From the human T2T-CHM13v2.0 reference genome, Homo sapiens, in the NCBI RefSeq assembly GCF_009914755.1, contig NC_060928.1: DNA of 64,000 bases. One strand, given 5' to 3'. The position numbers and the translations under genes were made by a program. The notes under the pieces are model-generated. The model had not been told where the DNA came from, did not search any database, and worked only from the letters and a program-made list of their open reading frames with translations. Position 1 is the first letter of the stretch. The number at the start of each line of letters is the position of its first letter. Positions 1-64,000 of the stretch are shown here, piece after piece.

Positions 1-2049
1 TTTGAGAAGTGTCTGTTCATGTCCTTTGCCCACTTTCTAAAGTTTGTGTGTGCATGTAAATTTGTTTAAGTTCCTTGTAGATTCTGGATATTAGACCTTT
101 GTCAGGTAGATAGACTGCAGAAAATTTCCTCCATTCTATAGGTTGTCTGTTCACTCTGATGATAGTTTCTTTTGCTGTGCAGAAGTTCTTTAGTCTAATT
201 AGATATACCATTTGTCAATTTTTGCTTTTGTTACAATTGCTTTTGATGTTTTTGTCATGAAATCTTTGCCCATGCCTATGTCCTGAATGGGATTGCCTAG
301 ACTTTCTTCAAGGGTTTTTATAGTTTTGGGTTTTACATTTAAGTCATTAATCCATGTTGAGTTAATTTTTGTATAAGGTGTAAGGAAGGGGTCCAGTTTT
401 AATTTTCTGCATATGGCTAGCCAGTTTTCCCAGCTTCATTTATTAAGTATGGAATCTTTTCCCTATTGCTTGTTTTTGTTGGGATTGTCAAAGATCAGAT
501 GGTTGTAGATGTGCAGTCTTATTTCTGAGATCTCTATTCTGTTCCATTGGTCTTTGTGTCTCTTTTGTACCAGTACCATGCTGTTTTGGTTACTGTAGCC
601 TTGTAGTATACTTTGAAGTTGGGTAGCATAATGTCTACAGCTCATTCTTTTTGCTTAGGATTATCTTGGCTATATGCACTCTTTTATGGTTCCATATGAA
701 CTTTAAAGTATTCTTTTCTAATTTTGTGAAGAATGTCAATGGTAGTTTAATGGGAATAGAATTGAATCTATCAATTACTTTGGGCAGTATGGCCATTTCC
801 ATGACATTGATTCTTTCCATGGGCATAGAATGTTTTTCCATTTGTTCATGCCCTCTCTGATTTCCTTGAGCAGTGGTTTGTAATTCTCCTTGAAGAGGTT
901 CTTCACTTCTGTTGTTAGCTGTATTCCTAGGTATTTTATTATCTTTGTGGCAATTGTGAATAGAAGCTCATTCATGATTTGGCTCTCTGCTTGTCTATTG
1001 TTGGTGTATATGAATGCCTGTGATTTTTCCACGTAGATTTTGTATCCTGAGACTGCTGAAGTTGCTTATCAGCTTAAGAAGCTTTTGGGCTGAGACAATG
1101 AGATTTTCTAGATATACAATAATGTCATCTGTAAATAGAGTTTGGCTTCCTTTCTTTCTATTTGAATACGCTTTATTTCTTTCTCTTGCCAATTGCCCTG
1201 GCTAGAACTTCCAATACTATGTTGAATAAGAGTGATGAGAAGGGGCATCCTTGTTTTGTGCCAGATTTTATGCGGAATGCCTCTTGCTTTTGCTTATTCA
1301 GTTTGATATTTGGTGTGGGTTTGTCGTAAATGGCTCTTATTATTTTGAGTTATGTTCCGTCAATATCTAGTTTACTGATAGCTTTTAACATGAAAGGATG
1401 TTGAATCTTATTGCAGGTCTTTTCTGTGTCTATTGAGATAATCGTGGTTTTTGTCTTTAGTTCGGTTTATGTGATGAATTACATTTATTGAGCTGCATAT
1501 GTTAAACCAGCCTTGCATCCTGGGGATGAAGCTGACTTGATTGTGGTGGATAAGGTTTTTGATGTGCTGCTGGATTTGGTTTGCCAGTATTTTATTGAGG
1601 AATTTTGTACTGATTTTCATCAGGGATATTGGCCTGAAGTTTTCTTTTTTTTGTTGTTGTATCTCTGCAAGGTTTTGGTATCAGGATGATGCTGGCCTCA
1701 TAAAGTGAATTAGGGAGAAGTCCCTCCTTTTCAATTGTTTGGAATAGTTTCAGAAGAAATGATACCAACTCCTCTTTGTAACTTTCATAGAATTCAGTTG
1801 TAAGACTGTCTGGTCCTGGTCCTGGTCCTGGGCCTTTTTTTGTTTTGTTTTGTTTTTTTTTGGTTGGTAGGGTATTTACTGCCTCAGTTTCAGAACTTGT
1901 TATTGGTTTATTCAGGGATTCAACTTTTTTTTTGATTCAACCTTAGAAGGCTGTATGTGTCCAGGAATTTATCCATTTTTTCTACATCTTCTAGTTTATT
2001 TGCATAGAGGTTTTTATAGTATTTTCTGAGGTTCGTTTGTATTTCTGTG
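1..2049 (-). mobile_element. LINE-1 (older L1PA/L1PB type) ORF2 fragment, 5'-truncated, runs off the window start
   Basis: Minus-strand ORF pieces match L1 ORF2p ([12 protein letters not shown] for the RT FADD region, [47 protein letters not shown]); many frameshifts and stops. Confidence 0.95.
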
Positions 2050-2059
2050 CCTACCCAAA

Positions 2060-3350
2060 GCTTAAAATGTTACTTCTATGTTCATGGTTGCCAAATTATA
2101 CTTCTAACCTAATCATCTCCACAGAACTCCAGGCAAGCATATATGTCCGTGGTTTTAAAATATCCACTTCCAATTGTATTTGATCTCTCGAACTTGAAAC
2201 ATTCAGAAATAAATTCCTTATCTTTCTCTCAAGACATACACCTCCTGCAGTCTTCCCTATTGCAGTTCATGGCCAAATCCAATCTTCAAGTTGATCTGAC
2301 TAAAAGCCCAAGAATCACTCTTGATTAATCTCTTTCTCTCATGCCCCATAACAAATCCAGGAGTCAATTCTTTTAAAATACATCACGGCTGGGCGTGGTG
2401 GCTCACGCCTGTAATCTTACTTTCACAGGCTAAGATGGGCGGATCATGAGGTCAGGAGTTCAAGACCAGCCTGGCTAATGTGGTGAAACCTCATCTCTAC
2501 TAAAAATACAAAAATTAGCTGGGTGTGTTGGCACGTGCCTGTAATCCCAGCTACTTGGGAACTGAGGCAGAAGAATCACTTGAACCCAGGAAGCAGAGGT
2601 TGCAGTAAGCTGAGGTCATACCACTGCACTCCAGCCTGGGTGACAGAGAGGGACTCCATCTCAAAAATAAATAAATAAATAGATAGATAAATAAACAAAA
2701 CATGTTACTACCTCCACCTCCACTGCTTTTATTCACATCATCATCCTTTTTCTTTTCGATGATTACGTAAAATTCTAACTCATTTGGACTAGTTAACAAC
2801 TCAAGTCACCCCAGTGGTTTCCCACTCAGACCTAAAGAAAGACAGATCTCCTATCGTGGATTGACATGATTTGGCACTACACAAGTCTCTCCATGATGTA
2901 CTGTACACTGTATCCACGTTTACTCTCACTTCAGGTTCTTTGAACTTACACTGCCCATTGCCTGGATGCTATTCACATAGGGATCTGGACTCCCTCTTTT
3001 CCATCAAGACCTTGATTATAAATCGCTTCTCTATGGAGGTCTTTTCGGACCACAATGCTTAAAATTGCAACCATTTCCACACTCCTCATCTCCCTCCCTT
3101 TAATGTTTAAAACATTAAAACTAATTTTTTCATTTTCGTTATACTTATCATTACATGACATAAAAATATATTTTTTGTATTCCACAGTATTGTATTATAT
3201 TTGTATTGACAGTATTTCCTGTTATTATAATGTAAGCAGACATTGCATCAATGCAGATTTATCTTTCTGTTTGATTCGTTAACACTGTCATCGGTGTCTA
3301 GAATAAGACTTGACACATAATGCTCAAAACAATTCTTAAAATAATGATAA
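2060..3350 (+). mobile_element. L2 LINE remnant interrupted by an Alu
   Basis: L2-like tracts (gaatcactcttgat..tctttctctc) and an L2-type 3' end (gtgtctagaataagacttgacacataatgctcaaaa); heavily diverged. Confidence 0.55.
2387..2700 (+). mobile_element. AluS
   Basis: ggctgggcgtggtggctcacgcc start, dimeric body, (TAAA)n/(TAGA)n tail. Confidence 0.97.
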
Positions 3351-4412
3351 TATATATAAAAGCACTTTGGAAATTATAAAGTTTCATTAAAATGTTGACA
3401 TTATTATAACATCAACTAATTTTGTCAGATATTCTTCCTTTTAAATTTGATACCTGGTCTTATAAATATCCATAATTATCATGAAATTTATTTCCTATGT
3501 TTCAGGCACTGAGCTAAAAATGACATTAAAATTTTAACTCAGGTGACAGTGAGAACAAGGTCACATAGTGAAAAACACATGAAGAAATACAATGTTAATG
3601 GTTCATTTATGTAATAAAAATCATTTAAAAAATAATAATGATATACCTGTGGAAGTAAAACATATAAACTAATTTTAGTTACGGTGACTGCCATCTCTAA
3701 TTATAGTGGTTTTCATATAGGGAAATTTTTAATATTTTTGACTTACAGCTTACATGCAAGAATTCTCAGTAATTATATATAATAACAGAGCATTTGCTTA
3801 TATTTAAATGGCAAGACAATTAAAAAGTTATTACTCCTCAATGTTTCAATATTAGCACAATCTCAATAATGTGATTCCATTTGTCATTATTAAAAATTCT
3901 AGTCAGAGTCATAGCACTTAATTTATAATCTAATTTTATAAAAATAGTTGACTTTTTATTTCTTAAATATGTGAGAGGGTTAGTGAATTTATCTTATTTT
4001 GAGAACAACCTAATCTAGAGATACCATGCATTTTGAATATAGATAATAAATAATATCTCCAAAAGTGTTTTGTAAATTTATACACTGTATATCAATTTAC
4101 AGTGCTACAGTAAATAAATTTTTGTTTAATAAAATCGGTTCAAATTTTTATGTTTCATTTCAAATAAGGTAAGGTGGAGGTAAGAATTATTTTCATAGGA
4201 AAAACCCTTTTGGAGAAATTCTATTAAAAAAGAGGAAATAAATTTACATGTCATGAAAATGAATAAGTGTTTTTTCTGTTGCAATATGCCTTTTATAAAG
4301 CTTCCTCCTTTTTTGGAAGAAATTATGTCTATTGCTCAGTTCAAAATATTTGACTACATATCCATGTTAAGACCAATATAAGGTCAGTAATCATTTAAAA
4401 CGTAATGTAAAA

Positions 4413-4728
4413 GTTTTTGTTTCTTTGTTTTTTGAGACAGGGTCTTTCACTGTCACCCAGGCTGCCCAGGAGTGCAGTAGTATGATCATAACTCACTGCA
4501 GCCTTGACCTCCCAGGCTCAAATGAACCTCCTGCCTCACCTTTCCAAGTAGCTAGGGCTACAGGTGCATGCCACCACACCTAGGTATACATTTTTTAAAA
4601 AAATTTTTTGTAGAGACAGGGTATCACTATGTTGCCCAGGCTGATTTCCATCTCCTGGTCTCAAGCAATTCTCCCTCCTCAGCCTCCCAAAGTGCTGGGA
4701 TTACAGGCAGGAGCCCCTATGTCTGTCC
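4413..4728 (-). mobile_element. AluJ
   Basis: T-rich tail followed by gagacagggtct..cactgcagccttgacctcccaggctc, typical of AluJ. Confidence 0.95.
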
Positions 4729-4759
4729 TAACATTTTTATCGATTTTATTCCAGTACAG

Positions 4760-4860
4760 TTATTTAGAGCTGTCTGTGCTAAGAAGGACCCCACACTTAG
4801 GGTGTAATGCTTTTTGGTTTCTGTCTTGACATTTTAAATAATTTTATCTTGAAATAACAA
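4760..4860. mobile_element. MER91-like hAT DNA transposon fragment
   Basis: gtgctaagaaggaccccacacttagg..tgtcttgacattttaaataatttt resembles recalled MER91A. Confidence 0.4.
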
Positions 4861-5949
4861 CTTGTCAAATTTCGCCTTTCTGTCATGACCATCATGAGGG
4901 GACTTGTCAATTTGTGAAAGAAGTTCACTTTACTTAGGGTGATTTACTGTTGAGTCATTGATTTACAGCTCTCCCTGGCTTCATCTTGGTCTCAAAATGC
5001 TTGTCACTCTCCACAACAGTTTACTTTTCAATAATCATGAGCACCCCATGGTCACCTGTTTCATTTGCCGTTTGTGTTTCTATGATAGTCTATGCCAAAG
5101 TCTCAATTCCTCCTAGAACTGTTTCCTATATAAATCACACTACGAGCCGAAGTCTCACTCTTTATCAATGTCTATTATGGGGTAATTTTCTTATGTCGAA
5201 ATCAATGAATGGATGTATTTAAGAGAAATCCTAAAAATACTAGGAGTCAAAACAATAAACATTTAATAGTTAACATGTGGGCAGCATGCTAAGGTTTGAA
5301 AAGAAAATTTGAACTCTATGAGAGTCCCCTTTCAGAGACTCTATCTCTTTTTAAATCCTATTCAACTCACATCTCTCTCTCTTGTACTCACTTTATCTGA
5401 GCAACCCATTCATTTTTTTTCTATTCCTTCTGTTCCTTTCCCTGACCTTCCAAATGTCACCCTTTCTTTAGGATTTTCAAAGGAAAATAACAATCACATT
5501 TTAAAATTTCTAGACCAGAAGCAGACCTAGAGGAGCTGAATTAAAGCCATAGCCTAGAACCAAAGTATCTCCATAATTGAGGATTTTTCTAACCTTTGGG
5601 AATATGGGCTGAAATTTGTTACAGAATTAATAATTTTGTTAGATTCTAATTATCCTGGCCTAAAGGTCTATATCAATTAGTCCCATTAACTGTTTCTCTA
5701 TTTTTTAAGCATTTAAAAAATAAAATTTTTAAGGATTTAAGAAATTCTTTAAAAATATGTTAAGATTAAGATTTAAATAACCCATTTGTATTAAATTTTA
5801 AAATAATTCCCTTTACAGGCTAATAAAAATAAAATACACTACATAAAGCAATTTGAGAACATTTTAAGATTAGACTAGACAAAAACTCAAAGTTGTAAAC
5901 TAAAACTAGATGCCAGAAAACTTTCAAACATTAAAAGTTTCAGTATTAC

Positions 5950-7050
5950 GGGTTAGGCCCAGCAACTGGAGTAAAGATATTATGTCTTCTCTCTTTGTAA
6001 ACCTGAATTAGGGGAGTTTTTTAAAAAATAAAATAAAATCTTGAAATTTCCAGTGTGTGGGTGGACATTTTCAGAAATTTAGAAAGTAAACAAATTGATA
6101 ATTGGCAAAACTTTTGGTTCTTTAAACAAAATAACTCTCCACTCCAGAAAAAAAAAAAGATTATGTGTAAAATGGGAAACTTGACATACAGAAACCAGTA
6201 CATACCACGAACAAAAAAGCCATTAAAGAAACCAATTTTCCCTGATGGCTAAGAAACACAAAGAGAGCTGTCCAAAATCTGTCCAATGATATTGCTTCTA
6301 GGGAAACATAAGCACCCAAAAATTCCAGGACCTTTATCTAAATTTCCAAGGAGAATTTGTTGATAACTACATATGGACAATACACCTTTCTTGTTGCTAT
6401 GTATGCTACTATAATCAACCATTCATCCCAGCTCTATATGTCAGATCCCTTAGAGTAAAATACAGACCTGAAAGCCAAGATAGAGGGCACATTGACTTGT
6501 AGCAAGTGAAAGAAAAAGAACTTTTGACTAAAGAAAAAAATCACTGGTGTCAGATTATGAAAGAAGATAATAAAAGGTATACTTGTAGTCTAGTAAATTA
6601 TAGCTAGCTAGAGGAAAATGAACTTCATTTACCTCAATTTGCTAGAGCCATTTAAGTATTGAGTATTTTTCACCATCCTATGTCCTTTCCAAAGTTCCAA
6701 ATTCTGATCTTTTGGCTTCATTATAAGAATACGTCCTTATTCGTGGTAACGCATTACTACAAATATAATAGGTAATATCTCTTTTCATAAAAAATATGCT
6801 TCAATCCCAAGCTATGATCAGATTAAAATGGATCTAGGCATAATTATACCTACAGTATCCATGGCTTGATTAATTATCAGAAAATTAGTTATAGTCCCAG
6901 AATCCTGTGGACAAAACACTACAACACTACAGATCTAGACAGATTAATTAAAGTAGAGCATATAAAAATTCAGATTATCAAAAATCTTTTGAGTAAACAT
7001 GAAGAGATTAGGGCATCTACAAGAGGTGTTATCTCAACAACTTGATACAC
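5950..7050 (+). mobile_element. Possible very old ERV internal (pol/env) remnant
   Basis: A-rich strand bias and faint resemblance to integrase N-terminal and env TM nucleotide patterns; no open frame. Confidence 0.25.
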
Positions 7051-7069
7051 GTCAAAAACCCATCTGAAC

Positions 7070-7228
7070 TAAATGCTTGAGGGGATGGTTTTTACATGCT
7101 GTGATTTTACATGCTGTGATTACCATGTATTGCATACCTATATCAAAACATCTCATATATTCAATAAGTATATACAACTACTATGTGCCCACAAAAATTA
7201 AAATAAAAAGTAGAAAATAAAGTAAAAT
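7070..7228 (+). mobile_element. Short L1MA-type 3' end insertion with TSD
   Basis: taaatgcttgaggggatgg..ctactatgtgcccacaaaaattaaa plus A tail; flanked by aaaaacccatctgaac (7054-7069) and aaaaacccacctgtac (7229-7244). Confidence 0.85.
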
Positions 7229-7244
7229 AAAAACCCACCTGTAC

Positions 7245-7360
7245 ACCAAAACTTATTTCATCTATCTAACCTGTATTTTTGCACTAATTAGCCAACCTCT
7301 TTTCATCCTCCCTCCCTATTACTCCAAAAATATGTGTAATTATTATGTATCAACAAAAAT
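7245..7360. mobile_element. Tiny L1MA 3' UTR element with an inverted 5' part
   Basis: About 7245-7317 is antisense L1MA 3' UTR (ttagccaacctcttttcatcctccc); about 7318-7360 is the sense terminus (aaatatgtgtaattattatgtatcaa). Confidence 0.6.
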
Positions 7361-8399
7361 GACCCAACCCTAAAAAAATAAGAAACTAACTTTGATCCAG
7401 TAGCCAAGGTTTAACTTGCTTGCCTCCAAAACATTCAGGCCGTAATTAAATTGATTAAAGCATCTTTAGATTTTGTAACAGGATCACTTGTAAACCTGAG
7501 GTTACTACAGTTAGTAAAATTTTATGTTCCTAAAAAAACACTCAATATATTTCTACTAACTAACAAATGATCGATAACTGTGACTTTCTTTTTCTCATCT
7601 TACTATCCCCTGATGTAGCATTCCTAATACGCCAAATCTGTAACACCAATGAAGGAAAATTACACGAATATACCTGTAATTAAGGAATTGTCCATGCTCA
7701 CAACAGATTTTTTTGTACATCCCAAAACCCAAATGTGACTTAATGTTTTTGAATAGGTCACTTTTATATTAAATATGTAAAGGGAAATATCAGGGTTCAT
7801 TAAAATATGTAGTATAGTCATTCCTGTAGAAGCCACTTCCTTACCAGAAGCTCAATTGACAGAACTGTTATGTTTTCTAGGACATATCAAATTGCCTAAA
7901 TAAAATAGATCTATATGCTAGTGACAGATATAATTTTGGGATAATTCACTTATCTGAAATGATATAGAAACAAACATATTTCCGCAGACTCCTCAGGTAC
8001 CATTTAAAAATAAAAAATAAACACATGAATTACTTGATACCTTGATGCTTCCATAAATAATTGTCATAAAGGTAGATTCTCACAGTAAACAAGATATTAT
8101 AGGATCTAGGGTCTTATACTGTGAAGAGTGTAGACATACTGTAGAAATACTACATAAACGTATACAAATACTTTAGAAAATCCTTTAGCAGTTTTTATCT
8201 TTGACTAGCTGTTCCAAATAAAGTCCATATAGAAGACTTTCTTACAGATCAAAAACAAGTAGCAAATCTATAGACACACAAAGTCTAGACTGATAAACTC
8301 GGAAAAAAATGCCATGGGGGAATGATAGAGTTGTGAGAACTCAACATAGAAGGATATGACCTGGTAAAACCAGAATTACCACTTACAGCATCAGATAAA

Positions 8400-10720
8400 A
8401 CCCCAAACTGTCTTTGGGTAAAATTTGTCTGCAAAGCAGCCTCCAGGGAAAAATTGGTGTGGAACTGATGCCAATAGGGTAGTGTAGATCATCATGCAGT
8501 TTGTGAGCAATAGAAATCACCTGAGGGGTGTGTGTGTGTATGTGTGTGTGTACACATATACATGTGTATAAATATGCAGTTCTTCTCACCTGAGAAGTAT
8601 ATACAATTTTATATATATACACATAAAAATACATATATACATATATATGGATAAAAAGAGAGAAAGAGAGAGAGGCGGAGGAAGGAAGAGAGACACTTAT
8701 GAGCAGTAGAAGATAATATAGATGGCCTAAAAACAGTGAGACTTTTAAAATCAATAGAGCCTGGAGGTGCTGGGTCTATCCTGCAGGACCTGGCTGAGTG
8801 ACGGATGAAAGGAGTACTCAGACACAGGTATGCCGTGTAAGAGCCCCTAGGGGACTGCTGGGCACTTAGTGGATGGAGAGTGAGCAGTCTGAAATAGCTG
8901 GAGCTGCTTGCTTTATTTCAGTACAGATATAATGCTGAAAGCCTGGAGCCAACACAATCTGTGGGTAATTAACATTATTGTTCCCCTCTTCAGGGAGCAG
9001 TCTTGGGTACGGATGATCAAAAGTCGGTTTCCGGACAACATAAGTTAATAAGCCTATTTAAGATAAATTCCTGTACACTCCCTTGTACCTATTCCTCGCC
9101 CTCTGCCTCAGGGTAAGAGAATAGCTGCCTTCAGCTTATTATCCCCCAAAGCTATGCAGAGCCTTCTGACTTTTCAGAAGGCCTGCTCCTTTTCCTATAG
9201 TTTCTCCCACCACCCTGACTAATCTCCTACGTGGATGGAGGTCTAGGAAACAGATGTCTGGATAGATCTATAGAATTGGGTGCCTAATGGGAAGCTCTTT
9301 ATATTTGAAGAATTGTTAATGCCGATCAGCAACTATCCATTGTAGAAGAGCACTAAACAACCAGGTGGATAGGATGACTTGGCCAACAGGTATCAGTTTC
9401 TATCCTCAGGCTCCACAGTATTAATACAATAGGCTCATGAATGGAACAGCCATGTGGCAGAGATGGAGGCTATCCATGGGGCCAACACCTTGGATTTCTG
9501 TCACAAATTCTAATCTAGTCACTGCCTCTGCTGAATTTTGATCTGTCATGAGAAGATCCTGAGGTTGAATCTCTGATATGGTACCATGTCTCAAAGAGAC
9601 CAATAAGCCTTCTGAAGGCAACTGAATTACATGGAATCTTTTCCAGCCAAGAAATAGCAATGATTATTCTGATCAGGACTGGTATTTACTCTTGATATAA
9701 ATATGCATATCTAACCTGCGATGCCTCAGCCAACATCACTATTAAAGGGCTCACAGAATTTGTACTACTGACATGGGAGCCCACATAACATCATAGCAAT
9801 GATTTGTTGGTGGCCACAAAACCATAGGATTGAATGGTTCTATTGCGACATGCCCCACCCAGAAATGGCTGACTTAATAGAGTAGTAGAAAAGATTCTTG
9901 AAAACATAGCAGAGAAACCAGCTTGGAGATGATACCTTAGAGAATCATCCTGAAAGGTGCCACCCTTCAGGATGGGTAATAGACCTTAAACAAATTGCTA
10001 TTATATCTTTATTTGCCCTCCATTGACAGACTACATGAGTCTGGCAAACAAGGGGTAGAAATAAAAGTGACCTTCACTTTTAAAAACCCATTGATGGTAT
10101 TTGTATTTATCCCACAGCTTCTTAAACTCTGTATAACTAGATGGCCTGGTTTCCAGAGAGGAGGCAAGTGTATCAAGGGATATGGTCAGAGTCTCAATAA
10201 TTTTGAATCAGGAATCTGAGCTCTTCATTCCAGTAGGCCAGCAGGCTCAAAAATGAGTTACAATACCAGCAGGAGTAATTGAAGCTGAATGTCCTAAGGA
10301 TGTAGGACTACTCCTTCTTAACAGGGTCAGGAAGGAATGTTTGGCATTCATATAATCTGCTGAATATCTTTTGCTATTCCTATGTACAGTGTTAAGTGGA
10401 AATATTCAAGTTCAGCAGCCATAGCCAGATAAAAGCAGAAAAAACAGGCTCAGACCTCTCAACGACGTGGGTCTGAGTCACCCCACCAGGGAAGCCACTT
10501 CAACAGCGGAAGTGCTATCCAAGGGTGAGAGGAAAATAAAATAAGTGGTAAAGGAGGGATCTAGTGAATATATCCTATGGTTTTAGGATTAATGATAACA
10601 TTTGGGGCTGTAGTTTATCCCACTAAACCAACTTCTTCCAAAATGAAATTCAGACTAACTGGAGTCTTGTATAGATGTTGCCCAGATGCAGTAAACGTAA
10701 TGTGAGTGCAAGGAATAGAC
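8400..10720 (+). mobile_element. ERVL-class internal pol remnant (ERV3-16A3-like), interrupted by a microsatellite and LTR22
   Basis: Degenerate RNaseH-like sequence near 9240 and an integrase motif reading HPEMADLIE**KRFLK near 9856 (cf. ERVL HPEAAGLIERWNGLLK); leads into an LTR16-like LTR. Confidence 0.7.
8768..9231 (-). mobile_element. Solo LTR22-like element (HERV-K HML-5)
   Basis: Reverse complement starts (c)gtaggagattagtcagggtggtgggagaaa and ends gacccagca; contains AATAAA; 6-bp TSD tggagg/tggatg with 1 mismatch. Confidence 0.8.
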
Positions 10721-11190
10721 TGATGTAGATGCTGTTGATATTCTTTCTGGTTCCCATTTTCCAGTTAGCATGCCCATTCCTTAGTGCATGCAAGTGTCAT
10801 GGCTAATGGTTTACACCTGTGACCTTCTTGAAAGGAATTCCTTGGCTGATGGGGATCAATAGCACCAGGAAGACCTGGGAGGTTACACCTTTCACCAGCA
10901 GAGTAGCTATCGTCTGACTAATAAAGGCATACAAAATTCAAAGCCCTCAATGAAATGGAGGCCAAGTCTCTGTTGTAATATAGGTTTTAGAATCCAATCT
11001 CTACCATTTGGATCAGGCCAGTACTAGAACTAAGTTCACATTCTTGTTTAGCTTCTTGCCCTCCTCCACTTACTTTGTTCACTCTCTTAACAGATTTTTT
11101 TTTCTTTCCCTGAATAGTACTTCTCCAATAAATCATGTTCCCTTGAAACCCTGTCTCAGGCTTTGCCTCTAGAGCACCCAGTGTAAAACA
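10721..11190 (+). mobile_element. LTR16-family 3' LTR
   Basis: Follows a purine tract; ends caataaatcatgttcccttgaaaccctgtctcaggctttgcctctagagcacccagtgtaaaaca, similar to the LTR16 terminus. Confidence 0.7.
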
Positions 11191-12409
11191 GTGATAATCT
11201 GGATATAAATACTTATATAGTGCCTCTATTTTACTATGTGGCTGAGTCAAAGGAAAATAAAAGGTGATAGCAAATAAACCTGACTTTGCCTGAATTAAGC
11301 TATTTTTATGGCCAAAGTCTAGTGCACAAGGGTTATATGAAGATTTTCTTTACTGCCTGCAGATGATCGATTCCAGGTAATGATGGTTAATGTCTAGAAG
11401 ATAGCTTTGAGTAATAAGAACTTATAATATTGCCAAAAATTTAAAAGAGTATATGAAAACTAAGAAGCAATGAGTACAGATGAATAAATAAGTTCCAGAT
11501 AATATTTCTTAAAACTGAAAGTATGACTTAGTAGATGATTTTTTTTTTTTCAGTTTTGTGGAAACAAATGGCCTTCTCCTCATGTATTTTTGAACTGTCA
11601 TGTGGTTGATTTTTTGACCTGAAATAACATGAGACAGAAATCATTTATGGTTGATCCTTGTGGTACTGAGATTTTAATATTCTCATATTTACTTAAGTTC
11701 TTTCTCTGATAAGAGGAGCCTAAGATATACCATTTAACAAAAGTAGACTCAGATTGAGAATGTGAAACACCAACAGGGATTTCAGTCAGCTGTCTTGTTC
11801 TGCACTTTTAGAGCTATTAGAATGGTTGTCAGTGTGACAAACCTTGGCTTTCTGCTTCACTTGTTTGTGTGAAGCTGTATTGGTGTGTAACCTAAAGTCG
11901 AATTTGGAGAAAATCTATTAATTTTCTAAATAAATATTTTAGGTATGAACTTACCATTCTTTGAAGCATGTTTCAAACTATATGGTTCTTTGGTGCCCAC
12001 AGAATTACTAATTGTCTTTGTGAGAGATTTTAAAACAGCACTGACAAAAGATGTGTGAAATAGACTCAAATATTAGTTAAGCAACATGTAAACTTTTTAA
12101 GGTTAAGACCCAACACACTAACCCAAGTTATTATGGAAATAAATTGTCCAATCAAATAAAATCACATATAAAAATTCAAACATGTATTTCACATTAAAGG
12201 GTTTTAATCTAATTAAATAGCATATTAATTGAAAGAAAGTATAATAATTCAGTTAATCTACTTATGCACATTTTGAAATAAAACTTTAATTAATGTAATT
12301 ATTACTGCTCTACCCAAGATATGGCTCTTTATTTTACCAAAATTTTCCAATTTCTATGCTCATATTTATATGTATATCTCAGATATTATTGCTGCAATAT
12401 TTCTTCATT

Positions 12410-13870
12410 CCATAGTATATTATTCACTTATCCAATCATTCATTAACTCAAAAAATATGTATTGAAGAATATTGAATAATATGGTCAAGTACAGTTCAAT
12501 AGTCTGTAAATACATTGTAGGATGCTACAGCTAGAAATATCTATCCTTGTGAGATTTATTACTTACTGAAAAGAGACAGTAAAAAAGATTAATAATAGAA
12601 ATAGTAATCTTGTTAATGGGCTCATGAGAAAACTAGAGAGCAAGGAAGGCCAAAGGTGATGTCATGATAAGGGAAGAAATGCCATTTTCAATAGTGTAGA
12701 CAGACAGCCAACTTTTGGGTTGATATTTGAATGAAGACCTAAAAAAGATGAGAGGGTGAGCTATAGGATATTCATTTGAAACTTTTATTTATTTTATTTT
12801 ATTTAATTTTTTGAGAGAGGGTCTTGCTCTGTCACCCAGGCTGGAGTGCAATGATACAATCATGGCTCACTGCAACCTCAACCTCAACTTCCCAGGCTCA
12901 AGCGAGCCTAGGACTACAGTTGTGAGCTCCCATGCTTGGCTAATTTTTGTAGTTTTTGTAGAGACTGGGTTTCACCATGTTGCCCAGGCTGATCTCAAGG
13001 TCCTGGGCTTAAGCGATCTGCCTGCCTTAGCCTCCTAAAGTACTAGGATTAGAGGCGTGAACCACCACCCCCAGCCAATATTGGCTTTCAACAAGGTACC
13101 TAGACAATTACTGCATGACTTCAAGGAAAAAATACATTTATTTAGCTAGGATTAACTAGATCACTTTAGCTGCTAAATTGAACATAAATGAAAAGGGATA
13201 ATAGTAGAAGTTAGGGAGAATAGATATGAAGCCCTTCCAATCATCTACAATACATGGAATGATAGATTAGAGAAGAGTAGTAGCAGTAGGGGTTAAAAAA
13301 TAAATTGGATTCTGGACAGATTTTGAAGATAAAACCCACAGAATATGGCAAGAAAGAGAGGAGATCAGAACACTCCACATTTCGGTCTGAGCTACAGGCT
13401 GAATGTTGTTGCCATTTACTGAGTTTGACAAACTGTTAGAGTAACAGGGTTGGCAATTAAATATCAGAAGCTCATTTTAGGAAATGTTAGGTTTTAGAAG
13501 TAGTAGATTTAAACAATTCTAGTTAGTCAACTCATGCAAAGGTACCAAGCAGGCAGTTGATATTTTGTCCTGATGTTCAGGGGAGAAGAGCTGGCTAGTG
13601 GTATTTATTTGGTGGCCTTAAGCACATAGATTACACTTACTACCTTGAGGCTGGATGAAATAACCAAGGGGGAGAGTATAGTGAGGGAAAAGAGATGAGA
13701 TTTAAGAACTGAGCTGTGGGGAACTCCGACATTTAGACAATACAGCGAAAGATCTGGAAAGTAAGACTGTGCTAAAGCAGCAACAGAAGTAAAAAAGAAA
13801 CCTGAGAACGTTTTCTCAGAAAATAAGGGAAGAAAGAATTTGAAAAAGGAGAGAGATCATTGTGTCTACC
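12410..13870 (-). mobile_element. L2 LINE remnant interrupted by an Alu
   Basis: Antisense L2 tail (tcattcattaactcaaaaaatatgtattga) and body (ggcagttgatatt..tcaggggagaag). Confidence 0.7.
12783..13076 (-). mobile_element. AluJ with a small internal deletion
   Basis: (TTTTA)n tail, agggtcttgctctgtcacccaggctggagtgca, ends accaccacccccagcc. Confidence 0.95.
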
Positions 13871-14125
13871 ACCTACTATTCCATCATAAACAACAGTAGA
13901 TGTCCTCTGCATACCAAATTTTAATATAGAACTTTTATCTTTCAGTTCTAAGTAATTTCTAAGTCTCATTTTTTTCTTTGACTCATGAGTTATTTAAAAG
14001 CATGCTTGTAAGTTTCCAAATATACATGAATTTTCTTTATTATTTTTATCTTAATTGTTTAATAATAAAAAACTTAAGCCTATTTTCAGGGCTGGCGTTC
14101 AGCCAGTATCACATGACAGGATGTA

Positions 14126-14408
14126 TAGTCATCCCTCAGTATCTGAGGAATTGGTTCCAGGACCCCCTCTGATACCAAAATCTGTGGATGCTCAAATCCC
14201 TCACATAATGGCATCATATTTGCATATAACTTACACACATCCTCCCATATACTTTAAATCATCTCTAGATTACTTATATCTAATACAATGTAAATGCTTT
14301 GAAAATAATTGTTATACTATATATTTTAATTGCTTTTTAAAAAATATTTTCTATCTATGGTTTGTTAAATCTGTGGTGGGAAAGCCACAGTTATGCAAGA
14401 GCTGACTG
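14126..14408 (+). mobile_element. MER2 (TcMar-Tigger MITE)
   Basis: tagtcatccctcagtatc..ttggttccaggacccc..ataccaaaatctgtggatgctcaa; ends gctgactg; TA on both sides. Confidence 0.85.
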
Positions 14409-14519
14409 TATTACTTTATAATTATTAATCAAGCATTCATCTAAGTGGTCAGTCATCTTTTGAAATTTATCAGCCCCATGGTGTAACAGTTGATAAATAT
14501 TTTGAATATTACCTCTATC

Positions 14520-15020
14520 TGTATGAAACTGTTCTTTGAACTTTGTTGGGATTTGCTTAATGGTCTAGTGCAGGATTAATTTTTGTAAATGTTCTAGATT
14601 TCCTTGAGAAGAACATGTAGTCTCTAATAAGCTCCATTCATATTTTATAATTGCATTAGATTAAGCCTGTGTATTGTGTCCAAATATTCTATAACCATTG
14701 GTTTTTTGTCTCTTTTATTTTTTTAATTATTTTATATTTATTTGTTTTGGGGATATAGACAGGGTCTCATTATATGGAAAAAGTTATGGTAAAACATCCA
14801 ACAATAGAAGGAAATTTATCAATTGCTCTCTCTAGTTTAATTAGTTTTTATTCCATGTACTATCAGAAATTCATGTGTCTTAAATTGTTAAATCTTTTGT
14901 CTCACTAATGCTCTTAAAATTAGTTAGTGGTATTCTCTATATCTAATAATGATGCATTTTTTCTTATAGTCTACCTTTTGTTTATATTTACGTGGATACA
15001 CCCACTTGATTGCTTGTGCC
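14520..15020 (-). mobile_element. Old L1M fragment
   Basis: T-rich antisense ORF2-like sequence (ttgagaagaacatgtagtctct). Confidence 0.5.
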
Positions 15021-15217
15021 AACAAATACCTTATATAATCAGATAAAAATTCCCTCAGTAAAAAGAAAATGTTAGCCTTGTTTCCAAAATTATTTAGGCA
15101 AAACAATGTTAACCAAAGACAAGAAAAAATTGAATATAAATGAAAACAATCAAAAAAGAAAGTCAGTGAAAACTAACCTACAATGACTCTTGGTATTGAA
15201 ATTAGTATACTGACTAT

Positions 15218-15880
15218 TGTTAAAACACACCTCAGCAGACAAACACAATGAACTCTCTGGCTAAAAAGAGACATACTGAAACTACAAAACAGAACCAAAT
15301 GGCCACGACAGGGTGAGAAGCTGGTCATATATCCCTGGGCTCACAAAGAAAATACATGTCACTACCTGTCACAAGGTTTTTATTCCTGTAATTAAGCAGA
15401 ACCGATTTCTCAAAAACATGTCAAAACAGCTATGGCTGAAAATTCCCCAACTGACCTCAGACAGAACACCTGGTGGTGGCTGACTGACCACCTGGAACCT
15501 GCTAATTAAAAAACTTGTAGCTTCCTGCTTAAAGACCACCCAATGCAGGCTTTTCTCCTTACCATTCTGATACCTTCTCCTGCTTTGCAGTCCTGCCACA
15601 ACTTTCAATAGACTAAGGATGAGCCTTACAAACTTTCTTTCATGATAAACTGCCACAAATCTCCAGCCAGTTTCCACTGGCTTATAGAGGATATGCAAAA
15701 ACCTCCTTTGTGCCCAGTAGTTCACCATATGACATATTGAGCCAAAATCTCCCTTATTTTGATATTGAAATCCCACTGCAAAGTGAATGTAGAATGTATG
15801 CTACATACGTTAAGCTGTTACACAAGTGCTTAACTTCCCTCAAAAATATACATAGATTTTTCACAAACTCCTCCACAAAT
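15218..15880 (+). mobile_element. ERV1-type LTR fragment, subfamily uncertain
   Basis: Starts with TG; abrupt GC increase; CCAAT and LTR-like motifs (gaatgtatgctacatacg, aatatacatag). Confidence 0.45.
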
Positions 15881-16086
15881 CTCTTGGTTTTTTTGTTAAC
15901 ACTGTAAAGCAAGTATGCTTAAAATGTTTAGTAAATTAACTGTTAAAAATGAATAATTTTGGCTGAGAACTGGAAACTATAAAAAGGAAATTACACTTTT
16001 TTTCTTTTTAAAGAGCTGAATTGAAACTCTGGCCAAAAAAAAAAAAAAAAAGAAAAATTAACCAAAATTAAGAACTCCATGAATGA

Positions 16087-16460
16087 TGTTATAAGATACA
16101 TTGTATCCTCCAAAAAAAGAAACGTTGAAGTCTTATTCCTCAGTATTCAGAATGAGATATTTAGTGAAAACAGTATCGTTTCAAAGGCAGTCAAGTTAAA
16201 ATGTGCTCATTAGAATAGGCCCTGATACATATTGCTGGATTCCTTAAAAAAGAAAGATTTGGACACAAAGAGAACCATAAGTGGAAAACAATGTAAAGCA
16301 CAGGGAGAAGACAGTCATCTAAAAGCCAAGAAATACCTGAGGCTACCTGTGTGTCTAAATACCCAGTTTGCAGTCCTAGAAAAATAATACAATATTTGTA
16401 TTTGGTCGGTGCACCAACCTTATATAACTGTGTATTACACAGAACTGAAGAGATAATTAC
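16087..16460 (+). mobile_element. MLT1 (MaLR) LTR
   Basis: tgttataag..ttgaagtc..gtcaagttaaaatg..gagaagacagtcatctaaaagccaag matches the MLT1B/C pattern. Confidence 0.75.
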
Positions 16461-17318
16461 CAACATGGGAGAGAACTTACAGTAATCCATCTGTAATAAA
16501 GGAGAGAGTTTCAAAATAATGAAACAAGAGAAGATAAAAGATATAGAGAATATAGTGAGAAGTACTAAAAATAATGTTCGATTATAGCCCTACTAGCAGA
16601 AAATATAGAAAATAGGAGAAGTAATATTTGAAGAAATAATGACTAAGGTTTTCAAAAACTGATGAAGGCCAATAATCCAAAAATTCAAGATGTTTAATGA
16701 AACACAAGCAAGATGAATGAAAGTAAAGCTTTAAAAAACTGTAGTAAAACAGCAAAACCCCTAAAGCAAAAAATAAAAATAAAAAAATAAAAGCCACATT
16801 TGTAACAATAAAGCAATTTAAAAGTCTCATAAAAATACTTCTCAATATGTTTTGTAAGAGACAAGCACGGGTAATAAGAAAGATATTCAATGTCCTAACT
16901 GAATGTATCTTCTGTCTTAAAAATCAACACTTCCTCCAGAATCTTTATAAAATAATAGTAAATAAAAATCATCTTCTAAAAAATAAAAACAGGAAATTAT
17001 GAAGATATCCTTAATTAGAGGGTGAGATTCTCAGAAGCATTGTTGGAGATGCATAAAGGAATAAAAATAGAAAACTATTAGATAATGGTAATAAATGTAA
17101 GTAGGTATTTGAATAAATTTAATAAACAGTATCTACATAATCTTTCTATATATACGCATATATAATCAGAAAACACAAGAACAATAACGTAAGTCATGAA
17201 GTTAAAGTATTCTAATTTACTTGCTGTCTTCTTTTCCAAAAGGAGTATAAAATTCCTATCATCATGATACCTTTATTAGTAGAGAATAAAACTTGTCAGG
17301 GTAGTGTAAGAGACTTGG

Positions 17319-19886
17319 TATATATATGAATATGTATGTCTATATATGAATATATACGAATATATATATGAATATGTATGTCTATGAATATATATGAATA
17401 TATGTGTATATATATGAATATATATGACTACATATGAATATATATATATGAATATATATGACTATATATGAATATATATATAAGAATATATATATGACTC
17501 TATATATATGAATATATATGACTATATATACGAATATACATATGACTATACATACGAATATACATATGACTATACATACGAATATATATATGACTATGCA
17601 TATGAATATATATATATGACTATACATACGAATATATATGAATATACATACGAATATATATATGAATATACACAGGAATATATATATGAATATACACACG
17701 AATATATATATGAATATATACACGAATATATATATGAATATATACACGAATATATATGAATATATACACGAGAATATACATGATTATATATACGAGAATA
17801 TATATGAATATGTATACGAGAATATACACATGAATATGTATACGAGAATATACACATGAATATGTATACGAGAATATACACATGAATATGTATATGGATA
17901 GACACATATGGATATGTATATGGATAGACACATATGGATATGTATATGGATAGACACATATGGATATATATGGATATACATATGGATATATATATGGATA
18001 TACATACATGGATATATATATATGGATATACATACATGGATATATATATGGATTTACATACATGATATACATATGGATTTACATACATGGATATACATAT
18101 GGATTTACATACATGGATATACATATGGTTATACATATGGATATACATACATGGATATATATATGGATATACATACATGGATATATATATGGATATACAT
18201 ACATGGATATATATGGATATATATATGGATTATATATATGGATATATATATGGATTATATATATGGATATATATATGGATTATATATATGGATATATATA
18301 TGGATTATATATATGGATATATATATGGATTATATATATGGATATATATATGGATTATATATATGGATATATATATGGATTATATATATGGATATATATA
18401 TGGATTATATATATGGATATATATATCTGGATATATATATCCAGATATATATATATGGATATATATATGGATATATATACGCAGATATATATATGGATAT
18501 ATATGGATATATATGGATATGTATGGATATATATGGATATATATGATATATATGGATATATATGGATATGTATGAATCTATATCTACATATGTATATATA
18601 CGAATATATATGGATATATATGGATATATATGGATATATATGGATATATATGGATATATATGGACATATATGGATATATATGAATATATATGAATATATA
18701 TGGATATATATGAATATATATGAATATATATGGATATATATATGAATATATATGAATATATATGGATATATATATGAATATATATGAATATATATGGATA
18801 TATATATGAATATATATGAATATATATGGATATATATATGAATATATATGAATGTATATGGATATATATATGAATATATATGGATATATATATGAATATA
18901 TATGGATATATATGAATATATATGGATATATATGGATATATATATGGATATATATGGATATATATGAATATATATGGATATATATGGATATATATGAATA
19001 TATATGGATATATATGGATATATATGAATATATATGGATATATATGGATATATATGTATATATGGAAATATATAGATATATATGGATATATATGGATATA
19101 TATGAATATATATGGATATATATGGATATATATGAATATATATGGATATATATGGATATATATGGATTTATATATGAATCTATATATGAATCTATATGAA
19201 TCTATATATGAATCTATATATGAATATATATGAATCTATATGTGAATATATATGAATCTATATATGAAGCTATATATGAATATATATATTCTGAATATAT
19301 ATATGAATCTATATTCTGAATATATATATGAATCTATATATTCTGAATATATATGTGAATCTATATATTCTGAATATATATGTGAATCTATATATTCTGA
19401 ATATATATGTGAATCTATATATTCTGAATATATATGTGAATCTATATATTCTGAATATATATGTGAATCTATATATTCTGAATATATATGTGAATCTATA
19501 TATTCTGAATATATATGTGAATCTATATATTCTGAATATATATGTGAATCTATATATTCTGAATATATATGAATCTATATATGAATCTATATATGAATCT
19601 ATACATGAATCTATATGAATCTATACATGAATCTATATATGAATCTATACATGAATCTATATGAATCTATACATGAATCTATACATGAATCTATACACAC
19701 GAATGTACGTATATGAATCTATACACACGAATGTACGTATATGAATCTATACACACGAATGTACGTATATGAATCTATACACACGAATGTGTATATGAAT
19801 CTATACACACGAATGTGTATATGAATCTATACACACGAATGTGTATATGAATCTATACACACGAATGTGTATATGAATATATATGA
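17319..19886. repeat. 2.5-kb compound TA-rich micro/minisatellite (VNTR)
   Basis: Contiguous TATATGAA/TATATGGA-derived units with 10-, 25-, 26-, 27- and 28-bp sub-arrays. Confidence 0.99.
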
Positions 19887-20300
19887 AATATTAGAATTAG
19901 TATATATTACATATTATTGATATGTACATTAGTATATATTCTATATAAGAATACATACTTAAAAGTACTATAAGAATTTAGAAATATTGACCACATATTA
20001 AAATATTAAAGGTGAATAATTACCAAAATACAATAAGTAAATAAAGAGAAAATTTTAAAATACCTTGCTAAAGTGAAGAAGAGTAAGATATGAGCAGGGA
20101 AAACAGATAGAGAACTGAATAGCTGGACCAACCAGAAAGACTACGGTAAGACGGTAAATTCAAATATAAATATGTCATTAAATACATTAAATGAAAAGGG
20201 AATAAATACATTAAATGTAAATAGAATAAACATCAATTAAAGAACATCAATTATTGCTCATGGTAAAACAATCAATAAGATACTCTGAATAAGAAATATT

Positions 20301-20600
20301 GGCCGGGCGCGGTGGCTCATGCCTGTAATCCTATCACTTTTGGAGGCCGAGGAGGGCGGATTGCCTGAGCTCAGGAGTTCGAACCCAGCCTGGGCAACAC
20401 GGTGAAACCCCGTCTCTACTAAAAATACAAAAAAATTAGCCGGGCATGGCAGCGTGCGCATGTAGTCCCAGCTACTAGGGAGGCTGAGGGAGGAGAATGG
20501 CTTGAACCCGGGAGGCGGAGGTTGCAGTGACCCGAGATCGCCACTGCACTCCACACTCCAGCCTGGGCGACAGAGGTCTCCAAAAATATATATATATTTA
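20301..20600 (+). mobile_element. AluS
   Basis: ggccgggcgcggtggctca start, full dimer, tail converted to (TA)n; probable decayed TSD aagaaatatt/tagaaatact. Confidence 0.97.
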
Positions 20601-20854
20601 TTTAGAAATACTAAAAAAGTTCAATTATAGTCCTACTAAGAGAAAATACACAGGATATTCAGAAATAATATTTGAGGAAATAATGACTTTCCATTTCTTT
20701 GAAATCAATAAAAAGATATACAATAAAAATTATCAAAGAATGATAGTAATATTGTTAATGTCAGGCGAATTAGATGTTGAGACAAAAGAGCATTCATAAG
20801 AAAAAATAATTACTTCCTAATAAAATGTTCAATTAACTAATAATATGAAAGAAG

Positions 20855-20986
20855 TATTTATTTATTTATTTACTTATTTATTTTTATTTTTATTTTTAAT
20901 TTTGAAACAGAGTCTTGCTCTGTCACCCAGGCTGGAGTGCAGTGGCACGATCTTGGCTCACTGCAACCTCCACCTCCGGGGTTCAA
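20855..20986 (-). mobile_element. 5'-truncated Alu (right-arm end plus tail)
   Basis: (TTTA)n then gaaacagagtcttgctctgtcacccaggctgg..ggggttcaa, with an abrupt end. Confidence 0.92.
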
Positions 20987-21281
20987 ACTAAGAATTCTTA
21001 TTTATATGCATGCAATTCCATGGTCTCAAAGAGTTAAGACAAAAGTTGTAAAATTGAAAGATGAAATTGGTGTAAATCATATCGGAGATTTTAACATAAA
21101 TCTCTCAGTAACGAATGAAACAATCAAATAAAACTTCAATAAGAATATAAATGTTATAAAAATAATAAAGCTCACCTAATGGTCTCCTAACTATGACACT
21201 ACACCCAAGACCTTCAAATAATGTATTATTTTCAAGAACACATGGATAATTTACAAATATTGGCCACACATTGAGTTATAA

Positions 21282-21412
21282 ATAGAGTAATAATACATCC
21301 AGTTTGCCTGAGATACTTTTGGTTCTCTCTTGTTGTTTCAACATTAATTATTACTTCCCCCTTTTACCTTTTAAAGTGTGGTTGTTTGGATATAATTTAT
21401 ATGGGTACTTTA
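21282..21412. mobile_element. MER94-like hAT MITE
   Basis: tagagtaataatacatccagtttgcctgaga..ttatatgggtacttta resembles MER94 with degenerate TIRs. Confidence 0.6.
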
Positions 21413-21879
21413 GTCAAAAAACAAGTATCAACAAATTTTGAAGAGTTGAAATCCTATAAGGTATGAATGCTGACCCCACTGCAAATAAGCTAAAAATCAA
21501 TACAATTTTATAGAAAGAAATGCCTATAAATTTAGAAATTATAATATAGGTGTCAAACTAACCATTGATAAAATAATGAACCATAATACAAATTAAAAAG
21601 TATTTTAAAAATAAGGATAATGAAAAGAGATATCAGTTCTTTCTTTGTGCAACTAAATCAATTCTTAGAGAAAAATTAATATAGTAAATGTACATATGAA
21701 AAGAAAACGAAGCCTTAAAATTGGTAAGCTAAACATACGTGAATTTTATAAGATGTATCTAGGTAAACTCAGAGTAGGAGAGAAGAAAAAATGGAAATAG
21801 AGCATACATTCATAAAAGAGAAACAAGTATAAAATAGAGTGGATAAAAGAAACCTATCTGAGCATACACTTTATGATTG

Positions 21880-22345
21880 AAAACTATTCAATGGTTTATA
21901 GTTTGTATAGGGCTGAAATAATATCCTGGCAAAATGTGGCCCAGATTTATCCCTTCAGTTTCAACTCTTAACACACTCCACCTCACAGAAGTCAACCAGA
22001 CTGAGCCTTCAATTTCCCCATACACTCTCTTATCTCAGACACGTTCTTAATACTACTCCCTCTGTTTGGGATAATTTCCCACTTCTAAATAATCCTTCTG
22101 TTGAATAATTCCTACTTGTCCTCTGGAGTAAGTTGAGAGTCCACCGTCTCCAAGAAGCATTCTATAATTCATGAGCCTGAAATAGGCATCTCTCCCATAT
22201 ATCTGCACAGCATCATGAACTTTACAGTAATTATAATAACACTGTATGGTAGTTTCCTGTGCACTTCTATGTGTCTTCCACCAAACTATTTATTCCATAA
22301 AAAGCAGGAAGTATGTCTATGTTGAACAAATGAATAAAAGAATAA
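21880..22345 (+). mobile_element. L2 3' remnant
   Basis: L2-like body ending tgttgaacaaatgaataaa. Confidence 0.55.
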
Positions 22346-23484
22346 GGCTATAAGAGCTACATGAAATAGACAATGCAAGTATAGAAAAAAGTGTAGAGAT
22401 TAAAGTGGTTCAAGGAATTCTATACATGGTGACATTAAGTGGGAAGGATTAGAAAATACCCACTGAATTATACTATTTGAATGCTGTTGTTAATTATATT
22501 GACTGCTGAGTTTCAGAAAGTTAAATGTGAATATTAAAGTTCACTAGAAGTAAAGGAAAAATATCAATTATATACTTGTATTTTGAGAAATTCTGATGAG
22601 AAGCAGAAAGTGACTGGATATTAGTGGAGAAAATACTGAGCAAATACATCTAAGCATGACTATTAGTATTTCAATAAAAGAGACTGGGTATAAACTTTCT
22701 TATGTTTAAACCAGAAAATAAATTTGAGCTATTCATACATGAATGTTTTATTGATAAAAGAGAGTGGAAATTATCATTGCAGTGATTTTCAAATTGAGTT
22801 GTCCAGATTCACTGTAGTTTCTAGAAATTTATGGTGAGAGAAGATTTAGGTATAAATTAAACCCTAAAACTAACTCCTGGTTCTTTTACTAGCACAAACC
22901 TGAAAAAAATGCAGTTTTATCTATCTTATTTATCTATAGTTTTCACCACATATAGATAGGTAAAGATAAGAATGTTGACATTAAAGAACATAATTTCTGC
23001 TGTTATAAAACATTCAGAGATGTGATAAAATGGGCACAAAATTCTCCAGATCAGTATAACAAATATATATTCTAGTTACTTCAAGTAGTATATTCAGCTA
23101 ATCTGTGAGGAACAAAATTCTTTTGGATCATAAATGTTCACCCTCAACTCTGTATTATTGTTAACCACATGAAAAATAAAATATAACTAAAACAATGAGA
23201 TTGTTATATTGCAACCTGTCAAACGTTTTAAGAGTCAAATAACACACATGTGTGATGATATAGCTCAATATATTAAAAATGAAAATATTTCAAAATTAAA
23301 TGTATTAGAGATCCTTCCTTCTTAATAATTAAAGAGATATATCATCAGTTTCATGTTATATGGCATTCTATGGTACTTTTGTATCTGAAATAATTTAAAG
23401 AATTTCTTATTTTTTGACATCACAATTGTTTTTGTACATGTGTACAAGTTACTTACCGTACTTCTCATAGAAATGTAGAGTTGC

Positions 23485-23900
23485 TATGTCCTCTTCTTCA
23501 ATCTTGAAATACCCTTGTTATTTTCTGTGTTGAAAGATTAAGGTGGAAATGATGCTGAGTGATTATCAAGGCTAGGTTGAGGAAGGTGATACAATTTCCA
23601 CCTGGTTTCCTTTCTCTCTCTCTCTCTCTCTCTCTTTTCCTCTCTCCCTCTCTCTTTCTCCCTCTGTAAGAGTCAGTCATCTAGGAAGCTACCTTGCTGG
23701 AGATATCACAGAAAGAGCCCACACAGAGATAAAGGGGTTGGCTGAGGAAACTCAGCTATTCCATTCCTCAACTCTTTGAGAAACTCAACCTCAGGTGCCA
23801 GACATGTGAGTAAACCTAAAGATGGTTCCAGCACTTGTCTTTATCTGAAAGTCATGACGTGAGATACTGAGTAAGAAATGCATAATGATTTGAATTTCTT
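23485..23900 (+). mobile_element. MLT1-type LTR fragment with (CT)n
   Basis: ggtggaaatgatgctgagtga..aaggctagg..ccagacatgtgagt motifs. Confidence 0.6.
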
Positions 23901-24539
23901 TGATTGCTGTTGTTATCTAACTCTTCCCACACTGTTTTTGAGACACATGCACACACACAGTTTATGCATTTTGAAATATTCATGGAAAATGTAGTCAAAA
24001 ATTTATACATGTATTTCTCTTCCCATTAACTTTATGGAAGGGAAAGTCAAAAGTGAAAAACATTGTAAAAATAGAAATTAACACATTAGTTAAGACTAGG
24101 TAGGACTTAAGATTAGATTGAGATTAAGATTGAATTATTTCAAAATAGATTAACTGCCAAATTCCCAGGCTCATGTTATTTGAGGAGAGGTTATATCTTG
24201 AAAATCATCCTTGTAAAATGCTTTGAAACAGACCTCTCTTGCCCTTCAATATGTATGTTTTCTTTTTTAAAATGGTAACTTTTAGAAAAGAATCTGTTCT
24301 AATGAAGCCATTACTGTTGTATTTATACTCTACCCCTATCAAAGGTTGACCGTTATTGCAGGAATGTCCACTTCCATACACAGTCACAATGGAAGCCTGA
24401 GGGAAAAGTGTAGTCCTGGTTTACTAGACACTTAGGGAATATTTTATTGTTATAGAACATGGAAGAGACATGCAGGACACTAAAACTTTTATACATCCTT
24501 ACCAGGAGGGTGCTTTTGTAAGCAGGACTCAGCAAACCA

Positions 24540-25090
24540 TAAAGAACAAAACCAACAAAAATGAAGGCAGAACAGATTACATAAAGTTAAATTTAAATCT
24601 TCAAAAATAGGCCATAAATATATTCAAAGTAAAATTTAAAAACGGAGAAAACATTTACCATGTGGGGAAAAAAAAAAACAAGAGCCAATATCCCCGAAGT
24701 CCAAAGAGCTCCTATAAAATAAAAATTTTAAAGATATTCAACTCAACTGATAAATGCATATGAAAATTCCAGGATTATTATCTTTCAGAATGATCAATAA
24801 AATGTAAAAACACTAATGATATTTCATTTTACTTATTAGAAGATAATTTTAAAGGATTGAGAGATTTAGAGATTTAGACAATTGTATTCTTGGTAAGAAT
24901 TTAACTTGTTACAATCATTTTAGAGAACAATTTGAAAATAGTTATTAAAGTTTAAGTAAGACAAATACATAAACATATGCATGCAAGCATGTTCAATAAA
25001 GCATTATTTGGAATAGAAAAATATTGGACAACAATATTTCAAAATTGGGAAATGGTTGATTATTATATGAAGCATGTGCTTCACACAAAA
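24540..25090 (+). mobile_element. L1ME-type 3' region remnant
   Basis: ttgttacaatcattttagagaacaatttg, catgttcaataaagcattatttg. Confidence 0.5.
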
Positions 25091-28000
25091 GATACTAAAA
25101 GGGCAAGCTTCCAATAATCAACATTATATTCAACAGCATTAGTTGATCTAAGAGAAAAGAGAAAAAGGAGGCATTATAATTAGAATTTTGCATTTGTTTC
25201 TTTTTGGATCCTTAATTAAACTCCATAAGGTTGGTGCAAATATTACCAGTAAGGAGCATAATTTTCAATACATAAATTAATAAGCAATGTCATATATCTA
25301 GTATGTAAGAAAAGTAGATTTAAAATCAGAAAATCTGACAACTTAGTGATTGATTAGTATATGAGTACTATTAGGAGAAAATTATGAAGTAATTTTTGCC
25401 AAGTTGAGTGGTAGGAAAAAGTGTGTGTGGATGTTTGACTACATGATTTGTGGTAGGGATAAGTGGAAGTCAGTATATTCAATAGAGAGAGAGAGCATGT
25501 GCTTCATAAATAGTTAGAACATGGGTGATGCTTTTTACTTAATAGTAGTTTCAGGATTAATAGAACATAAAAATTTTTTTAAAATTTTGTCACATCACTT
25601 GTTTTCAGAATGGTTCTATTTGCTGTCTCTGTGTTTTTTAGAATTGTGGAGCCAGAAAGAATAGCACATTATGAGTCTGATAATATGTTTAATATGAACT
25701 TAGATATGGTAACATAATGCAGAAATATTCCATAAATATTTTCAGATTTCTGAAAGCTACCATGAAAATATTTTCAATTATTAGTGTAATTCTCAGCCTA
25801 AAAACATTTTTGGCATTTAGATTTATCATACTGACCAAAAATATCACCATGTATGTACGACAACAGTTTTATATCAGTCGCTACAATAAAAAGTCTACAT
25901 AATGTTTTGTTTTGTGTAAAAAGTGAAATAATGTTACTATTACATGGTTTTCATTGATTTTATTCTGCTTACGATCTCTTCTAAAATTAAATAAGATACT
26001 TCTCATCAGCATCTGTGACATATATATTCAATGTCTAGCATGGAGGTGGTTCGAAGCTCAGGATTTATTTTCTAAACATTAAATTTGATCTACACTTTCA
26101 CAGAGGATAAGCTGTATAAATTAATTATTATTCTCTAGTGCAAGATGGAATTTGCCAAATACAGAAGGAGGCTGAGATAATTCAGAGTATTATACATATT
26201 TAGGGACAAGTAACAAAAAATATAAAAGGTTGGAATATAGACCCTAATGTAAAAAGTTCAATGACATTAAGCCTAGTAAAAGAAAATAAAAATTTATAAA
26301 TATATAAAAATATTTAAAAAAATGTTAAAGCATTTGAGAAAAAAATGTACTCTCTGAAGCTGAATTAATAAATAATAGGATTACTAAGCATTTTTCTGGG
26401 ATGGCTTACATGTGACCAGGACTATGCTAGCTGTCATAAAATTCGCACATGTTTCATGGAAAGAAAACTTAAAGCTTATTAAATATATTCTACCTACGTT
26501 ATAAATGAAGATATGCCAAATCAAGTTACTTTCCATGATCATACATTAAATTATGGTAACAAAAGTAGAGCCCAGTTCTCTTGGATCTCAGTTTTGTCCT
26601 ATAGTCATATGCTGTGATTTACTTTGTGTTTCTTCCTACTTCAAGTTAAGTGCCATTTTTTACTAAAATTGATGAAAAAATGCCTACACTCAATTCAAGC
26701 GAATACAGAAATATCTGAACAGAAAAATCAAGAACTGAGGCTGACGGAAATGGTGCATGGTAGTGTTATCAGATCCTAAAGGTGTTTAGGATTTGGCATT
26801 TGGCTTTCAGAAAGTTAAAAATATTTTAGCTGTACCTTTGTGAAAAAATAGAAAGATGAATTGAAAAATGCTGAGACACAGATAATATGCCTCTCACATT
26901 ATCTCACAGAGTACAAAAGCTCAGTGACAAGATTCATTCTGTCTCCTATAAAAATTACTGGCTTTGGCCAGAATAATAGAAGATAATTGACACTAGAGTC
27001 TTAATGCTAAATTGAAAGAACTACCCAGTTGTTTTAATTTTGTGATAATAAACTCTAAAGAATGCCTTCTTCCTCTAGTACACATATGGTAGATTGTATC
27101 TCAAATGCTTTTCTGTCTAAATATCCAGAATAAATACTAAATAATGTCACCATTATTATGCAAAATCAGCATGATGTGAAGATTCAGGTACATGAAATAC
27201 AGCAACATGGTACTTAGAAAAGCTTTTTACTGAGCCAACTTTCATTCCCACAACATGAAAACAAAATCAATTCTGCTTAAGATAACATAAGTGATGCTAC
27301 AATTGAGGCAATCTTTACAATACAGCTTGTGTAGTGACAAGAGGAAATGCCAGCCATTTTTATTTTGTTGGAAAATGGCTCAAAGGCAAAGAGATTCTAG
27401 CCCCTGGAGACTCGCAATAACCTATAATGAGGGCAACAGCCATCATACAAGAAATGTAACAGATGGCAGCATGGTCACCTCACTCAGACACAGGTTACAA
27501 AAAAGATGAATATAGGATTTTAATATTTAGAATATATGAAGGAGACGGCTCTTAGACCAGGCAGTAAAACTAAAAGACATATAGCACCAAGAATATCAAA
27601 ACTATTATAAATCTTTTTCTTTTAATATATATTACTCTACATGTGATTTGAGTTTCTTATCAATTTGATCCAAAACCATCACTAGAGTTTAAAGTCCTTG
27701 AAGAAAGAAAACATATTTTGACCAATGTTATAAAAATAAAAGTTACACAGTAAGTATTCAAAATATATATTTATATTTGAATTGAATTAAAATGTAACAG
27801 AAAATATCAGAGTAGACAGAAATAAATTTCTCAATGTGTCAAACTGCAAAAAAGCTTGGAAAGACCTCTATCACCAAAAAGTATAAAACTGGATGAAAAA
27901 GAAAAACATCTCTTTAGTTTCATTGTTAAGTAAATGCAGCCACTAAGACATGGAATGTGGGAAGAAAGCAAGATCCAAGAAATGATGGAAATTCATTTAT

Positions 28001-28634
28001 GTGAGATTCACATTAACTGTCACTTTTCCCCTGGGACATTTCCCATTACCTGTCTGAGGCCATTGAAGTTCAGCTGAAATTGTGGTCCAGAGTTGTTGGC
28101 AGCCTTGCTGGCATGGAAGGCAAAAATTAAAATGTAGAAGTACTAAGAAGACAGGACTTGGACAAAATGCTAGACAAATTGGATTACTGGAGGAGTGAAT
28201 TGGACATTCTGCCCAGGTTTGTCCTCAATGTTATTTGGTGACTCTTGAAATGCTCAGGTCGAAAAGGGAAGAAGCACAGTAGAAACACGCTGCTAAAAGG
28301 TTAAACAAGAGGCTTAAGTTTTTGTCCATCTCACAGTCCCAAGAACACACACACACACACAGAGAAAGAGAGAGAGACACACACACAAATGTACCTTAGA
28401 ATGTTACAAGAAAGAGAAAACACTTCACTTTACAATTAAACCAGATCAAAACCAAAGAAAAAAACCTTAAACTACTTGCAAACCAGAATAAACCCACTGA
28501 AAATTAAGCTTCAGATCACCTTCATTACTCTTTCAATAAGTTGATCTTATTAAAATATGATCTTCAGATCCTGAAAATTTTCACACACAATGTATAGCAT
28601 TCAACCAGAAATTACCATGTATAAAATAATAACA

Positions 28635-29460
28635 CTGTTTTGGTTATCAACTATTACATAGCAGGTAATCTAAAAATTTGGTGGTTTTTCTGTCTAAAAT
28701 AACAACAAATATTTTATTATCCAGAATGTTTCTGTGCATCAGCAACTGGTGTAGGGATTGGCTGGCATTTCTGGCAAAAGGCCTTTCACATAGTTGTGGT
28801 CAGACTGTTGAGGAAGCCTCGAGTGTGAGCTGCAGCAGCTGGGGAATAGCTGAGTATCTCCCTCTCCATGTAAACTCAGAGAAGAACTTGGCCTAGAGTG
28901 ACGCAAGAGAAGTGCTTAGGACACAAAATTTAAGGCGGCGTTCCTGCTCAGGGTCATGAAAGTGCAGGTGTGGCACTTCAGGGCCCTGAGAGGGAGTGTC
29001 TTCTGAAGACACCTACAGTATAAAACTGAAAAGCACATTCCTTTTTTTTTTTTAATATAAAAAGCCTTCACTTGCAAGACTCTAACAGTGAATATTTTCT
29101 TAATTGTTTTTATTTTGCTCTAGGCATCTCTTTTGGCTCTTGTCCTTTCTCCAAATGCTGACTTAGAGCTCACAATGTATTATATTTCTATGGGGCTTCA
29201 TTTGGCATTCTTGGGAGCATGGTGGTCTTAGGATATGTGGTATAACCTATGGTGATTGAAGGCTTCAATATAAGTTATTATTCTGAGGAATCCAGGTGGA
29301 AACTCTATCACCATTTCTAACCTAGCTTCGACTTCTATGTAGTGTCATTTCCACTGTATTTTATTGAATACAAGTGAGTCCGACCAGTTCCACTGGGAGC
29401 TATATCACCACTTGATGAGAATAGTATCAAAAAATCTGGAGATTGTCTTAAAATGTATCG
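28635..29460 (-). mobile_element. MLT1-type LTR remnant with a MER91-like insert (about 28895-29010)
   Basis: Antisense MLT1 motifs; cttaggacacaaaatttaagg is MER91-like. Confidence 0.45.
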
Positions 29461-32285
29461 TCTAGATCATTAACAAAATCCATACTAAAAATGAAACAGA
29501 ACTAAAAGTAGTCCAGAGTTTAAAATAATTGGACATAAACTTTGAAAGGATCAAAATAATTATTTTTAAGGAAGTCAATAACAAGATGGAGAGTTTTACT
29601 AGTAAATTGTAATCTACAAAGAAAATCAAGATTCTAGAACAGAAAATGCAGTAACTCAAACTAAGAACTCATTTTTGAGTTTAGCTGCCGATCATTAACA
29701 TTGGAATAGAAGATTATTGATCCAAACTAAAAGAGAGAAAAAGTACTTGGAGTAAGGAATAAAATAAACATAAGAGACAGTAACGATAGATCTAACATCC
29801 ATGTAATTAGAGTAACAGAAGGAAAGGAGAAAGGAAATGGGTCAAAAAGAGCTACTGACTAAAAATTTTTCAAAACCTATGAAAGACAACAAACCCGAGA
29901 TCCAAAATTATCAATGAGCTCAAAGGAAGACATAAATCAAGAACACCACACCAACAAATATTCTATTAAAATTGCTGAAAATGAAAGACAAAAAGAAAAA
30001 TCTGTAAAGCAGTTGAAGGAAAAATGTCATGTTACCTTCAGGGTAGCAACAATAGGACTGACAAATGACTTCCCATCAATAATTATGGGAGTCAGAGATG
30101 AAATATGACATTATCAGAACACTATATGAAACTAGATTTTTACATTCAGCAGAAACAATCTTCAGAAATGGAGGCAAAAGTTTTCAGATGATTATAAATT
30201 AATAAATTTTTGGATGGGCAGATTCAGACCAAGAAAATACCACAAAAAATTTCTCAGGCACAATAGAAATGTTCCCAGACTGTAATGTTGTTATGAAGAC
30301 ATGAAAAGTTTTGGAAATTGTAAATATAAGAGAAAACTCAAATTACTATCGTTTACAAGAATAACAATGTCTGTGAAGTTATAAATAAGTTCTGTAAACA
30401 GAAAACTAGAAGTAGACTAACATTTCCTCACCCTGGTGTAACGTGTCTACAAAAACCTGCAGTTAACCTCATAACTAATAGTGAAATATTGAAAGTTTTT
30501 CTTCTATATGGAAAAATAAGTCAGACGATCCACTTTCACTATTTCTATTAAATGTGTACTAGAGTGCCTAACCTGGACAGTAGACATTTGTCTATATGTA
30601 TGTTTGTGTGTGTGTGTGTGTGTGTGTGTTTATAAATATGTTAAAGTGTAATGTAAGTTCATGTGTATGTGTGTCTATACAGTACTACATACAATTTGAA
30701 TATGGCAACATTGTTTTAATAGAAAGTAATAAATATTCTATAAATTAATATAATTATTAAGTAAATTAACCAAATCTGCTGGATTTAGTGTCAATATAAA
30801 TCTCAAATGTGTATATAATTACAACAAAAAATAGCACATTAAATGTATACACAAAACGACTACTTGTGATTCAATCTAAGAAGAAGTTTAGTAAACATTC
30901 CACTCAATATGTCAATTTTTGGGTGAGCGTAGGGACAGAGTCTGTCTCTGTTGCCTTGGCTGGAGTACCATGGTGCAATCACAGCTCACTGCAGCCTTGA
31001 CCTTCAGGGTTCAAGCAATCTTCCTGCCTTAGCCTCCTGAGTAGCTGGGACTAAAGGCATGCAGCATCATGCTCAGCTAATTTTTGTGTTTTTTGTAGAG
31101 ACAGGGATTTGCTATGTTGCCCAGGCTGGTCTCAAACTCCCAGGCTCAAGCGATTCTCCAGCCTTGGCCTCTCAAAATGGTGGGATTACAGGCATGAACC
31201 ACAATGTGTTGTCAAAATATGTCAAAATGTTAAAATTATTTAAAAAATTAAAGATGGCTTTAATGATTATAAAATTAGCCATTTATGATTGTGGGGCTTA
31301 ATATATTAAAACTTTAATTTTTCCCAAATTATAGTTTCAAGAAAATTGCAGAAAAAAGAAATCCTGCATGTTTTTGGTGGCTATTTACAAATTGATCTAA
31401 AATATAAATGGAAGTCCAAAGCGTTTGGAACATCCAACACAGTCTTCGAGAAGTAGACCACAATGAAGATTTACCATTTGGATATCATAACTTACTACAA
31501 AGCTATAGTAATTTAAACTATATAGTAATATTTCAATAATAGATACATAAATGAAATATAAATGAGTCTCAAAACAAATATTTATGTATTTTTTCACCTG
31601 CTTAACAACAAAGTAATATTGTGGTAAGAGTTATTATGGGATTATTATATTGATACATGGTGCTGGGTGAACTGATACCCATATGCATATAATAACCTTG
31701 CCTTTAATCTGATACATAATATCAATTTCAAATAGATTTTAAATTTAAATGTAAACGTCCAAGCAATCATGTTTCTAAAATATTGCATTGAAGAATATCC
31801 TCCTGACCTTAGGGTTGGTACAAATTTCCTAATTACAATTCAAAGAGCAGTAACCACAAGAGGTTGATAAATTAGATTTAACAAGAAAAAGCATAGAATT
31901 ACATTGGACGACTATTCATCTATAAAAGTAAATGCACTACTGATCAAATAGTAACAAGGAGATGAAGCTGAAAACCATTCAACTGAGAGACAGACCCAAC
32001 GCACAAAAGAATACACACAGTATGATTCCATATGAAACTCTAAAAATGACGAAGTAATCTTTAGTGACCAAAAACACTCCAGTAGTTTTTTTGGGGTCAG
32101 ATATGTGTACAGTTGACTGGGAAGTGCCATAAAGAAAGTTGAGGTTAATAGAAATATTATGTGTATTATTTTTTCTAGTGGTTACACAGGTATATGAATT
32201 TTTCAGATCTCATCAAAATATATACTTAATGCAGTTCATTTTGTTAAATGTAAAGTATATCTCAGTAAAGTTTATTTTTAAATGT
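29460..32285 (+). mobile_element. Old L1M fragments (ORF1, parts of ORF2, 3' UTR)
   Basis: ORF1-like peptide in ORF 29914-30108; 3' UTR-like gaatacacacagtatgattccatatgaaactc..tatatctcagtaaag. Confidence 0.7.
30915..31212 (-). mobile_element. AluJ with a degraded tail
   Basis: cacagctcactgcagccttgacc..gtagagacagg..gggattacaggcatgaaccac. Confidence 0.93.
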
Positions 32286-33433
32286 ATATAAACATATATA
32301 TCTAAATTATATATGTATAAATATATAAAGAAGTAAAATAATTTTTTAAAATAAGGCTTAAATGGTAATGCTTCAAATTCAGCTTATTTAAAATCTTTCT
32401 GCTTTGCTACAAAGGCAGTCTACTTAACACACTGTAAGTTTGTATCTTTTAATCTTAACCCAGTTGTCCTAAATGCGAAAAGAAAAAGGAAGAAAAGGAA
32501 TAAGGCTAAGATTTCTATCAGTTTAAGCCAATAATGGCAAAATATCAACTGAGAAAAAACAATGCAGTTGTAATAAATATACTACAGATAAAAACCTGAA
32601 GGGAAGGAATGATGTGTAGTGCAGATAGCAGCCATCTGGATTGTTTGTTTTTTGAGCCTTTCAACAACAAAGAAATGTTCATTTCCCAAGGAGACCTACA
32701 AATCAAGATGGATTGACAGCTTTCTTTTTTAAAGTGGCAAATGTTCAAAGGCGCTCCTGTGAGGGCACAGTAAACAAGCAACATCATCAGACCATGATTC
32801 AATTTAACTTGGTGCTGCTATGCAGAAAAAAATGAGCAAAGCCACATAATTCCAACTGGCTTACTGAAATTTTTGTTAGTAGGACCCCTTCTTCTATCAA
32901 ACAATTTGGTATTAACTCACACAATGGTATCTGGCTAGTGTCAATCGAGAGTAAGAAAATTTTAATAAAATATTATTCTCCCAAATATCAAACCCCTATT
33001 CCAAATAATACTTAATGCCAAATATTTTCTTGATATTGGATTTTGTTTCAAATCTTTCAGATTAAATTCTTGCCTTCACTTGACATAAGAGATACAGCTT
33101 GTTTTCTGTAACGAAACCCCAATTGATAAAGTAGATGAGAAATTCACAGTGTGCATACTAAAATGCCATTTTGAATTTTGCAGTGTGTGTATCATGTATC
33201 AAATGTATGTGAAGTCTCAGGGGGAATGAAAGAGAATTCGAGGCAGGAAAAGCAATGAGAATGGCCACAATTTGAAACAGAAGCTGGCAAATAAGCAAAA
33301 GTGTATTGGGGAAGGTTTTTTCTGTCCTTGTATCATTTATTCTTTCACTTTTATTCAAGTCAACAATGCCATTGCAAGACTGAAAAGGGGAGATATTAAT
33401 GTATATTAAAATAGAGAATTTTGATTCACCCTT

Positions 33434-33831
33434 TGATATAGCTTGAACATACATCCCCATCGAATCTCTTGTTGAATTATAATCCCCAGTGTTGGAGGTG
33501 GGGCCTTGTAGGAGATGTTTGGGTGATGGGGTCAGATCCTCCATGGCCTGGTGCTGTCCTCACAATGGTGAGTGAGTTCTCAACAGATCTGGTTGTTTGT
33601 GTGTGACCCCTCCCTACTCACTGTCTCTCTTCTGCTTCCACTCCCCAATGTGACACACCTGCTCCCCCTTCATTTTTCACCATGATTGTTAGCTCTCTGA
33701 GGCCTCCCAAAAACAGATGCTGGCATTCTGCTTCCTGTACAGGCTGCAGAACTGTGAGTTAAAACTTCTTTTCTTATAAATTACCCAGTCTCAGTTATTT
33801 CTTTATAACAATGCAAGAATAGCCTCATGCA
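33434..33831 (+). mobile_element. MST (MaLR) solo LTR
   Basis: tgatatag..aatccccagtgttggaggtggggcc..ataaattacccagtctcag..gcaagaatagcctcatgca. Confidence 0.9.
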
Positions 33832-34414
33832 TCCAGAGAAATAAAAAATGTGTCTCATTCAGTTAATGGAATTTAAAGGAAACAGAGATCCTTTGTTGAA
33901 TAGAAGACGTACCATTTCTGATTTTTCCTTATCAACCCAAAAGACTTCTACTTCTACTATAGCTCTAATAATAAATTAGGAGTAAGAATATTAAGCATTT
34001 TCTGGGAAATCTTCTTGCAGATCAGCCCTAAATCAGTTTTCTGTCTATCTTCTCCTGATGCAAAATCATAGCTTCTAAACATCATGCCACAGTCTTCAAG
34101 GATTATGAGGCTAGTCACTGACATTTTTATTGAAGACACTTGAGGATAAGCAGACATGACAAACAAAAGTCTTCTAAAGAATGGCCCAGAGAATCACATT
34201 ATCCAGTCTGGTATGTGCAAGAAGGCTATATCTGCAGCTGAACTGTGGGCTCAAGAGAAAGCTGACCAGAGCCTGCAGTATTGCTTCCACGCCTCTTCCT
34301 CTGCCTGGGGAAAATGTGTCAGTCCTGGAGAGTGGAACAGACATTGGCTTGACTTGCCCACTCTCATTATAGGATTCATTGCTGACAGTTATTTCCATTG
34401 GCAGCAATTGTGTA

Positions 34415-34560
34415 ACCACATTCTTTTTGGGCCTGACACTTACAAAATTTGAGAGCCCTTTGAGGAAATAATATTAATAATATAAAATTAGATACAATGG
34501 CCTCTTGGAGGTAAAGCCAAAGCTTAAACTACCTTAGCATCTCAATAAATCTATTTTTGA
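34415..34560. mobile_element. MER53-like DNA transposon MITE
   Basis: ttttgggcctgacacttacaaaatttgagagccc resembles MER53. Confidence 0.5.
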
Positions 34561-37089
34561 GAACCAGGTCCTGGATTCTGTAACTATGTGGAATTTTCAG
34601 GTTTGGCTGCATCAGGAGCAAAATAGCAAACACTGAAATGGGTCCCTGTCACCCCACAGCCATGTCCATTACAAGATGGCGAGTCAGTGTTATGACAGAT
34701 TAGCGATGAGTGTCATTGCCTGAAGGAGACACTTCAAGGAATTCAAGGCAGCCTGGAAGTTTTCCCAGAAGGTTTTAGGACACAAACTGTAACATGCAGC
34801 TTTGCTAACACACATTGTATGCTTCATGTATTCCCTTCCTAATAGCAAGTGTTTTCCATGAAAAGTATTCATTCCATATGACCTATATCCACTGAGACCA
34901 CCCCAGTGAACACTGAGAACTCATCCAGGCACTCAAACACTCTCCTACTCCCGTGCTCCTGTGGCAGTTGAGTGCATGCATCCACACCTTCACTAAAGAG
35001 TAAACAGCTAGCAGAATGTCTATATGGCAAGGAATATTGATCCAGAAATTCGATATGACATTGCAAAAGTAAAGGAAATAGATGGGGTCCTATTTAGTTT
35101 GCCCTTTTTAAACAGCCTGGAGTTAAAAATGTGCCTCTGCTGGCATCAACTTGACCCTGAGAACAGAGGCAAATGGCCCAGCAGCTCCCAATCTAGACCT
35201 GCTGGAGTGGCATTATTGATTAAAAGTAATGGAGATGGAATAGTATCAGTAGGTGTTTACGTTCTATGTTTTCAATTGCATTCTAGAGAGGTGCAGATGT
35301 TCAATTCCAGGTATGGGTTTTGAGCTGCAGGACTTTTTAGCTCTAGGACTAGAAAAGTACTGATCCAACCTCTTATGGGATCAAAGTCCAGGATATAATA
35401 ACAATATGACATCGCAGAACCTGCCAGCTCAGTGTTTATAGTTCAAGGGAGCTGCTAGTCCTGCATCTGAAATCATCAGAAGATCTGGGCTCCAGCATTC
35501 CAGTTGCAGGTGCATTATATTGCAAACTACTCTCAGGGTTTGCTGCATGAGCCTTCTTCATGGTTGTGAAAGGACAAACCTCTCCCCTAGCGCAATCAGG
35601 GAGTGAACTCCAAGCTTTATGTTTGGTTACTACTGATTGCTTTAACCACTCCGCTGTAGTTGATTTATGGGGGCATTTCAGTGGGTGACCAATCTGCAAG
35701 GAATCAATCTTGGATGTGTTATCACTTACCCTTCACGCTCACAGCTGGTATGGCAACATCACACATTCTTCAAGTAATATAAATTGATTTTTAAAGTCAG
35801 GATCTTTTCCTAGTATCATAGTACAGTGATAATTTTGATTATATATTAAAATATTATATATCATACCTAAATATAAAATAAAGTTGAATCAATTTTATGT
35901 AATGAATTTAATTTTTATATTTGGTAGGCACTAAAGTTAAATGCTGCAAAGTCTCATACACAAAATATATTTAACAGCAGATTACATTTTTCTCTCATCC
36001 AAACAAGAAGAAAATCATGGCACTAACAATAGGAGGTGATATCGGCTGAGTCTGGGCTTCCAGGATCTGAGGACAGCTGTCGTGTATGAGGAGTAGAAGA
36101 TCTAGACTCTGATTTCCAGGGAAGGGAATTGAGGAAGCAATAAGAAATCTGAAATTTGAAGTCAGTGGGCACATAGAGAGGCTAAGTCCTAAGTGAAGTG
36201 AAGTGTTTCCAACAAGCAATGGCCAACAGGCAAAAAAATAAAACAGAGTTTGCCAAATTAAATCTAGAATGAGTGCCAGAGCTTAGAAGGGGTGCCAGTC
36301 TTTTATGAGATGTCTGTAGAAGAACCTATAGGCTGAGAAAGTGCCATAAAGAGCATCCCTAGATTAGAATGGAATCATCTAAGGCAGTGATTTTAACATA
36401 TTGCAATCACAGATCCCTTCAGTAAGCCAAAGAAAGCTATGAGCCATTCTCCACCTGTTCCACACTGAAAATGCACATAGACTTCATCAGTGAATTATTG
36501 TAAAATTAATTACTGCCTTTCCTTTTTGCTTCACTCCATTTATCAGAAAAGAAGCAGCATAAACAAAATTGTAAATATTTTCTTGCACTTGAGGGAATTT
36601 TGTTTTGGTTTTTTGAGTTCAGGGTTTCCAACTGTTCTAGTCTTTAAAGTGGAATGGAGTTAAATTGTCTCAGAAGAGAATAGGGGAGATTCTGTACTTT
36701 GAATTAAGAGGAGACTCTGACAAATACATGGAAAGCGTTAGGGTTTCAGAGACTCAGAAGACAGTTGATTGTTTTCCCAGTACTGATGAATAAAACCTGA
36801 GATGGCAGGTCTCCTGAGGAGAGCAGCTGCAGGTATACTTGGCACCAGAAATCAAAGCTTACTGAGAGTACGTGATTCTAAAATGTGGCATAAAGGAGGA
36901 GCTGTCCACATAGGCTTGGAAATGAGTATTTCATCAGTGACCATAAGAAAACTGATCAGATGTCTTTAACAATTTTTCATAATTTCCATCATGTACAAGT
37001 TTTGCACAATAAGAAAGGAGAAGGGGTTATAATGGATATGGGGGATTGAGGTGCAGCAAAAATCCCAGCTTTCTTTGAGTGTCCATTCA

Positions 37090-37600
37090 TTCCTGTACCA
37101 TATACTGGGAAGGCTAAACATTACGTTGTCTAGACCTCAATGATTTCAGAATGTGGTTCAGATTTGTACTAAATCAGATGCATTGTAAGATGAGGAGAAA
37201 CTGAGGCAGAAGTAGTACTCCCAAAACTTCTGTTACTTGTCACATAAGCCTACTCTTACAGACATTTACTCATTCAACTACTGTGTTAGCAGAGACTATT
37301 TACAATGCATCTATTTTTCTGATGTGTAAGATAATGGTTTTATGGCTTGACGTAGTGAGAAGCTTCCTGAATGTGGAGGATTCCTGACGAGCAACAGGGT
37401 ATGGCTCTAAAGCCAACAGATGGAACAGCACTTTCTCAATTTGAAGGCAGTAACTACTTTGGTAGACCACCCAGGGAATCAAATTGAAAATTTCTCCCAG
37501 AATCTGTATCTGTAACCCTATCAGTCATTCCATAAAACATTAATATCTTGGAACAAATCCCTTTCTAAGGATTCTATTTTCTGCAGTGTAACTGGAACCG
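37090..37600 (+). mobile_element. LTR33-like ERVL LTR remnant
   Basis: ctgggaaggctaaac..aatcagatgca..aaatccctttct motifs. Confidence 0.4.
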
Positions 37601-40109
37601 CTGTGAAGAGCAATCACCAGATGACTGAAATTTGATGTTTCATCAACTGGGCTGTTAGGACTAAATCCATATTTGATGGAATTTATTAAGCGTGTCATGT
37701 CTTGAAACCAAGTGTACTGTACTAATAGTTCATGTTTATCATGTAAACGTCAAACAAAACTTTGCATACTATGTCAAAAAATTTACGGAGTTCTCTCAAG
37801 TCTTGTCCAAAGAATCACATGCTAAAAGGAGGAATCCAGTGCAACAAACCGTGAAGAAATCAGTATAAGAAGTTTTATATTAGATGTTGTCCATGGATAG
37901 CTATCATAGGGAAAAGAGTTCATACATAACCACATGATAAAACAAACAAAAGCATAACCAAATACGAGAAAGATAAACCTTTTTTTCTTGCAGTCACAGC
38001 CTCAGAGGAGAGAGGAAGAACACATTAGGATAGGTTGGCATATGTATCTAGATATTAGAGCTGAAAAATTAAAAATAAATAAACCCACTTACACCGAACA
38101 GCTTAGTTTTCTGATTTGATGTGGAAGTTTGCCTCTCTCCAATTTTAGACTTAATGTGGTTACTTGAGAGATTTCCCAGCTCTACAACCACAATTCACCA
38201 GAGTGTCCCAGCTGTCGCAAATCTTGACTGAAAATAATGTATAAGAATGTAAAGAAGTATGGTCAAAGGAAAGGAAAGAAATAAGAAGAAAAAAAATCAT
38301 ACTTCTCTGATTCCTCATGCGTGAAATATATAGTAGCCTGTTATTTCTCAGGTAATTTCCTAAATCTTAAAAAATAAAAATAAGAAAATAAAAAAGTAAG
38401 AAAACAAATCACAAACAAATGAAAACAAAACCCAGCATCAGAAAGGGAAAAGTCAAGGATTGAGAGAAAAAGAGAACGGAGAAGTGTACAGTATAATTTC
38501 TTCAATCCCAGGGATCTTGAACATTCATAGAATATGGCTCAAGATTTGCATTTCTTGCCCACTTTTGACTTGATTCAGAAGTATTGTCTAATCCACAATC
38601 TCATTCCTTTTTTTCCCAAACAATATTTGGGAAAAGTCTCATTTATCAAAATGCTTTTTGGTCTTGTCCATAGCTCTTTAAGCTAAACACAATCCCATAA
38701 GGCCTTAGTCCAAGAAAGCGTAAACCAAAATATGCTGCTCTTTGAGCCTTTCCCAGGGATCTCATCCCATCCTCCTACTGCCTTTTACCTAGTGCCCAAC
38801 TGATCGTGCATTTGCAAAACTCGGGTTTCTCTGGACTTAGCTTCAAATACTTCAAATACTCAGCCCTGACCTCAGTTCTACCCCCGACTCTCTGGTCTCT
38901 GCAGACATTTTGTGTTTCAACTGTTTGAACCTTAGGTTGCTCTTCTAGATTTACGCTGTCTGACTCATGAAGGCTTTTTAAAATGATCCATAGACATAGA
39001 AATCTCCTTGGTTCTTTAATTCCAGATAACTTTGTTGAAGTGTTAAAATAGTTATGTCTTTTATGGACATAGTCTTCAAACAAATCAATGTGTTTCTATT
39101 TTATATACCTCAGAGACATAATAGTTTGAAAAGCATAGGTCACTGATGGGTTGGCATGTTTTTTCATTTTTTACAAAACATGCTGGTGACTTTCAATGTC
39201 AATTTTCCTTATATCTCATGGCAAATTTACCATCTTCTTTGGTAGCAAGATATAAACATATAAACATAACAGAAGGTCAATGATCAGCAGAGGATTTGGA
39301 AGAAGGATCACTCACTTTGGAAGCTTATAAAGTAATGTCAATAAGAAATATAGCACCATTATTTTAAATTAAATTTGCACTATTTTTCAAAGTTATTGCC
39401 CTCGAAACTGTAGTCTTGTTTGCTTTGTACTGCCCTAGACTGAATGATCATATTCTTGTACAAATGACAGAAATACTTTTAAAAATTTAAGTGCACTTAA
39501 ATGTTTTCATGGTGATCTAAAACTCAGATACTTCCATGTTTTAGTTCCATCCAATAAAGTTGTAATAACCCAAAATTTACATGGGCATATTTTATTATTT
39601 CTCTCTCTTTAGGATCCTGGAAAAGCATATTCCTTTTCAGAATAAAAATACATTCTTCATTTTTGCAAGAATATTAGTTATTATTTGCAAAATTAAAATA
39701 TCCATAAAAGTAAGCATCCTGATCTTTAATGTCTGATTTGTTCCATTTGTGTTCAGGGTTTCTCGGTAGAAACAAGATGCCATTTCAAACTAGATCCTCC
39801 TAATGGTGTTAAATTCATTCTTTTATGAATGAAAAGCCACATTAAAAAATTCTTGAAAGAATTATTGACCCAAATAGCCTATAAACTGCTCATAAGAAAA
39901 TATTTTTTCTTAAAACATAGTTTTATTTATTCTCCCTGAAAAAACCTGTTAACTGATCTTTTGCCTTTTCTGTTCAGAGATTCATCTGACATATAATGTT
40001 TATTACTATCAACAAAAACAGTTATTAAGTTTTGAGATATTATTCCAAGGTAATAAACTATAGCTTGCCTCATTTTCTTAAAACTAGTGACATAATATAG
40101 TGGGAATTT

Positions 40110-40330
40110 AATGGGTTTGGAATTTGGCAGACAGGCAAGTATGAATTTAATCCTATTTCACTATGCATTCTGTGACCTAGAAAGATAACTGTAGGAACCT
40201 GTTTCCTCATCTGTAAAATGTCTACAATAATAACCAATAAGTAGATTGTGATGGGGTAAAATAAAGCAGCATAGGAGAAGGCAACCAATAATTTTTGCAC
40301 ATAGTGAAGGTGCAATAATTTGTAATTTAT
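40110..40330 (+). mobile_element. MIR
   Basis: MIR core tgtgaccta..aacctgtttcctcatctgtaaaatg. Confidence 0.8.
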
Positions 40331-40873
40331 ATTATTTTCTCTTCATTAGTGATGCATTTTGTATACTTTTCCCTCAACAATGTTCTCTTTCTCGACCTCT
40401 CTCTTTCTGTTTCTGTCCCTCTCCCTTATCCCTCACTGTCTAATCCTCTCCTACCCACAGATATAAGTACACACACACTCACACACAGCATTAAAAATGA
40501 AAAACTCTTAAAGACACAGAAGGCATACACAATCATGTTAATGGACTTAGTCCAATCCAATTCTATTGTTTCAGTATCCATATAAATGTATATACAGATA
40601 GCTAGACAAATTTACTTGATTGTGAAAGACATGACATCATAAGTGTAACGCTTATAATTTAATCCAGTCACCCTACTGTCTGGCCAAAATTATACTGAAC
40701 TTTTTCCAAGACAGACACAGGTTTAAGCCAGCCATCATTTTGCTTGAAAAAGATGCCCGTGCTACCCTATGTGTTTGTGTGGTTGCAATCATACAGAGAT
40801 GTTATCTATTTATATAATTGAGGATACAAATGGATAGAAATTTGCTTAAAATATGAATTCATTTATAGTCAGC

Positions 40874-40876
<3 letters not shown>

Positions 40877-40920
<44 letters not shown>
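40877..40920. repeat. (AC)22 microsatellite
   Basis: Perfect dinucleotide run. Confidence 0.98.
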
Positions 40921-40922
<2 letters not shown>

Positions 40923-42899
40923 TTTCTTTATCAACCTTAAAAAAACCTAATTGTATCACTTCAAGATTGCCCAGACTGAAGCAGATCTCTCTCTTCTCTC
41001 TTACTGAATGCCAAATCATTCATTTATCATTTAGGTTCCTCCCCATCAGCCTTGAAGAATAACATACATAAATCTAAAGTGAAGAAAAAAATAAATAAGT
41101 GATAACAAAAAACTATGGCTAATTTCATGCTTCATATATTTAAATAAAAATGGTGTGCCTTATGTATAAACAACAACTGCTTGGAAGCAGGCAGTTGGCT
41201 CAGCAGGTAATAGTCCCTTTCAATAAGAATGTTATTTTCTCTGGGAATTTGTATGACTCTGTGAGATGCTGGTAGCCATGATTGACATACTATAAATTAT
41301 GTGGAATTGGGCAAGTGCCATGATACAAAATAACCCACAGTTTCAAGTGCTGAATATAAGTGACTCAAGCTGTATCTATCTTAAAAATGTTGACCCTATA
41401 TATAACATAAATTTTGGGGTATCATGTTTATGGGGAGCGGGGTAATATACTGAGGAATAATATTGGGAGAACAAAAACTCACCGGTGGTCTCTTTCTCTA
41501 ACTAGCCACATCATTTAGTAGTAAGTATACCTCCTGTTCTGGAGTACTGTATGTGTATATATGAAGTTCAAACTTCAGGTCACTTTCATAATCACGAAGA
41601 AGGGCAGAGTACTCTTAGCCAAAAGTCTGCCCCAGTTGAAGTATTGAATTAAAACTGAAGACTCTGGGTAGAATTAGCTACAGTATTAAGTAATAGCTAT
41701 CTGATCTGGTAGGAAACTAAGAGTATAGAAGTGGGATAGGACATATTCTTAGGGCAGTATTGTTGTCAAGCACTGAACACCAGCATTGACAGAGGTTCTG
41801 ATAATTGTAATTTTTTTCTGGATAGAATATTCACCTAAATGGATTGAAAATTATTTTTAACAAAACCTCACAGGTATTTTTTTCTATATATTCAAAAAAG
41901 AATTGTCTTTGCTACATCCCCAGGAGTCCTTGAACTAGTTGCTGCTGGAACTGTTATTTCTTCTTCTTTCATCAGTGACAAACAGCCTTAGTATCAAATG
42001 GTAGGCCTCACACTTTTCTTTCTCTGTCTTTGTATTTCTCAGGTATAAGGCAAGAAGGACAAGCACCAATTCTGCCTTCGTTCTAGTTCTTTCATAATTA
42101 TGTTTTTGATAAACCTTATCTGCTGCATAAAAAGATATAAGGGAAACTTGATTAGTACACTTAAATTCTATGCTTATGTGGAGATCTTGATACAGACATC
42201 TAATGCACTGTTCTTCTCTGTAATCTATTCATCTCTGGCCTTAAATAAAAGTCTCTCAGCCTAATAAATCTGTCGACAGTCTATCCAACATTGTCAAGAT
42301 TAATGCTGGGGCTATCAATTGACATATCAAAGCAACTCTTCCTCTGAGGAGGGTTACACAATGATTTGCTTGAATCTCATCAAAGTCACACTACATATTA
42401 TATTTTATAAAGCATATATATATGCTCAAATAAGTCCTCAAATGTATATTCATTATATTCTTTCCAGATTGAATTTTCTTTTGAATGAAAAAGAAATTTA
42501 ATCAAATAAAATATCAAATATATTTATTTTATAAATAGCAAGCTTAACTACACTTTGCCATCAATCATTTTGCCATCAATATTTGCAATCTTTTCTCCAT
42601 AATATTTTCATAATATTTTTAAAAATGATGGAATGCATTTCTTTTTTCTTGTTATTTTAATGGATCTTAATTCTAATCCATCTATTACAATATTCCTGCC
42701 TTTGCTTTTTACTAGACTTCTCTATAGGACCAGAAAAATACATATTATGGTGCATAATATTGTATTATGAATAAATATTTCAATTTGATATCTTTTTTAG
42801 CTTGCACCCCCTATATATGATCTACTCCTTGAATTTATTTCTTAAATACAACTGAAGGGTATCAATTTATCACCATGTTTAACTTATGGACAATGTTTA

Positions 42900-43660
42900 T
42901 TGGTTTCCCCACAGGTACTCAACAGTTTTCCAATCCATTCTCCAAACCACAATGATGGTAGTCTCTTTAAAAAGGTAAATGTTCTATTGTGAGAATCCCT
43001 TCCCCTTAAGACATTTAATATCTTTCCACTGCTAATAAATTAATACACATATCTTTAATGTAGTCTACAAAGTGCATTCTCTCTATATGTGTAAATATAG
43101 ATGTACATATACACACATATTTATATTTTTCCATAAGGCCATGTACACCTCTAACACAGTTTACAAGGACGTGAGAGTGAGTTTCTACTTACCTTTCCAG
43201 CCGTAAATTGCACTATTGTCTCTTTCATGCTCTACAGACGAGTCTGTAAATAAAATTTTCTCATATGTTGGTGTTGGAACATATCATGTTTTTTCCTACT
43301 TCAGTCTTTCCACATGCTGGTTTTTCACCTGTGCTTCACTTAGATCTTACTTGTCTTTTAAATCTCAGATAAAATGCCTCTTAGGAAAGACATTTTCTAG
43401 ACTCTAGAGTGGAAGCACTTTCTCAGACTTTAAATCTTTGCAACATTCTTATCTCTCTTTTGTAAGTCTTATTTCATTTTATAGTTATTCCTTATATAAG
43501 GAATCATCTGCTTAATATCTATTTGAGCCACGAGATCGTCAGCTCTGTGAATGCAATGACAAAACAGATTTTGGTCACCTTTTTATTTCCATTACTTAGA
43601 GAAGTGCTTGGCCCATGGTAAGTACTCAATAAATATTTTGAAAAATATTTAATATGAATG
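42900..43660 (+). mobile_element. L2 3' remnant
   Basis: Ends agtgcttggcccatggtaagtactcaataaatatttt. Confidence 0.7.
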
Positions 43661-44874
43661 AAAAAGGGAAGAAGAAAGGAAAGAAACAAATTTCAAAATA
43701 GTGAAATTAGCATGTGGGGAAACAGATGTGGATGGGGACACTGACGCCAGCACCCACGTCTGGTGGTTTGGTGATTACCTGTACATAAACACCAGCTGGC
43801 AGCTCATGATCTGTGCAATTCAATCAGAGTATTTCAGGTTCATCCCAAAGTTGAAAGCCGTTATGGACATAGAAGTCTGCAGGAAATCATGAAAATGTGT
43901 GAAGATTCAGTTAGATTTTGGATCTCTTGATTATTCTTATAGCACTGTATGCAACATTCTATGCTTAATAACCAGCTTTTTCCTCCCCTACATTACTAAA
44001 CATATGCCTTCCCAAAAATAAGTTCCTCCTGACAAATATAGCCTACCGTTTGTTAATATTCAAAAGCAGTCCTTCTTGCTTTGTCTGTATAGTTTGGGAA
44101 TTGTCCTAACTTCTGTCTTAAGGCAACACAAAGAAATTAATTAACTTGCTTAGTCTTCTACAGAGTGCTTAGTGGAAATACCTCATGACAAGACTTTCAT
44201 TAATTTGTCATTTTTCACTGCAAAACAGGTGAAAAGCCCTAAGAATCAGCAGTATCTTTGTCTAGAAGCCATTAATGAATTGAGAATTATCTTATGGATG
44301 TTAAAGACATTCACTCATCCTCTGAATGAGAATGATCTGGTTTAAAATGCATTACAAATGTAGTGATGGTGTTGATCACAAAATTCCTAAAACTTTTATT
44401 ACTACGGCAAGTGTATATTTAGTCTGAAGGAAATAAGCCTCATATAGGCAGTTTCTCATTATTTTACTTTAGAAAGCTGAGTCTGAAATGACTTTCATGC
44501 TGGCAATTGTAATATTGGAATTCTTGATCATATGTTTATATTTTTATCAGATACTTATAATATGCCTGTTCTGTAGTCGACTAGATGATTTTAGATTTCA
44601 TATCAAGGTATTTAGAGAAATATTCCTAAACGGAAACAGATCAACCTTAAACTTGGTACCAAATTGTCAGCTAATGGACTGAATATGTCACTTTTGGCAT
44701 TCTACCATTTTATATGGCTGAAAACTGACTATAATAATCTTACTGGAATTATTTCTAGTGAAAGCTGGGATATGGAGGCAGTCCTTAGAATTTACATAAA
44801 GCCTAAAGATAATATGCAGAAGGGCTTGTTTAAATAAACTGCCCAAATCCAGGGCTTTACTTGGCAGTTTAATA

Positions 44875-45270
44875 CTTCAGCAAACGTTTACTGAGGGTCC
44901 AGCTTGTGCTACCCAATATGTTAGTCAATGGGAATATAAAATTGGAAAAGACACATTTTGGTTGTCCAAGCCCTTACTGTCTTGTGGAGAAGGCAGATAA
45001 ATAAACATATCCTATTGAACAGCATGGTAAGTTACATGATATGGGTAAGCTAGGAGTGCCCTGGAAGATAGGAAAAGCCTTCATTCCCCTCCATACTTGA
45101 GCTGAATCGGGAAGGATAAAGGAATACAAATTAGCAACTGAAAAGTGGAAGGAGAGGAGTGCATTTCAAAAGTGGGAAAGAGTTTCAGCATGAAGATACG
45201 AAGTGAATAGGCTGAGAATATCTTAATCCTCCTGAAGAGAGATGTTGCAAGATGTGAGGATGAAGAGTTT
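44875..45270 (-). mobile_element. L2 3' remnant
   Basis: ttcagcaaacgtttactgagggtcc is an antisense L2 tail. Confidence 0.6.
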
Positions 45271-45699
45271 TTCAAGGACCGTTCATGATCCCTTCCAAGC
45301 CAATACCCAGTTTGTCACTGTGGACACATCTCACTCTTCAACCCCAAGAGACAGGTCTTTCTAGGAGAGTCATTTTCTTCTTGAGCCTGCTTCCCGATTT
45401 GCTAATCTAGCTGTACTCTGAGTTCCCTTTCAAAAATGTACAAAGATTATTTTAGTACTTTGGTTCCCAAGAACCACAATCTATGCATTTCTATTTATAT
45501 CCACGCTTTTTAATCCAATGAAAGTATGGTAAAAGGGAGTAAAGAAAAGGCTGAAAATTAGCCTTGAGTTACTCTTCTGAATTTGGGCAGTTTATCCTTC
45601 AATTACTAAAACTCACTGAACCTGTTTCATTTTCAAGTATTTTCAAGTCATTCTTAGCATTTGTTCAAAGTAGTACTCAGTAAAAGTTGATGTTTTCAC

Positions 45700-45875
45700 T
45701 GTGGCATGTTGGTAACATGATTTACAACCAACTCTCAAAGGGAAAAAAATCAAAAATAAGCCTTGATTTGTAATGTTTTCCATAATTATGGCATAATATT
45801 CCAACTATGACCAGCTGAACCCTGACCTCTATATTGATATCACTGAGTTCAAAGTTGATAAAAGATTTGGTGAAT
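45700..45875. mobile_element. MER63-like hAT fragment
   Basis: tgttggtaa..aaccaactctc..gccttgatttgtaatgtttt. Confidence 0.5.
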
Positions 45876-46672
45876 AAAAAAATGAATTTGCAAATAATTT
45901 TGAGTTAATGAATAAATTCACAGGCTTACCAAGAATAAAATTAACTCATAAACAAATAAAAAATGTAATTTGATTTTTCTTCTGCTAAAAATTTCATGCA
46001 CCACATAAATTGTTGGATGGCAAGTTACCATTTTGCAATAAAAAAAGGTGTAAATCTTAGAAGACAAGCACAATTTGATGTTCTGTGACTATGTAGATAT
46101 AGGTATCAATATACTTATTGTTGTCATCCTAATAACCATAGAAACTTCAATTCATTTGTTATATTTATACATCAATTTTATCAATGCAAAACTGGAAAAT
46201 ATTATCTAACACTCAGATAATGTGGAGTATTCAGCAATCTTTAAATATGGAGCACTCTAGAATCATTAAAAAGATTGGAGTTCTGGCTACCATTATATGA
46301 ATAATATTATTGAACATTGGCATGTTGGCTATGATTTATCTGCTATCCAAAATATGGGGCTTAACTTTTTACAAACTTTTTTTTTGTGATATTTTATTGA
46401 TACTTTAAATCCATTTGTTTTCTGTCAGATAACAACTTCACCAATAAAACATGCCAATTGTTATACATACTTTTGAATTCACAAATAAAATAATTATAAT
46501 TAATTATAAACTAAACAAGATGTTTTGTTAATATTACATAATTTGTTGAAAGGCTAATCTATGGCATAGAGGAAATGGTTTACAATTTTAGAAGAGTTTA
46601 CAATTTTAGAAGGAGGATCTAAATATACAATACTAACAACTAAGACTTTGATCAATAACATTTCTAAACAGC

Positions 46673-48196
46673 CAGTTTTGCCCAGTGGAAATATGATGTA
46701 ACCCATAGATGTATTTTAAATATTTTAGCAGCCAATTTTTTTAAAATTAAAAAAGACTAGGGGAAATTAATTTTCATAATATGTTATACAATAAAGTATA
46801 CCCCAAATATTATCATTTTAACATGCAATTAATGTAAACATTTAAAAATATTTACATTTTTTCTACTCAAAATTTAAAACCTGATGGGTATTTTACACTT
46901 ACAGCATATTCCAATTTGATGCAAATTTGCTTTAAAAAATAATCTTTATTTAGATGTCCTGAAATTTATAGTTGAAAAGACTCACATACCCAAGCTTTTC
47001 CAATCATACTTAAAACTTTTCCCATAATAAATTTAAACACGAAATTTTCTTTTTTTATTTGCATATACACTAACAAACCTGGTTCATATTTTTTAGAAAA
47101 CCTGATTTGTCTTTGAAGTTGTCTCATATTTAAAAATTCCAATAATTCTGGATCTTTGATCTAATATAGCTGGAGCACTCTACACATAAAATTATTTTTT
47201 TCTAGTTGAAGTTATTCTTTAACATATATAAAAAATTGAAAATATCTTTGCAAGGATATTAATTATTTAGTCTGCAAAATAACAACATTTCTTTGTATAT
47301 TTAGAAGCCCTTTCACACAAAGCATACCAGTATGTTAATTGGATTGTCTCTTGTATGACACATGTAAGGTTAACTATTTTCAAGTTTTCAGAATTTGAAT
47401 CCATTAATCTTTGATGTTATTAGGATGGTTTTATATTCTATGGAAATTTGATGGCTTTATTGAAGATGTTTCAATTTCATAAAATATCTTTTTTAGTTTT
47501 TTATCATAATTTTCTCAAAAAAATTATAACTAAAATAATTTTTTTCTTTTACCATATCTTCACCTAAAAATGCGGTGGATTTTTGTGCAACAACTCAGCC
47601 ATGTTTTAGCTGGCCAAAGTTACAAGCTGATAACCTATAGTTTTAAATCATCAATATTTTTTGTTGCTCACTTTATTCTGATTTTAGACAACTAGTTTGT
47701 TAATAGTTTTTGAACGTTGGGAGAAAATCCTTCACCAAATTTTTATCTATTGCCAAAAATGTCTTTTAATATTTTCCCTTTTGTCAAATTTAACCTATTT
47801 GTTTCACACAACACACAGATCTTCTATTTTGCTCTACTGCACCAGGTTATAATTGTCTTTAATCCTGAAATGTGCAAAGTTTTCTTTCTCTCTCTCAACT
47901 TTTCTGGTAACAGTTCTAGCTTTTACATCTTCATTTGATCTTTGCATCAGAATCACTAGTTTGTTTAAAACAAAATAGCTTCCTGCACCAATTAATTATA
48001 CAAGCTGAATCTATGTGTTTCCTAAGTATAGTACTAGAAATGATATATGTCCTAAACATGCTACAATGCACCAAAAATGTTTATGCAATGCAAGTTTAAA
48101 ATGAGATACAGTCCAGGAAAACAATAAAATTATGTTTAACAGAGAAATTTTTTTTACAATATACTAGTTATGGTTTTCAGGAAAGATAAGATCAAT

Positions 48197-48241
<45 letters not shown>

Positions 48242-48947
48242 ATAGAAGGTGTATATATATCCTATTTATAGGAGCTATATATATCTCTCTCTCTTATGTA
48301 TAGTAGCTATATATATTTCATATATATAGGAGCCATATATTTATAATATATAATATATATGAGAGGAGATTTATTAGGGAGATTGGCTCATGAATTTATA
48401 GAGGCTTGGAAGTCCCATGACAGTCTGCAAACTGGAGACCCTAGATACTGGTAGTTGGCTCAGTTCAAGTCCAGAGAACCAGGGAAGCTGATGTAACTGT
48501 CTCAGTCTGAGGCCAAAGACCTGACAACCCAGGTGCCTGCTGGTGTGTGTCCTGGAATGCATAGGCTGAGCAGTTTAAGCAAATAGATCAACACATTCAC
48601 CTTTGTGTTTTTCACCTCTGTTTCTTTTTTTTCTCTGCAGATCACCAGCAAATTCGACGGAACCTGTACACCTTTAGGATTTATCTTCCCAACTAGTCCT
48701 CTCCAGACTCACTTGCTCATCCCCTCTGCAAACACTATCACAGAGACACACCCAAAAATAGTGCTTTCTCAGTTTTCCAGGTATTTCTTAATTCAGCCAA
48801 GTTGACACATAAAATTAATAATCACACATTGCCTTAGTATGAAAACTTAATCAAAATAAAAAATTCAGTTGTTCCTCAGATGCACCAGTCTCATTTCAAG
48901 TCCTCAACAGCAACATCAGCTAGTGATCACTGTATTGGACAGTACAG
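46673..48947. mobile_element. Charlie5/MER33-type hAT DNA transposon with internal sequence, interrupted by an MLT2 LTR
   Basis: MER33-like left end (cagttttgcccagtggaaatat..gaaattaatttt) and right end (catttcaagtcctcaacagc..tgtattggacagtacag). Confidence 0.75.
48160..48826 (-). mobile_element. MLT2 (ERVL) solo LTR with (TA)n
   Basis: gagatttattagggagattggctcatg..caagttgacacataaaattaataatcaca. Confidence 0.88.
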
Positions 48948-51069
48948 ATCCTAGAACAAACCACCCTATAGGACAGCACAGGTTTTAGAACAAACCACAA
49001 AATAGACATAGTAACATGGTATTCTAAGTTTATAAAATTTTAAACCAAGAATCTTCTTGGGTTGTTTGAACGCTATTTCACTTAAGGCATGGTAAAAACA
49101 ATAGAGCTTGCAATGTATGTGCCCTAGATTCAAAGACAGACATCCTCCTCCAATGGGACGAGGATGCTCACAGTCCTTTTGCTAAAGGTATTAAAAGAAT
49201 AATCATTCTAAAAAGTGTGACAGTCAAATGCGGGCAGTATCCTTTTCGAGTACCTCCTATGACAGTTCTAACTTAGGTCTACAAATATTTTCCAGGATTT
49301 ATAATAAAATGATCCATTAAAATCAATACAGCACTGATTAAAATATCCTATTTATCATTTCAATTAGGTACATACATATCTATACATATGTCCCTTTTTA
49401 GGATATCTAAATACTCAATAATTAGTATACAGATTCAGTTTTTATATTTTTATTTATTATTAAAAACATTTTGTTGACAAGTGCTCACTTGAAGTAACAG
49501 CAAGTACTTCAAATAAGTATTTCGTAATTTAGGTCTTGCATATCCTGTCAAATATACCTGCAAGAAATGGTGCCCTCTTAATTCAGATCTTTGCACGCTT
49601 ATAACAACAACCTTCCATTTACTAACTCTAAGTATTAGGTGTATTTGCTTCAGTCATAGTCATAACACTTTCCAAAATAGAAAAGAGGGGCTATGCTTCT
49701 TTAAAAGATAAAGAAATGAAGGACAAATGGTGAGACCAATGTGTGAACGTATGTTCTTATTTCTATGTTAGTGCTTAATCTCTGGACCACACTGTCCTTT
49801 GGGGGAAACAGCCACTGTGACTGCACACAACAAAACCTAGATCATAAAGCTTTGCAGAAAGAATCCCCACCTTTTACCCTTCATGCCTTTATAAATCCTT
49901 CAAGCCATGTTATTATAGTAAATATTTAAAAAAATTCTAATGTGTCACTGATTTGCAACTACTCTTCCCAAGTGACCTAAGGCTGTTCTGCCAATGTAGT
50001 TTACTGTGCCATAAATTGGATCATCACAATTTTACTCACATCAGATCCCAGTGGGACCAAAAACTGCAAGAAGATTGTCAAATATTTCAATTTGTCATTC
50101 TGTCACCCAAGATCCCTTTTCCCTCAGGCCCCAAATAGCTGTGTGCAATGGGATAAAATGGGTCTCAAAGAAGATAAAGTGGTAAACAGGAATCTTGATA
50201 CACATCAAAACACTCTGCCACATGTAACAAAATGTTATTACCCTGAAGCAGACAAACTTATAAAAAGAGAAATATGTAATACCAAAGAGTGAAAAATAGC
50301 CTTTTATATTATGACAACATCTCTTATCTGGAAATATCCCAAGGTGCTTTTTCAAATGCGCTGTTTGAATTACTTTGCTATATTAAAATACAGGGACATA
50401 TTGATTGATTTCTCAGTAGCAGAAGAATATATTTGTTTTAGAACATGTAAATTTTTTTTAAAAAATTCTTCTCCTTTAAGGTCTTCTCACCCTTTCTGTC
50501 AAGCTCTATATCCTGTCTTCCCATTCCTCCTGTATAATTGCTTCCTCTTGAAATGACTGCTTGTACGAAGTTTATGTGAGTTATTGATTACATATTGCTA
50601 TCAATGTACCATCTGTTTTAAGGTCTTTTTTAATAAAGAGCAGAAACAATCTTATGTCTCAGAATGGATGGATTATTTTAAAGACATAGGAAGTGATGTA
50701 GAAGACAGGCATGTTGCTTGAAGGAGTGAAGAAGCCATGCTCGAGATGGAGTTCATGCAAGCAGGAGGTGGAGGAAAGACTCATCAAGGGGCAAGTGTGC
50801 AAGTGTCCTACAAAAGACATGAATCACCCATTTTCCCTCAGCCATTATCAGTCACTCCAGCAGATGTATATTTGTCTCTACCCTTCATTGAGTTTGTCTC
50901 CTGGTAAATTTGATTACCATCACCACCTCACATCATCTGCTTCAACTGTAGCTGAAAGTTTCTTTCCACTTCCGAAATTCATGAGAAAGAAGATATGCTT
51001 GTCCCAGCTCACCCTTTTTTTTTTTTTTTTTTTAACACAAGGCGGCCTTTTAAAATCTTGTTCATGTCT

Positions 51070-51630
51070 TTAGTTTCTCCGTCCTAACCATTTCCATCTA
51101 TTCTCCACATACCCATAGAATGCAACTTCTATATCACAAATTTGGTCTTGTGACTTCTCTAATGAAAAATTTTCAGTGCTTTCCTCAGTGTGTTTGTGAT
51201 GAATGCACTGGATGTGGCACACTGGTGCCTAGTGATGTGGTACACTAGTGCCCAGTGATGTGGTCTGATTACTACTCCAGCCCCATGCTGACCACTCACG
51301 CCTCACATCTTACTCATCAGTTGCATGCTCTACTTCATAGTCTCTGCTTTCCCTTGATTCTGGGCCTTTATGCCTGCTGCTTCCTCTAACTAAAATGCCT
51401 GACCTGCTCTTTGTACCTGAATAAGTCATACTAACTCTTGAATGTTCTTTTGATGATTTTCTTCATTGTAGTTATCATATTCTATGTTAAATGCTCATTA
51501 CACTAGCCCATTTTTTCTCCTAGCCCTGCAAAATGCACTCCTTGAGTGCAGGGTTTCTATCCATCTACAACAATGCCTACCATGTGCTTGGCAAATGATA
51601 GACACCAAAAAGTGGTTGTTGAAGAAATGA
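51070..51630 (+). mobile_element. L2 3' remnant
   Basis: ctccttgagtgcaggg..gtgcttggcaaatgatagacacc..ttgttgaagaaatgaa. Confidence 0.65.
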
Positions 51631-51979
51631 AAACAAATGCATGTGCTTAAGTCTGTCTACCTAGTCTCTATTAAATCTAAACAAACTCATTGCAGAGAAA
51701 CAAAATGCTGATTTATTGCTTAAGTGAAAAAATATTTACGCTTTTATCTGCATCCTAGAGTTGCTAGAAGAGTTGACTTAAATTTTTACAACAAACCTTT
51801 ATTCTCATTTCTTCTATCAACATTTATTTCCTTCCTTTAATGATTGATGCATTGTACTACTTGCTATTAAAAAAAAAAGAGTTGAAAATTGCAGTTTCTT
51901 TCTTCAGACTCCAAAGGCCAGTGGGAGAGACATAATGAAAAACAACAATAAAGTGATCAACTACAATGTAGAAATATAT

Positions 51980-52740
51980 AATGTACCAGTTATGACAGTT
52001 TAGTTAATGCTGTAGCAACAGAGCACTGAAAAAATCTCTCAGTGGCTTCTGCGCTACCTGTCTATTGCAGGTCAGTTATTATCCTGGTCTGTATCATCTT
52101 CACTTGGGTACACAAACTGATGGAATAGCCACTATCTGCATTGTCCTCCATCTCATGGTATAAGAAAAGGATCATGGAGTATTATGTTTATTCTGACTCT
52201 ATAAGTTCTCGCCAAGTCTGCCTTCATGTAATTAGGCAAAGCAAGTCACAGTTTCAATTTAGTCAAGCAGGCTGGGCATGCACCATCTTCCCACAAGGAT
52301 AAGCACCCCAAGGAGAAGCATCGAATATGGGTGACCTGAATCCTATCTTGACGTGTACTGAGTCTTGAAAAATGAGTTGGAATTATATAGATGGAGAAGA
52401 AAGAGCGCTATTCCTGACAAAATGCCAAAACACAAAGGCAAATGACAGCAGGACATATTATTCTGGCTAACCGAAGTATACAATGTATGGACACACATAC
52501 GCCTGGGTAGATTGGAGGGGCCATGCTAAGGGTTTGGAAGTGACTGAAAATCATTAAATGAGAGGGTAATCCGGTGCACATTTTAGTAAAAATAGCTGCA
52601 GCCATTTGAAGAAGATGTTAATGGAAGTGGGAGTTAGGAGAATCTGGAAAGAATAGTGATCTGTTATAAGACAATTACAGCAACCCTGGTAAAAAAGTGT
52701 TAAGGGATGGAGATACTGTGTGAACAGAAGAGAAGAGGGC
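51980..52740 (-). mobile_element. MLT1-like LTR remnant followed by an L2 remnant
   Basis: aaatctctcagtggctt, ggcaaagcaagtcaca (MLT1); tgagtcttgaaaaatgagttgga (L2). Confidence 0.5.
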
Positions 52741-54673
52741 AACAAGAAAGGTCCTGTTTTCTTATGCAGCTTCAATTTTACTTGGTGCCTTATGAGTAGG
52801 TTCAAGTAATTTACCTTTGATATAATGACAAGTTTCCTATTTCAGAACATAGGAGAAGTTATTCAATTGAGATAAACTAAAGCTTTGGAAAAAAGGTCAC
52901 TGTAACTTTTGTTTTTATAGCAAATTACTCTGGCTCACATGTCTGTCATATATTATCATTCTTAATTGCCCTACGCAATCATTGGATCATTTTAATCTAT
53001 AATGAAACATAAGAGGCTGTAGTCTTGAAAAATAATGAGTAGAGAGATGGCCAAAATTATCTTGAAATTCTTTTCCCTAGATCTTGGATAGTAAGGTTAC
53101 AGAAATAACATCTCCATTCATATGTTTAAGAGTTTTATCTAAAACAAAACGAGAAGCTACCCTAGGAAACTCTAACAAAACTTTATTGGCACCTAAATCA
53201 CAAAGAGTTTGGAATTGTTTTAAGGGTTGCCATTTCTATTCTCAATCTTGTTTTGATATTCCAGGTTTCATACCTTTAGCATATCTAGGTGCTTTGATTT
53301 TTCAAAGGAAATTTAAAAATTAGAGTGGCTGTGAATAGCATTCACAGCTTCCGGGGATAATAGTTAAGAGAGTTTTAAGTACATAAATAGCTACTTTAAT
53401 TGCTATATTTTAATTCAGAATCCAGAAATCTTGAATATGGCCAATGTATTAGATGTCTTTGTAAATTTTGGTAAATTAACTAATAATATACAACAGGTTT
53501 TCTTCTTCAAACCCTATAAACTAAAAACTGCCCATGCAAAATCTCTTTTAAGACATTTTCTATATCCTCTTGTATATTAGTGTGCTTTATAAAATCTCTG
53601 GATAAATTAGCATCAGGGACCAGTGTCATAAAATAATCTCTTTTTGAAGGAATAGTATCATCATCTATTCAAAAAGGTGTACAATTTTAGCTAGTTTGAA
53701 AATCTTTTGATAAATATTTTTATAGCATAACTGATATAACTAAAGTAGAGAAGTAAAAACACATATTATTTTTGTAATGTTATTAAAGCAAGTATTTGAA
53801 ATATACTTTCAATTTTTAAAATGTTCTGGTTAGCCTGCTCCTTGCAAAAAGCTAAGAGTAGCTTGGTTTGGCTAATATTGCTTATCACCAAAGTGTAAAG
53901 ATAGGGAGAGTAGTATGAAATGAACAAGCGAACCTGAAGGTCAAAGGAAGCAAAAAGATGAATAAAGCCAATCAGAACGAGAGTCTGATTGAGGCATTGA
54001 ACTAGGAGGAATGATGAGTCAGCATGGTAAAAAATAAAGAGGCAGAGGGGCAGTCATGAGAAATCACAGGGGAAAACCTATCTTCCATGTGACGAGCATC
54101 TTTTATGCGGTGAAAATTTGACACTTTAAAATGTGAAAAGGAGATATGGTTTTTTTAAAAAAGCACTTGCTGTTCTTCTGTAGAAGCATTCAAAAAGTAA
54201 TAGTTTCATTTACACAATAACTATTAAAAGAGCTAGCCAACTACAGTAAAGTGGAAAATCTAGAGTTGTTCATATTCAGTTTCTCGACCAATCTAAAATT
54301 ACAAAATTAGGAACATTGCAGGACATTTCAAAACCATTATATAAAATTTAGAATCTATTGAAGAGTACAAAATAGTACAAGAAATAAAAGAAAACTCATT
54401 TAAAATTTCACCACTACAAATGCACATGTAATTGTTCAATATGGTAAGTGAAATATAATGGTTCTCTCTTACAGATACAAATAAATAATATATATATATA
54501 TACACACACACAGTATACATATGTATATCCATATATAAACATACTATTTTATCTATGATAAACATTCTTGTGTATATATACATGTATTTATGTGTATATA
54601 TGTGTGTGTGTGTATATAATTGTATAACTATGTGTATTAGTCCATTTCTGTATTGCTATAAAGAAATACTTGA

Positions 54674-54983
54674 GTCTAGGCGTGGTGGCTCATGCCTGTA
54701 ATCCCAGCACTTTGGGAGGCCGAGGCGGGCATATCACGAGGTCAGGAGATCAAGACCATCCTGGCTAACACAGTGAAACCCCGTCTCAACTAATAATACA
54801 AAAGAATTAGCCAGGCGTGGTAGTAGGTGCCTGTAGTCCCAGCTCCTCAGGATGCTGAGGCAGGAGAATGGCTTGAACCCGGGAGGTGGAGCTTGCAGTG
54901 AGCTGAGATCGCGCACCACTGCACTCCAGCCTGGGTGACACAGAAAGACTCCATCTCAAAAAAAAAAAAAAAAAAAAAGAAAG
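54674..54983 (+). mobile_element. AluY/late AluS
   Basis: gagatcaagaccatcctggctaacac, gagcttgcagtgag; A tail; TSD aaagaaatac(t/c)tga. Confidence 0.96.
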
Positions 54984-55001
54984 AAAGAAATACCTGAGAC
55001 T

Positions 55002-55628
55002 ATATAAGGTGTAAGGAAGGGGTCCAGTTTCAATTTTCTGCATATAGCTAGCCAATTTTCCAAGCTCCATTGATTAAATAGGGAATCCTCTCCCCATTGC
55101 TTTTTTTGGTCAAGTTTGTAGAAGATCGGATGGTTGTAGACATGTGCCTTATTTCTGAGGTCTATATTCTGTTCCATTGGTCTATGTGTCTGTTTTGGTA
55201 CCAGTACCATGCTGTTTTGGTTTCTGTAGTCTTGTAATATAGTTTGAAGTTGGGTAACATGATGCCTCCAACTTTGTTCTTTTTGCTGGGATTGTCTTGG
55301 CTATATGGGCTCTTTTTTGGTTCCATATGTGTTTTAAGGTAATTTTTTCTAATTTTGTGAAGAATGTCAATGGTAGTTTGATGGGAATAACATTGAATCT
55401 ATAAATTACTTTGGGCAGTATGGCCATTTTTACGATATTGATTCTCCCTATCCACAAGCATGGAATATTTTTCCATTTGTTTGTGTCCTCTCTAATTTCC
55501 TTGAGCAATGGTTTGTAGTTCTTGAAGAGGTCCTTCACATCCCTTGTTAGCTGCATCCCTAGGTATTTTATTCCCTTTGCAGCAATTGTGAATGGAAGTT
55601 TGATTTGGCTCTCTGCTTGTCTATTGTT
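55002..55628 (-). mobile_element. Inverted 5' segment of a twin-primed L1PA
   Basis: Minus ORF 55182-55556 matches L1 ORF2p ([23 protein letters not shown]). Confidence 0.95.
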
Positions 55629-55639
55629 TTACAGGATGC

Positions 55640-56803
55640 CAAAATTAACTCAAGATGTGTTAAAGACTTAAATGTAAAACTCCAAACTATGAAAACCCTA
55701 GAAGAAAATCTAGGCAATACTATTCAGGACACAAGCATGGGAAAAGAATTCATGATAAAAACATCAGAAGCAATTGCAACAAAAGCAACAATTGACAAAT
55801 GAGATCTAATTAAAGAACTTCTCTACAGCAAAAGAAATTATCATCAGAGTGAACAGATAACCTGCAGAATGGAGAAAATTTTTGCAATCTATCCATCTGA
55901 CAAAGGTCTAATATCCAGAATCTCCAAGGAACTTAAACAAATTTACAGAAAAAAACAAACAACCCTACCAAAAATTGGGCAAAGGACATGAACAGACACT
56001 TCTCAAAAGAAGACATTTGTGCAGCCAACAAACATATGAAGAAAGCTTAACACAACTGACCATTAGAGAAATTAAAATCAAAATCATGATGAGATACCAT
56101 CTCACAACAGTCAGAATGGTGATTATTAAAAATTCAAGAAACAACAGATGCTGGTGAGGCTGTGGAGAAATAGGAGTGCTTTTACACTGTTGGTGGGAAT
56201 GTAAGTTAGTTCAACCATTGTGGAAGACAGTGTGGTAATTCCTCAAAGACCTAGAACCAGACATACCATTTGATCCAGTGATCCCATTACTGGGCATATA
56301 CTCAAAGAAATATAAATTATTCTATTATAAAGACACACGCATACGTATGTTCATTGCAGCACTACTCACAATAGTAAAGATGTGGAATCAATCCAAATGC
56401 CCATCAGTGATAGACTGGATAAAGAAAATGTGGTACATATACACAATGAAATACTATGCAGCCATAAAAAGGTACAAGATTATGTCTTTGCAGGGACTTG
56501 GATGAAGCTGGAAGCCATTATCCTCAGCAAACTAACACGGGAACAGAAAACCCAACACTGCATGTTCTCATTTATAAGCGGGTGCTGAACTATGAGAATA
56601 CGTGGACACAGGGAGGGGAACAACACATATTGGGGCCTGTTTGGTGGGTGGAGGGAGGGAGCACATCAGAATAAATAGCTAATGCATGTGGGGCTTAATA
56701 CCTAAGTGATGGATTGATAGGTGCAGCAAACCACCATGGCACACGTTTAACTATGTAACAAAACTGCACATCCTGCACATGTATCCTGGAACTTAAAACA
56801 AAA
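55640..56803 (+). mobile_element. Non-inverted 3' segment of the same L1PA (ORF2 end plus 3' UTR)
   Basis: [31 protein letters not shown]; 3' end gcacatgtatcctggaacttaaa. Confidence 0.95.
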
Positions 56804-56805
56804 TA

Positions 56806-56820
56806 ATATATATATACATG

Positions 56821-56897
<77 letters not shown>
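56806..56897. repeat. (TA)n/(TG)n microsatellite derived from the L1 tail
   Basis: Direct observation. Confidence 0.95.
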
Positions 56898-56901
<4 letters not shown>

Positions 56902-57332
56902 CTGACACTGGGCAATTTATAAGAAAAAAGGTTTAATTGGCTTACAGTTCTGCAGGCTGTACAGGAAGCTTAGTGGCTTCTGCTTTTCTAGACGCCTCAG
57001 GAAACTTACAATCATGGTGGCAGGCAAAGGGGGAGCAGGTACATCACATGGCAAAAGCAGGAGCAAGAGAGGGGTGAGAGGTGCCACACGTATTTAAATG
57101 GCTAGATCTCACATGAATGCACTCGCTCTCATGAGGACAGCATTAGCACCACGGGATTGGTGCTAAGCCATTCATGAGAAATCCAACCCCCTGATCCAGA
57201 CAAGCACTTCCCACCAGGTACTGCTTTAAACACTGGGAATTACATTTCAACATGAAGTTTGGGCTAGGACACACATCCAAACTAAATCAATATCCATGTG
57301 TATATATTTGTATAGATCTTGTTTTATGTGTG

Positions 57333-57488
57333 AATAATTATATATATAGTCTATAAGTAGAAAATTTAAATGTATTCGTTTTATGTGTATATATAAATCA
57401 TTTAAAAAATAATAATTATATATATAGTCTCTAAGTAGAAAATTTAAATGTATTCGTTTTATGTGTATATATAAATCATTTAAAAAAT
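57333..57488. repeat. 78-bp tandem duplication
   Basis: 57333-57410 and 57411-57488 are identical except gtctAtaag/gtctCtaag. Confidence 0.95.
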
Positions 57489-57499
57489 CTATATGAATA

Positions 57500-58850
57500 T
57501 GTTATATGGTCTTTATATGTATAAAAATAGTACTCTTTACATATACAGATATATATTCATTTTATTTACTATATTGTGAACAATTATACAAGTCATCAAG
57601 TATTTTCCTCAAGTCTCCAGTTTATTGGTTGCATGATATTCCTTCTTTCGTTTGTTTGCTTGATGTGCACCAACACTAATTTACCATTTTCCTGGCATTA
57701 GGACATTCCACTTGTTTTTGGTTGTCTGTATTACAAATAGTACAATGTTGCTTATATTGTAAATAAATCTTCACAAACATTTACATGATTTTATTGATAT
57801 GTATTTAAGACTTTAGATGAAGTTTACCATATTATCCTCAATTTTTTATCCCATCTTTACAGTATAGGAACATTACTATACCTGAGTCTATTGTTATCAG
57901 AGGGATGTGTATATGTATTTTGTTTTAGAAATGTAATCATTAGAATCTATTATTTATGTAATTAAGGGATATTTCTTAATTAGAATATTAGCCCTATGTG
58001 TATTTCATTGCTGCAACTCTTGGTCAAATGCGTTGGGTTTAAAAAAGGTTTACAGTATTTTGTTTCATATAAAATTAAAACAGTTGTATTATTTTAATAT
58101 TTTAATATAATAATATCTACCTATCTTTATTTTAGAGTCTCTGATTTTTGAAATGTTATTAGAAGGTCTTATTTTATGTGAAGATCCTATGAGTAGTCAC
58201 TTATATTTTTCCTTTAGAACTTTTATGAGTTCGTTTTAAAAATTAAGCATTAATTTTTATATTTAATAATCAAACATTTATTAATTTATTTTTTGTACTT
58301 GTGACTTAAGGTGTGAATTATATATTTTTTCCAGGAGACTTACTAATTATACTACTTGACTTATGAATTGTTGCTGTATTAATTTTATAAATCATATATA
58401 TGTATGATATGTAAATAGATATAGATACATCTCTCTATATATTTAGGGACTGACTCTTGCACTCTGACAGGCTGGAGTGCAGTGGTGCAATTATAGCTCA
58501 CTGCAACTTCAAAATCTCAAAATCTTGTGCTCAATCAACCCTCCTGCCTCAGCTTCCCAAAGTGCTGGGATTACATGTGTGAGCCGCTGTGTCTAACAAA
58601 TACATTTTATTTTTATTTTTATGTCTTCTGGATCTTTCTAAAAATTTTGTATTGAAAGAATTACAGTATTTTCATGAGGGTAGCTTTATAGGGACATTTA
58701 CTATATAATAGAGCATGTCCAAATATTTACTATTTTTTAAAAATAACATTGATTATACTCATCACTCCCAAGACACTTACTTGCAAGTGATAGGAATTCA
58801 TCTTTCATTCACTTATATTAAAGAAATTAAGTTTTAATAATTTCTTTAAT
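57500..58850 (-). mobile_element. L1ME-type remnant containing a FLAM/Alu monomer (about 58445-58597)
   Basis: Antisense L1M 3' UTR motifs; ggctggagtgcagtggtgcaattatagctcactgca joined to ctcagcttcccaaagtgctggg. Confidence 0.6.
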
Positions 58851-58861
58851 TATTAATAGAG

Positions 58862-60004
<1,143 letters not shown>

Positions 60005-60075
60005 CTTTAATAAATTTGCCTCTATCTATACATCAATCCTATTAGTTGTGTCCCTCTAGAGAACCCTAACACAAC
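60005..60075 (+). mobile_element. MLT2A-type LTR, terminal ~70 bp only
   Basis: ttaataaa..atcctattagttgtgtccctctagagaaccctaacacaaca. Confidence 0.85.
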
Positions 60076-61887
60076 ATTCTTACCATGCCTGATTTTTTGA
60101 GAGTTTTAATCATGAGTGGTGTTGAATTTTGTCAAATGGTTTTTCTGCATCTATTGGGACCATGTTTTGTTTTGTTTTTCTTTTTTTTTTTTTTCCCTTC
60201 TTTCTGTTAATATAGCGAAGCATATGTACTGATTTGCATGTGTTGAATCAACCTTGCATTCCTGGGATATATCCCAAAACATCATGATGATTAAACTTTT
60301 TAATATACTGTTGAATATGATTTTCTAGTATTATGTTGATATTTGCATCTATATTCATCAGTGATATTGGTCAGTAGTTTTCTTATAGTGTTCTTGTCTG
60401 ATTTTGGTGTCAAGGTGATACTGGCCTCATAAGTTTGGAAGTATTTCCACTTCTTCAATTTTTGAAGGAACTTGAAATGGATTGATATTAGTTCTTTTAT
60501 AAGTTTTTTGTAGAATTCATCTGTGAAACCCTAAGCTTTTCTTTGATGTAAGATTTTAAATTACTAATTCAACTTGCTTACTCATTATTGGTCTGTTCAG
60601 ATTTCCAATTTATTCTTTGTTCACTCTAGGTAAGTTATATGTTTTTAGAAATTTATCTATTTCTTTTAAGTTGTCCATTTTTTCCACAGTGTCTGTTATA
60701 ATCGTTAGTATTTGTGTATTATCAGTTGTAACATCTCATTTTTCATATTTTATTTTATTTGAATTTTTTTTTCTCTTTTTTTCTTAGTCTCGCTAAGGGT
60801 TTGACAATTGTGCTTAGCTTTTCAAAAAAACAATTCTAATTTCTGTTGATCTTTTCTATTGTTTTTCTAGTCTTTATTTCCACATTTTCTGCTCTGTTAT
60901 TTGTTATTTTCCTCATTCTATTAATTTTGGGCTCATTTTTAAAGTTCCTTGAGGTGTAGTCTAAAGTTGTCCACTTATTTGAGGTTGTTCTTCTTTTTTG
61001 GTGTATTTATTGCTATGAACTATCCACTTAGAACTGTTTTTGATGAATTCTGTTTTGGCAGTTTGTATTTTCATTTGTCTTCAGACATTTTCTCCTTTAA
61101 TTTCTTCTTTGACCCAATAGTTGTTAAATATTAAGCATATCACTTAATTTTTACTTATTTGTTAGTTTCCCATAATTTATTCACTTATTAGTTTCTAGTT
61201 TCATATAGTCTTAGAAAAGATACGTGAAATATATGATTTCAATCTTCTTAAAATTGTTAAGACTTGTTTTGTGGTCTAAATATTCTTGAGAATGTTTTAT
61301 ATGTACTTGAGGAAAGTGTGTTTATATGTACTTGAGGAAAATCTGTTTTCTGTTGTTAGTACAATGTTTGGTACGCCTGTGTAGGTCCATTTGATCTAAA
61401 GTGTGTTTCAAGTTCAATATTTCCTTATTGGTTTTCTGTCTGGATGACCTGTTCTGTATTGAAAATGAGGTATTGAAATCCCCAATTATAATTGTGTTCC
61501 AGTCAGTCTATGTCTCCCTTCAGATCTTTTAATGTTTGCTTTATATATTTATAAATATATAAAGATGCTATGATGTTGGGGTGTGTGTGTGTGTATATAT
61601 ATGTGTGTGTGTATATATGTGTGTGTATATATACACACATATATATATTTACAATTATTATGTCCTCTTGATGGATTGACTTCTTTGTCACCATATAATG
61701 ACCTTTATTTTGCATTTTTGCCCTAAAGTTTATTTTATTTGAAAGAAGCAGAGCTACATTTGCTCTCTTTTTGTATCCATTTGCATAAAATATATTTTTT
61801 CCAACCCTTCACTTTCAGTCTATCACTATCCTCTAAGGTTAAGTGAGTCTTTTGTAGGCAGAATATACTTGGGTCTGTGTGTGTTTG

Positions 61888-62289
61888 TGTCATGGGAGTC
61901 TGTGTGAAGAGACCAGCAACAGGCTTTGTGTGAGCAAGAAGGCTGTTTATTTCACTTGGGTGAAAGTGGGCTGAGTCTGAAAAGAGAGTGAGCAAAGTGA
62001 GATGGGGTGGGGCAGTTTTATAGGATTTGAGTAGGTAGTGGAAAAGTACAGTTAAAGGTGGTTATCTCTTGCAGGCAGGGGTCACAAGGTGCAGGGTGGG
62101 AAGATCATGAGACTCATTGTCCAGGTGGGGAATGTCACAAGGTCGATTGATTAGTTAGAGTGGGGCAGGAACAAATCAGAATGGTGGAATGTCATCTTTT
62201 GTGGTTCTTCAGTTGCTCCAGGCCATCTGGATGTATACATGCAGGTCACAGGGGTTATGATGGCTTAGCTTGGGCTCAGAGGCCTGACA
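61888..62289 (-). mobile_element. HERV-H LTR7-family LTR (left, antisense)
   Basis: Reverse complement reads tgtcaggcctctgagcccaagctaagcc..ggtctcttcacacagactcccatgaca; TATA at 62016-62023, AATAAA at 61946-61951. Confidence 0.96.
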
Positions 62290-62509
62290 TTTCTGTCTTC
62301 TTATATTAATAAGAAAAACAAAACAAAATAGTGGTGAAGTGTTGGGGCGCCGAAAATTTTTGGGAGTGGTATAGAGAGATAATGGGTGATGTTTCTCAGG
62401 GCTGCTTTGAGCAGGATTAGGGGCGGCGTGGGAACATAGAGTGGGAGAGATTAAACTGAAGGAAAATTTTGTGGTAAGGGGTGATATTGTGGGGTTGTTA
62501 GAAGGAGCA
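62290..62509 (-). mobile_element. HERV-H 3' internal segment including the polypurine tract (antisense)
   Basis: Reverse complement ends ttattaatataagaagacagaaa directly before the LTR; mirrors 63043-63258. Confidence 0.93.
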
Positions 62510-63258
62510 GTTTTGCCTGACAAAGGTCTCTTCTTCCTCCGTGGCTCCTCCACCTACATGTGTCTGCGTATGAATTGGACAGGCACATGAACACTAGTTT
62601 TCCTTACTCCCAAAAATCTGTTTGCAAATAGGACCAAACAGCTTTCTGTTCCCCTCATGACACCAATACTTCATCACTATTTTGTCTTATTTTTCTTATT
62701 AATATAAGATGACAGGAATAGGCCTCAACTTACTCGCTGCTGAAAAAGGAGGACTGTATATATTTTTAAATGAAGAGTGTTGTTTTTACCTAAGTCAATC
62801 TTGCCTGGTATATGACAACATAAAAAACTCAACGATAGAGCCCAAAAACTTGCCAACCAGGCAAATAATTATGCTAAACCTCCCTGGGCACTTTCTAATT
62901 GGATTTCCCGGCTCCTCCCAATTCTTAGTCCTCTACTACCTGTTTTTCTCCTTCTCTTATTTGGACCTTGTGCCTTCCATTTAGTTTCTCAATTCATACA
63001 AAACCGCATCCAGGCCATCACCAATCATTCTATATGACAAATACTCCTTCTAACAGCCCCACCATATCACCCCTTACCACAAAACCTTCCTTCTGTTTAA
63101 TCTCTCCCACTGTAGGTTCCCACGCCGCCCCTAATCCCGCTCGAAGCAGCCCTGAGAAACATTGCCCATTATCTCTCTATACCACCTCCAAAAATTTTCA
63201 ACGCCCCAACACTCCACCACTATTTTTTGTTTTTCTTATTAATATAAAAAGACAGGAA
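62510..63258 (+). mobile_element. HERV-H env remnant, 3' internal region and PPT (sense)
   Basis: GLFFLRGSSTYMCLRMNWTGT*TLVFLTPK (SU) and GLNLLAAEKGGLYIFLNEECCFY (TM immunosuppressive domain, degenerate CX6CC). Confidence 0.93.
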
Positions 63259-63667
63259 TGTCAGGTCTCTGAGCCCAAGCTAAGCCATCATAACCCCTGT
63301 GACCTGCATGTATACATCCAGATGGCCTGGAGCAACTGAAGAACCACAAAAGATGGCATTCCACCATTGTGATTTGTTCCTGCCCCACTCTAACTAATCA
63401 TTTGACCTTGTGACATTCCCCACCTGGACAATGAGTCTCATGATCTTCCCACCCTGCACCTTGTGACCCCTGCCCCTGCCCAAAAGAGATAACCACCTTT
63501 AACTGTACTTTTCCACTACCTACCCAAATCCTATAAAACTGCCCCACCCCTATCTCCCTTTGCTGACTCCTTTTTGGGACTCAGTACGCCTGCACCCAGG
63601 TGATTAAAAAGCTTTATTGCGCACACAAAGCCTGTTTGGTGGTCTCTTCATAAGGATGCATGTGACA
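63259..63667 (+). mobile_element. HERV-H LTR7-family LTR (right, sense)
   Basis: tgtcaggtctctgagcccaagc..catgtgaca; TATA at 63531-63538, ATTAAA at 63603-63608. Confidence 0.96.
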
Positions 63668-64000
63668 GTTTGTATGAGTTTGTATATATGTTCATTTTGG
63701 CCATTCTATGTTTTTTGACAGAAGAATTTATTCCATTTACATTTAAAGTAATTACTGATAGGTAAGGAACTTACTGATGCTATTTTTAATTGTTTTCTGA
63801 CAGTTTTATAAATTTTTGGTTCCTTTCCTCCTCTCTTGTTTTCTTTCTTTGTGATTTGACGGCTCCTAGTGGTATGCTTTAAATATTTTCTTTTTATCTT
63901 TTGTGTATCTATTATAGGCTTTCATTGTGTGGTTGCCTTAAGACTTATATAAAATATTTTATATTACAGTAGACTATTTTAAGTTGATAATTTTAATTGC

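What the first reader, a model, noticed from the sequence alone, without database searches (positions are those of the whole stretch)
61883..63672. Inverted-LTR HERV-H: two proviral 3' ends fused back to back inside a single 5-bp TSD
Seen: the order is LTR(-) 61888-62289, PPT-containing 3' internal(-) 62290-62509, a strand switch near 62510, env/3' internal/PPT(+) 62510-63258, then LTR(+) 63259-63667. Both LTRs abut a PPT, so both are 3' LTRs. There is no PBS, gag or pol, and both outer ends are U5 TGACA termini. GTTTG lies on both sides (61883-61887 and 63668-63672), and the host L1 continues across the site without obvious loss. Known: normal proviruses have direct LTRs with one U3 end and one U5 end, and HERV-H typically makes 5-bp TSDs. 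Inference: integrase inserted an aberrant U5-U5 cDNA in one event, for example two partial cDNAs joined, a template switch, or an autointegration product. The result resembles a transposon with ~620-bp terminal inverted repeats. Caveat: the flank is GT-rich, so a chance TSD match is less unlikely than usual.
Basis: partly seen in the sequence, partly recalled or inferred. Interest (0 to 1): 0.88.

Follow-up and report, generated by a model that had tools for sequence, protein, structure and literature searches.

The report
Inverted-LTR HERV-H insertion, two U5 ends
An ancient human endogenous retrovirus fragment was inserted as a head-to-head fusion of two viral 3' ends, apparently by the viral integrase acting on two identical-type ends, which is a rare fossil of a reverse-transcription accident rather than a working element.

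Summary
A 1780-bp HERV-H (LTR7C) insertion (61888-63667) has two inverted arms of 622/625 bp (LTR plus PPT plus 3' internal). Between them lies an ordinary 3' env remnant. Both outer ends are the family's U5 end (TG...CA). It is flanked by GTTTG/GTTTG inside an L1 that stays collinear across the site.

Five-bp duplications are the rule in relatives. The central junction (reverse-complement 3' UTR joined to env, 2-nt overlap CA at 62508-62509) occurs once in the genome. hg38 holds the same structure, listed in a published table as two separate truncated LTR7C elements.

New here: the arms are each other's closest relative in U3 (97-98% identical, 4 changes shared with at most one relative each). 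Their R-U5 parts are only about 76% alike and belong to two different family haplotypes, and the switch lies at the predicted U3/R border.

Best reading (about 0.7): one integrase-mediated insertion of a head-to-head cDNA with two U5 ends. It was probably built from two strong-stop DNAs of a mixed particle. Snap-back of one cDNA followed by gene conversion is the main rival.

It is a dead-on-arrival one-off, interesting to retrovirologists. A primate empty site could not be checked.

The parts
61640..61882 (.). Left flank: old L1 fragment, host target
   Evidence: 75-79% identical to other L1 copies up to 61876-61886. Collinear with the right flank in 3 of 4 L1 copies aligned.
61883..61887 (.). 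Left copy of the 5-bp target-site duplication, GTTTG
   Evidence: Read directly. Chance estimate. The 5-bp rule in relatives is shown.
61888..62002 (-). R-U5 of the left LTR, 'beta' haplotype (AATAAA-type poly(A) signal). The outer end is the U5 terminus.
   Evidence: 84-90% identical to beta-type copies (L052 90.2%, L033 88.2%) but 75-77% to the right arm. It ends at the family terminus.
62003..62289 (-). U3 of the left LTR (LTR7C)
   Evidence: 96.8-97.9% identical to the right U3, against at most 95.0% to 24 relatives. Four sites carry a state shared by both arms and found in at most one relative each. Labelled LTR7C, strand C, in the hg38 table of PMC8912925.
62290..62509 (-). 3' internal region with the polypurine tract, inverted copy of 63043-63258
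   Evidence: 91.2-91.6% identical to the right copy. Forty other HERV-H loci match this stretch but stop at 62507-62517.
62508..62509 (.). Internal junction: 2-nt overlap CA shared by the reverse-complement UTR and env
   Evidence: Alignment with 8 collinear relatives. The junction 141-mer and 30-mer are unique in the genome.
62510..62662 (+). env SU C-terminal fragment
   Evidence: Collinear with 25 other HERV-H copies. Its reading frame holds a stop. No Pfam hit for the 26-aa piece tried.
62663..62719 (+). 57-bp copy of the PPT region sitting where the SU/TM junction of env is deleted. A subfamily marker, not special to this locus.
   Evidence: Repeats D2 and I4. Present in 25 other loci. 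Twelve loci have the undeleted form.
62720..63034 (+). env TM remnant (CX6CC region to the C-terminus), frameshifted
   Evidence: Pfam TLV_coat: 62703-62825 at E 4.5e-8 (profile 463-497 of 560) and 62816-63031 at E 8.5e-6 (profile 503-560), in two different frames.
63035..63258 (+). 3' untranslated internal region and polypurine tract. From 63043 onward it is the right arm.
63259..63552 (+). U3 of the right LTR (LTR7C), with TATAAAA at 63532-63538
   Evidence: Labelled LTR7C, strand +, in the hg38 table.
63553..63667 (+). R-U5 of the right LTR, 'alpha' haplotype (ATTAAA-type poly(A) signal). The outer end is the U5 terminus.
   Evidence: 85-89% identical to alpha-type copies (L055 and L036 89.2%) but 75-77% to the left arm.
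63668..63672 (.). Right copy of the 5-bp target-site duplication, GTTTG
63673..64000 (.). Right flank: continuation of the same L1

Best explanation
This is one integrase-mediated germline insertion of an aberrant HERV-H (LTR7C) reverse transcript whose two ends were both U5 ends. The transcript was a head-to-head fusion of two minus-strand DNAs.

One minus strand had been extended from its tRNA-primed R-U5 through U3, the PPT, the 3' UTR and TM into SU, about 1158 nt. The other had been extended through U3, the PPT and about 220 nt of 3' UTR. The growing 3' end of one strand left its RNA template and continued on the other minus-strand DNA, at a 2-nt overlap (CA). It copied that strand out to its U5 end.

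After second-strand completion both termini were normal U5 attachment sites. Integrase processed both and joined them to an L1 target, making the family's 5-bp duplication.

The two arms carry different R-U5 haplotypes on a shared U3. The two strong-stop DNAs therefore most likely came from two different co-packaged genomes, that is, a heterozygous particle.

What is shown: the anatomy, the exact termini, the TSD, the intact target, the unique junction and the R-U5 discordance. What is inferred: the order of strand transfers, RT switching rather than end-joining at the centre, and the heterozygous particle.

The product lacks a PBS, gag, pol and a 5' LTR in sense orientation, so it was dead on arrival. 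Its two LTR promoters point outward.
For: (1) Arms 61888-62509 and 63043-63667 are inverted copies: 617 aligned positions, 91.7% identical.

(2) Homology stops exactly at the LTR terminus used by ordinary relatives (...GACA then flank) on both sides. The flanks themselves are direct repeats, not inverted.

(3) GTTTG lies on both sides. Of 9 testable relatives, 4 have a perfect 5-bp duplication, 4 match 4 of 5, and 1 shows none. The chance of a match is about 0.003-0.005, and at most about 0.04.

(4) The L1 is collinear across the site, with nothing missing, in 3 of 4 copies aligned.

(5) The right 1158 bp are an ordinary 3' portion of an env-deleted HERV-H lineage. They are collinear over 1136-1155 of 1155 query bases in 6 of 9 relatives fetched and interrupted in 3.

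(6) The junction has a 2-nt overlap, no filler and no LTR terminus. It occurs once in the genome.

(7) In U3 the arms are 96.8% (multiple alignment) or 97.9% (pairwise) identical, against at most 95.0% to 24 relatives, and they share 4 rare states. In R-U5 they are 75-77% identical. Each R-U5 is 84-90% identical to a different set of family members. Differences shared with relatives number 15 of 116 columns in R-U5 against 13 of 514 elsewhere, Fisher p = 1.8e-5.

(8) The switch lies between 63508 and 63549-63571. That span holds TATAAAA (63532-63538) and the start site expected 25-30 nt after it. This is the module border that strong-stop transfer creates. The start-site rule is recalled, not tested.

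(9) The same structure is in hg38 (chr4:166708660-166709288 C and 166709491-166710437 +, total span 1778 bp). It is therefore not a T2T assembly artefact.

(10) Recombination between co-packaged HERVH genomes is the published explanation for the block mosaicism of LTR7 subfamilies (PMC8912925, passages).
Against: No primate orthologue could be examined, so the empty site and the timing are unverified.

The TSD sits in a GT-rich, locally repetitive stretch. GTTTG occurs twice in the first 15 bases of the right flank.

The heterozygous-particle step needs both minus strands to have copied a U3 of the same lineage. That requires two sibling genomes, a strong-stop transfer onto DNA, or later conversion between the arms. 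None of these is shown.

Divergence is uneven between U3 (K2P 0.021) and UTR (0.095), Fisher p = 0.017. So some gene conversion or CpG decay has acted, and gene conversion could also have produced the R-U5 discordance.

In the UTR the arms are not clearly each other's nearest relative. The left arm is 92.6% identical to L033 against 91.6% to the right arm.

I found no published in vivo precedent for U5-U5 integration. The library lacks most subscription-journal virology.
Confidence: 0.7

Rival explanations
1. The event is the same single U5-U5 integration, but the cDNA came from one template. The 3' end of a single minus-strand DNA folded back and copied itself (snap-back), which gave identical arms. 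Later one R-U5 was overwritten by ectopic gene conversion from another LTR7C copy.
For: One fold-back explains the shared U3 and UTR directly. Uneven arm divergence shows that some homogenising or patchy process has acted. Both R-U5 segments carry private changes at similar rates, 5 and 8 of 116 columns, so neither looks newly acquired.
Against: The conversion tract would have to start by coincidence within about 60 bp of the U3/R border and run to the LTR end. The best R-U5 match to any of the 24 relatives compared is 89-90%, so no donor is evident. That set is only the best hits.
Confidence: 0.17
2. Two partial linear cDNAs, each with an intact U5 end, were joined at their broken inner ends by host end-joining rather than by reverse transcriptase. 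The fusion was then integrated through its two U5 ends.
For: The 2-nt overlap without filler fits end-joining as well as a strand switch. The different R-U5 haplotypes fit two molecules.
Against: Sequence cannot tell this apart from an RT switch. It needs two incomplete cDNAs in one integration-competent complex. The shared U3 lineage still needs explaining.
Confidence: 0.1
3. The structure arose after integration. Either two independent opposite-strand HERV-H insertions were trimmed by a deletion, or a normal provirus had its 5' part replaced by an inverted duplication of its 3' end through replication template switching.
For: Opposite-strand HERV-H neighbours do exist. The adjacent C/+ LTR7C pair at hg38 chr2:157341040-157345446 turned out to be such a case, with the minus-strand LTR on the inner side. 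The LTR's own 5-nt terminal inverted repeat (TGTCA...TGACA) could give microhomology at the left edge.
Against: Breakpoints would have to fall exactly on the LTR terminus and exactly restore a 5-bp direct repeat, with no L1 loss. Two integrations within a few bases are very unlikely. An inverted duplication predicts identical arms, including R-U5, which is not seen. The arms are each other's nearest U3 relative.
Confidence: 0.03

Closest known systems
Ordinary HERV-H / LTR7C provirus or truncated element
   Same: The LTR, PPT, 3' internal and env sequences are the same. It has the same TG...CA termini and 5-bp duplication. A published hg38 table labels both halves LTR7C.
   Different: The LTRs are inverted rather than direct. 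Both are 3'-type with U5 outward. There is no PBS, gag or pol. The published table lists it as two separate truncated elements, not as one insertion.
Defective HIV-1 proviruses with internal inversions or asymmetric LTRs
   Same: These are products of aberrant strand transfer in reverse transcription that still integrate. In PMC9278108, 2 proviruses in its summary of sequenced proviruses (1.3% each) carried inversions, and 26 of 88 had asymmetric LTRs. That paper explains the asymmetry by switching between the two co-packaged genomes (passages).
   Different: As described there, those keep a U3 end and a U5 end with direct LTRs. The passages I read report no U5-U5 form.
In vitro concerted integration with two U5 ends (recalled; only a search listing was seen)
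   Same: Integrase joins two like ends to a target and makes the normal duplication.
   Different: That is a test-tube substrate. This would be a germline product fixed in the genome.
L1 5' inversion by twin priming (recalled, not tested)
   Same: It is an inverted internal arrangement made during reverse transcription, within a single TSD.
   Different: It uses target-primed reverse transcription, with no integrase and no LTRs.
Nested opposite-strand HERV-H pair at hg38 chr2:157341040-157345446
   Same: Two LTR7C 'truncated' entries lie on opposite strands, 25 bp apart.
   Different: There the minus-strand LTR (L063 7212-7620) lies on the inner side, with its U3 edge against plus-strand internal sequence. 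That makes it an insertion next to or into another element, not a U5-out fusion.

Membership tests
HERV-H (LTR7C) derived insertion | LTR homologous to the LTR7 group | tested here: met
   Both LTRs match over 40 genomic LTRs at 79-92%. Both halves are labelled LTR7C in PMC8912925 supplementary file 2.
HERV-H (LTR7C) derived insertion | Gamma-type env TM next to the 3' end | tested here: met
   Pfam TLV_coat at E 4.5e-8 and 8.5e-6, profile 463-560 of 560, in two frames.
HERV-H (LTR7C) derived insertion | Polypurine tract abutting the U3 start | tested here: met
   Present at both LTRs.
Canonical provirus | Direct LTRs, one U3 end and one U5 end, with a PBS after the 5' LTR | tested here: not met
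   The LTRs are inverted. No TGGTGC on either strand. Seven of 7 relatives' 5' LTRs have it.
Integrase-mediated concerted integration | Insert ends exactly at the conserved TG...CA termini | tested here: met
   Both ends coincide with the terminus of ordinary relatives.
Integrase-mediated concerted integration | Target-site duplication of the family's length (5 bp) | tested here: met
   GTTTG/GTTTG. Relatives: 4 perfect, 4 with 4 of 5, 1 none, out of 9. Chance is about 0.003-0.04.
Integrase-mediated concerted integration | No loss or rearrangement of target DNA | tested here: met
   The L1 is collinear in 3 of 4 copies aligned. The true empty site in another primate was not available.
Autointegration product | Internal junction made of an LTR terminus joined to an internal viral site | tested here: not met
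   The junction is reverse-complement UTR joined to env SU. Neither side is an LTR end.
Single-template snap-back (hairpin) cDNA | Arms identical at formation, so divergence should be even along the arms | tested here: not met
   R-U5 is 75-77% identical against U3 at 97-98%. The R-U5 differences follow two family haplotypes. It can be rescued only by a later conversion.
Replicating (transposon-like) element with terminal inverted repeats | Other copies with the same internal junction at other sites | tested here: not met
   One match in 3.1 Gb at up to 3 mismatches. Only the self match spans the junction, out of 41 matches (40 of 1223 candidates scored).

The most novel reading that the evidence does not exclude
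This locus is a germline fossil of a heterozygous HERV-H particle in which both strong-stop DNAs were extended and fused head to head. The fusion was then inserted by integrase through two U5 ends. It would be natural in vivo evidence that a gamma-like retroviral integrase needs no U3 end, and that both co-packaged genomes can be reverse-transcribed at once into a single integrant.
Probability: 0.45. Interest if true: 0.65.

Novelty: new variant of a known kind. Interest (0 to 1): 0.5.

Why it matters
It records in one locus three things that are usually inferred only statistically or in vitro:
- Integrase can complete concerted integration with two U5 ends in a germ-line cell.
- A growing minus strand can switch onto another minus-strand DNA instead of RNA.
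- HERV-H particles probably carried two different genomes. That is the mechanism proposed for the block-mosaic evolution of LTR7 promoters (PMC8912925).

There is a practical point too. Repeat annotation splits such insertions into two 'truncated' elements on opposite strands, so any further cases are hidden in existing tables.

The locus itself is inert as a virus. It is a 1.8-kb near-palindrome with two outward-facing LTR7C promoters in a gene desert, and no gene is annotated in the window.

Tried and rejected
(1) Replicated structure. The 141-base and 30-base junction searches found only the window.

(2) A second case from the published table. The adjacent C/+ LTR7C pair at hg38 chr2:157341040-157345446 was located in the held genome (L063). 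That took one 40-kb fetch that held only Alu matches and a coordinate correction from published anchors. It has the minus-strand LTR on the inner side, so its architecture is different.

(3) A genome-wide scan for back-to-back PPT-LTR junctions with a 24-base pattern. It gave 559 forward and 535 reverse matches, but only 100 were listed. The survey could not be completed.

(6) Literature. Six full-text searches found no report of an inverted-LTR, U5-U5 endogenous retrovirus insertion with a TSD. The nearest hit was one sentence that a guppy foamy-like ERV 'has inverted LTR' (PMC5210030, passage). The HIV strand-transfer paper PMC12657518 does not use the words inversion or inverted. PMC5041404 describes host-DNA inversions at aberrant integrations, not inverted LTRs.

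(7) Spliced env mRNA as template. The env side of the junction starts at a pyrimidine tract plus CAG, but the G and possibly the CA upstream of the would-be exon are retained, and the upstream sequence is reverse-complement UTR. Rejected.

(8) Pfam on the 26-aa SU piece gave nothing.
Full report
**Observation.**
The window holds a 1780-bp insert at 61888-63667. The repeat finder reports five inverted pairs that tile two arms. A gapped alignment joins them into 61888-62509 (minus sense) against 63043-63667 (plus sense): 617 aligned positions, 91.7% identical. GTTTG lies at 61883-61887 and at 63668-63672. The insert opens with TGTCA and closes with TGACA.

**What the pieces are.**
- The right 1158 bp (62510-63667) are an ordinary 3' portion of an env-deleted HERV-H lineage.
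  - In order they hold an SU C-terminal piece, a 57-bp copy of the PPT region (62663-62719) in place of the SU/TM junction, the TM remnant, the 3' untranslated region, the PPT and the LTR.
  - Six of 9 relatives fetched are collinear over 1136-1155 of 1155 bases. Three are interrupted.
  - Twenty-five other loci span the SU / PPT-like copy / TM arrangement, and 12 loci have the undeleted form (40 of 430 candidates scored).
- The TM remnant hits Pfam TLV_coat (E 4.5e-8 and 8.5e-6, profile 463-560 of 560) in two reading frames. It is therefore frameshifted as well as deleted.
- A published hg38 table lists chr4:166708660-166709288 (strand C) and chr4:166709491-166710437 (strand +), each as a 'truncated' LTR7C element with one LTR (PMC8912925, supplementary file 2).
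  - The total span of 1778 bp and the piece lengths fit this insert. The structure is therefore in hg38 as well as in T2T, and the LTRs are LTR7C.
  - That paper calls 7c the oldest subfamily, with most of its spread before the Old World monkey/hominoid split about 25 million years ago (passages).

**Is it one insertion?**
- Homology between the arms stops exactly at the LTR terminus used by ordinary relatives (...GACA, then flank).
- The flanks are direct repeats of each other, not inverted.
- Five-bp duplications are the family rule. Of 9 testable relatives (3 proviruses, 6 solo LTRs), 4 are perfect, 4 match 4 of 5, and 1 shows none.
- The chance of a 5-bp match from the local 5-mer content is 0.003-0.005. 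GTTTG reaches 0.043 of 5-mers in the nearest 50 bp on the right, so a cautious upper figure is about 4%.
- Four of 5 other L1 copies match both flanks. With the insert and one GTTTG removed, 3 of 4 aligned copies are collinear across the site. The fourth diverges to the right of it. Our copy is some 15-20 bases longer there, in a GT/T-rich stretch, not shorter.
- Neither arm is followed by the PBS-like (t)ttggtgc that follows 7 of 7 relatives' 5' LTRs.

**The central junction.**
Aligned with 8 collinear relatives, the reverse-complement UTR runs up to ...GAAGGAGCA and env starts at CAGTTTTGCC. The two share only CA (62508-62509), and there is no filler. Neither side is an LTR end, so integrase did not make this junction and an autointegration product is excluded. 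The 141-base junction query matched in full only itself. The 40 other matches stop at 62507-62517 (40 of 1223 candidates scored). The 30-base junction string occurs once in 3.1 Gb at up to 3 mismatches. The structure was never copied.

**New result: the arms are mosaics.**
- I compared both arms with 24 related LTRs and with 15 relatives that span UTR plus LTR.
- In U3 the arms are each other's nearest relative: 96.8% in the multiple alignment and 97.9% pairwise, against at most 95.0% to any relative. They share 4 states found in at most one relative each.
- In R-U5 they are 75-77% identical.
  - The right arm is 85-89% identical to one set of copies, with an ATTAAA-type poly(A) signal ('alpha').
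  - The left arm is 84-90% identical to another set, with an AATAAA-type signal ('beta').
- Differences in which each arm's state is shared with at least 2 relatives number 15 of 116 columns in R-U5, against 13 of 514 columns elsewhere (Fisher p = 1.8e-5).
- The change of relationship falls between 63508 (the last state shared only by the arms) and 63549-63571 (the first haplotype differences).
  - That interval contains TATAAAA (63532-63538) and the start site expected 25-30 nt after it, which is the U3/R border. The spacing rule is recalled; the start site was not measured.
- In the UTR most differences are private to one arm (10 columns right, 4 left). The arms are 91.2-91.6% identical but are not clearly each other's nearest relative. 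The left arm is 92.6% identical to L033.
- Divergence is uneven between U3 (K2P 0.021) and UTR (0.095), Fisher p = 0.017 on events.

**Mechanism.**
[quoted passage not shown] This is established retrovirology.

Two arms with the same U3 lineage but different R-U5 modules, swapped at the U3/R border, are what two different strong-stop DNAs would give. I therefore read the insert in three steps:
- Two minus strands were made in a particle that carried two different genomes.
- They were fused when the 3' end of one strand switched at a 2-nt overlap onto the other minus-strand DNA and copied it out to its U5 end.
- The fusion was completed to a duplex with two U5 attachment sites and integrated.

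How both minus strands came to copy the same U3 lineage is open. The possibilities are sibling genomes, a strong-stop transfer onto DNA, or later conversion between the arms.

Rivals:
- A single-template fold-back followed by ectopic conversion of one R-U5. This needs the tract border to coincide with U3/R.
- Host end-joining of two partial cDNAs. Sequence cannot separate this from an RT switch.
- Post-integration rearrangement. This needs breakpoints exactly on the LTR terminus and does not explain the R-U5 discordance.

**Age.**
UTR plus U3 give K2P 0.052 over 503 sites. With assumed (recalled) neutral rates of 1.0-2.2e-9 per site per year, this is about 12-26 million years. The estimate is rough because divergence is uneven.

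**Comparison with what is known.**
- Six full-text searches found no report of an inverted-LTR, U5-U5 ERV insertion with a TSD. The library lacks most subscription-journal virology, so this is weak evidence of absence.
- Known neighbours are HIV-1 proviruses with internal inversions and asymmetric LTRs, the asymmetry being explained by switching between the co-packaged genomes (PMC9278108, passages). Another is the recombination-driven block mosaicism of LTR7 (PMC8912925, passages).
- One line notes a guppy foamy-like ERV with 'inverted LTR' (PMC5210030).
- A second adjacent C/+ LTR7C pair in the published table (hg38 chr2:157341040-157345446) was fetched. It has a different, nested-type architecture.
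- A whole-genome survey could not be finished, because only 100 of 1094 pattern matches were listed.

**Verdict.**
The locus is a new variant of a known kind: an aberrant reverse transcript integrated through two U5 ends. It is a single dead-on-arrival copy. It is of moderate interest, mainly to retrovirologists and to those who annotate ERVs.

Noticed in passing
window 62663-62719: A 57-bp copy of the PPT region sits inside env where the SU/TM junction is missing. Twenty-five other HERV-H loci share it and 12 loci have the undeleted form. It looks like an old template-switch footprint that marks a sublineage and gives those elements a second PPT-like tract.
   Followed up: partly
window 62485-62510, and relatives L010-L018: The env side of the junction begins at a pyrimidine tract plus CAG. 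Upstream of it the 8 relatives fall into three different sequence groups. This point is therefore a recurrent deletion or join boundary in HERV-H.
   Followed up: partly
outside the window, about window 69353-75282 (hg38 chr4:166716125-166722054): A full-length LTR7up1 HERVH provirus (+) lies about 5.7 kb downstream of this insert, according to the published table. It belongs to the young, stem-cell-expressed subfamily.
   Followed up: no
L063 4994-9588 (G000 C2:157793994-157798588): An opposite-strand LTR7C pair lies 25 bp apart. The minus-strand LTR (7212-7620) is on the inner side, next to plus-strand internal sequence, env and the 3' LTR. It looks like one HERV-H inserted into or beside another.
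   Followed up: partly
hg38 chr4:88342031-88343211 (+) and 88344163-88349211 (C): This is another adjacent opposite-strand pair of 'truncated' LTR7C entries in the published table, with a 952-bp gap. It could be the mirror (U3-out) or a tail-to-tail arrangement.
   Followed up: no
G000 C1:112827539 (+) and C1:112833074 (-): Two PPT-LTR junctions face each other 5.5 kb apart.
   Followed up: no
G000 C5:6988208-6988280 and 6988373-6988445: The 3' internal segment occurs twice, in tandem and 165 bp apart, in one HERV-H copy.
   Followed up: no
window 61574-61660: A (GT)n/(TA)n microsatellite lies inside the L1, about 230 bp left of the insertion.
   Followed up: no
window 63043-63258 against 62290-62509: In the UTR the right arm carries more private changes than the left (10 against 4 columns). 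In R-U5 the left arm carries more (8 against 5). Unexplained.
   Followed up: partly
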